Below are positions 1 through 37,515 of a DNA stretch of 37,515 nt, piece after piece. The position numbers and the translations under genes are program-made. The notes below the pieces were generated by a model. The model made no database searches and had not been told where the DNA came from. It saw only the letters and a list, made by a program, of their open reading frames with translations. This stretch comes from Xanthobacteraceae bacterium (GTDB taxonomy: Bacteria > Pseudomonadota > Alphaproteobacteria > Rhizobiales > Xanthobacteraceae): the NCBI GenBank assembly GCA_035601915.1, contig DATNNI010000178.1, positions 1-37,515 on the forward strand. Reading direction: 5' to 3'. Every line of letters starts with the position of its first letter. The first letter of the stretch is position 1.

Positions 1-1740
<1,740 letters not shown>

Positions 1741-2175
1741 CTGGTATTGGCTCCTTGCTTCTCGCTCGTTTCCGCCGCGGTCGGTTCGTGCCGTGGCACG
1801 CCGCGAACCGGAGAATACGCAAAACGCATGTCTCCAGGGCGACGCCGGCCCGACGCTGCCGGCTGCCGGGCGAGTTTGTGCCAGGGGTCTGGCCCTTGCC
1901 GGGCATCGGCGGATGGGGGTCGTCTCGTCAAACCACAAATCGTCCCCTACCGCAATGCGGTCTTCCGCGTAAAGCCCCGCACACAGAACGGGATACCGGG
2001 CCGCTGCGGCATAACTTCCGTCGCTGGGCCACAATGCCAATTTGCGGGTCTCTTGACAGTGCGGCTTTACGATGTAGGGGAGGCTCGCTGGGCGATCGGT
2101 GAGCGTGATTCGCGATGGGACCGCTTTCATAATCGTCACCGCATGGGGCGGAGCGGCGGGTCAGGGATTGGGATC

Positions 2176-2700
2176 ATGGCCTCTTTCACGATAGGGCGTG
2201 TGCTGCGGCCAATTGCCCTTACGCTCGCCGGCGTCGTCACCATTGCCGCCTTCGCCGGACAAGCGGCCGCTCAGGGCGCCGTCCGGTCGGTCCATGGCGA
2301 CTGGCAGATTCGCTGCGACACGCCCCCCGGAGCGCAGAGCGAACAGTGCGCGCTCATGCAAAGCGTGACCGCTGAAGACAGGCCGAATGTCGGCCTCACC
2401 GTCATTGTGCTCAAGACCACCGATCAAAAGAGCCGATTGATGCGGGTGGTCGCCCCGCTCGGCGTATTGTTGCCGTCAGGACTGGGATTGAAAATCGACA
2501 ACAACGACGTCGGCCGTGCCGGCTTTGTGCGCTGCCTGCCCAACGGCTGCGTCGCCGAGGTCGTAATGGATGACAAACTCATCGAACAATTGCGCAACGG
2601 GCAGACCTCGACCTTCATCATTTTTCAGACGCCGGAGGAGGGCATAGGCTTTCCCATGAGCCTCAAGGGCTTTGGCGAGGGCTTCGACAAACTGCCGTAG
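2176..2700 (+). CDS. invasion-associated locus B (IalB) family periplasmic protein
   Basis: Internal ATG 2176 of track ORF 1735..2700. Signal peptide MASFTIGRVLRPIALTLAGVVTIAAFAGQAAAQ, then GDWQIRCD...QCALMQ...FVRCLPNGCVAEV, the pattern I recognise for IalB-family proteins. Confidence 0.8.
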   Translation: MASFTIGRVLRPIALTLAGVVTIAAFAGQAAAQGAVRSVHGDWQIRCDTPPGAQSEQCALMQSVTAEDRPNVGLTVIVLKTTDQKSRLMRVVAPLGVLLPSGLGLKIDNNDVGRAGFVRCLPNGCVAEVVMDDKLIEQLRNGQTSTFIIFQTPEEGIGFPMSLKGFGEGFDKLP

Positions 2701-2823
2701 TCCGACTACCGCCCTATTCTTCGCTCCCGGCCGCCTTGCCGCCGGCGCGATTGTGCTGCGCCTTTGAGCGATTACATTATGCGATGTCTATTGCCGAGAT
2801 AATGTCGGGAAGGCAGGCTTGTC

Positions 2824-3225
2824 ATGGACGCGAAACAATACCCGGTCACACACACCGACGCAGAGTGGCGCAAGCTCCTCACGCCGGAGCAGTTCCGCAT
2901 CATGCGCACGCACGGCACCGAGGCGCCCGGCAGTTGTGCGCTTAATTACGAAAAACGGGCGGGCACGTTCTTCTGCGCCGCATGTGAGCAGCCGCTGTTC
3001 GCCTCGAAGAAGAAATTCGAGAGCGGAACGGGATGGCCGAGCTTCAACGATCCTGAGCCCGGCGCAGTCGAGACGTCGGTCGACGACAGCTACGGGATGG
3101 CGCGGACCGAAGTGCATTGCAGCCGGTGCGGCAGCCATCTTGGTCATGTGTTCGAGGACGGGCCGCCGCCGTCGCATTTGCGCTATTGCATTAACGGCGT
3201 GGCGATGGACTTCAAGCCCGACTGA
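2824..3225 (+). CDS. msrB: peptide-methionine (R)-S-oxide reductase MsrB
   Basis: 133-aa ORF with Zn CxxC pairs (CAAC, CSRC) and catalytic GHVFEDGP...RYCING. Confidence 0.95.
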   Translation: MDAKQYPVTHTDAEWRKLLTPEQFRIMRTHGTEAPGSCALNYEKRAGTFFCAACEQPLFASKKKFESGTGWPSFNDPEPGAVETSVDDSYGMARTEVHCSRCGSHLGHVFEDGPPPSHLRYCINGVAMDFKPD

Positions 3226-3463
3226 GCCGGACGCCGCGGGGAGATCAGCAAATACGGCCGATTTCCGGCCTCGTTGTGGCCCGACCAATCACAAAATTGC
3301 AACGTCGCGCGGTAAAATTACGCGTGTGCGGCGCATCAAAATGTGGAACACTCCATTCGCTGAATCCTCGGACTGAAACGCCCACTGATGGCGTGTTTGG
3401 TTGGGACGATCTCTTCTTGGTTGCTAACCGAGGGGTCTGATCGCGCTCTAACACAAGTTCCGG

Positions 3464-5644
3464 ATGTGGCAGCTGATGCGCAGCGCACGGGAATCGGCCA
3501 CTCGCCTGTTGCAACTTATGATGATCGCCGCGGTGGTTTTACCGGCGGCGCTGTTCATCTATGCCGCGTGGGTCAGCTATCGCCAGTTTCACGACGTTGC
3601 CGACGAGCGCATTGGGCGCTCGCTCGACGTCATGCAGGAGCAGGCGCTTAAAGTCTTCGAGACCATCAACAGCACTTTTGCGGAGGTCAACGAGATCGTT
3701 CGCGGCATGTCGGATGCGCAGATTCGCGCCGGAGCGCCGCAACTTCACGAGCGCCTCGCCGACATTGTGGCGACGATGCCGCAGCTCAAGGCGATCGTGA
3801 TTGTCGGTCGTGACGGAACGCCGCTGGTCAGGAGCTTGTCTCCCATCGTTCCCGATGGCGTCAACTTCAGCGATCGGGACTATTTCAAAGCGCAACAATC
3901 GGGCGACGCGGGAACCTATGTGAGCAGCATGCGCTTGCCGCAATTGCCGGGAAGTGGTGGCGGCGAGTTCTTCGATCTTTCCCGGCGGCTGAAATCGCCC
4001 GACGGGTCTTTCGCCGGCGTCATCGCCATCGCAGTGCTGCCGGGTTACTTCGAGGACTTTTATCGGCTGATCGGCCGCGGCCCGGGCAATTTCTTTGCCT
4101 TGGTGCGCTCCGACGGTTCTTATCTCGCCCGCTATCCGGCACCCGACGACCGCTCGCAACGCTTAAGCGAAAACAGCATGTTGCGAACCGCCATCGACCG
4201 CGGCATCGATCAAGGTTTCTACACGGTGCATTCGGAAATCGACGGCGTCGTGCGCCGCATCAACTTTCGCAAGGTACCGAGCTTTTCGGTCTACGCGCTT
4301 GCCGGAGTGAGTGACGACGCGATCCGGGCCGAATGGCTCTCGAGCATGGCGACGCATTTACTGTACGGCCTCCCCGCAGTCATTTTGATCCTGGCTGTGC
4401 TGTTTTTGACCCTGCGCCGCACCCAGCGGCTCTACGAAGAAGCCGATCGCCGCGAAGCTGCGGAAATCGCGCTGCGGCAATCGCAGCGGCTCGAGGCCAT
4501 CGGGCAATTGACCGGGGGGGTCGCGCATGATTTCAACAACCTGTTGATGATCGTCAGCGGCAGCGTGCACCGGCTGCGCCGCGATGTCAGTGACGAGAAA
4601 CAACTGCGGCTTCTCGACGCCATCGTCAACGCGATCCGGCGCGGCGAGAGTCTGACCCGGCAATTGCTGTCGTTTTCGCGGCGGCAGACACTGCAGCCGA
4701 CGGTGATCGATCTGGCGGCCTGGCTGCCCGAGCTTAAGGAGATGCTCAGCCGGTCGTTACGCGGCGATATTGAAGTCCGCTTGCTGGTTCCGCGGCGGCC
4801 CTGTTTTGTCAAGATCGACGCCAGCGAACTCGAGCTTGCGCTCCTTAACCTCGCTTTCAATGCACGCGATGCCATGCCCTCGGGCGGGGTTCTGTCGATT
4901 ACGGCCAAGCCAATCACGCTACGCGGCAAGGCCGGCGAGGAAGGCTTGAGCGGCCCGTTTGTCGCCATCCGCGTCGCCGACAGTGGACAGGGAATTCCCG
5001 CCGACATTCTACCGCGGGTGTTCGAACCGTTTTTCACCACCAAAGAAGTGGGGAAGGGAACCGGGCTCGGGCTTTCCCAAGTTTACGGCTTCGCCAAGCA
5101 ATCCGGCGGCGCCGCCAACATCACCAGCACGCCTCGCCGTGGCACCGCGATTACACTGTTTTTGCCGCGCAGCTTTGAAGCGCAGGCGCAGCCCAGCGCT
5201 CTTCCCAAAGCCGCGGGCGCCGCTTTGCCCGGCGGCCCGGTGCTGGTAGTGGAAGATAATTCCGACGTCATCGAAGTGGCGCGCGGCTATTTTGCCGATC
5301 TCGGCTTCATCGCCAAGGTCGCGGCCAGCGCTCAAGAGGGCCTTGCGTTGGTCGAGCAGGATGACGGTATCGCGCTGGTGTTCTCCGACATATTGATGCC
5401 CGGCGGCGTGAACGGATTGGATCTGGCGAAAGAGCTGCGCCGGCGCTTTCCAAGCGTCGCCGTGCTGTTGACGACTGGATATAGCTCGAGCGCACAGGAA
5501 GCGGTGCGCGAGGGTTTCGAAGTGCTGCAAAAGCCGTACGACTTGGCCGCGCTCGAACGTGCTGTTCTTTCGGTTTTCAAACGGCACAACCGTGCGGCCG
5601 CTGCGCGGCAAGCCAGTCCCGCGCCGCAACGCGCCGCAGGGTAA
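3464..5644 (+). CDS. hybrid sensor histidine kinase/response regulator with periplasmic Cache-like sensor domain
   Basis: N-terminal TM, then a ~270-aa periplasmic region (DRDYFK..., Cache-like), a second TM, the H-box GGVAHDFNNLLMIV, and HATPase N/G boxes (NLAFNARDAM, GTGLGLSQVYGF). C-terminal receiver: VLVVEDNSDV...SDILMPGGVNG...KP. Confidence 0.9.
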   Translation: MWQLMRSARESATRLLQLMMIAAVVLPAALFIYAAWVSYRQFHDVADERIGRSLDVMQEQALKVFETINSTFAEVNEIVRGMSDAQIRAGAPQLHERLADIVATMPQLKAIVIVGRDGTPLVRSLSPIVPDGVNFSDRDYFKAQQSGDAGTYVSSMRLPQLPGSGGGEFFDLSRRLKSPDGSFAGVIAIAVLPGYFEDFYRLIGRGPGNFFALVRSDGSYLARYPAPDDRSQRLSENSMLRTAIDRGIDQGFYTVHSEIDGVVRRINFRKVPSFSVYALAGVSDDAIRAEWLSSMATHLLYGLPAVILILAVLFLTLRRTQRLYEEADRREAAEIALRQSQRLEAIGQLTGGVAHDFNNLLMIVSGSVHRLRRDVSDEKQLRLLDAIVNAIRRGESLTRQLLSFSRRQTLQPTVIDLAAWLPELKEMLSRSLRGDIEVRLLVPRRPCFVKIDASELELALLNLAFNARDAMPSGGVLSITAKPITLRGKAGEEGLSGPFVAIRVADSGQGIPADILPRVFEPFFTTKEVGKGTGLGLSQVYGFAKQSGGAANITSTPRRGTAITLFLPRSFEAQAQPSALPKAAGAALPGGPVLVVEDNSDVIEVARGYFADLGFIAKVAASAQEGLALVEQDDGIALVFSDILMPGGVNGLDLAKELRRRFPSVAVLLTTGYSSSAQEAVREGFEVLQKPYDLAALERAVLSVFKRHNRAAAARQASPAPQRAAG

Positions 5645-5826
5645 ACGGAGCGTTTCTTCCGAGATCCTATCTACGCGCGCCCATCAGGGCGCAGACGCCG
5701 ACGCTCGACAATCAATTGTTTAGCATGAACGCTGACGCGCAAAACTCCCCAGCCGAATTAAATGAAAGTAAAATTTGAACAACGATAGTCAGCCCGCGCT
5801 TAGGGTGGCGGTGATAACGCCGTCGA

Positions 5827-7815
5827 ATGGAGGCGGCGTTGGACGCAGATCGCATTGCCGCGGTATCAGAAAATTCAACGCCGCGGCGCGAGCAGCATGT
5901 CGGCAGCGTGCTCTCGGTGCGTGGTGCCGAAGCGAGTTTCGGTATCTTGCGCCGAAACGACGCGGCGGGCGAAACCGACGGCACGACCGTCGGCAAATTT
6001 CTCGCCATCGCCAGCAAAAATTCCCTGCTCATCGGTTTTGTAACAGAAGTCTCGGTTGAAGTGCCCGAGATTGTCCGCGAGCAAGGCTATGCCGGCTCCG
6101 CTCGCCTCGAGCTTATGGGCGAGATCAGGAAGGAACGGCACGGCACCAAGTTTCGGCGCGGCGTGACCGAATATCCGCTGATTGGCGATCCCGTGGTCAC
6201 GGTTGGCGCGGATGCGTTGCAGCTCATTTTTGGCCGCACCGGCGCGCAGAATATTGTTATCGGACGCTTGCAGCAAGAGCCGACCCTTGCCGCCTGCGTT
6301 CAAGTCGACGAGATGTTGAGCCGGCACTTTGCCGTGTTCGGGACCACAGGCGTCGGAAAATCGAGCGGCGTCGCCGTCCTTCTGCAGCAAGTCCTCAAGG
6401 CGCGGCCGAACCTGCGGATCTTTTTGCTCGATGCTCACAACGAATACGCGCGTTGCTTCGGCGATCAGGCGCACGTGGTCAATCCGGGAAATTTGAAGTT
6501 GCCGTTTTGGCTGTTCAATTTCGAAGAACTGGTCGACGTCATATTCGGCGGTCGCAGTCCGGGCGTGGAGGACGAATTTCAGATCCTCGCTGAGCTCATT
6601 CCCATCGCCAAGTCCATGTACGTCCAGTACCAGACGGTCGGCAGCCGCACGAGCGCCAAGAAACTGGATTCAAAGAATACCGGCTTCACCGTCGACACGC
6701 CGGTTCCCTATCGTCTCGCCGATCTGGTTTCGCTTATCGATGACCGCTTGGGCAAGCTCGAGAATCGCTCGTCGCGCATGAAGTATTTCAAGCTGATCAT
6801 GCGCATCGAAGCGGTGAGCAATGACCCGCGCTACAATTTCATGTTCGAAAACGCCAATGTCGGCGGCGACACGATGGCGGAGGTGATTTGCCATCTGTTC
6901 CGCATCGCGCCCGGCGCCAAGCCGATGACGGTCATGCAACTGGCTGGACTGCCGGTCGAAGTCGTGGATTCGGTGGTCTCGGTGGTCGGACGGATGGCGT
7001 TCGAGTTCGGGCTTTGGAGCGATGGCGCATTTCCCATCCTGTTCTTTTGCGAAGAGGCGCACCGCTACGCCTCGGCCGATCGCGCGCTAGGCTTCGGTCC
7101 GACGCGGCGCGCCTTGTCCAGAATTGCGAAGGAAGGCCGCAAATGCGGCGTTTTCCTCGGGCTTGCCAGCCAGCGTCCGGCGGAACTCGATGCCACCATC
7201 ATTTCCCAGTGCAGCACGCTGTTCGTCATGCGCATGGCGAACGATCGCGACCAAGCGATCATTCGCTCGGCGGTGTCCGACGCTGCCGCGAGCCTGGTCA
7301 ACCTGGTGTCGTCGCTCGGAACCCGCGAGGTGCTCGCGTTCGGCGAGGGCGTTTCGTTGCCGGTGCGGATGGTGTTTGCCGATCTGCCCAAAGACCTAAT
7401 CCCGAGCAGCGAGGCGGTACGCAACACTCACGCCGGCACGACGCGAGAGGCCGCGCACGATCAGGTCGACATGATTGTGGCGCGCTGGCGCGGCGCCAGT
7501 ATAAACAACAAGAACTTGCAGCTTGAAGAAGGGCCTGTTGCGCCGGCGGCGCCGTCAAAGGCCGTACCGCCATCGGCCAAAAGCGTCACGCCGCAGCCAG
7601 CGCTGCATGTTTCGGCGCCCGAGCATTCAAATGGCGCGGCGCACCAGCAATCGCTGCGTGCTTCCGTGCTTGAGCGTTCCAGCATCCTGAAGAAGAACGT
7701 GTCGTTGGGCCAACAAGCTTCGGGCCAACAATCTTCGGGCCAGCAGGCGCCCGCCCAGGCATCGCCGCCTAGGTCGCAACTGCCCGACGCTCAAGACGGT
7801 CGCTGGCCTCTCTAG
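5827..7815 (+). CDS. HerA-like (DUF87/COG0433) P-loop ATPase with a C-terminal low-complexity tail
   Basis: N-terminal barrel-like region. Walker A FGTTGVGKSSG (aa 171-181), Walker B PILFFCEEAHRY (aa 403-414), then GLASQRPAELDATIISQCSTLFVMRM. The last ~100 aa are P/A/S/Q-rich. Confidence 0.8.
   Translation: MEAALDADRIAAVSENSTPRREQHVGSVLSVRGAEASFGILRRNDAAGETDGTTVGKFLAIASKNSLLIGFVTEVSVEVPEIVREQGYAGSARLELMGEIRKERHGTKFRRGVTEYPLIGDPVVTVGADALQLIFGRTGAQNIVIGRLQQEPTLAACVQVDEMLSRHFAVFGTTGVGKSSGVAVLLQQVLKARPNLRIFLLDAHNEYARCFGDQAHVVNPGNLKLPFWLFNFEELVDVIFGGRSPGVEDEFQILAELIPIAKSMYVQYQTVGSRTSAKKLDSKNTGFTVDTPVPYRLADLVSLIDDRLGKLENRSSRMKYFKLIMRIEAVSNDPRYNFMFENANVGGDTMAEVICHLFRIAPGAKPMTVMQLAGLPVEVVDSVVSVVGRMAFEFGLWSDGAFPILFFCEEAHRYASADRALGFGPTRRALSRIAKEGRKCGVFLGLASQRPAELDATIISQCSTLFVMRMANDRDQAIIRSAVSDAAASLVNLVSSLGTREVLAFGEGVSLPVRMVFADLPKDLIPSSEAVRNTHAGTTREAAHDQVDMIVARWRGASINNKNLQLEEGPVAPAAPSKAVPPSAKSVTPQPALHVSAPEHSNGAAHQQSLRASVLERSSILKKNVSLGQQASGQQSSGQQAPAQASPPRSQLPDAQDGRWPL
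7708..7752 (+). repeat. about 3 imperfect in-frame 15-bp tandem units (GQQxS)n at the 3' end of the HerA-like gene
   Basis: ggccaacaagcttcg / ggccaacaatcttcg / ggccagcaggcgccc, read directly. They encode GQQASGQQSSGQQAP. Confidence 0.7.
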
Positions 7816-8052
7816 CTGTAAAGCTTTGCTGCCGGCCAGGGAGCCGGCAACCGCGGTTCGCGCGCCTCGTCGCGCGAAGTATGCGGTATTCCGGTTCGAG
7901 CGATACGCGCCCCACACTCCCCACTCGACTTCCGAAGCCGGAGGTAGCCGACGCGCTAATACTTGATGTTGCTCATTCTGCGCGCACCGACTAAGAGCTT
8001 TGCCCGGCGATCATCGGCGCCGCTGAGGCGGCAAGTGCATGGAGAAAACGTA

Positions 8053-8538
8053 ATGAATTCCAAGCCCGTTAGAGTCATCGCGGCAATTGTGGCGCTTGGC
8101 CTACTCGGTTCAACAACTTCGGCGTTCGCGCAGGCGCGTGCGAAGGTGGGTGCGCTGGCCTGCAATCTAGCGCCCACGGTCGGCTTCATCATCGGCTCGC
8201 ACCAGCGGTTGTCTTGCACCTACACGCCCGACGGGCCGTTTCCGCCGGAAGTGTATGTCGGCAGCATAAGCACTATTGGTCTCGACATCGGGGTCAAGGG
8301 CGGCGGCCGCATGCTTTGGGCGGTATTTGCGCCAACGTCCGGATTTCCGCATGGCGCGCTCGCCGGCACCTATGTCGGCGCCAGCGCCGACGTTACTGTC
8401 GGTCTTGGGCTTGGCGCCAATGCTCTGCTCGGCGGATCGCATCGTTCCTTCGCGCTGCAGCCTTTGTCTTTGGAAGCCAACACCGGCATCAATCTCGCGG
8501 CCGGCGTGTCGGAGCTGCGCCTGCATTGGGCACGTTGA
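8053..8538 (+). CDS. DUF992-like secreted protein
   Basis: Internal ATG 8053 of track ORF 7963..8538, with GGAG 8 nt upstream. Signal peptide MNSKPVRVIAAIVALGLLGSTTSAFA. Gly-rich pattern GALACN...GSHQRLSC...GANALLGGSHRSFALQP matches my memory of DUF992. Confidence 0.7.
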   Translation: MNSKPVRVIAAIVALGLLGSTTSAFAQARAKVGALACNLAPTVGFIIGSHQRLSCTYTPDGPFPPEVYVGSISTIGLDIGVKGGGRMLWAVFAPTSGFPHGALAGTYVGASADVTVGLGLGANALLGGSHRSFALQPLSLEANTGINLAAGVSELRLHWAR

Positions 8539-8582
8539 GCGGCGCGTAGAAAAAACGTTGTCAACGGGGCAATACGCGCAAC

Positions 8583-8610
8583 CGGCGAGGAGACTCGCCG
8601 TTTGTTTTTT
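8583..8610 (+). terminator. Rho-independent terminator of the DUF992-like gene
   Basis: cggcgag-gaga-ctcgccg followed by tttgtttttt. The T-tract overlaps the stop codon of the convergent gene. Confidence 0.7.
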
Positions 8611-9841
8611 AATCCAGCACGTGACTGGCCATGCCGTCGGCGAGCTTCGGCTCGAACCAGGTGGATTTCGGCGGCATGATCGCACCGGCGTCGGCGACCG
8701 CCATGAGGTCGCGCATCTGCGTCGGGTAAAGTACGAAGCCCACCGCCATCTTCCCCGAAGATAGGAGGCGCTCGATCTCGTCCGCGCCACGCCCGCCGCC
8801 GACGAAATCGATGCGGGGATCGGTGCGCGGCGCAGCGACGCCGAAGATCGGTTCGATAACGTTGCGATGAAGGAGCGTGACGGGCAGCCGCTCGATCGGA
8901 CCGGCTCCGGCTTCGGCCAGAGACTCTTTCCGCAGAACGAGGCGGTACCAACCGCCTGCGAGATACATTCCGACTTCGTGCGCTTGCGACGGCCTCACCG
9001 CCCGATTACTTGGCTCGACGTCGTAGCGCTCGCGTAATCTTCCCAAGACCTCTGCCGCGGTCTGTCCATTAAGGTCGCGCAGCACGCGATTGTATTCGAG
9101 AATGGTCATCTCGGCTTCCGGAAACAACACGGCAAGAAAATAGAGATAACTGCGCGGGCTTTGGCCAGCGCGAGCCGTGGCCACGCGTTGTGCCGCCGCT
9201 GAACGGTGGTGGCCGTCGGCAATATAAAGCGTCGGCAAAGCGTCGACCGCCCGTGTGAGTGCGCTTATAGCGGCGTCATTATCAACCACCCACAACTGAT
9301 GCCGCACGCCATCGTCCGCGGTCACGTCGACTGCCGCCTCACCGGCGGCGGCCCGCGCCAAGAGGGCGTCGATCTCGGGAGCATTTGGGTAAGCAACCAT
9401 GACTGGGCCGGTCTGCGCGTTGACCGCCTCGATCTGCCGCACGCGGTCGTCCTCCTTGGCCGGCGTCGTAAGCTCGTGCTTGCGAATTTGGTTCTCGGCA
9501 TAGGCGGCAATCGATGCGACTGCCGCTAAGCCGGTTTGCACTCCGCCGCGCCAAGTGAGCCGGTAAGCGTAATAACAATCCTTGGCATCGCGCACGAGCA
9601 CGCCGGCTGCGATCATGCGCTGCAAGTTTTCCGCGGCTTTGGCGTACACGGCCGAATCGTACGGATTTATAGATGGATCGAGGTCGATCTCCGCCTTGGA
9701 GACGTGAAGAAAGCTAAACGGCTTGTCCTTGGCGCGCTCCCGCGCCTCCGCGCTCGAGAGCACGTCATAAGGCGGCCCCAAAACCTCGGCGGCGCGCCCG
9801 GGCGCCGGCCGCAATGCGCGAAAAGGTTTGATCAGGGACAC
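8609..9841 (-). CDS. DUF1015 domain-containing protein
   Basis: 410-aa ORF with a GTG start and GGAG 9 nt upstream. N-terminus MSLIKPFRALRPAPGRAAEVLGPPYDVLS plus IADGHHRSAAA are as I remember for DUF1015/COG4198. Confidence 0.8.
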   Translation of the reverse strand: MSLIKPFRALRPAPGRAAEVLGPPYDVLSSAEARERAKDKPFSFLHVSKAEIDLDPSINPYDSAVYAKAAENLQRMIAAGVLVRDAKDCYYAYRLTWRGGVQTGLAAVASIAAYAENQIRKHELTTPAKEDDRVRQIEAVNAQTGPVMVAYPNAPEIDALLARAAAGEAAVDVTADDGVRHQLWVVDNDAAISALTRAVDALPTLYIADGHHRSAAAQRVATARAGQSPRSYLYFLAVLFPEAEMTILEYNRVLRDLNGQTAAEVLGRLRERYDVEPSNRAVRPSQAHEVGMYLAGGWYRLVLRKESLAEAGAGPIERLPVTLLHRNVIEPIFGVAAPRTDPRIDFVGGGRGADEIERLLSSGKMAVGFVLYPTQMRDLMAVADAGAIMPPKSTWFEPKLADGMASHVLD

Positions 9842-9894
9842 CGCTTTGCTCCGTCGAGACCGGGTTTTAATTGGCGCGAATTGGCATTAGGTCA

Positions 9895-10887
9895 ATGTAC
9901 GTGGACAATTTCGCGGTCATCCTTCTCGCCGGTCCGACGGCGAGCGGTAAATCGGCGCTGGCGCTGGCGCTGGCCGATAAACTTGGCGGCACCATCATCA
10001 ACGCCGATTCCATGCAGGTCTACCGCGATCTGCGCCTTATCACCGCGCGGCCCAGTGTGGAAGAGGAGCGGCGCATGCCGCATTATCTCTACGGGCATGT
10101 CGATGCGGCGGAGAATTATTCGGTCGGCGCCTGGCGCAGCGAAGCGGTTGCCGAACTCGCCACGCTCAAGAAACGCGGATCGCGCGCCGCCATCGTGGTC
10201 GGTGGCACCGGCCTCTATTTCAATGCGTTGACGCGCGGTCTTACAGCGATGCCGCCGATTCCCAAACAAATACGCGACGAGGTCCGCGCGCGGCTTAAGA
10301 GCGACGGAGCGTCCGTTTTGCATGACGAACTTAGGCGTCTCGATCCGCGGGCAGCGGCACGGCTTAATCCCGGCGATCGCACGCGGATTTCGCGCGCGCT
10401 TGAAGTCATGTTGGCGACCGGACGGTCGATCCAGGATTGGCATGAGGACGCCAAGGCTGAAGGTGCCAAGGCTGAAAGCGCCAAGGTTGAAGGGGCCAAG
10501 GCTGAAGGCGCTGACCTTTTGCCGGCGGTGAGGGTTTTTCTAAGCCCCGAACGCGACGAGCTCGCCCGCCGCATTGACGCACGCTTCGATGCCATGATTG
10601 ACGCCGGCGCGATCGAGGAGGTGCGCGCTTTAATGGCGCGCAATCTCGACCCGAGCCTGCCGGCAATGAAGGCCCATGGCGTCCCGTGGCTGATCCGTCA
10701 GCTCAGAGGCGAAGTCACGCTGGAGCAAGCGGTCGAAGGCGCCAAACGCGACACCCGCCAATACACCAAGCGGCAGGCGACCTGGTTTCGCAATCAGCTC
10801 CCGGAGTTCGCATGGGTCGACCCGGACAAGGCGCTTGCCGCCGTCGAGGCCCAATTACTCGCTTTGGCAAAACAGCGTTTATCTTGA
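9895..10887 (+). CDS. miaA: tRNA dimethylallyltransferase MiaA
   Basis: P-loop [50 protein letters not shown] 9895 is preferred; the track start at 9871 is a TTG, 29 nt from the divergent DUF1015 start. Confidence 0.92.
10450..10509 (+). repeat. 4 x 15-bp in-frame tandem repeat inside miaA, encoding (AKAEG)-like pentapeptides
   Basis: gccaaggctgaaggt / gccaaggctgaaagc / gccaaggttgaaggg / gccaaggctgaaggc. They encode [20 protein letters not shown]. Confidence 0.9.
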
Positions 10888-10910
10888 CCCGCCGCCGCGG
10901 CGTCTATAAG
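10884..10910 (+). promoter_or_regulatory. candidate sigma70-type promoter for the ilvIH leader
   Basis: TTGACC (10884-10889), 15 nt, TATAAG (10905-10910). The spacer is short. It overlaps the miaA stop codon. Confidence 0.25.
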
Positions 10911-10937
10911 TTAAGGAAAGGCAAAAAGGGCAGAGCC

Positions 10938-10997
10938 GTGTCTCGCTTTATTAGGTCGCTGGTTCTCGTAGGTAGGCGCATCGCCGGGGGTGGATGA
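10938..10997 (+). promoter_or_regulatory. candidate branched-chain amino acid leader peptide ORF (19 codons)
   Basis: GTG start, sequence (M)SRFIRSLVLVGRRIAGGG. 6 of 19 residues are Ile/Leu/Val. The stop TGA 10995-10997 sits in the loop of hairpin gggtgg-atgatc-ccaccc (10988-11005). Confidence 0.35.
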
Positions 10998-11027
10998 TCC
11001 CACCCTCGACCGCGGCGGTGCGCTTCA

Positions 11028-11056
11028 GGGGCTCTTCGAGGCCCCTTTTTTATTTT
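11028..11056 (+). terminator. intrinsic terminator between miaA and ilvI (miaA terminator and/or ilvIH attenuator)
   Basis: ggggct-cttcga-ggcccc, followed by ttttttatttt. It ends 43 nt before the ilvI ATG. Confidence 0.7.
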
Positions 11057-11098
11057 CTAAACCCGACCATGCGAGATTGTCGAAGACTGGAGTTGGCC

Positions 11099-12856
11099 AT
11101 GACGGAAATGACCGGAGCGGAAATGGTGATCGCGGCGCTGGCCGATCAGGGCGTCGAGCACTTGTTCGGGTATCCCGGCGGGGCCGTACTGCCGATCTAT
11201 GATGCGTTATTTCAGCAGGACAAGGTCAGCCACATCCTGGTGCGTCACGAGCAAGGCGCCGTACACGCGGCCGAAGGTTATGCCCGTTCGACCGGCAAGG
11301 TGGGCACCGTGCTCGTCACCTCGGGGCCGGGCGCCACCAATGCGGTGACCGGCCTGACGGACGCGTTGTGCGACTCAATTCCGATCGTGGTTTTGACCGG
11401 CCAAGTGCCGACCCACTTGATCGGCAACGACGCGTTCCAGGAATGCGACACTGTGGGCATTACCCGCCCGTGTACCAAATACAATTATCTGGTCAAAAGC
11501 GTCGACGATCTGCCGCGGGCGCTGCATGAGGCTTTTCACATCGCGGCCAGCGGCCGGCCCGGGCCGGTCGTGGTCGACATTCCCAAGGACGTGCAGTTCG
11601 CCAAGGGGAATTATTTTAAGCCCAAGGATTTCAGCCATCGCGGTTACCGGCCCAAGGTCAAGGGCGATCTCGACAAGATCAAGCAGGCGATCGACATGAT
11701 GGCGGCCGCCAAGCGCCCGCTGTTCTACACCGGCGGCGGCGTCGTCAATTCCGGCCGTGCCGCGAGCGAGCTTTTGCGCGAGCTGGTGAAAGTTAGCGGC
11801 TATCCCATCACCTCGACGCTGATGGGGTTGGGCGCGTTCCCCGGCTCGGACCGCCAGTGGCTCGGCATGCTCGGCATGCACGGCACCTGGGAGGCCAACT
11901 GGGCGATGCATGATTGCGATCTGATGATCGCGGTAGGTGCGCGCTTCGACGACCGCATCACCGGCCGCCTCGATGCGTTCTCGCCGCACTCGAAGAAAAT
12001 CCACATCGACATCGATCCGTCTTCAATCAACAAAAACGTGAACGTCGATCTCGCCATAATCGGCGATTGCGCACACGTGCTCGAAGACATGGTGCGATTG
12101 TGGCGCGCGAGCGCGGTTGTTCCCGACAAGAAGGCGCTGCAGGCCTGGTGGGAGCAGATCGGCAAATGGCGCGCGAAAAACTCGCTCGCCTACCGCAACT
12201 CGAATGAAATTATCAAGCCGCAATATGCCATCCAACGGCTCTATGAACAGACCAAAGACCGCGACGCCTACGTGACGACCGAGGTCGGACAGCACCAGAT
12301 GTGGGCGGCGCAGTTCTACCCATTCCAGGAGCCGAACCGCTGGATGACATCGGGCGGTCTCGGCACCATGGGTTACGGCCTGCCTGCCGCCGTCGGCGTG
12401 CAAGTCGCGCATCCGAACTCGCTGGTCGTCGATATCGCCGGCGAGGCGTCCGTGCTGATGACCATGCAGGAAATGTCGACGGCGGTGCAGTACGACCTGC
12501 CGATCAAGATTTTCATCCTCAACAACCAATACATGGGCATGGTGCGGCAGTGGCAGGAGTTGTTGCACGGCGGCCGCTATGCCCATTCCTACACCGAGGC
12601 GCTGCCGGATTTCGTCAAGCTTGCCGAGGCCTATCACGCGCACGGCATCCGCTGTACGCACCCGGGCGAACTCGACGAGAAGATCCAGGAAATGCTCGAG
12701 GTGAAGAAGCCGGTGCTGTTCGATTGTGTGGTCGATCCGTCGGAAAACTGCTTTCCGATGATTCCGTCGGGCCGCGCCCATAACGAGATGCTGCTCGGCG
12801 ACGCCGCCACCCGCATCGAGGACGCCATCACCGAAGAAGGCAAGGTGATGGTGTAG
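11099..12856 (+). CDS. ilvI: acetolactate synthase (acetohydroxyacid synthase) large subunit
   Basis: Internal ATG 11099 of track ORF 10994..12856. MTEMTGAEMVIAALADQGVEHLFGYPGGAVLPIYDAL..., ThDP motif GGLGTMGYGLPAAVG...NNQYMGMVRQWQ. Confidence 0.95.
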   Translation: MTEMTGAEMVIAALADQGVEHLFGYPGGAVLPIYDALFQQDKVSHILVRHEQGAVHAAEGYARSTGKVGTVLVTSGPGATNAVTGLTDALCDSIPIVVLTGQVPTHLIGNDAFQECDTVGITRPCTKYNYLVKSVDDLPRALHEAFHIAASGRPGPVVVDIPKDVQFAKGNYFKPKDFSHRGYRPKVKGDLDKIKQAIDMMAAAKRPLFYTGGGVVNSGRAASELLRELVKVSGYPITSTLMGLGAFPGSDRQWLGMLGMHGTWEANWAMHDCDLMIAVGARFDDRITGRLDAFSPHSKKIHIDIDPSSINKNVNVDLAIIGDCAHVLEDMVRLWRASAVVPDKKALQAWWEQIGKWRAKNSLAYRNSNEIIKPQYAIQRLYEQTKDRDAYVTTEVGQHQMWAAQFYPFQEPNRWMTSGGLGTMGYGLPAAVGVQVAHPNSLVVDIAGEASVLMTMQEMSTAVQYDLPIKIFILNNQYMGMVRQWQELLHGGRYAHSYTEALPDFVKLAEAYHAHGIRCTHPGELDEKIQEMLEVKKPVLFDCVVDPSENCFPMIPSGRAHNEMLLGDAATRIEDAITEEGKVMV

Positions 12857-12913
12857 TTATTGCGACCGCTCTCTGCTCCTCGCAACGACGGGATTTATTA
12901 GGAGTATCGATAC

Positions 12914-13462
12914 GTGACCGCGACGACTGCCACCACCCATTATCCAGCTCAGACCAAGACCGAAGCAGTCGAAAGCCGCACGCTCTGCGTACTGGTCGAC
13001 AACGAGCCGGGCGTGCTCGCACGCGTCATCGGCCTGTTTGCCGGGCGCGGCTACAATATCGATTCGCTGACGGTGTCAGAGACCGAGCACGAGGGGCACC
13101 TCTCGCGCATCACCGTCGTCACCCGCGGCACGCCCATGGTCATCGAGCAGATCAAGAATCAGCTCGACCGCCTGGTGCCGGTGCACCGCGTGATCGATCT
13201 GACCAGCGGCGGTCCGGCGTTGCTGCGCGAGCTTGCCATGGTCAAGGTGCGCGGTACCGGCGAAAAGCGCATGGAAATGCTGCGGCTTGCGGATGCCTTC
13301 CGGGCGCGCGTGATCGACGCCACCAGCGAGAGTTTCGTGTTCGAGATCACCGGCGCCTCCGACAAGATCGAAAGCTTCATTAATTTGATGCTGCCGCTCG
13401 GGCTGGTCGAGGTCTCGCGCTCGGGCGTGGTGGCGATCGGCCGCGGGCCCGAGGGGATGTGA
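12914..13462 (+). CDS. ilvH: acetolactate synthase small (regulatory, ACT-domain) subunit
   Basis: GTG start after AGGAG. RTLCVLVDNEPGVLARVIGLFAGRGYNIDSLTV is the typical IlvH/IlvN ACT domain. Immediately downstream of ilvI. Confidence 0.93.
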   Translation: MTATTATTHYPAQTKTEAVESRTLCVLVDNEPGVLARVIGLFAGRGYNIDSLTVSETEHEGHLSRITVVTRGTPMVIEQIKNQLDRLVPVHRVIDLTSGGPALLRELAMVKVRGTGEKRMEMLRLADAFRARVIDATSESFVFEITGASDKIESFINLMLPLGLVEVSRSGVVAIGRGPEGM

Positions 13463-13545
13463 TTATCGGCGGCGAGTTCTCGTGTGGCGGTTCAGAAGTC
13501 CGCATCAGTTTGACCGGCTTAGCCACACTAGATTTTTAGGTTTGC

Positions 13546-13619
13546 CAGTGTCCCTTTGATTCCGAAGTTCGCACATGGGATTGCCGCCTGGTCGCGCGAA
13601 TTTCGGAATCGGGACACTG
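13546..13619. repeat. long imperfect inverted repeat (about 24-27-nt arms, about 23-nt spacer) in the ilvH-hxlR intergenic region
   Basis: cagtgtccctttgattccgaagttcgc ... gcgaatttcggaatcgggacactg, read directly. Confidence 0.75.
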
Positions 13620-13738
13620 CCGCGGCTTGTTTCGGCCTGGCTTGATGAGGCAATCCAGAATAGCAAACACCTCTGGTTAAAATCGGTAACTGACGCTAAA
13701 TAGGTGCCTGGGATGCAACTTCGCAGGCAGGCACGTTC

Positions 13739-14176
13739 ATGAAACCAGGTCAGATCCATTTGCCAGGCGATTGCCGCGCGATCGGCGATATTTTGGCCCG
13801 CGTCGGCGACAAATGGTCGATCCTGGTTGTTTCCCGGCTGGGCGAGGGCGCGCTCCGCTTCAACGAGCTGCGGCGCTCGATTGGCGGGATATCCCAGCGC
13901 ATGCTGACATTGACGCTGCGCGGCCTGGAGCGGGATGGGTTGGTCACGCGCACTGCCTTCCCGACCATCCCGCCGCGGGTGGATTACGCGCTCACGCCGC
14001 TCGGACGCGACCTGCTCGACCCGGTAGCGACGCTCGGCGCCTGGGCGATTCGCAACCAGGCAAAGATCGCGCGCGCCCGCGAGCAATTCGACGGCAATTG
14101 CGTCGCGAGAGGCAAGCCGCCGTTAAAGCGCCGTGCCGTGCGTTCCGGGCTTGTCCAAGCCGCGCATAGAAATTAG
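13739..14176 (+). CDS. HxlR-family winged-helix transcriptional regulator
   Basis: CRAIGDILARVGDKWSILVVSRLGEGALRFNELRRSIGGISQRMLTLTLRGLERDGLVTRTAFPTIPPRVDYALTPLG is the canonical HxlR pattern. Confidence 0.88.
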   Translation: MKPGQIHLPGDCRAIGDILARVGDKWSILVVSRLGEGALRFNELRRSIGGISQRMLTLTLRGLERDGLVTRTAFPTIPPRVDYALTPLGRDLLDPVATLGAWAIRNQAKIARAREQFDGNCVARGKPPLKRRAVRSGLVQAAHRN

Positions 14177-14217
14177 AAGCACCGGGCAAGAACGGCCAAG
14201 GGTCTAGGCAGGGGTAA

Positions 14218-15243
<1,026 letters not shown>

Positions 15244-15264
15244 TCCACGGCACTTAACGTCCGC

Positions 15265-15756
15265 ATGATGAGCCTGCGCATCGCCAAGATTCTGTTAGTC
15301 GGTGCGCTCGCGTTCTACGCCTGTATCGTCGCTTACGACAACATCATCGACTACGGCTCGAATTACCAATTCGTGCGCCATGTGCTGAGCATGGACACGA
15401 CGTTCCCTGGCAATGCGCTGATCCATCGCGCGATCACGAACGAGCGCGTGTGGTCGAAGGTGTATGCTCTCATCATCGCCTGGGAATGGCTGACAAGCGC
15501 GCTTTTGGCCATCGGGGCTTTGGCGTTGCTTGTTCGCCTTCGCGCGCCCGCCGCCATCTTCAACCGCGCCAAGACCTGGGCCGTCGCCGGGCTGTTGGCC
15601 GGCTTTGGTCTTTGGTTCTTCGGTTTTTTGGTGGTAGCCGGCGAATACTTTGCGATGTGGCAATCGCAAACGTGGAACGGGCAGGAGGCGGCGTTCAGGC
15701 TGACAATGGTGATTATTGGCGTGCTGATCTTCGTAGGTTTGCCAGAAAGCGATTGA
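15265..15756 (+). CDS. small integral membrane protein, DUF2165-like
   Basis: 163 aa, 4 predicted TM helices. DNIIDYGSNYQFVRHVLSMDTTFPGN matches my memory of DUF2165. Confidence 0.7.
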   Translation: MMSLRIAKILLVGALAFYACIVAYDNIIDYGSNYQFVRHVLSMDTTFPGNALIHRAITNERVWSKVYALIIAWEWLTSALLAIGALALLVRLRAPAAIFNRAKTWAVAGLLAGFGLWFFGFLVVAGEYFAMWQSQTWNGQEAAFRLTMVIIGVLIFVGLPESD

Positions 15757-16212
15757 CGCCGGATTGTGCGCTGCACAGTGCGGCGGCGAAATTGGTTCTT
15801 ATCAAAAATCTGTGACGCCGCATTTTCGCCATGTACTCCGCGAAATCGACGAGTTTTGGCGAGTTTGAATTAAAACCCGAACGCGAAGAAGCGTAAAAGC
15901 CATCGTTTTTGCCAAATTTTCAAAACCGCGCCGAGTTTTTTTCCGCGCTCTCGTTACGCGGCACTCGCGAGACTTTTCTCAGTTTAGAATTTGTCTTGCT
16001 AAGAATCGCGATGTCATTAGCATCACATTCTGACGCAGGCGCCGCGTCGCTCTTCGCAAGGCCAACAAAGGCGCCGTCAACTCGCAGCATCAAAAAAGGC
16101 TGACCGAAGCGACCGCAATATGGTGGTCAGCAGCGGCAGCCGCCGAAGCCGGCAACGTCGTGAGCTGAGGGCGGCAGCGCGCGACCTAAAACTACCGCCA
16201 CCGGAGGGAACG

Positions 16213-16665
16213 ATGGTCAATGTTCGTGTGAACGGGCAAGAGCATACATTCGACGGCGATTCGTCGATGCCGCTCTTGTGGTACTTGCGCGACGAGCTCG
16301 GCCTGACTGGAACGAAATTCGGTTGCGGCGTCGCGCTCTGTGGAGCCTGCACGGTTCATCTCGACGGCGACGCGATCCGCTCTTGCGGAATTGCCATGTC
16401 GGACGTAGCAGGCAAATCGGTGGTCACCATCGAAGGCCTCGACCCCAAAGGCGAACATCCGGTCCAAGTCGCTTGGCGAAACGTCAGTGTGCCGCAGTGC
16501 GGCTATTGCCAGGCCGGCCAGATCATGCAGGCGGCCGCCTTGTTGGCGAAAACTCCTGCGCCGACCGACAAGCAGATCGACGACGCCATGTACGGCAACA
16601 TCTGCCGCTGCGGTTGCTATCAGCGCATCCATACTGCCGTTCGCGCCGCTTCAAAGGGGGCCTGA
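16213..16665 (+). CDS. (2Fe-2S)-binding small subunit of a molybdenum hydroxylase (IorA/aldehyde dehydrogenase small-subunit type)
   Basis: Internal ATG 16213 after [18 protein letters not shown] and [10 protein letters not shown]...NICRCGCY are the two [2Fe-2S] motifs. Confidence 0.9.
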
Positions 16666-16666
16666 C

Positions 16667-18973
16667 ATGACTTATCAGCGCAATCAGCAAAACGTTGTTA
16701 TCGCCAATGTCAGCCGCCGCGGCATGCTCAAAAGTGTCGCCGGTGCCGGCGTGTTCGTGTTGGCAGCCCAGTTTCCGGCAGTGCGCGCCGCCAAGGCTTA
16801 TGCCACCGGCGCCGACAAGATGCCGCACGGAGTGGTAACCAACCCGCACATTTTTGTTTCCATCGACAAGGACGGCATCGTGAGCATTGTGGCGAGCCGC
16901 GCCGAGATGGGAAATGGCGCTGCGCGCACCTCGCTACCGATGATCGTCGCCGATGAACTGGACGCTGACTGGTCGCGCGTGCGCGTCGTCCAATCTCCAG
17001 GCGATGAGGAGACCTACGGCAACCAGGATACCGATGGTTCGCGCAGCGTGCGCCACTTCATCCAGCCGATGCGTCAAGTCGGCGCCGGAGCACGCAAGAT
17101 GCTGGAAAACGCCGCCGCGAAACGCTGGGGCGTCAATGCCAATGAGGTCGTGGCGAAATTCCACGAGGTCGTGCACACGCCGAGCGGCAAGAAGCTTGGC
17201 TATGGCGAGCTCGCAGCCGATGCGGCCGCCGAACCGGTACCTGCGCCCGAAACCTTGCATCTGAAGGACCCGAGCGCCTTCCGCTATATCGGCAAGGGCA
17301 ACATAACAATCGTCGATCTGTTCGACATCACGACAGGCAAGGCGATCTACGGCCAGGATGTGCGATTGCCTGGGACGCTTTATGCCGTCGTCGCCCGGCC
17401 GCCGGTGTTCCTAGGCAAGGTTGCGTCCTATGACGCCAGCGCCGCCATGAAGGTGCCTGGTGTGGTCAAGGTCGTCGCTATTGACGGCTCGCCGCCGCCG
17501 GCGGCGTTTGCGCCGCTTGGTGGAATTGCGGTGATCGCCAAAAACACCTGGGCCGCAATGAAGGGCCGCGAGGCGCTGAAGATCACTTGGGACGACGGAC
17601 CGAACGCATCGTTTGATTCGGTCTCCTATAAAGCGTTGCTCGAAGAAAACGTCCGTAAGCCCGGACGAATGGAACGCAACGAAGGCGACGCCGATGGGGC
17701 GCTCAAATCGGCCGCCAAGGTGATTACGGCCGAGTATTATTCGCCGCACATCGCACACGCCACCATGGAGCCGCCCGTGGCCACCGCACGGATGGCCGAT
17801 GGCAAGCTCGAAGTCTGGACTTCGACCCAGAGTCCCGGTGGCGCCCGTGACGATATCGCCAAGCGACTCGGTCTCGACCCCAAAAACGTGGTGTTGCACG
17901 AGTTGTTGCTCGGCGGCGGCTTCGGCCGCAAGTCGAAATGGGACTTCGCGCTGGAGGCGGCGGTGCTGTCGAAAGCGACCGACGGCGCGCCGGTCAAGGT
18001 GGTGTGGACCCGCGAGGATGACATCCAGCACGGTTTCTATCACACCGTGACGGCGGAGCGTCTCGAAGCCGGCCTCGACAAGGACAACAAAGTGGTTGCC
18101 TGGCGGCATCGCAGCGCGGCTCCGAGCCTGTTCGCAAACTTCGTGCCCGACAATAAATTGCCGGGCTTCATTGAGCTCGGAATGGGCTTTGTCGACACGC
18201 CGTTCAACGTGCCGAACATCCGTCTGGAAAGCGGCGAGGCCCAATCGCACGTGCGGGTGGGCTGGTTCCGCTCGGTCAACAACGTGGCGCATGCTTGGGC
18301 GATCCAGTCGTTCGTTGCCGAGATCGCGCACCAGCTCGGCCGTGATCCCAAGGACATGCTGCTCGAACTGATCGGTCCGGCACGCATCGTCGACGCGCCG
18401 AAGAAGGCGACGACCGAATGGTGGGACTACGGTGAACCGTACGACACCTATCCCGTTGACACCGGACGGTTGCGCCGGATCACCGAGCTCGTCGCCGAGA
18501 AGGCGGGTTGGGGGCGCAAACTGCCGGCCGGCCACGGTCTCGGCATCGCCGCGCATCGCAGCTTCGTCAGCTATATCGCCACCGTCGTCGAGGTCGCGGT
18601 GGACAACAAGGGCAACCTCTCGGTGCCGCGCGTCGACACGGCGATCGATTGCGGTTTCTACGTCAATCCCGAACGCATCCGCTCGCAGATTGAAGGCGCT
18701 GCGGTAATGGGGCTGTCGCTCGCCAAATACGGCGAGATCACGCTCAAGAACGGGCGCGTCGAGCAGAGCAACTTCAACGACTATCAGGTCGTCAGGCACG
18801 ACGAAGCGCCAACGGTGACGAACACGCACATCGTGGAGAATGGCATCGACGTTCCGGCGAGCGGCGTCGGCGAGCCGGGCGTGCCGCCATTCACTCCGGC
18901 GCTTTGCAACGCCATCTTCGCTGCGACCGGCAAGCGCATCCGCCGCCTGCCGATTGGGAATCAGCTGGCGTAG
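16667..18973 (+). CDS. molybdopterin-binding large subunit of a xanthine dehydrogenase-family oxidoreductase (IorB type), with Tat signal
   Basis: ATG 16667, one nt after the small-subunit stop. Twin-arginine signal [19 protein letters not shown]. Aldehyde oxidase/XDH a/b-hammerhead and Moco-binding regions (GGGFGRK, ...GVGEPGVPP). Confidence 0.88.
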
Positions 18974-19007
18974 TTCACGCGGGCGTCAAAACGGTGCACG
19001 AATGTCG

Positions 19008-19038
19008 CCGGAACCCGGCCTGCCGGGTTCCGGTTTTT
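19008..19038 (+). terminator. Rho-independent terminator after the Mo-enzyme operon
   Basis: ccggaacccgg-cctgc-cgggttccgg followed by ttttt. Confidence 0.8.
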
Positions 19039-19147
19039 CTTTGTCCGCCGCCGAACAAAACGGTGCCGGGCCGATACACCCGTACGTCCGCTTGATCGCA
19101 AGCCGCGCCTGGCAGAAACTGCCGGCCCGCTGATCTGGGAGATTACG

Positions 19148-19759
19148 ATGACGGCCAAGCGTCTCTTGTTCGCCGCAGCTATCGCGCTATCGATCCTTCC
19201 GGTGGCGGCCCCGGCGGCCAGCGCCGCCGACATTTTCACGCTGAGCTCGACGACATTCCAGGACGGCAAATTCATGCCGAAGAATGTCGCCAATAACGCC
19301 GCCAACAGTCACAACAACCCGAATTGCGTCGGCGATAACGTGTCGCCGCAATTCTCCTGGACCAACGTGCCGGAGGGCGCCAAGAGCTTCGTGTTTTTCA
19401 TGACCGATCCCGAGGGCCGCGCCGGCGCCGGCGTTTTTCATTGGGTCGCCTACGGCATTCCAACCTCGGTGACGGGATTTGCCGAAGGCGAGGTCAGCAA
19501 GCCGTCGGACAAATATGTCGGCGGCAAGAGTACGCAGGGCGTCGGGTTCTATTCCGGGCCGTGCACGCCGCCGAACACCATGCCGCACCATTACACGTTC
19601 GTCCTCGTCGCGACCGATTTCGATCCGCAAGAGTTGCCGCCCGGGCTGACGCACGATGAAGTCGTCCAGAAATTGGCGCCAAACGGCGGGCCACCCGTTC
19701 ATGCCAAGGGATTTGCGGCCGGCCTTGTCGGCTTGTTCGCCAACCCGTTGAAGAACTAA
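19148..19759 (+). CDS. YbhB/YbcL-family (PEBP / Raf kinase inhibitor-like) periplasmic protein
   Basis: Signal peptide ...PVAAPAASAAD. NVSPQFSWTNVPEGAKSFVFFMTDPE...HWVAYGIP...GPCTPPNTMPHHYTFVLVA is the typical bacterial PEBP pattern. Confidence 0.88.
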   Translation: MTAKRLLFAAAIALSILPVAAPAASAADIFTLSSTTFQDGKFMPKNVANNAANSHNNPNCVGDNVSPQFSWTNVPEGAKSFVFFMTDPEGRAGAGVFHWVAYGIPTSVTGFAEGEVSKPSDKYVGGKSTQGVGFYSGPCTPPNTMPHHYTFVLVATDFDPQELPPGLTHDEVVQKLAPNGGPPVHAKGFAAGLVGLFANPLKN

Positions 19760-19840
19760 AGCTGCCGGCGTTTATCGGTTCATTCGTTGAATCTCTTCAT
19801 CGCTGGTGACAGCAAACGGTCCGATGCTTAAGACCGTCGC

Positions 19841-20551
19841 ATGTCAGGCGCCGCAGCCCTCGAGATCGTTCCGGTCGAACGCGTGGAGATTACCGTCGCG
19901 CCGTGGCAATGGGAGTTTGCCGTCAAACGGCGTGCCGAGATCGAGGCCCACTTTGCCGCACGGCAGGAGCGGCAGCCGGCGCTGTGGAACGGTCGCGTGC
20001 TGCTGCTCAGGGACTACCGGATTGAAAACGGCTTGCTGAGCGGCTCGAGTTTCGAGACCGACTTCGCGAGCTTTGTGGCCTGGCGCGACTGGGACTTCCC
20101 CGACCGTGACGTTTTCAATGTTTTCGCGATGGCGGCCGTGCGCGGCGCTGACGGCGGTTATCTGCTTGGAGAGATGGCCGATCACACGGCTTCAGCGGGG
20201 TTCCTCTACTTTCCTTGCGGGACGCCGGATCCGAAGGACGTCACCGACGGCATGCTCGACCTCGGCGGCAGCGCCGCCCGCGAGCTTTTCGAAGAGACCG
20301 GCATTGACATCACCAAGCTTTCGGCGTGGCCGGGTTGGAGCTTGGTGCGCGAGCAGAATTTTATCGCGCTCATCAAAAGCTTTGCCTCAGCCGAGCAGGC
20401 GCAGGACCTTCGCGCGCGCGTGATGCGTTACCTCGCCTCGGGCGCGCACCCGGAACTCTCCGATATCCGCATCGTACGGGATCGCGGTGATCTGACGGCG
20501 CAAATCCCCGGATTCGTCATTACCTTTCTCGAAAGCATTTGGAGCGGATAA
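19841..20551 (+). CDS. NUDIX-family hydrolase (atypical, with N-terminal extension)
   Basis: Nudix box-like GGSAARELFEETGID in the 236-aa ORF. Confidence 0.7.
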   Translation: MSGAAALEIVPVERVEITVAPWQWEFAVKRRAEIEAHFAARQERQPALWNGRVLLLRDYRIENGLLSGSSFETDFASFVAWRDWDFPDRDVFNVFAMAAVRGADGGYLLGEMADHTASAGFLYFPCGTPDPKDVTDGMLDLGGSAARELFEETGIDITKLSAWPGWSLVREQNFIALIKSFASAEQAQDLRARVMRYLASGAHPELSDIRIVRDRGDLTAQIPGFVITFLESIWSG

Positions 20552-20584
20552 TCATCACTCAAGTCGTGTCCGCGGAGGCAGGCA

Positions 20585-21496
20585 ATGAAGATAGAAAAAA
20601 TTCTCCGGCACTGCCGGATCGATAAGCCGCGGCACTTCCGGCTTGCGCGGCACAATCCTGACGAATGCTTTGGCATCTCGCCGGATGCCGCCGAAGTCAA
20701 GGATATGCTCGCGGACGGCATTGCCAGGCTGGAGAAGCTGCAGCAACGGCTCTACGCGAACGGGCGGTGGAGCGTACTTATCGTCTTTCAGGGGATGGAT
20801 GCCGCGGGCAAGGACAGCGCCATCAAACACGTTATGTCGGGAGTAAATCCGCAAGGCTGCGAAGTTCATGGCTTCAAGGAGCCGAGCACGGAGGAGCTTG
20901 CGCACGACTTTTTGTGGCGGGCGGCGCAGCGTCTGCCGGCCCGTGGCAGCATCGGCATATTCAATCGGTCATATTACGAGGAAGTGCTGGTGGTGCGCGT
21001 CCATCCCGAGCTGCTGCAGCGCCAGAAGCTGCCGCCGGGCACGGCTGGGCCGGACATCTGGAAGCACCGTTTCAAGGAGATTCGGGCGTTCGAGCGGCAT
21101 CTCACCCGCAGCGGTACCTTGGTGCTGAAATTCCATTTGCGCATTTCCAAGGAAGAGCAGCGCAAGCGGTTTCTGGCGCGGATCGACGAACCGGCGAAGC
21201 GCTGGAAGTTTTCCATGAACGATATCAAAGAGCGCGGGCGCTGGGACCGCTATATGGCGGCGTATGAGGAGATGATCCGCGCGAGCACGACCGAATATGC
21301 GCCGTGGTACGTCGTTCCTGCTGATCACAAGCATGTCGCGTGGCTCGTCGTCGCCGAGGCGATCGTTGAGGCGCTTCAAGGCCTCAAGCTCCAATACCCC
21401 AAGATCACGGGCGCAGCGCTGAAAGAGCTGAAAGCGGTGGAGAAGGAGCTGCGCGCGGAGGCGCCGCCTAAAGTCAAGCAGAGCAAAGACTCTTAA
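20585..21496 (+). CDS. polyphosphate kinase 2 (PPK2) family polyphosphate:nucleotide phosphotransferase, single-domain
   Basis: GGAGG RBS. Walker A FQGMDAAGKDSAIKHV, then FLWRAAQRLPARGSIGIFNRSYYEEVLVVRVH and YAPWYVVPADHK. Confidence 0.9.
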   Translation: MKIEKILRHCRIDKPRHFRLARHNPDECFGISPDAAEVKDMLADGIARLEKLQQRLYANGRWSVLIVFQGMDAAGKDSAIKHVMSGVNPQGCEVHGFKEPSTEELAHDFLWRAAQRLPARGSIGIFNRSYYEEVLVVRVHPELLQRQKLPPGTAGPDIWKHRFKEIRAFERHLTRSGTLVLKFHLRISKEEQRKRFLARIDEPAKRWKFSMNDIKERGRWDRYMAAYEEMIRASTTEYAPWYVVPADHKHVAWLVVAEAIVEALQGLKLQYPKITGAALKELKAVEKELRAEAPPKVKQSKDS

Positions 21497-21581
21497 CGCC
21501 TGCCGTTGGTCAGTGCCGCGCACCAGAGGCAGCTTCACACGGCAAGCCGATCACACTAGAATCGCAACCTGCACCAAACCG

Positions 21582-22376
21582 ATGGCCCGGCGCGTGAAGT
21601 TTACTGTGAAAGCATCGACGGCATTTCTTGTTTCGGGCGCCTTGATTGTTGCGATGTCCGTTCTCTCTCGGGCTTGGGCCGCTCCTCCCGACTTGGACGG
21701 CGTGTGGCTTCCGGACGTCCAGGATCAAAAGCGACAGGAGAAGGAAAACGTGCCGCCGTGGACGCCGGCGGTGCAGCTGCAAATTGCGCATTTGGCCGCC
21801 GAGGAAAAAGCGGGCCGGCCGTTTCTCGTGCTCAGCCATTGTTTGCCGCACGGCATGCCGAGCTGGATGTTGATCACCCACAATGCGTTCGAATGGCTGA
21901 CCACGCGCGGCCGCATCACGCTGCTTGGAGAGGTCGACGGCAACCGCATGCGGCGGATCTACACGGACGGTCGTCCGCACCCCGAAGACCCTGATCTGAC
22001 GCTGCACGGACACTCAATTGGTCATTGGGAGGGCGACGTCCTGGTCGTCGACACCACCGCCGTAGCACCCCAGGCCTACCTTGCGATCAGCGAAGCGGTC
22101 GGCGTTCCTAACAATGGAAACATGCATATTGTCGAGCAATTCCACCTTGCCGCCGCGAACGTCCTGCACGACGATCTGGAAATCACAGCGCCGAAAGTAT
22201 TGACCGGACCCTGGAAGACCAAGCGTATTTTCCGGCGGTATCCGGATCGGCACTACGAGATCACCGAAGGCGAGTGCGAACAGGAGGACCTCGTCCCCGA
22301 GAAAGATCAATTCGGCGACGACATATTCGTATCGCATCCGCAAAACCCGGACGGATCGGTCCGGACCGCGAAATGA
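21582..22376 (+). CDS. secreted hypothetical protein (gene 1 of the five-gene operon)
   Basis: Internal ATG 21582 of track ORF 21513..22376. Signal peptide ...VAMSVLSRAWA|AP. Motifs HCLPHGMPSWM, RRIYTDGRPHPEDP and GHSIGHWEGDVLVVDT. I know no characterised family. The start codon choice is uncertain because the RBS is weak. Confidence 0.65.
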   Translation: MARRVKFTVKASTAFLVSGALIVAMSVLSRAWAAPPDLDGVWLPDVQDQKRQEKENVPPWTPAVQLQIAHLAAEEKAGRPFLVLSHCLPHGMPSWMLITHNAFEWLTTRGRITLLGEVDGNRMRRIYTDGRPHPEDPDLTLHGHSIGHWEGDVLVVDTTAVAPQAYLAISEAVGVPNNGNMHIVEQFHLAAANVLHDDLEITAPKVLTGPWKTKRIFRRYPDRHYEITEGECEQEDLVPEKDQFGDDIFVSHPQNPDGSVRTAK

Positions 22377-22780
22377 GGAAAGCAAAGGTGTTGCAAAAAA
22401 TCGTTTTCATCGCGGCCGCGTTGACGTTTGCTCTGGGCCGTGCGGCGTCCGCGCATCACTCCGGCGCTGCCTACGATATGGACCATCCGCAGACGCTGGA
22501 AGGCAGCGTCAAAACGGTGAACTGGACCAACCCGCATATCACCTTCGTCATTGAGTCCGATGCAAAGGACGGTAAGCCGGCAGAGACCTTGGTGTTCGAA
22601 GTTTCCAGTCCCGGAGTTTTGACTCGCTCCGGCTGGACCAAGCATTCGCTGCAGCCGGGAGATCACGCGGTATTCCATTACGCCCCGCTGCGCGACGGCA
22701 GGCCAGGCGGCTTTTTGATGAAAGTGACCCTGCCGGACGGCAAGGAATTGAGTTTCAGCTTTTCGCCCACCGAACAGTGA
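22373..22780 (+). CDS. small secreted protein, DUF6152-like (gene 2)
   Basis: ATG 22373 overlaps the upstream stop (ATGA). Signal peptide MRKAKVLQKIVFIAAALTFALGRAASA|HHSGAAYD. VNWTNPHITF...RSGWTK..LQPGD matches my memory of DUF6152. Confidence 0.75.
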   Translation: MRKAKVLQKIVFIAAALTFALGRAASAHHSGAAYDMDHPQTLEGSVKTVNWTNPHITFVIESDAKDGKPAETLVFEVSSPGVLTRSGWTKHSLQPGDHAVFHYAPLRDGRPGGFLMKVTLPDGKELSFSFSPTEQ

Positions 22781-22784
22781 CGTT

Positions 22785-23291
22785 ATGACAGGCGCCATCG
22801 TCGGCGACTTTGCTAAGTGGCTCGGGTCGACCTCGCTGAGCCACGCGATTCAGACTGCCGGCTGGATCATTCCGGCGCTGCAGACGATTCATATTCTCGG
22901 CATCGCCGTCCTGTTCTTCTCAGCGGTCATCGTCGACCTGCGCCTATGGGGCGTGCTGGAGCGTGACGTTGCGCTCCGCAACGTGGCACGGCGGTTTCTG
23001 CCGGTAATATGGCCTACGGTGCTGGTCCTCCTACTTACCGGAAGCTTCCTCATTATCGGCGAGCCGCGGCGATCGCTGTTGAACAGCGCCTTCTATCTGA
23101 AGATGGCGCTGCTCGCCTTCGCGCTTGTGCTTACGGTCATCCTGCAATGGTCGCTGTCAGCCGTCCCCGAATTCTGGGAGAAGGATCGCGGCCGGCGCAT
23201 CGCGGGGCGTTTCGCGGCGACACTCTCCATCCTGGCCTGGTGCTCTATCATCTTTGCCGGCCGCTGGATCGCCTATACGCAGGTCGGATGA
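22785..23291 (+). CDS. 4-TM membrane protein, DUF6644-like (gene 3)
   Basis: 168 aa with four hydrophobic helices. Motifs PALQTIHILGI, VDLRLWGV and FAGRWIAYT. Confidence 0.75.
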   Translation: MTGAIVGDFAKWLGSTSLSHAIQTAGWIIPALQTIHILGIAVLFFSAVIVDLRLWGVLERDVALRNVARRFLPVIWPTVLVLLLTGSFLIIGEPRRSLLNSAFYLKMALLAFALVLTVILQWSLSAVPEFWEKDRGRRIAGRFAATLSILAWCSIIFAGRWIAYTQVG

Positions 23292-23794
23292 TGCAAGGCT
23301 TCAGCGACCTCGTCGCTTTCTTCGAGGACAGTAGCCTCGCCGACGCCATCCGCGAGAACGATGTGCTGTTTCCGTCGATCGAATCCGTGCACGTGCTGGC
23401 GATCTGTCTTGTCGTCGGCTCGATCATGGCGGTGGATCTCAGGCTCCTCGGGATCGCCTCGGTGAAGCGTCCGGTGAGCGCCATCACGCGCGGTATTTTG
23501 CCGCTCACATGGGGCGCGTTCGTGGTTGCGGCGGCATCCGGTTTCCTGATGTTCATCTCCAACGCGACCAAATATCTCGGCAACGACTATTTTGTCGCCA
23601 AGCTTTGTCTGATCGCCGCCGCCGGACTGAACATGCTGGTGTTTCACTTCATCAGCGCGGGGAATCAGCCGCGCTGGGACGCGCAAGCGCGGCTCCCGAT
23701 CTCTGCGCGGCTTGCCGGCGGCATCTCGATGTTGCTCTGGATCGCGGTTGTCGCTTGCGGGCGCTGGATCGGGTTCACCATGGAGGCCGGATGA
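23288..23794 (+). CDS. 4-TM membrane protein, paralog of the preceding gene (gene 4)
   Basis: ATG 23288 overlaps the upstream stop (ATGA). Motifs align with gene 3: PSIESVHVLAI, VDLRLLGI, ACGRWIGFT. Confidence 0.75.
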   Translation: MMQGFSDLVAFFEDSSLADAIRENDVLFPSIESVHVLAICLVVGSIMAVDLRLLGIASVKRPVSAITRGILPLTWGAFVVAAASGFLMFISNATKYLGNDYFVAKLCLIAAAGLNMLVFHFISAGNQPRWDAQARLPISARLAGGISMLLWIAVVACGRWIGFTMEAG

Positions 23795-23795
23795 G

Positions 23796-24260
23796 ATGAC
23801 CGGCCGCCTTTTACCCATCGCGTTTGCCACCGCGATCGTTGCCGCCGCGACTCTACGGCCATTGCTGGGCGAAGAAGTCGCGCACATGCCGCCGTTTCAG
23901 CCCCAAGTCGACATGAAAACCTTCATGGAGCATGTGCTGACGCCGGCGGCAAAGATTGTTTGGGGTGTCAATGCCGTGGTAATCGATCCCAAAGGCGAGC
24001 GCGATCTGTCGCCAAAATCGGACGCCGATTGGGAAGAGATCGTGAGCGGCGCGGCGACGCTCGCCGAAGCGGCGAACGCCCTGATGATTCCGCAGCGCGC
24101 ACTCGATCCGCAATGGAACGCCTACGCGAAAAAACTGGGCGACGCCGCGGCCAAGGCTTATATGGCCGCCGAGGCCCACGATCTAAAAACGATTTCCGCG
24201 ATCAGCGACCGGCTCGACGAAATTTGCGCCGCTTGCCATCGGCATTACGGAATCGAATGA
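23796..24260 (+). CDS. class II (cytochrome c'/c556-like) c-type cytochrome, secreted or membrane-anchored (gene 5)
   Basis: ATG 23796, one nt after the upstream stop. N-terminal hydrophobic segment. About 125 aa that looks helical, with a single CAACH heme motif 6 residues from the C-terminus (aa 144-148). Confidence 0.7.
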   Translation: MTGRLLPIAFATAIVAAATLRPLLGEEVAHMPPFQPQVDMKTFMEHVLTPAAKIVWGVNAVVIDPKGERDLSPKSDADWEEIVSGAATLAEAANALMIPQRALDPQWNAYAKKLGDAAAKAYMAAEAHDLKTISAISDRLDEICAACHRHYGIE

Positions 24261-24343
24261 GCGGAGCGAAACGTCATAAACATGGCGCCGCCGGCGAGCG
24301 GCGCGCCACGGCGACGCTAACTAAATGCAATTAGCCGCGATTA

Positions 24344-24946
24344 CTACAGGCCCTCGGCCTTGAGGGCCTCCTGCACTTTTGGCCGAGCAGCCACCCGCGC
24401 AATGAAAGCCGTAAGGTTAGGCCACTTGGCCAGATCGATGCCCACGCGCGGCGACCAGCGCGAGACCACAAACAGATAAGCATCGGCGGCCGTGAACTTG
24501 TCACCGGTCAGATATTGTTTGCCGTCCAGCACTTTTTCCAGCCAGTCGAAACGCTGGGCGAGATTGGCTTTGGAGATTGTCTTATAATCATCCGGCGTGT
24601 TCGGCCGAAACAGCGGCGCGAAGCTCTTGTGCAACTCGGATGACACGAAGCTGAGCCATTCCATCACGCGATACCGGTCCATCGTTCCGGACGGCGGCAA
24701 TACATCGTTGCCCGGCTTGCGATCGGCGAGATACTGGCTGATGACTCCGACCTCAGTCAGTACTTGCCCGTCGTCCAGAACCAGCGCCGGCACCTGATTT
24801 TTGGGATTGATCGTCGACAGCAAGGTGCCGTCGGGAGCGCGGCGCTCGGTGCGATCAAGGGGCGCGATGTCGAGATTGATGCCCACCTCGCGCGAGACGA
24901 TGTGCGGCGCCTGAGAACAGGCGCCTGGCCAGATGTAAAGTTTCAT
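24344..24946 (-). CDS. glutathione S-transferase (beta/GstA-like)
   Basis: Internal ATG 24946 of track ORF 24344..25489(-). MKLYIWPGACSQAPHIVSRE...NPKNQVPALVLDDGQVLTE... Confidence 0.9.
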   Translation of the reverse strand: MKLYIWPGACSQAPHIVSREVGINLDIAPLDRTERRAPDGTLLSTINPKNQVPALVLDDGQVLTEVGVISQYLADRKPGNDVLPPSGTMDRYRVMEWLSFVSSELHKSFAPLFRPNTPDDYKTISKANLAQRFDWLEKVLDGKQYLTGDKFTAADAYLFVVSRWSPRVGIDLAKWPNLTAFIARVAARPKVQEALKAEGL

Positions 24947-25053
24947 TGATGCGCTCCCGGATGAATATGAATGGGATAAAGGATTAAAGGGCCATCTCGT
25001 ATAGATGCGGCCGTGCCGAAGGGCAATGGAAACGGATTGTCTCGTGGAATGGG

Positions 25054-25392
25054 CTATTCCGCCGCCTCGGCGGAAACGGTCGGCGGAAATTCCGTCGTAG
25101 TGCCGGCTTCGTTGTCGACGATCATCAGCAAATCGAAATAGGTGATGACGGGCGTCGAGCCGGTGCGTTTTTCGATATTGGCACGCCAGGCCGCGTCGTG
25201 CCCGCGTTGTGCCGCCTCCTTGGACGGCCAGATGTAAAAGGCGCCGCCGGTGCCGTTTTCGCCGGCGATATAGTGCTTGCGGATCAGTTCCTTGTTGACC
25301 CGCCACTTCACCGCCGTCGGGCGCGCGTCTTCCAGTATTTGCTCGCGGGTCCAGCCGGCCGGATATTTGAACTGGACGTACTCGACAATCAT
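25054..25392 (-). CDS. YdhR-like / Dabb-fold (monooxygenase-like) small protein
   Basis: 112 aa with a GGAGG RBS. MIVEYVQFKYP...GGAFYIWPSKEAAQRGHD resembles the YdhR family as I remember it. Confidence 0.6.
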   Translation of the reverse strand: MIVEYVQFKYPAGWTREQILEDARPTAVKWRVNKELIRKHYIAGENGTGGAFYIWPSKEAAQRGHDAAWRANIEKRTGSTPVITYFDLLMIVDNEAGTTTEFPPTVSAEAAE

Positions 25393-25551
25393 AGGTCAGC
25401 CTCCATGTCGCTTCTTTTATTGTAGCACTATCTGTGCGGCCGGGGCCTTGCGTCGCGGCGGGCCGATCCGTTACAAGAGCGCGGTCCAATATGGATTAAC
25501 GTGGAATTCACCGCATTCCGCGATCTTGACTGAGATTTGGACCGAGGGCTG

Positions 25552-25659
25552 ATGATGGCGAAAAGCCACCAGATTGGCGCGATCAACCGGACGGCCGCTG
25601 CGGCCGGGCCGGGCGCCACCCTCATTCTTGGCGGGCTTCTGCTCCTTATCGCCCCCTGA
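25552..25659 (+). promoter_or_regulatory. candidate leucine leader peptide ORF (35 codons) upstream of leuA
   Basis: Own translation: MMAKSHQIGAINRTAAAAGPGATLILGGLLLLIAP*. GAGGG lies 4 nt upstream. Four consecutive Leu codons (ctt ctg ctc ctt, 25636-25647). The stop lies inside the 5' arm of stem cccctgag(25653-25660)/ctcagggg(25688-25695). Confidence 0.35.
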
Positions 25660-25777
25660 GGGCCGGCTGGGCGTTTGCGCCTGGGCACTCAGGGGAAGGC
25701 TTAAGCCAGGGAACCCAGAGCGTCCCGGGGTCGGATATCTCGCCCGGCGGCGCAGACGAAAAGGAAGCAGAAACATC

Positions 25778-27355
25778 ATGACCGCTCAAACCCAGTCCGA
25801 AAAGGACCGCGTCGTTATTTTCGACACCACGTTGCGTGATGGCGAACAATGTCCCGGCGCCACCATGACGCACGAGGAAAAGCTCGAAGTCGCCGGGCTG
25901 CTCGACGAAATGGGCGTCGACATCATCGAGGCCGGCTTTCCCGTCGCCTCGGAAGGCGACTTCGCCGCCGTCAATGAAATCGCCAAGCGCACCAAGAACG
26001 CCGTCGTCTGCGGGCTGGCCCGCGCCGCCTTCGGCGACATCGATCGTTGCGCCGAAGCCATCAAGCCGGCGGCGCGGCGGCGGATTCATACTTTCTTGTC
26101 CACCTCTCCAGTGCACATGAAGTACAAACTGCAGAAAGAGCCGCACCAGGTCTACGAGATGGTGATCGCCCAGGTGACGCGGGCGCGCCGCTACACCGAC
26201 GACGTCGAATGGTCGAGCGAGGACGGCACCCGCACCGAGCACGACTTCCTCTGCCGCTGCGTCGAAGCGGCGATCAAAGCTGGAGCCACCACCATTAATA
26301 TTCCCGACACCGTCGGCTATTCGGTGCCGGAAGAATATTTCGCGCTCTTCAAGATGGTGCGCGAGCGCGTGCCCAATTCCGACCAGGCGCGGTTCTCCGT
26401 GCATTGCCACGACGATCTCGGCATGGCGGTGGCCAATTCGCTCGCCGGCGTGCGCGCCGGCGCCCGGCAGATCGAATGCACCATCAACGGCATCGGCGAA
26501 CGCGCCGGCAACGCCTCGCTGGAAGAAGTCGTGATGGCAATGCGGGTGCGCAACGACGTCATGCCCTATTGGAGCGCCATCAACGCCAAGATGCTGACGC
26601 GGGCGTCAAAGCTCGTATCTGCCGTAACCTCGTTCCCGGTGCAGTACAACAAGGCGATCGTCGGACGAAACGCCTTCGCCCACGAGAGCGGCATACACCA
26701 GGACGGCATGCTCAAGCACACCCAAACCTACGAGATCATGATGCCGGAGGATGTCGGGGTGAAGCAGACCTCGCTGGTCATGGGCAAGCATTCGGGGCGG
26801 CATGCCTTCGTTCATAAGCTCGAAGAGCTCGGCTATCATCTCGCCGGCAACCAGCTCGAAGACGCCTTCGTGCGCTTCAAGGCGCTCGCCGATCGGAAGA
26901 AGCACGTCTACGACGAGGATCTCGAAGCCTTGGTCGACGAGGAGATCGCGACCGCACAGGACCACATCAAGCTCGTCTCGCTCTCGGTCATGGCCGGCAC
27001 GCGCGGCCCGCAGCGCGCCACCATGAAGCTCGATATCGACGGCCGCTCAATGATCGAGGAGCGCGACGGCAATGGTCCGGTCGATGCCACCTTCAACTGC
27101 ATCAAGGCGATGGTGCCGCACGAGGCCAAGCTCGAGCTTTATCAGGTGCACGCGGTGACCGAGGGCACCGACGCCCAGGCCGAGGTCTCGGTGCGCTTGT
27201 CGGAGAACGGCCGCAGCGTCACCGCCAAGGGCGCCGACCCGGATACGCTCGTCGCTTCGGCGAAGGCTTATCTCGCCGCGCTTAACAAGCTCGTCGCGAG
27301 GCGGCTGCGCGGAGAACGCGAAGAGCGCCGCATCCACTCGACGGATGCGGGGTAG
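25778..27355 (+). CDS. leuA: 2-isopropylmalate synthase
   Basis: Internal ATG 25778 of track ORF 25574..27355. VVIFDTTLRDGEQCPGATMTHEEKLEVA..., HCHDDLGMAVANSLA, and a C-terminal LeuA dimer/regulatory domain. Confidence 0.96.
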   Translation: MTAQTQSEKDRVVIFDTTLRDGEQCPGATMTHEEKLEVAGLLDEMGVDIIEAGFPVASEGDFAAVNEIAKRTKNAVVCGLARAAFGDIDRCAEAIKPAARRRIHTFLSTSPVHMKYKLQKEPHQVYEMVIAQVTRARRYTDDVEWSSEDGTRTEHDFLCRCVEAAIKAGATTINIPDTVGYSVPEEYFALFKMVRERVPNSDQARFSVHCHDDLGMAVANSLAGVRAGARQIECTINGIGERAGNASLEEVVMAMRVRNDVMPYWSAINAKMLTRASKLVSAVTSFPVQYNKAIVGRNAFAHESGIHQDGMLKHTQTYEIMMPEDVGVKQTSLVMGKHSGRHAFVHKLEELGYHLAGNQLEDAFVRFKALADRKKHVYDEDLEALVDEEIATAQDHIKLVSLSVMAGTRGPQRATMKLDIDGRSMIEERDGNGPVDATFNCIKAMVPHEAKLELYQVHAVTEGTDAQAEVSVRLSENGRSVTAKGADPDTLVASAKAYLAALNKLVARRLRGEREERRIHSTDAG

Positions 27356-27367
27356 GGCCACGGCGTC

Positions 27368-27414
27368 ATCACCGGGCCGGCGCGAACGCGCCGTGACCCG
27401 GTGATCCATCTTTT
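27368..27414 (+). terminator. strong nested hairpin plus short T-run downstream of leuA
   Basis: atcaccggg-c-cggcgcg-aa-cgcgccg-tga-cccggtgat, then ccatctttt. Confidence 0.55.
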
Positions 27415-27450
27415 AGAGTCCGAGAAAATGGATTGCCGGGGCAATGACCA

Positions 27451-28656
27451 TCAACGTTTAAGCGGGCAGCCGCTGTCCGCAAGTGAGCGGAAGGCCCGAT
27501 CGGCGGGAATCGCGCCGAGGATTTTGTAGTAATCCCACGGCTCCTTCGATTCTTCCGGCGTTTTGACTTGCGCGAAATACATGTCGTGGAGGAGACGGCC
27601 GTCTTCGCGCAGGCGTCCGTTCTTGGCGAAGAAGTCGTTGACCGGCGTTTCGCGCATCTTCGCCATCACGGCCTTGGCTTCATCGGTGCCGGCGCCGGCG
27701 ACAGCGCCGAGGTAATGGCGGACAGCGGAATAGACGGCCGCTTGCGCCTGCGTCGGCATGGCGCCGTGCCGGGCAAAGAAGCGCTTCGACCAGGCGCGGG
27801 TGTCCGCATCCCGGTCCCAATAAAACCCGGTAACGAATTTTAGGCCCTGCGCGTTCTTCAGCCCGATGCTGTGAATGTCGGTAATGAAGACGAGCAGCGA
27901 GACAATGCTCTGGCCGCCGCGCGTAAGGCCGAATTCGTTGGCTTGTTTGGTGGCGTTGATCATGTCACCGCCGCCGTTGGCGAGTGCCACGACCTTGGCG
28001 CCGGAGGCCTGCGCTTGCAAGAGATACGAACTGAAGTCGGACGTGTTGAGCGGGTGGCGGACACCGCCCAGCACTTGGCCGCCGGCGGCGCGCACCGCGC
28101 TGGTGGCGTCGGCTTCCAGGGAATGGCCGAACGCATAATCGACAGTAAGAAAGAACCAGCTGTCGCGGCCTTCCGCCACGACCGAGCGGGCGAGACTCGT
28201 CGTCAGCGCATAGCTGTCGTAAATCCACGACGCTTCGGTCGGCGTGCAGGACTTGCCGGTAAAGGCTGTGCTGCCGACGGCGCCGGCGATGGCGAGGCGG
28301 TTACGTTGGGCGGCAAGCTGCTCGACCGCGAGCGCCACCGCGGAATTGTCGAAGCCGATGGCGAGGTCCACTCTTTCGGCGTCGAACCACTGCCGCGCAA
28401 TCGCGGCGCCGATGTCGGCTTTGTTTTGGTGATCGGCGAAAATGACATCGACCGGTGTGCCGAGGACCGAATTGCCGGCGTCCTCAACGGCCATTTTTGC
28501 GGCGACCACCGAGCCCGGGCCGCCCAAATCCGCGTAGAGCCCCGATTGATCGTTCAGTACGCCGATTCTGACAATGCCGTCTGAGATTTGCGCTTTGGCG
28601 GAATTAACGCCCGTTATGGGGGCGCAGGCCAATATGAGCGCAAGGGCAAGTCGCAC
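27451..28656 (-). CDS. ABC transporter substrate-binding protein, LivK/Peripla_BP_6 (branched-chain amino acid-type)
   Basis: GTG start. Signal peptide MRLALALILACAPITGVNSAKA. IRIGVLNDQSGLYADLGGPGSVVAAKMAVED... No permease or ATPase genes are adjacent. Confidence 0.85.
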   Translation of the reverse strand: MRLALALILACAPITGVNSAKAQISDGIVRIGVLNDQSGLYADLGGPGSVVAAKMAVEDAGNSVLGTPVDVIFADHQNKADIGAAIARQWFDAERVDLAIGFDNSAVALAVEQLAAQRNRLAIAGAVGSTAFTGKSCTPTEASWIYDSYALTTSLARSVVAEGRDSWFFLTVDYAFGHSLEADATSAVRAAGGQVLGGVRHPLNTSDFSSYLLQAQASGAKVVALANGGGDMINATKQANEFGLTRGGQSIVSLLVFITDIHSIGLKNAQGLKFVTGFYWDRDADTRAWSKRFFARHGAMPTQAQAAVYSAVRHYLGAVAGAGTDEAKAVMAKMRETPVNDFFAKNGRLREDGRLLHDMYFAQVKTPEESKEPWDYYKILGAIPADRAFRSLADSGCPLKR

Positions 28657-28758
28657 ATCATTCCCCGGAGCGGCCGGGGAAGATTAAATGTCGCCTGACA
28701 TCGCTGCAAGGCGGCTAAGATGCGACCAGCACGGCCGCGCCGGGCAGGACTGCACAGT

Positions 28759-29823
28759 TTATTGCTTGCGGTTGACGAACAGCGCGTTGCCGAGGCCGGT
28801 GCCGATGGTGAAGGTCGCCCAGCTTTCGACATCGTCCATGCGCGGGACTTCGCTCAAGCCCTGCACCACCGCGTCGTTATGCATCACGATCGCGGTCTCA
28901 TGGTCGCCGATGCGAGGGATCGCCTCAAACAACACTTTCGGGAGATTGAAGCGGCTGCTTTCCCAGTTGCCCGGCAAGTTCTGAGCGCCGGCTTCGATCG
29001 AGCCGTCGGCGTCGATTTTGCCCGGACAGCCGATGCCGATGAACGGCGCGAGGCGTAACTCTTCTTTTTTGGCGCGATTGATCAGACGTCGCAGCATACT
29101 GATTAAACCTTCGACTGCTTCCTCGCGGTTGAGCTTTTCGTCGCCATGACGCCACAGCTCGAACTTCCACACCTTAGCCTTCGACAAATCCGAGGCGTTG
29201 CGCAGGTTAAGTTGCACCACGCCGGCGCGGATATTGGTGCCGCCGATATCAATGGCAAGGATGGCGTCATGCGCCTCGAACATCCATGCCGGCGCGAGCT
29301 GTGCGGCGCCGAGAAGTCCGGCCTCGTCGGGATCGTTGCGGATGATGCAAATCTCGGTATCGATTTTGTCGGCCTTCAACAACACCGACGTGCGGCCGAT
29401 GGCAAGCTCGCCGACACGACTGCCGGCGAAACCGCCGCCGATCACTATGCGCGACGCGTCCTTCCAGCCCTTGAGCTTGAGAAAGCGCCGCAGCACCACG
29501 GCGAGCTCTTGCGCGAACGATTCGATGGCGCTTTGAATAATACCGGCAGTTTCAGGATCGCCGCTGGCGAACAGTTGGTCGAGCTTTTTCTTCGCGATCT
29601 TGCTCGATGGCTCGTCGCCGAACGGGTCATGATTGAGGTCGCGCAACGGCTTTCGCCAATTTTCAATAAACTTGCGGAATGCGCCCTTGCTGGCGCGATC
29701 GCCGATGAAGCCCTCATCGTCCTTTAATTCGACGTTGTAATCCGCGACTTCCACTGCCGGAAGGCGCGCGGCGCCATGCGCAAGCGCCGGTGCTGCCACA
29801 TTTGCCGAGGATTGTTTGCCCAT
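28759..29823 (-). CDS. ROK/PpgK-like ASKHA sugar kinase with apparently circularly permuted motif order
   Basis: Order in the ORF: IVIGGGF (aa 126-132) and NDPDEAGLLGAAQLA (163-177) precede LAIDIGGTN (189-197), GIGCPG (263-268), HNDAVV (315-320) and TIGTGLG (339-345). The protein ends at aa 354. Confidence 0.75.
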   Translation of the reverse strand: MGKQSSANVAAPALAHGAARLPAVEVADYNVELKDDEGFIGDRASKGAFRKFIENWRKPLRDLNHDPFGDEPSSKIAKKKLDQLFASGDPETAGIIQSAIESFAQELAVVLRRFLKLKGWKDASRIVIGGGFAGSRVGELAIGRTSVLLKADKIDTEICIIRNDPDEAGLLGAAQLAPAWMFEAHDAILAIDIGGTNIRAGVVQLNLRNASDLSKAKVWKFELWRHGDEKLNREEAVEGLISMLRRLINRAKKEELRLAPFIGIGCPGKIDADGSIEAGAQNLPGNWESSRFNLPKVLFEAIPRIGDHETAIVMHNDAVVQGLSEVPRMDDVESWATFTIGTGLGNALFVNRKQ

Positions 29824-29854
29824 CGCCGAAATAACCCGCCAAGCGGCAAAAAGT

Positions 29855-31120
29855 TCACGCGCTTTGGTGCGCGGCCGGGCCCTGCGAAAGGGTCACTGAG
29901 TGACTGAGCAGCCGGATGATTTCATCGGCGACCTGCGCGGCAGGCGGACCCACATCGACGGTCAGCGGATCTTCACTCGGGTCAGGTTCTTCGAGCGTGT
30001 CGATTTGGCTTCGCAGTAGTTCCGGCGGCATGAAATGACCGTGGCGTCCCGCCAGATGCTCGGCGATTAAGTCCCGACCGCCGCGCAAATAGACCAGCCG
30101 GACTTCCGGCCGGTCGCCGATGATGATTTGCCGGTAGGCATGTTTGAGCGCCGAGCACGCGATAATTCCCGGCTCCTTTTTGGCGCGCTGCCGATCGATC
30201 CAGGCGGCGACGCGTTCAAGCCATGGCAGCCGGTCGGCGTCTGTGAGCGGAATGCCGGCGTGCATCTTGGCGATGTTCGCCTCCGGATGCAGAGAATCAC
30301 CCTCCTCGAACGGCCAGCCGAGGCGGGCGGAAAGTTCTTCGGCGATAGTCGATTTGCCGGAGCCCGATACGCCCATGACCACCAGGATTGGCGGACTTCC
30401 GCGATGACGGCCAGCGCTGTCGAGACGACGCACGCCGGCGGCGTCGGCAACGAAAACCGGATCGGCCCGGCCCACGAAAAGCCCGTTCTCCACGACACCG
30501 ACGATGCGCCTGGTCCGCTCCTCGAGCCGCGCCGGATCGTCGATGCGGCCAAAATCGCAATCGAGAATGCAGTTGCCGCCGTCAGTGAGGAATGGCACGC
30601 CGGATGAATGCCGCAGGCGTGCGCTGGCGCCAAGCACTTCGAGCGACTCGCGCGTCGCCTCCAGGCCGAAGGCGACCACTTCCACCGGGAGCGGCATTCG
30701 CGCGCCGAGCCGGTCGACCATCTTGCTGCCGTCGACGACAATGGCGAGGCGGTGGCTCGCGGCCGCGACGATCTTCTCGCGCAACAGTGCGCCGCCGCCA
30801 CCCTTGATCAGATTGAGCGTCCCGTGCTCGACCTCGTCGGCGCCATCGATAGTCAGGTCGATTTGCCGGTGCGCGCGGAACGAGGTCAGCGCAATTCCGG
30901 CTGCCTTCGCCTGCATGGCCGTGCGCTCCGAGGTGGCAATGCCGACAAAACGCAGTCCTTCGCGTTGACGCCGCGCCAGCGTCTCGACCGCGAATGCGGC
31001 GGTCGTACCGCTGCCGAGCCCGACGACCATGTCATTCTCGACCATTTGCACCGCGGCCTCGGCTGCGGCGCGCTTGAGAGCATCGACATCGGCAGCCGCC
31101 GCAGAAGGGGAGGTTTTCAT
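29855..31120 (-). CDS. bifunctional fusion: ribose-5-phosphate isomerase A (N-terminal) and gluconokinase (C-terminal)
   Basis: aa 1-234 are RpiA ([42 protein letters not shown]). aa ~245-421 are GntK/IdnK type ([18 protein letters not shown]...[28 protein letters not shown]...IIACSALK). Confidence 0.88.
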
Positions 31121-31857
31121 GAGGCGACCGCCGCTGCGGCCGCCTTGGCGCGAAGCTCGGCTATCGCGTTGGCGTAATCCTTGGCGCCAAAAATTGCCGA
31201 ACCGGCAACAATCGCGTTAGCGCCGGCGGCGGCAGCTTGTGCGGCCGTTGTCGCGTTCTCGCCGCCGTCGACTTCGATGACCGGCTGTAAGCCGCGCTCG
31301 CCGCACATCGCGCGCAGGCGGCGAATCTTGGGCAGCATTTCAGGAATGAAGCGTTGGCCGCCAAAACCGGGATCGACGGTCATGACCAGAATGACGTCGC
31401 ACAAATGCACGACATACTCGACGAGCTCCGGCGGCGTCGCAGGATCGAGCACGACGCCGGCCTTTTTGCCCAGCGCGCGAATGTTCGACAGCACCCGATG
31501 CAGATGGATCGTCGAGCCGGGTTCGGCCTGCACCAGGAGATGATCAGCGCCGGCCTCGGCGAAGGCGGCCAGATAGCGTTCCGGTTCGACAATCATCAAA
31601 TGAACGTTGAGCGGTTTTGCCGTCGCGCGGCGAATCGCCGCCAGCACCGCCGGACCAACGGTGATGTTCGGAACGAAATGTCCGTCCATCACATCGACAT
31701 GAATCCAGTCCGCGCCGGCCTTGTCGATGGCGCGGACCTCTTCATCCAAGCGGGCGAAATCGGCGGAGAGAATTGAGGGCGCGATAATGATTGATGACTT
31801 CCGGCTGCTTCGGTCCGGCTCCTCGGCCGCGAGTCTGGACGCCGTGCCCGACATCAT
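31117..31857 (-). CDS. rpe: ribulose-phosphate 3-epimerase
   Basis: [41 protein letters not shown]... The ATG at 31857 overlaps the pgl stop (ATGA). Its own stop overlaps the rpiA::gntK ATG (ATGA). Confidence 0.93.
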
Positions 31858-32612
31858 CGCGCCCGCGGTCCCGGGGGCACGGTCGCCTGTTCTCCACCCG
31901 CGGCCGCTCGATCGGCGAACCAAATCAACTCGCCGACCGGCCGGACGCGTGCCGCCGGCACGTCGCTGTTGCCGCTTCGGATCGCGCTGAAGATTGCGGC
32001 CTTTTCTTCGCCCGCTACGAGGAACGCGACCCGCCGGCTGCTGTCAATCGCGGGATAGGTCAGCGTGATGCGAACCTCGGGGCGGCCATGCGAGACGTCT
32101 GCCACCCAGCGCTTGCGCTCGTTCAATACGGATTCTCCGGGCAGCAGCGACGCGGTGTGGCCGTCGGCGCCGATCCCGAGCAGGGTAATGTCAAACAGGG
32201 GACGCTGCGGGTCCAGGGTGGCCGCGCCATAGGCATCCTGCAAAGTCCGCTCATAGCGCCGCGCCGCGTCTTCAGGCGTGCCGTCGGTCGGAATTGGATG
32301 AACGTTCTCCGGCGGTACCGGCGCCTTTGACAGCATGGCTTCGCGGGTCATCAGGTAGTTACTGTCGGGATGATCGTAGGGGACGAAGCGTTCATCGCCC
32401 CAGTACCAGAAGACGCGCGACCACGGGAAACGCGCCTTAAATTCACCGGCGGCGAGCAAACCGTACAGCGTCTTCGGCGTCGAGCCGCCGGAGAGCGAGA
32501 CGCGGAATGGGCCGCGTGCCGCCAGCGCCGCCTGCGTCATCCATTCCGCTACGTGATGCGCCAGCGCTGGCGGATCCGGGAATATTTCAACGCGGCCGAC
32601 CGCCCCGCTCAT
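31854..32612 (-). CDS. pgl: 6-phosphogluconolactonase
   Basis: Internal ATG 32612, 4 nt after the upstream stop. [11 protein letters not shown]...[15 protein letters not shown]...[15 protein letters not shown]-like motifs. Confidence 0.9.
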
Positions 32613-32616
32613 GTGC

Positions 32617-33435
32617 CTAGTGCCTCGCAGACAGGATGAAGGCCTCCATCGCTTTGGCAAAACCTTCGTCATTGTAGGACGCTGTAACGGCCGAGGCTTG
32701 CGCCTTGACCTCGTCCGAGGCGTTGCCCATGGCGATGCTGAATCCCGAGCGCTTGAACATCAGCACGTCGTTTATTTGGTCGCCGACGGTCGCGATTTCT
32801 TCCGTGGGCACGCCGAGATGCTGCGACAGATATTCCACCACGGCGCCTTTGTTCGCATCCTTGTTGGTGACGTCGAGATAATACGGTTGCGACCGGGTAG
32901 CGGTAGCGCGCTGGCCGAACGCGGCTTGCGCCTCAGCCTCGCAGTCTCGCACCTTGTCGAGATCGTCGCTGACGCCAACAATCTTGGCGACGTCCTGCAG
33001 ATGCTCGCGAACGTCCGACACGACTTTAGCCTCGAATTTGACCGTCCAAGCCTCGCGGGCGACATGTGGCGCATCGGCCTTGGTGATCAGCCAATCGTTG
33101 CCGCTATAGACCCAGGTATCGAGACCGCGTGTCCGCATCAGCTCGATGGCTTCGCGCGCGACGTCAACCGGCACTGTTTTTTGTTCCAGAATAGTGAGAT
33201 CGCGCTTGACGAACAGCCCGCCGTTAAAGCCGGCAATCGGCGTATCGATGTCGAGCGGATCGAACAACATTGCCATACCAAGTGGCGGCCGGCCGCTGGT
33301 TATTGCGAAACGGATACCGGCGTCGCGCAGCGCGTTAACGGCTTTGCGCGCCCGATCGGTCAATATCTTGTCCTCGGTGACAAGCGTGCCGTCGACATCG
33401 GCCAGCACCAACGCGATCTTACGCTTTGCGGCCAT
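32617..33435 (-). CDS. Cof-type HAD-IIB family sugar-phosphate phosphatase
   Basis: Internal ATG 33435. LVLADVDGTLV (motif I), ITSGRP (motif II), and KG...VGDQINDVLMF (motifs III/IV). Confidence 0.85.
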   Translation of the reverse strand: MAAKRKIALVLADVDGTLVTEDKILTDRARKAVNALRDAGIRFAITSGRPPLGMAMLFDPLDIDTPIAGFNGGLFVKRDLTILEQKTVPVDVAREAIELMRTRGLDTWVYSGNDWLITKADAPHVAREAWTVKFEAKVVSDVREHLQDVAKIVGVSDDLDKVRDCEAEAQAAFGQRATATRSQPYYLDVTNKDANKGAVVEYLSQHLGVPTEEIATVGDQINDVLMFKRSGFSIAMGNASDEVKAQASAVTASYNDEGFAKAMEAFILSARH

Positions 33436-35023
33436 CGGTGTTTCCGGTTGGGTGATCGAGCGAGCGCCATGCGCGGCGGTCGCGCGCCAGTAATTCATCC
33501 GCCGCGGCGGGCCCGTCGCTGCCTGCGGTATAATTCGGAAAGTCCCTGGGCGGATTGTCGGCCCAGGTATCGAGAATAGGCTGCACCACCTTCCAGCCGG
33601 CTTCCACGGTGTCGGCGCGCTGAAACAGCGTGGCGTCGCCGATCATGCAATCGTAGAGCAGCGTCTCGTATCCGGTATTGGGAGCGACCTTGAAATAGGT
33701 TTTGTAAGCGAAATCCATGCTCACGGTGTCGAGCGTCACGGTCGGGCCGGGACGCTTTGCTGCGAATTCAAGCGCGATGCCCTCGTCAGGTTGAATGCGA
33801 AGGATCAGCCAGTTCGGGTTCATTCGCTCCACATTGGTGTCGCGGAACAAGGCATACGGGGCTTGGTGAAAGCGGATCGCGATCTCTGTTGACCGGCGTT
33901 TCATGTATTTGCCGGTGCGTAAGTAGAATGGCACGCCGGCCCAGCGCCAATTGTCGATATTCAGTTTGCAGGCAACATAGGTCTCGGTCGCCGAATTCGG
34001 CGCCACATCGGGTTCCAGCCGATAGGCTTGAACTTGTTTGCCCAAAACCTGCCCAGCGCCATATTGCCCGCGCACGACATCTTTTAGCACCTTGGCTGCA
34101 TCGAGGGGTTTGATGGCCTGGATCACTTCAGTCTTCTTGGCGCGGACCGCGTCGGCATCAAAAGAGATCGGCGGCTCCATCGCGGTCATCGCCAATAGCT
34201 GGAATAGATGATTCGGCACCATGTCGCGCAGCGCGCCGGTCTTCTCGTAGAACTTGCCACGGTGCTCGACGCCGACCGTCTCCGCGACGGTGATCTGGAC
34301 ATGGTCGATCTGCTGCCGGTTCCAGAGCGGCTCGAACAAGCCGTTGGCAAAGCGCAGCGCCATGATGTTTTGGACCGTTTCCTTACCGAGGAAATGATCG
34401 ATCCGATAAATCTGAGGCTCTTGCAGCGTCTTTAGAATTCCGGCGTTGAGGGCTTTGGCCGAAGCGAGGTCATGGCCGAAGGGCTTTTCGATAATGACGC
34501 GGCGCCATTGTTGCCCGGTTTCGGTCGTGAGACCGGCGGCGCCTAGCGCGGCGACCGCCGGGCCGAAGAAGCGGTCGGAGACCGCGAGATAGAAAAGGTA
34601 ATTCCCGGAGGTGCCGGCCGACTTGTCCAGCGCGGCCAGATGGTCGCGCAGTTTCGCGTAGGCGCCGGCGTCATTGATATCGCCTTGGACATAGCTCATG
34701 CGCTCGCTGAGCCAGCTCCATGCCGAGTGGTCGATCGCGTCGACGTGGAACTCCCCGCCCTGGCCGACGAAATCTTCCATCGCGGCGCCGAGGTCTTTTC
34801 GCCATCGCTCGATGCTGCGGGCGTTGTGGTCGAAACCGACGAGTTGGAAATGATTTGAGAGCTGTCCCGCCTGGGCCAGGTTGTAGAGGGCCGGAACCAC
34901 CAAACGTTTGGTAAGATCGCCCGCTGCGCCGAAGATCACCATGGCGCAGGGGGGCGCCGGGGCCGCGCTTGCAGTTTGTTGCGCGGCTTTTGGTTGGGCG
35001 CTTTTACCGGATTTATCCAGCAT
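33419..35023 (-). CDS. zwf: glucose-6-phosphate 1-dehydrogenase
   Basis: Internal ATG 35023 (MLDKSGKS...) with an AAGGA RBS. VIFGAAGDLTKRLVVPALYNL, RIDHFLGKE, EKPFGHDL. Confidence 0.95.
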   Translation of the reverse strand: MLDKSGKSAQPKAAQQTASAAPAPPCAMVIFGAAGDLTKRLVVPALYNLAQAGQLSNHFQLVGFDHNARSIERWRKDLGAAMEDFVGQGGEFHVDAIDHSAWSWLSERMSYVQGDINDAGAYAKLRDHLAALDKSAGTSGNYLFYLAVSDRFFGPAVAALGAAGLTTETGQQWRRVIIEKPFGHDLASAKALNAGILKTLQEPQIYRIDHFLGKETVQNIMALRFANGLFEPLWNRQQIDHVQITVAETVGVEHRGKFYEKTGALRDMVPNHLFQLLAMTAMEPPISFDADAVRAKKTEVIQAIKPLDAAKVLKDVVRGQYGAGQVLGKQVQAYRLEPDVAPNSATETYVACKLNIDNWRWAGVPFYLRTGKYMKRRSTEIAIRFHQAPYALFRDTNVERMNPNWLILRIQPDEGIALEFAAKRPGPTVTLDTVSMDFAYKTYFKVAPNTGYETLLYDCMIGDATLFQRADTVEAGWKVVQPILDTWADNPPRDFPNYTAGSDGPAAADELLARDRRAWRSLDHPTGNTDGRKA

Positions 35024-35085
35024 CGATGTCCTTGTTTTCTTACCCGCTCCCAAGCTCGATACTCGCGCGTCGCAAAGACACCGCG

Positions 35086-37182
35086 TCAATTGCGACCGAG
35101 AAGCTCCAAAGCAACAGAAACGACCCGGTCGGGTTCGAAACCGAACTTGCGGTCTAATTCTTTCAGCGGCGCCGACGCGCCGAAAGTCTTCATGCCGATG
35201 ACGCGGCCGGCGGGCCCGATATAGCGGTCCCAACCGAGAGTCGAGCCCTGCTCGACCGCGAGGCGTGCTTTTATTGCGGGCGTCAGGACCTCGTCGCGAT
35301 ATGACTGGGGTTGCTGTTCGAAAATGTCCCACGACGGCATCGACACAACACGCGACCGAATCCCTTGCGCCGCAAGCGCGTCGTGCGCCTGAACGACCAA
35401 GGCGACCTCGCTTCCCGAAGCGATGAGAATGATTTCCGGCGATCCGCCGGACGCCTCCGCCATGACATAGGCGCCGCGCGCCACGCCAGCGGCGGATGCG
35501 TATTTGCCGCGATCGAATGTTGGCAGCGCCTGGCGCGACAGCGCGAGCAAAGCCGGCTGGTGGCGAAGTTGGAGGATGTACCGGTAAGCTTCGACGACCT
35601 CGTTGGCGTCCGCCGGACGAATGACGACGAGGCCGGGAATGGCGCGCAGCGCAATAAGCTGCTCGACCGGCTGATGCGTCGGTCCGTCTTCGCCGTCGCC
35701 CATGGCGTCATGCGTGCACACCAAAATGGTTGGCAGCTCCATGATTGCCGAGAGCCGAATGGCCGGCCGCGCGTAGTCGGTAAACACAAGGAATGTCGAG
35801 CCGTAAGCGCGCAGCTTCGAGAGCGACAGTCCGTTGACGATCGCCGTCATGGCGTGCTCGCGGATGCCGAAATGTAGATTGCGGCCGCTTGGCGATCCGG
35901 GTTCAAAGTCGCCGGCGCCCGGGAACGTGAGTGCCGTACGATTTGACGACGCAAGATCGGCGGACCCGCCCATAAACCATGGAATGTTTTGGGCGAGAAC
36001 GTTGAGCACTTTGCTTGACGCGTCGCGCCCGGCTATGCCCTTCGCGTCCGCTGGAAAGCTCGGCAGATTGCGGTCCCATCCGGCGGGCAACTCCCGCCGT
36101 TCCATCAAGTCGATCTCGGTCGCGAGGTCGGCGAATTGTTTGCGGTATTCGCCAAACATTGTCTCCCATTCGGCCCGGGCCTTGCCGCCGCGCTGGCCGA
36201 TGCCGTCGGCGAAACGCTGCACCACGCCGTCGGGCACGAGGAACTGGGCGTCTTCCGGCCAGTGATAGGCGCGCTTGACGAGCCGCACCTCCTCTACGCC
36301 CAAAGGCTCGCCGTGCGCTGCGGAGGTATCCATCTTGTGCGGCGACCCGTAACCGATGTGACTATCGAGAATAATCAGCGTCGGGCGGTCTTCGGTCTTG
36401 CGAAAGGCGGCGAGCGCGTCGGCAATGCTCGTAAGGTCGTTGGCATCGGTGACGTGCAGCACGTTCCAATGGTAGGCGGCAAAGCGCGTGGCGACGTCTT
36501 CGGTGAAGGTGATACGGGTCTTGCCATCGATGGTGATGTGATTGTTGTCGTAAATCCAACAAAGATTATCGAGGCAGAGATGACCGGCAAGCGAGGCCGC
36601 CTCGGAGCCGACGCCCTCCATCAAGTCGCCGTCGCCGCAAACGGCGTAAATATCATAATCGAAGACATCTAAGCCGGGCTTGTTGTAGCGCGCGGCAAGC
36701 CATTTCCGCGCAATCGCCATGCCGACGCTGTCGGAGATGCCCTGGCCCAGCGGGCCGGTCGTTGCCTCTACGCCGGACGTTAAATGATATTCAGGATGCC
36801 CCGGCGCTTTGCTGCCGAGCTGGCGAAAATGTTTGATGTCGTCGAGCGTGACCGCCGGTGCGCCAAGACGCTCGTATTGCGCGTTCACCGCGCGCGTACC
36901 GGTGAGAAACAACACAGACCACAACAGCATACAGGCGTGGCCGTTCGACAGCACGAAGCGATCGCGGTTGGGCCAAATCGGGTCCTGTGGATCGAAGTTC
37001 AGTACCTCGTTCCAGATCACATAGACGAGCGGCGCCAGCGCCATAGGCGTGCCGGGATGGCCCGAATTCGCCTTCTGAACCGCATCGATCGAAAGCGTGC
37101 GAATGGTATTGATCGCAAGCTCATCGAGTTCGTCGCTGCTCAAAGCCTTCGGTTTTGTCTGTTGCACAGCGCTCAACTCCAT
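35086..37182 (-). CDS. tkt: transketolase
   Basis: 698 aa. ANSGHPGTPMALAP, RDRFVLSNGHACMLLW, GDGDLMEGV, and a C-terminal domain. Confidence 0.96.
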   Translation of the reverse strand: MELSAVQQTKPKALSSDELDELAINTIRTLSIDAVQKANSGHPGTPMALAPLVYVIWNEVLNFDPQDPIWPNRDRFVLSNGHACMLLWSVLFLTGTRAVNAQYERLGAPAVTLDDIKHFRQLGSKAPGHPEYHLTSGVEATTGPLGQGISDSVGMAIARKWLAARYNKPGLDVFDYDIYAVCGDGDLMEGVGSEAASLAGHLCLDNLCWIYDNNHITIDGKTRITFTEDVATRFAAYHWNVLHVTDANDLTSIADALAAFRKTEDRPTLIILDSHIGYGSPHKMDTSAAHGEPLGVEEVRLVKRAYHWPEDAQFLVPDGVVQRFADGIGQRGGKARAEWETMFGEYRKQFADLATEIDLMERRELPAGWDRNLPSFPADAKGIAGRDASSKVLNVLAQNIPWFMGGSADLASSNRTALTFPGAGDFEPGSPSGRNLHFGIREHAMTAIVNGLSLSKLRAYGSTFLVFTDYARPAIRLSAIMELPTILVCTHDAMGDGEDGPTHQPVEQLIALRAIPGLVVIRPADANEVVEAYRYILQLRHQPALLALSRQALPTFDRGKYASAAGVARGAYVMAEASGGSPEIILIASGSEVALVVQAHDALAAQGIRSRVVSMPSWDIFEQQPQSYRDEVLTPAIKARLAVEQGSTLGWDRYIGPAGRVIGMKTFGASAPLKELDRKFGFEPDRVVSVALELLGRN

Positions 37183-37185
37183 TCG

Positions 37186-37515
37186 TCAGCCGGCATCTTT
37201 CTCGGCCGCCTTTTCAATATGGCCCCCGAACTGGTAGCGCATGGCCGAAAGCACTTTGTCGGCAAAATCCGCGTTGCCGCGCGAGCTGAACCGTTCGAAC
37301 AGCGCGGACGAAAGTACGTGCGCGGGCACGCCCTCGTCGATCGCCGCCCTGATTGTCCAGCGGCCCTCGCCGGAATCGGACACGCGCCCGGCGAATTTGC
37401 TCAGCGCCGGATCAGCAAGCAGCGACGCGGCGGTGAGATCAAGAAGCCAGGACGCAATGACACTCCCGCGCCGCCAGACTTCCGTGATATCGGCCAGATT
37501 GAAATCATATTGATA
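37186..37515 (-). CDS. gnd: 6-phosphogluconate dehydrogenase (decarboxylating, short Gnd/YqeC-like type), C-terminal 109 codons; the 5' end is beyond the right edge
   Basis: Own translation in the frame of track ORF 37186..37383, extended to the edge: [27 protein letters not shown]...[33 protein letters not shown]. The stop lies 3 nt before the tkt ATG. Confidence 0.88.

Follow-up and report, generated by a model that had tools for sequence, protein, structure and literature searches.

A five-gene operon for secreted, membrane and haem proteins lies in a Xanthobacteraceae genome, in a window of 37,515 nt (the whole stretch of DNA analysed, contig DATNNI010000178.1), and, judged from gene order and spacing, it is genuine and broadly conserved in soil bacteria. 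By the distribution of its homologs, the evolutionary core of the operon is a pair of secreted proteins, a predicted barrel (G1) and a small DUF6152 protein (G2), to which two four-transmembrane (TM) DUF6644 paralogs (G3 and G4) and a cytochrome c (G5) are accessory. We tentatively infer that the operon is an extracytoplasmic or periplasmic metal-capture and redox module, possibly working like CopC/CopD while lying outside those families.

The genes occupy positions 21582-24260 of the + strand, and all junctions are ATGA overlaps or gaps of 1-4 nt. The features are as follows:

21534..21562, + strand: promoter-like site TTCACA-17 nt-TAGAAT, found by consensus scan, ending 20 nt before the G1 start codon
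21582..22376, + strand: G1, 264 aa, secreted, from a large family without a Pfam model
22373..22780, + strand: G2, 135 aa, secreted DUF6152 protein
22785..23291, + strand: G3, 168 aa, four-TM DUF6644 protein, subtype 1
23288..23794, + strand: G4, 168 aa, four-TM DUF6644 protein, subtype 2
23796..24260, + strand: G5, 154 aa, class II type monohaem cytochrome c
24285..24304, no strand assigned: GC-rich hairpin, a consensus match only, in the 83-nt gap between G5 and a convergent GST gene

Overlaps join G1 to G2 (22373-22376) and G3 to G4 (23288-23291), and gaps of 4 nt (22781-22784) and 1 nt (23795) separate G2 from G3 and G4 from G5; the five packed same-strand reading frames of the original prediction, with their positions, both overlaps and the small gaps, were all recovered. 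By hydropathy, G1, G2 and G5 have one hydrophobic segment each, at the N-terminus, and G3 and G4 have four apiece, in agreement with the earlier claim that all five products are extracytoplasmic or membrane-bound. The promoter-like site is weak taken alone (one site against 0.9 expected in the consensus scan), and a related motif, GCTT(C/T)..C... then ACTAG(A/T)AT, lies upstream of G1 orthologs at many loci with differing flanks. Multiple alignment of the upstream regions was too noisy, and k-mer counts returned the promoter-like motif, one unexplained motif and nothing more. The downstream hairpin has an 8-bp stem with 7 GC pairs and a terminator-like score on the minus strand, and it may be active in both directions. 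Rfam and tRNA scans of the whole window found no RNA features.

A metagenome scan with a G4-subtype query, which returned close relatives only, gave 80 G4-centred contigs. All five genes are present on 49 of these (47 scored ABCDE) and the other 31 end at a contig edge; every contig long enough to tell (49) has the five together. Among 34 orthologous cassettes, G3 and G4 meet at -4 or -1 nt without exception (34/34), and 1-2 nt separate G4 from G5 in 30. Such tiny junctions, in the window and in these cassettes, bear out the view of one compact, co-conserved unit, and together with the size of the G1 family alone (2918 homologs in a word-index search; 5263 representative clusters at 50% identity) they put the five-gene set well past chance. 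Because only about 15 loci have the PPK2/leuA flanks of the window, the cassette is intact across different contexts. This Bradyrhizobium/Xanthobacteraceae type of cassette comprises the core pair, two DUF6644 paralogs and a class II cytochrome c.

The expected co-occurrence of the five families thus holds in 49 of 49 long-enough contigs, but beyond them only G1 and DUF6152 form the core. At 81 loci in related genomes, selected on G1, DUF6152 is present at 69, the DUF6644 pair at 18 and the cytochrome at 8. Most G1/DUF6152 loci are without both DUF6644 and the cytochrome, so the role of the core pair would be independent of them. Seen from the other member of the pair, 83 of 89 DUF6152 genes lie <=400 nt from a G1-family gene (77 on the same strand), and the distance from the G1 stop to the G2 start is frequently -4 nt. 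Each of five DUF6152-centred look-ups found an adjoining G1-sized gene without a Pfam match, and a G1 HMM confirmed the neighbour as a G1-family member at all four loci with DNA. Distant lineages have shuffled the gene order while keeping adjacency (ECCAB, CCAB, BBACC). The pair is expanded in Acidobacteriota, Steroidobacteraceae, Caulobacterales and Sphingomonadales, and Acidobacteriota and others carry tandem copies of it at single loci (BABA, ABAABBAA), which look more like substrate diversification than metal trafficking. The division into a core (G1 and DUF6152) and accessory genes (membrane pair and cytochrome) had been overlooked in the original prediction.

Clustering and a Pfam scan of 147 flanking ORFs identified no recurrent partner outside the five families. 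In the same set, CopA, multicopper oxidase, Cus, Znu and Nik genes were not recurrent beside the pair, and no metal-sensing regulator recurred next to it. The neighbours are varied and include NHL-repeat proteins, PQQ dehydrogenases, TonB-dependent receptors, TetR or MarR regulators, cytochromes c and FAD oxidoreductases, with two occurrences of YceI-domain genes.

The earlier assignment of genes 2-4 to DUF6152 and DUF6644 proved correct, with Pfam scores above the gathering thresholds for G2 (PF19649; 83.3 bits versus a cut-off of 27, E 1.3e-23), G3 (PF20349; 41.4 bits versus 27, E 2e-10) and G4 (PF20349; 43.3 bits versus 27, E 5e-11); literature searches on the two families found no papers. 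In G2, signal-peptide cleavage between ASA and HHSG, placed by the -3/-1 rule, is predicted to leave a mature N-terminus of His-His. Among DUF6152 relatives, H28 is found in 86/86 and H29 in 85/86, right after the AxA cleavage motif, and both are invariant in a curated alignment of 46 DUF6152 sequences. The family also conserves D35, N53-P54-H55 (H55 in 87/88), E76 and R85. Single-sequence and profile searches of the PDB with DUF6152 returned nothing significant.

Exposure of an N-terminal His by signal-peptide cleavage has been shown experimentally to mark new metal-binding families, the 'signal strapping' families, which include the nickel binder DUF4198, DUF6702 and anglerases fused to HupE/UreJ permeases (PMC12537917). 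DUF6152 fits the sequence pattern of histidine-brace or N-terminal-His metalloproteins, with His as the predicted first mature residue and a further conserved His. Like DUF6152, the signal-strapped families are secreted, begin with His when mature and have a membrane-protein partner, and they too had no assigned function until tested. DUF6152, which is absent from PMC12537917, belongs to a different family and fold, its partner is separate and unfused, and its His-His is almost fully conserved, whereas the N-terminal His of the published families is conserved in just 65-79% (PMC12537917).

G1 has no match in Pfam or NCBIfam, Pfam is likewise blank for 39 diverse relatives, and single-sequence and profile searches of the PDB found no significant relative. 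An AF2 model built from 40 diverse representatives (pLDDT 84.9, as against 56 for a rejected model from 33 close homologs) shows a barrel of 10-12 strands with an N-terminal helical segment. The top 50 Foldseek matches are mostly FABP, CRABP and lipocalins (best E 2.6e-3; TM 0.50-0.57 target-normalised and ~0.3 query-normalised), and we predict a calycin-like (FABP/lipocalin) barrel. The predicted fold is like that of calycins, but G1 has no sequence match to lipocalin or FABP models, is ~100 residues larger than FABPs and has a conserved Cys pair. NlpE/CutF, a lipocalin-like plus OB-fold lipoprotein, may be a further likeness of G1. Residues conserved in G1 are C87, C232, D37, W42, E104, R124, E185 and R186. 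A metal-ligand motif had been proposed for gene 1; this did not hold, since no His is conserved across the family alignment and conservation falls on a pair of Cys and a number of Asp, Glu and Arg residues. Relatives of ~500 aa lack any Pfam domain, and each gave two G1-type matches in a representative search, consistent with tandem G1-G1 duplications. Two other long relatives, considered as fusions, are gene calls that read through, either from an adjacent methyltransferase or into DUF6152, and no informative domain fusion was found among the long G1 relatives.

As had been proposed, G3 and G4 are paralogous, sharing 27% identity (E 2e-22), and have four hydrophobic segments each. The two types are nearly always paired, with a junction of -4 or -1 nt. 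The positive-inside rule gives G3 an N-out topology; its H36, G86, F103 and K106 are invariant, and in each paralog a single invariant His lies in TM1, close to the periplasmic end. G3 has a sub-threshold match to CopD (PF05425; 20.2 bits versus a cut-off of 32.1, E 8e-4), and G4 has no match to CopD in the Pfam search. A marginal hhalign alignment of the DUF6644 profile with Escherichia coli YebZ (E 0.052, 92 columns) puts the invariant His opposite a His of YebZ, and some relatives also match DUF2214.

Read from its motif and profile matches, G5 is a divergent class II cytochrome c. Its match to Cytochrom_C_2 (PF01322) is sub-threshold (19 bits versus 26.5, E 0.003), and a profile search of the PDB matched class II cytochromes almost exclusively (c', c-556, b562; best E 0.006). 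The haem motif, C144-A-A-C147-H148, is C-terminal; the single CXXCH is invariant in 68/68 relatives and M44 is kept in 64/68. G5 shares the extreme C-terminal CXXCH and a conserved Met in the first predicted helix with class II cytochromes c (c', c-556) and b562, but is ~25 residues longer. The original assignment of gene 5 to this class stands, on the sub-threshold matches and the C-terminal CXXCH. Because distant relatives have a lipobox Cys, G5 may be membrane-tethered.

Family-model and PDB searches supported the earlier view that no member of the operon has a characterised relative. The nearest functional comparison is with CopC/CopD (E. coli YobA/YebZ) and, likewise, Bacillus subtilis YcnI/YcnJ, in which a small secreted first-His protein is encoded beside a polytopic inner-membrane protein; the eight helices of CopD equal the sum of two four-TM DUF6644 paralogs. 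Unlike those systems, the cassette includes a cytochrome c and, in the flanking ORFs scanned, copper regulators and exporters are absent near it; the calycin-like G1, an extra obligate partner, is without counterpart in the Cop or Ycn systems. G2 has no match to CopC (PF04234) or YcnI (DUF1775) in Pfam at E <= 0.1, and DUF6152 was rejected as a CopC, its hhalign alignment with E. coli YobA covering the signal peptide and His only. The proposed analogy to CopC/CopD and YcnI/YcnJ is therefore reasonable as a mechanism, given the His-His and the weak CopD match, but does not extend to family membership, with CopC, YcnI and CusF unmatched.

CusF/SilF, a periplasmic Cu(I)/Ag(I) chaperone with an OB fold, is close to DUF6152 in size. 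An hhalign comparison of DUF6152 with E. coli CusF was ambiguous as to a shared fold (48% probability, E 2e-4, 79 columns), phmmer gave G2 a marginal SilF match (E 0.4), and 'CusF' is the IMG annotation of one 90%-identity cluster member of G2. The ligands of E. coli CusF are His36, Trp44, Met47 and Met49. We rejected DUF6152 as a CusF: the ligand positions are not conserved, and there is no Pfam CusF match and no CusCBA gene.

In the metal-capture module that we tentatively favour, DUF6152 would chelate a transition-metal ion, most likely Cu(II), through its N-terminal amine and the imidazoles of His1 and His2, assisted by the conserved Asp, the histidine of Asn-Pro-His and Glu, on the model of the N-terminal-His proteins CopC, YcnI, DUF4198 and 'anglerases'. 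It would work in complex with the G1 barrel. The DUF6644 pair would assemble into an eight-helix TM heterodimer, a distant likeness of CopD with conserved His, Asn, Lys and Arg near the periplasmic face, and at the inner membrane it would accept either the ion or electrons. The cytochrome, with His/Met ligation, might alter the oxidation state of the metal once bound, as from Cu(II) to Cu(I), for hand-over. We counted in support of the metal site the invariant H28, H29 (85/86), their AxA context, D35, N53-P54-H55 and E76, and in support of the membrane partner the weak CopD match, the alignment with the YebZ His and the DUF2214 matches; for the electron carrier we counted the CXXCH, the conserved Met and the class II matches in the PDB. 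Counted against a metal module were the lack of recurrent metal genes, the tandem copies, a G1 without conserved His, the unmatched CopC, YcnI and CusF, the sub-threshold CopD score and the many loci (most) without DUF6644 or the cytochrome.

A somewhat unlikely alternative to trafficking is a metalloenzyme of the periplasm, in which DUF6152 would provide a catalytic, histidine-brace-like centre, the barrel would bind a small, probably hydrophobic, organic substrate, and the cytochrome c and DUF6644, where present, would supply the active site with electrons or drain them from it, in exchange with the quinone pool. Expansion of the pair as paralogs and in tandem arrays, a fold typical of small-ligand binders and the nearby PQQ dehydrogenases, cytochromes c, FAD oxidoreductases and TetR or MarR regulators would suit an enzyme, as would the cassette's own cytochrome c and the invariant His that each DUF6644 paralog carries in TM1, towards its periplasmic end; these two His might hold a haem b shared by the pair. 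The enzyme reading is, however, without a candidate substrate or a recurrent enzyme partner, most loci have no electron carrier beside the pair, and mature DUF6152 (~108 residues) is below the size of known histidine-brace enzymes. It is unlikely that the G1 barrel and DUF6152 make up a new, widespread class of two-subunit periplasmic metalloproteins with thousands of clusters, in which the His-His centre would oxidise small organics held in the barrel and some lineages would add a haem-bridged DUF6644 heterodimer and a class II cytochrome c for electrons.

We consider it improbable that the module handles lipids, isoprenoids or quinones, or serves pure electron transfer, as in YceI with cytochrome b561, with the barrel ferrying a hydrophobic molecule between membranes or to DUF6644 and the His-His making a protein or haem contact and not binding free metal. 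The calycin-like fold of G1, the membrane partners and cytochrome in the operon, the two YceI-domain genes in the neighbourhood and the absence of metal genes among the flanking ORFs all suit this account, but DUF6152 is not itself hydrophobic, and its invariant His-His, placed exactly where cleavage is predicted, together with the conserved Asp, His and Glu, bears the hallmark of a metal site (PMC12537917). That the five genes are merely neighbours with no common function, or are not co-transcribed, is very improbable: most G1/DUF6152 loci do lack the DUF6644 pair and the cytochrome, but the order of the five is kept in all long-enough contigs and in several genomic contexts, the junctions of -4 to +4 nt are conserved, and the genes stay adjacent even where distant lineages have shuffled them.

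G1 and DUF6152 are an undescribed protein pair. Two of the five families are bare DUF entries, and G1, the largest, has >5000 clusters and no family model. With its invariant N-terminal His-His, DUF6152 is among the cleanest candidates for a new extracytoplasmic metal-binding family, and nothing in the known systems for copper, nickel or zinc trafficking corresponds to its barrel partner. Solving the module would bring annotation to thousands of genes in dominant soil bacteria, and could bring to light either a new way of acquiring metal or a redox enzyme new to the periplasm.

Five packed ORFs lie on the + strand of the window (G+C ~61%), as the original prediction described, and the ATGA overlaps at 22373-22376 (G1/G2) and 23288-23291 (G3/G4) are real; the remaining two junctions measure 4 nt (G2-G3) and 1 nt (G4-G5).

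21534-21562, sigma-70-like site TTCACA-17-TAGAAT from a consensus scan, ending 20 nt 5' of the G1 ATG
21582-22376, + strand, G1, predicted barrel protein, 264 aa
22373-22780, + strand, G2, DUF6152 protein, 135 aa
22785-23291, + strand, G3, DUF6644 protein, 168 aa
23288-23794, + strand, G4, DUF6644 protein, 168 aa
23796-24260, + strand, G5, cytochrome c, 154 aa
24285-24304, GC-rich hairpin between G5 and the convergent GST gene

The promoter scan is weak by itself (1 site found vs 0.9 expected); a two-box motif akin to this site recurs 5' of G1 orthologs in many differently flanked loci. A second conserved motif, (C/G)GGAATGGTGAAGT, which may be a regulator site, lies ~35-45 nt 5' of the promoter-like motif at the G1 orthologs of metagenome loci L127, L128, L136, L137, L153 and L161; the window does not have it, the PPK2 gene ending at that position. 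The surrounding genes are housekeeping (molybdenum hydroxylase subunit, PEBP, PPK2, GST, leuA) and give no hint of the function of the cassette. None of the five families recurs elsewhere in the window, and window scans returned no Rfam or tRNA features. Two conserved ORFs without a Pfam match, one on either side of the operon region at 19841-20551 (+ strand, 236 aa, 53-59% identity) and 25054-25392 (- strand, 112 aa, 70-84% identity), are syntenic in relatives.

A G1-profile genome scan recovered 80 loci from Alpha-, Beta- and Gammaproteobacteria, Acidobacteriota, Verrucomicrobiota and others. Using HMMs iterated from the window proteins, a census over 81 loci counted 125 G1-family and 89 DUF6152 genes, with both families present in 69 loci. 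Nearly all DUF6152 genes (83 of 89) have a G1-family gene no more than 400 nt away, in 77 cases on the same strand, and often start at -4 nt relative to the G1 stop; many loci hold tandem arrays of this core pair (BABA, ABAABBAA; A, G1 family; B, DUF6152; C and D, DUF6644; E, cytochrome). The DUF6644 pair (18/81 loci) or a class II-type cytochrome (8/81), when present, adjoins the core pair in most loci, in varying order (ABCCE, ECCAB, CCAB, BBACC). Five DUF6152-centred look-ups all had a neighbouring G1-sized gene with no Pfam match, confirmed by the G1 HMM in 4/4 loci with DNA. Conservation of the whole set was borne out by a G4-centred metagenome scan: all five genes stand together in 49 of 80 contigs (47 read ABCDE, one has its labels reversed and one carries an additional E), and a contig end cuts the remaining 31. 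Junctions are minimal in 34 complete cassettes (median gaps 11, 4, -4 and 1 nt). The census, contig scan and junctions together indicate that the five-gene unit is a conserved operon-like cassette within one clade, and that its universal core is G1 plus DUF6152. The PPK2/leuA flanks are common to only ~15 loci; other contexts include mobile-element genes and sphingomonad plasmids. A MAG labelled Rugosimonospora sp. (Actinomycetota), a genus of Gram-positive bacteria, carries at least three G1/DUF6152 pairs and a DUF6644 pair, so that either this contig is mis-binned or the module also occurs outside diderm bacteria.

G2 matches PF19649 (E 1.3e-23), in line with the identity first proposed, and has a single N-terminal hydrophobic segment by hydropathy. 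Across an alignment of ~90 relatives and a curated set of 46, Ala|His-His directly after the predicted signal peptide is invariant (H28 in 86/86, H29 in 85/86), with D35, N53-P54-H55, E76 and R85 also conserved. This His-His at the predicted mature N-terminus is the strongest functional clue. In CopC, YcnI and LPMOs, the N-terminal His chelates metal through its amine and imidazole. 'Signal strapping' families with a metal-chelating N-terminal His include nickel-binding DUF4198, DUF6702 and permease-linked anglerases (PMC12537917).

G3 and G4 likewise proved to be DUF6644 (PF20349; E 2e-10 and 5e-11), with four hydrophobic segments each and, by the positive-inside rule, both termini predicted periplasmic. 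They are paralogs (27% identity) representing two subtypes nearly always found together; H36, G86, F103 and K106 are invariant, and R53, N100, W152 and G159-R160 nearly so. In Bradyrhizobium sp. STM 3557 (L003:7209-7673; order A-B-C-E), the tail of the first DUF6644 gene is aberrant and there is no second one, suggesting a cassette that has decayed or been rearranged.

G5 has one N-terminal hydrophobic segment by hydropathy and the class II hallmark, CAACH at the C-terminus, yet its Cytochrom_C_2 match is below the Pfam threshold; the class II call is nonetheless favoured by a ten-sequence profile, whose PDB matches are nearly all class II cytochromes (c', c-556, b562; best E 0.006). Met44, conserved in 64/68 relatives, points to an electron carrier with six-coordinate His/Met ligation, not to a gas-binding cytochrome c'. 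In relatives at L001:10272-10739 and L010:4180-4713, the signal peptide is followed by a lipobox-like Cys (VIAC, LLAGC), which the window G5 lacks; depending on the lineage, the cytochrome may carry a lipid anchor or else be soluble or signal-anchored.

G1 has a single N-terminal hydrophobic segment by hydropathy. Neither it nor any of 39 diverse relatives matches a model or sequence in Pfam, NCBIfam or the PDB; nevertheless a word-index search found 2918 homologs, and a representative search 5263 clusters at 50% identity. A diverse alignment yielded a model with pLDDT 84.9 (56 from a shallow alignment), which Foldseek places near calycins (FABP, CRABP, lipocalins) with modest scores (E 3e-3, target-normalised TM 0.5-0.57). 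The family conserves two Cys and several Asp, Glu and Arg; it has no conserved His and no metal-ligand signature, and the metal-ligand-rich motif predicted for G1 was not upheld. Family members of ~450-530 aa (P0150, P0164, P0174, P0181, P0201, P0214, P0216, P0253), each with two matched stretches and no other Pfam domain, look like tandem G1-G1 fusions.

CopC/CopD and YcnI/YcnJ, the analogy originally drawn, are closest to the cassette in proposed mechanism, with anglerase-permease fusions; the analogy does not reach clear family membership. The CopC and YcnI models give no match to G2, CopD scores DUF6644 at 20 bits (threshold 32 bits) with a marginal YebZ alignment, and CusF aligns to DUF6152 at 48% hhalign probability with its ligands not conserved. 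A HemJ-type protein (UPF0093; L171:979-1398) 600 nt from a DUF6644 pair matches both UPF0093 and CopD models; the CopD-like group takes in haem-binding redox proteins, not transporters alone.

Among locus neighbours, PQQ-dependent dehydrogenase genes occur within two genes of G1/DUF6152 pairs in 6 loci (L045:7885-9471 and five others), NHL-repeat beta-propeller genes in 5 (L050:3658-5271 and four others), and TonB-dependent receptors occur too, one of them immediately following the pair on a Croceibacterium plasmid; all are too infrequent to count as partners.

From architecture, co-occurrence, conserved residues, topology and fold class, which are the extent of the evidence, we infer a mechanism. 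DUF6152, complexed with the barrel protein, would capture a transition-metal ion, most likely Cu(II); the DUF6644 heterodimer, where present, would take the ion or electrons at the membrane, distantly like CopD; and the cytochrome c would set the redox state of the metal. The originally predicted metal (Cu/Fe) handling or redox role is partly supported, gaining from the N-terminal His-His, and in full we hold it only tentatively, because no metal-homeostasis genes or metal regulators recur near the core pair in the neighbours examined, tandem expansion of the pair is rather what substrate diversification would produce, G1 is without a metal-ligand signature, and membrane and haem components are absent from most loci. 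These observations would also suit a periplasmic metalloenzyme whose substrate is bound by the barrel, which we consider somewhat unlikely; a new class of periplasmic metalloenzyme, made up of the core pair, is less probable still. The observations fit less well a system for hydrophobic-ligand handling or electron transfer, an improbable reading, and mere adjacency of the five genes is very unlikely.

The five-gene observation as a whole is confirmed, as is the lack of a characterised member: relatives are named 'hypothetical protein' or 'DUF family protein', with stray automatic labels ('CusF', 'cytochrome c556', 'tryptophan-rich sensory protein'), NCBIfam added nothing for any of the five proteins, and the literature searched held no mention of DUF6152 or DUF6644. 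The cassette is a real, widespread, uncharacterised extracytoplasmic module, and it carries a sharp and testable hypothesis, namely that the N-terminal His-His of DUF6152 would bind metal in an obligate pair with a new family of predicted barrel proteins.

Follow-up and report, generated by a model that had tools for sequence, protein, structure and literature searches.

A conserved, circularly permuted ROK-like kinase of the ASKHA fold at the end of a pentose-phosphate gene cluster in a Xanthobacteraceae bacterium

Introduction

The window analyzed here, a stretch of 37,515 nucleotides from a Xanthobacteraceae bacterium (GenBank assembly GCA_035601915.1, contig DATNNI010000178.1), harbors a gene whose product carries the motifs of ROK-type sugar kinases in an unusual linear order. 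The canonical order in ASKHA proteins is PHOSPHATE-1, PHOSPHATE-2, and ADENOSINE. A preliminary description, made from the sequence, read the product as one ASKHA/ROK kinase with its C-terminal part moved to the N-terminus. This raises the questions of whether the order belongs to a genuine single kinase, what the rearrangement removed, and which substrate such an enzyme may phosphorylate.

Gene and Motif Order

The gene of the permuted ROK-like kinase corresponds to the ORF at 28759–29823 on the minus strand and encodes 354 amino acids followed by a stop codon. Its features, in the order of the protein chain, are the following.

28759–29823, minus strand: whole gene, circularly permuted ROK-like ASKHA kinase (ORF; Pfam ROK; AlphaFold2; more than 8000 full-length homologues)
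29275–29784, minus strand: canonical-C-terminal part, residues 14–183 (hhalign, half-model, Foldseek)
29680–29784, minus strand: new N-terminal segment, residues 14–48, HGA..LP.V.V..Y..EL.D..GF.GDRAS (conservation in alignment A1; hhalign)
29428–29448, minus strand: ADENOSINE motif IVIGGGF, residues 126–132 (matches ROK 'VViGGg'; translated sequence)
29293–29337, minus strand: NDPDEAGLLGAAQLA, residues 163–177, equivalent of the canonical ROK C-terminal helix (matches ROK C-terminal 'D.aG..GAA.L')
29266–29292, minus strand: linker, residues 178–186, between the two independently matching halves
28762–29274, minus strand: canonical-N-terminal part, residues 184–354 (Pfam ROK, hhalign, Foldseek)
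29233–29259, minus strand: PHOSPHATE-1 motif LAIDIGGTN, residues 189–197 (base-by-base check against the DNA)
29020–29037, minus strand: ROK small-domain loop GIGCPG, residues 263–268 (translated sequence)
28864–28881, minus strand: HNDAVV, residues 315–320, including Asp317 (aligns with an Asp that is invariant across the E. coli ROK proteins)
28789–28809, minus strand: PHOSPHATE-2 motif TIGTGLG, residues 339–345, the new C-terminus (translated sequence)

The six motif positions of the preliminary description were all exact in the translation of the ORF. The three ASKHA motifs are present and conserved, and their order, ADENOSINE (126–132), PHOSPHATE-1 (189–197), and PHOSPHATE-2 (339–345), is directly seen to differ from the canonical one. 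In the family alignment re-ordered in silico (A2, 30 sequences), the Asp and the first Gly of PHOSPHATE-1, N316 and D317 of HNDAVV, the T and two of the Gly residues of PHOSPHATE-2, and the GGG motif were invariant. HNDAVV corresponds to the N-D-A motif that follows small-domain strand 5 in ROK family members, and its Asp317 lies where ROK kinases have their catalytic base. G172 within NDPDEAGLLGAAQLA was invariant, with residues 165–176 forming a helix in the AlphaFold2 model, while G129 and G130 of the ADENOSINE motif, P267 and G268 of the GIGCPG loop, and Y29 of the new N-terminal segment (the latter in alignment A1) were almost invariant. Only nine residues separate G345 from the stop codon; among 165 family sequences of 320–400 amino acids, the 152 that bear the motif have a median of 10 residues after PHOSPHATE-2.

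Independent Matches of the Two Halves to ROK Proteins

The whole protein scored 41.4 bits against Pfam ROK (PF00480), above the gathering cut-off of 22.9, which places it in the family by Pfam score. The best stretch of this match covered only residues 189–353, corresponding to profile positions 2–143 of 294 (E 1.6e-10). When the N-terminal half was searched alone, it matched Pfam ROK positions 180–292 (E 0.0095). Profile alignment by hhalign gave the same division, with residues 80–181 of the N-terminal half alone on ROK columns 205–299 of 310 (91% probability, E 9e-7) and the C-terminal half on ROK columns 3–146 (E 6.5e-11). At the level of sequence profiles, the match of each half to ROK is significant independently, and the motif order lies beyond chance.

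The permutation-aware comparison called for by the preliminary description was run as a profile–profile alignment of A2 to the E. coli ROK alignment. In native order, the family profile aligned with the E. coli ROK proteins over residues 188–354 only (E 3.6e-10, score 79.5). After re-permutation, residues 5–334 aligned colinearly with ROK columns 3–300 of 310 (98.6% probability, E 7.3e-16, score 116). Full-length colinear ROK similarity was thus absent in native order and reached solely after in-silico re-permutation. A whole-length colinear match of the native chain to any family or solved structure was sought, and none was found. Residues 30–48 had been likened to the segment following phosphate-2 in polyphosphate glucokinases (PpgK). 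This likeness held, as the alignment of the re-permuted protein with 1woq crosses the artificial join and hhalign puts residues 22–48 on the ROK 'GH...CxCGxxGCxE..S' region.

Motifs Lost at the Cut

The permuted kinase has neither the ROK signature nor ExGH nor the CxCGxxGC zinc motif. The signature was scanned for with a PROSITE-type pattern that spans phosphate-2 to ExGH. Four E. coli proteins used as positive controls (NanK, NagK, Mak, and AlsK) matched the pattern, and the target did not match it in either native or re-permuted order; the target chain terminates within the region that the signature spans. Among the E. coli ROK proteins, the zinc motif was present in five of five and ExGH, the sugar-binding motif of ROK proteins, in four of five. 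The lack of CxCGxxGC remarked on earlier agrees with the motif scan, the entire protein having two cysteines, C159 and C266. Judged from the sequence, the cut took out the ROK signature, ExGH, and the zinc motif, with the catalytic and ATP-binding motifs conserved. Since the ExGH and zinc elements are missing, homology to ROK kinases gives no basis for assigning the substrate.

Predicted Structure and Solved Structures

Structural modeling of the whole protein by AlphaFold2 yielded a single compact fold (pLDDT 94.1, pTM 0.91) in which both terminal strands were confident. Both of the two domains in the model show the strand-and-helix pattern expected of an ASKHA fold, and the order of elements in the model is that of a ROK kinase opened between large-domain strands 2 and 3. 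Residues 14–183 run from large-domain strand 3 across the helical block to the adenosine strand and closing helix, and residues 184–354 comprise the entire small domain together with the large-domain hairpin that carries phosphate-2. The linker at residues 178–186 contains a short helix (179–183) and connects the former ancestral C- and N-termini. A check proposed in the preliminary description was whether the model closes as a single two-domain fold. Such closure, with the elements in the order anticipated for a permuted chain, is predicted from the pTM, the per-residue confidence, and the element order.

A Foldseek search with the full model retrieved ASKHA proteins exclusively at E<=1e-3. 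The best matches were the ROK kinases 2qm1, 2yhy, 3vov, and 5nck, with 164–172 aligned columns and an rmsd of 2.5–3.3 Å. Each ROK structure aligned with just half of the permuted kinase, and no full-length colinear match was found among the solved structures searched by Foldseek. The tandem-duplicated hexokinases 1 and 2 aligned over 404–420 columns, as is expected when a permuted query is compared with a tandem reference. The N-terminal half (residues 14–183) modeled alone had a pLDDT of 90.8, and ROK kinases or repressors made up its top 16 Foldseek matches and 18 of its top 19, with 133–166 aligned columns.

Homologues and Conservation of the Layout

More than 8000 homologues of about 350 amino acids share the full-length layout. 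The species genomes that carry it number at least 589, and the clusters at 50% identity (E<=1e-30) number 239. Relatives were found to have the same permuted order: it was present in all 121 full-length sequences that were scorable for the four motifs, and the canonical order in none (0/121). The layout is kept down to 34% identity, and the junction region is conserved too. A misassembly junction near residues 180–190, named as a possibility in the preliminary description, is ruled out by this directly observed conservation across at least 589 species genomes. The profile evidence, the model, and the order in the homologues agree on one ASKHA/ROK kinase with its C-terminal part at the N-terminus.

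The clade is found mainly in soil Alphaproteobacteria (Xanthobacteraceae, Bradyrhizobium, Rhodoplanes, and Hyphomicrobium), and its members are labeled in databases as 'ROK family protein,' 'hypothetical protein,' or 'predicted NBD/HSP70 family sugar kinase.' In some divergent members (P0149, P0157, P0175, P0188, and P0189), phosphate-1 or phosphate-2 is degenerate. Four longer relatives, P0145, P0176, P0126, and P0130, were checked for signs of a tandem-duplication intermediate or an informative fusion. Their appearance suggests wrongly called start codons, reads with frameshifts, or tails of low complexity, and no intermediate for an origin by duplication or fusion was found among the longer relatives.

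The preliminary description was aware of no described permuted ROK/PpgK kinase, in line with the solved-structure search and with the literature. Searches on circular permutation in ROK, ASKHA, glucokinase, sugar kinase, and actin-like ATPase, covering literature outside subscription journals and hence giving a weak negative, returned nothing relevant; nor was anything relevant found on ROK in Bradyrhizobium.

Genomic Context

In the window, the permuted kinase gene lies downstream of the following genes.

29855–31120, minus strand: upstream neighbor, fusion of ribose-5-phosphate isomerase A and gluconokinase (RpiA-GntK), 31 nt away (NCBIfam)
31117–37182, minus strand: remaining cluster, transcribed as tkt, zwf, Cof-type HAD phosphatase, pgl, and rpe (Pfam matches; separate assignment for the Cof-type HAD)

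Both parts of the fusion scored above their NCBIfam cut-offs (RpiA, 259 bits; TIGR01313, GntK/IdnK-type gluconokinase, 174 bits). The permuted kinase gene closes the tkt-zwf-HAD-pgl-rpe-rpiA/gntK cluster in the window and also in the related loci L001 and L002. A weak terminator-like hairpin is placed directly upstream of its start codon, and co-transcription with the operon is therefore uncertain. Downstream, the next gene begins 102 nt away. The description of the gene as the last of a pentose-phosphate operon is true for the window but applies to just two of the 80 related loci, and in 77 of the 80 there are no pentose-phosphate genes nearby. The pentose-phosphate operon context is lineage-specific.

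No universally conserved neighbor was found across the 80 related loci, and distant family members are mostly stand-alone genes. In L088, a family member follows a canonical glucokinase gene at a distance of 14 nt, which argues against a simply redundant glucokinase there. In L089, the family gene is divergent from a pair encoding a PfkB kinase and a GH65 glycoside phosphorylase. In Bradyrhizobium, the family gene is located near rplU (ribosomal protein L21) and obg. In one clade, a cluster of the CO/xanthine-dehydrogenase type, recognized by visible sequence features only, lies downstream.

Predicted Function and Alternative Readings

The identity of the protein as a permuted ROK-type kinase is held with high confidence. 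It is also likely that it represents a conserved, predicted catalytically competent ASKHA kinase of the ROK branch, circularly permuted with respect to every characterized ROK protein. Sugar phosphotransfer is predicted from the conservation of the catalytic motifs together with the gene context. A hexose kinase role, with glucose as the probable substrate, is plausible although its support is weak, and glucose as the substrate in the source organism is a tentative assignment that falls somewhat short of being probable. Among the curated kinase equivalog models of NCBIfam, none came near its own cut-off; the best, weak match was to the ROK glucokinase subfamily (TIGR00744), with 33.7 bits against a cut-off of 260. 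The affinity to PpgK specifically, as suggested earlier, was not borne out, since the polyphosphate glucokinase model NF045942 scored 14.9 bits against a cut-off of 250, and nothing in the data points to the use of polyphosphate by the permuted kinase.

A permuted ROK-type kinase with a substrate other than glucose (another hexose, an amino sugar, or a sugar acid) or with a different phosphoryl donor is the alternative that survives best, and we regard it as possible though rather less than probable. The linkage to pentose-phosphate genes in the window would then be a recent lineage-specific placement. Such a reading is consistent with the replacement of the pocket-shaping ExGH and zinc motifs by the family-specific segment, with the stand-alone position of the gene in most genomes, with its neighbors in L088 (the canonical glucokinase gene) and L089 (the PfkB kinase and GH65 phosphorylase pair), and with the distance of all curated equivalog models from their cut-offs. 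However, a supplier of glucose-6-phosphate is the simplest fit for a gene that follows zwf, pgl, and gntK in the window. The best NCBIfam match, weak as it is, is to a glucokinase subfamily, and the small-domain loops (GCPG, the AQNLPGNWE segment, and N-D), which take part in sugar handling, are typical of ROK hexose kinases.

It is improbable that the protein is a non-catalytic ROK-like sugar sensor or regulator partner that kept the fold and lost kinase activity. ROK families do include non-kinases such as the repressors Mlc and NagC, and the five divergent members with degenerate phosphate motifs would fit such a loss, but the ATP-binding and catalytic motifs are intact in the target and invariant in it and most of the family, and no DNA-binding domain was detected by Pfam. 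Least credible of all is an artefact (misassembly, frameshift, or fused ROK fragments) or an obligate domain-swapped dimer of complementary halves: motif order alone could hint at a junction near residues 180–190, but the artefact is effectively refuted by the layout and junction being conserved across species (more than 8000 proteins in at least 589 species genomes, down to 34% identity), the next gene 102 nt off leaves no space for a downstream continuation, and the monomer model is compact (pTM 0.91).

Proposed Architecture and Origin

For the preferred permuted ROK-type kinase, the chain would begin at large-domain strand 3 and continue through the helical block and the adenosine motif to the canonical C-terminal helix, from which the linker at residues 178–186 would lead directly to small-domain strand 1 (DIGGT). 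The whole small domain, with the GCPG loop and the putative catalytic Asp in HNDA, would follow, and the chain would end just past the phosphate-2 hairpin TIGTGLG. The new termini would lie within the large-domain sheet, precisely at the site of the signature, ExGH, and zinc motif in ROK proteins, all of which are replaced in the target by the family-specific N-terminal segment. ATP or another phosphoryl donor would be bound in the inter-domain cleft, and a hexose would be phosphorylated with Asp317 as general base. The substrate may most likely be glucose, in which case glucose-6-phosphate would feed the Zwf encoded in the cluster. The permutation probably arose when a ROK gene was duplicated in tandem or fused and both ends were then lost.

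As a more speculative extension, the clade may be old and widespread, with an N-terminal segment that rebuilt the acceptor pocket and a substrate or donor specificity of its own, rather than being another glucokinase; it might then be the first recognized natural permutation of a ROK/ASKHA sugar kinase.

Thousands of database entries of this family are vaguely labeled, and domain models span half of each protein. The permutation explains these half-length matches and makes a proper family model possible. The family also provides a natural, deeply conserved case of the ASKHA kinase fold tolerating new termini in the large-domain sheet beside the active site, with the family signature and metal site lost. 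This makes it useful for studies of fold plasticity and for the engineering of split or permuted kinase sensors. In abundant soil Alphaproteobacteria, the protein is a candidate supplier of hexose phosphate to the oxidative pentose-phosphate route.

Comparison with Known Systems

The ROK kinases (PF00480; 3vgk, 3vov, 2qm1, 2yhy, 5nck, and 2aa4) have the same two-domain ASKHA fold as the target and, by sequence, profile, and structure alike, match both of its halves best. Of these, 3vgk is Streptomyces griseus glucokinase, 3vov is Thermus thermophilus ROK hexokinase, 2qm1 is Enterococcus faecalis glucokinase, and 2yhy, 5nck, and 2aa4 are N-acetylmannosamine kinases. They share with the target DxGGT, GxGxPG, N-D, GTGxG, GGG, and the closing helix with a GAA-type motif, whereas the target differs in its permuted chain, cut between large-domain strands 2 and 3, and in missing the signature, ExGH, and CxCGxxGC.

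The polyphosphate/ATP glucomannokinase 1woq is likewise of the ROK type, and the re-permuted target aligns with it across the join. The polyphosphate glucokinase/glucomannokinase family is not known to carry the zinc motif either. In contrast to the target, 1woq has the canonical order and retains ExGH ('AELGH').

The eukaryotic hexokinases 1 and 2 (1dgk, 1hkc, and 5hfu) have the ASKHA hexokinase fold, as does the target, and are the sole solved chains that take the whole target sequentially, the alignment running from one unit into the next. They illustrate the duplication route to permutation but are themselves distant, unpermuted, two-unit enzymes of ~900 residues, with a whole-query rmsd of about 30 Å. 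Glk (PF02685), an ASKHA glucose kinase, would be the expected source of glucose-6-phosphate for Zwf and adjoins the family member in L088; it differs in belonging to another family with the canonical order, and the target has no Pfam match to PF02685.

Swapped Motif Order in the Target Protein

The six motifs that the preliminary description had reported in swapped order were all found at exactly those residues when the ORF was translated, which confirmed the order itself.

Features of the target gene and its translation
28759-29823, minus strand, target ORF, 354 residues
Residues 126-132, IVIGGGF, adenosine motif
Residues 163-177, NDPDEAGLLGAAQLA, "C-terminal" motif
Residues 189-197, LAIDIGGTN, phosphate-1
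Residues 263-268, GIGCPG
Residues 315-320, HNDAVV
Residues 339-345, TIGTGLG, phosphate-2; nine further residues precede the stop codon

The downstream neighbor begins 102 nt away, leaving no space for a frameshifted continuation. Pfam ROK (PF00480) matched residues 189-353 at profile positions 2-143 of 294 (E 1.6e-10), and the NCBIfam ROK models behaved in the same way; one NCBIfam N-acetylmannosamine kinase model additionally matched residues 101-177 at positions 215-286 of 288. ROK positions 180-292 were matched when the first 183 residues were scanned alone. Alignments were built from 36 family members in native order (A1; 34-85% identity to the target), from 30 of these with their order artificially re-permuted, residues 184-354 being placed ahead of 20-183 (A2), and from five E. 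coli ROK proteins of the annotated K-12 genome, NanK, NagK, Mak, AlsK and the Mlc core (A3).

Profile-profile comparison with a ROK profile of 310 columns
Native order (A1): residues 188-354, columns 3-158, probability 96.7%, E 3.6e-10, score 79.5
Re-permuted (A2): positions 5-334, columns 3-300, probability 98.6%, E 7.3e-16, score 116
N-half (up to residue 183) alone: residues 80-181, columns 205-299, probability 91%, E 9e-7, score 48.9
C-half (residues 184-354) alone: re-permuted positions 5-169 (native residues 188-352), columns 3-146, probability 97%, E 6.5e-11, score 75.4

The permutation-aware alignment proposed earlier was thus positive.

Predicted Structure

AlphaFold2 modeling with A1 gave a mean pLDDT of 94.1 and a pTM of 0.91, with disorder confined to the first few residues.

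Secondary structure elements of the model
1: strand 24-29
2-4: helices 40-62, 78-86, 90-115
5: strand 125-129, carrying the GGG motif
6-7: helix 136-151, strand 157-160
8-9: helix 165-176 ("C-terminal" helix), short helix 179-183
10-12: strands 187-193 (DIGGT), 197-204, 217-225
13-15: helix 233-253, strand 258-266 (GCPG), helix 294-301
16-17: strand 311-316 (HNDA), helix 317-323
18-19: strands 334-340 (TIGTG), 344-351

This order is the ROK/ASKHA topology read from another starting point, the cut lying between large-domain strands 2 and 3; residues 178-186 bridge the ancestral termini. Foldseek searches of the PDB with the full model returned ROK kinases as the best folds (2qm1, 2yhy, 3r8e, 5nck, 3vov, 4htl), with only 164-172 aligned columns, i.e., half of the target, at an rmsd of 2.5-3.3 Å and a TM-score of about 0.4. 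No full-length colinear match was found among the solved structures of the PDB, and the whole chain fitted sequentially only on the tandem-duplicated hexokinases 1 and 2 (404-420 columns), which is the behavior of a permuted query against a tandem reference. The N-half modeled separately (pLDDT 90.8) retrieved ROK kinases or repressors as its top 16 and as 18 of its top 19 matches (133-166 columns, probability 0.98-1.0, E 4e-3 to 5e-2).

Conservation of the Layout Among Homologs

A word-indexed protein search with the target yielded at least 8000 matches at E≤1e-3, the best 120 of which were mostly 340-390 aa long and nearly all carried a ROK domain. An exhaustive search of cluster representatives gave 1354 clusters at E≤1e-3, of which 239 reached E≤1e-30; colinearity of the full-length members with the target extended down to 36% identity. 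The family was detected in at least 589 species genomes, including Xanthobacteraceae metagenome-assembled genomes, Bradyrhizobium, Rhodoplanes, Pseudolabrys, Hyphomicrobium and Astrobacterium. The four motifs could be scored in 121 of the 165 proteins retrieved at 320-400 aa, and every one of these showed the order adenosine, phosphate-1, N-D, phosphate-2, none the canonical order; a median of 10 residues followed phosphate-2 in the 152 of the 165 that bear this motif. An artifactual origin of the swapped order is ruled out by this retention across homologs and species genomes. The profile tests, the model and the homolog order together support the earlier reading of a permuted ROK-type kinase.

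Four loci 64-70% identical to the target and of alphaproteobacterial type (L023, L043, L045, L071) lie in assemblies labeled Actinomycetes, Binatia, Acidobacteriota and Steroidobacteraceae, and family protein P0276, clustered with a 61%-identical representative, is labeled Leptospira interrogans. These records more probably reflect mis-binning or contamination than wide transfer.

Catalytic and Acceptor Residues

The Asp of DIGGT, N316, D317, GGG and the phosphate-2 residues T339, G341 and G345 were invariant in A2, indicating that the catalytic machinery is intact as judged from sequence. Five members of a divergent branch in A1 (P0149, P0157, P0175, P0188, P0189) have lost DIGGT and/or GTG (e.g., "AELSGHVFR", "TIGERAGTA") with the overall layout kept, and may be inactive paralogs.

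A pattern for the ROK signature, spanning phosphate-2 to ExGH, matched NanK, NagK, Mak and AlsK as a validation, and was not found in the target in native or re-permuted order; this span is exactly where the target chain ends and begins. Neither ExGH nor the zinc motif was found in the target, which has only two cysteines, in line with the earlier remark that CxCGxxGC is missing. In the A2 comparison, nine ROK columns just ahead of the ExGH "GH" faced a gap, and the N-terminal consensus HGA..LP.V.V..Y..EL.D..GF.GDRAS occupied the place of "GH...CxCGxxGCxE..S". Replacement of this region by a conserved N-terminal segment indicates that the acceptor pocket is rebuilt relative to ROK kinases, so that the substrate is not transferable by homology.

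Gene Neighborhood and Possible Function

The target is the final gene of a same-strand cluster comprising transketolase, glucose-6-phosphate dehydrogenase, Cof-type HAD phosphatase, 6-phosphogluconolactonase, ribulose-phosphate epimerase and an RpiA-gluconokinase fusion, the last separated from it by 31 nt.

Features of the window
29855-31120, minus strand, fusion of RpiA (residues 11-234) and GntK/IdnK-type gluconokinase (residues 246-403), both parts exceeding curated NCBIfam cut-offs
29858-29873, minus strand, weak hairpin resembling a terminator, with a 5-bp GC stem and then TGAACTTTTT
33419-35332, minus strand, longest zwf ORF, 637 aa
35086-37182, minus strand, transketolase gene
5827-7815, plus strand, HerA/DUF87-type ATPase gene
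8609-9841, minus strand, DUF1015 gene

The hairpin overlaps the rpiA-gntK gene end just upstream of the target start codon, so transcription of the target together with the operon may be only partial. The zwf ORF overlaps the transketolase gene end by 247 nt; as its G6PD domain begins only at residue 132, translation probably begins at a later point within the ORF. Mechanical overlaps of a similar sort are seen for the pgl, rpe and HAD ORFs. The HerA/DUF87-type and DUF1015 genes sit amid the housekeeping genes coxB, miaA, ilvI, ilvC, a xanthine-dehydrogenase-type molybdoenzyme gene and leuA.

Linkage to the pentose-phosphate cluster was kept in only two of 80 related loci (L001 and L002, the closest relatives), and elsewhere the family gene is mostly solitary. 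In locus L088 (655-2719), a canonical Glk-type glucokinase gene is followed after 14 nt by the same-strand gene for P0141 (39% identical), in what looks like an operon. In locus L089 (2442-7008), P0138 divergently adjoins genes for a PfkB-family kinase and a GH65 glycoside phosphorylase, with LacI-type regulator and rhamnosidase genes nearby. The target cluster and these neighbors support a role in sugar metabolism. A kinase supplying glucose-6-phosphate fits the pentose-phosphate cluster, and glucose specifically is the leading, still tentative, guess for the substrate. Another sugar or another phosphoryl donor is a strong alternative, only somewhat less probable. Against the curated models for glucokinase, allose kinase, N-acetylmannosamine kinase and polyphosphate glucokinase, the target scored far under the cut-offs.

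Relation to Known ROK Kinases

Database names for the family are confined to "ROK family protein", "hypothetical protein" and "predicted NBD/HSP70 family sugar kinase", and the literature searched, with most subscription journals lying outside its scope, yielded no account of a ROK or ASKHA kinase in permuted form. Measured against ROK proteins, the target carries the catalytic Asp and scores above the Pfam threshold; colinearity, the signature, the zinc motif and ExGH are lacking. Sequence comparison and modeling support its assignment to a clade of ROK-type kinases that is deeply conserved and circularly permuted and in which the acceptor site is rebuilt. As an example of structural evolution the clade is clean and fairly surprising, and it has real value for annotation, although it does not represent a novel type of system. 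In fold and in every conserved catalytic motif, the target works like the ROK sugar kinases.
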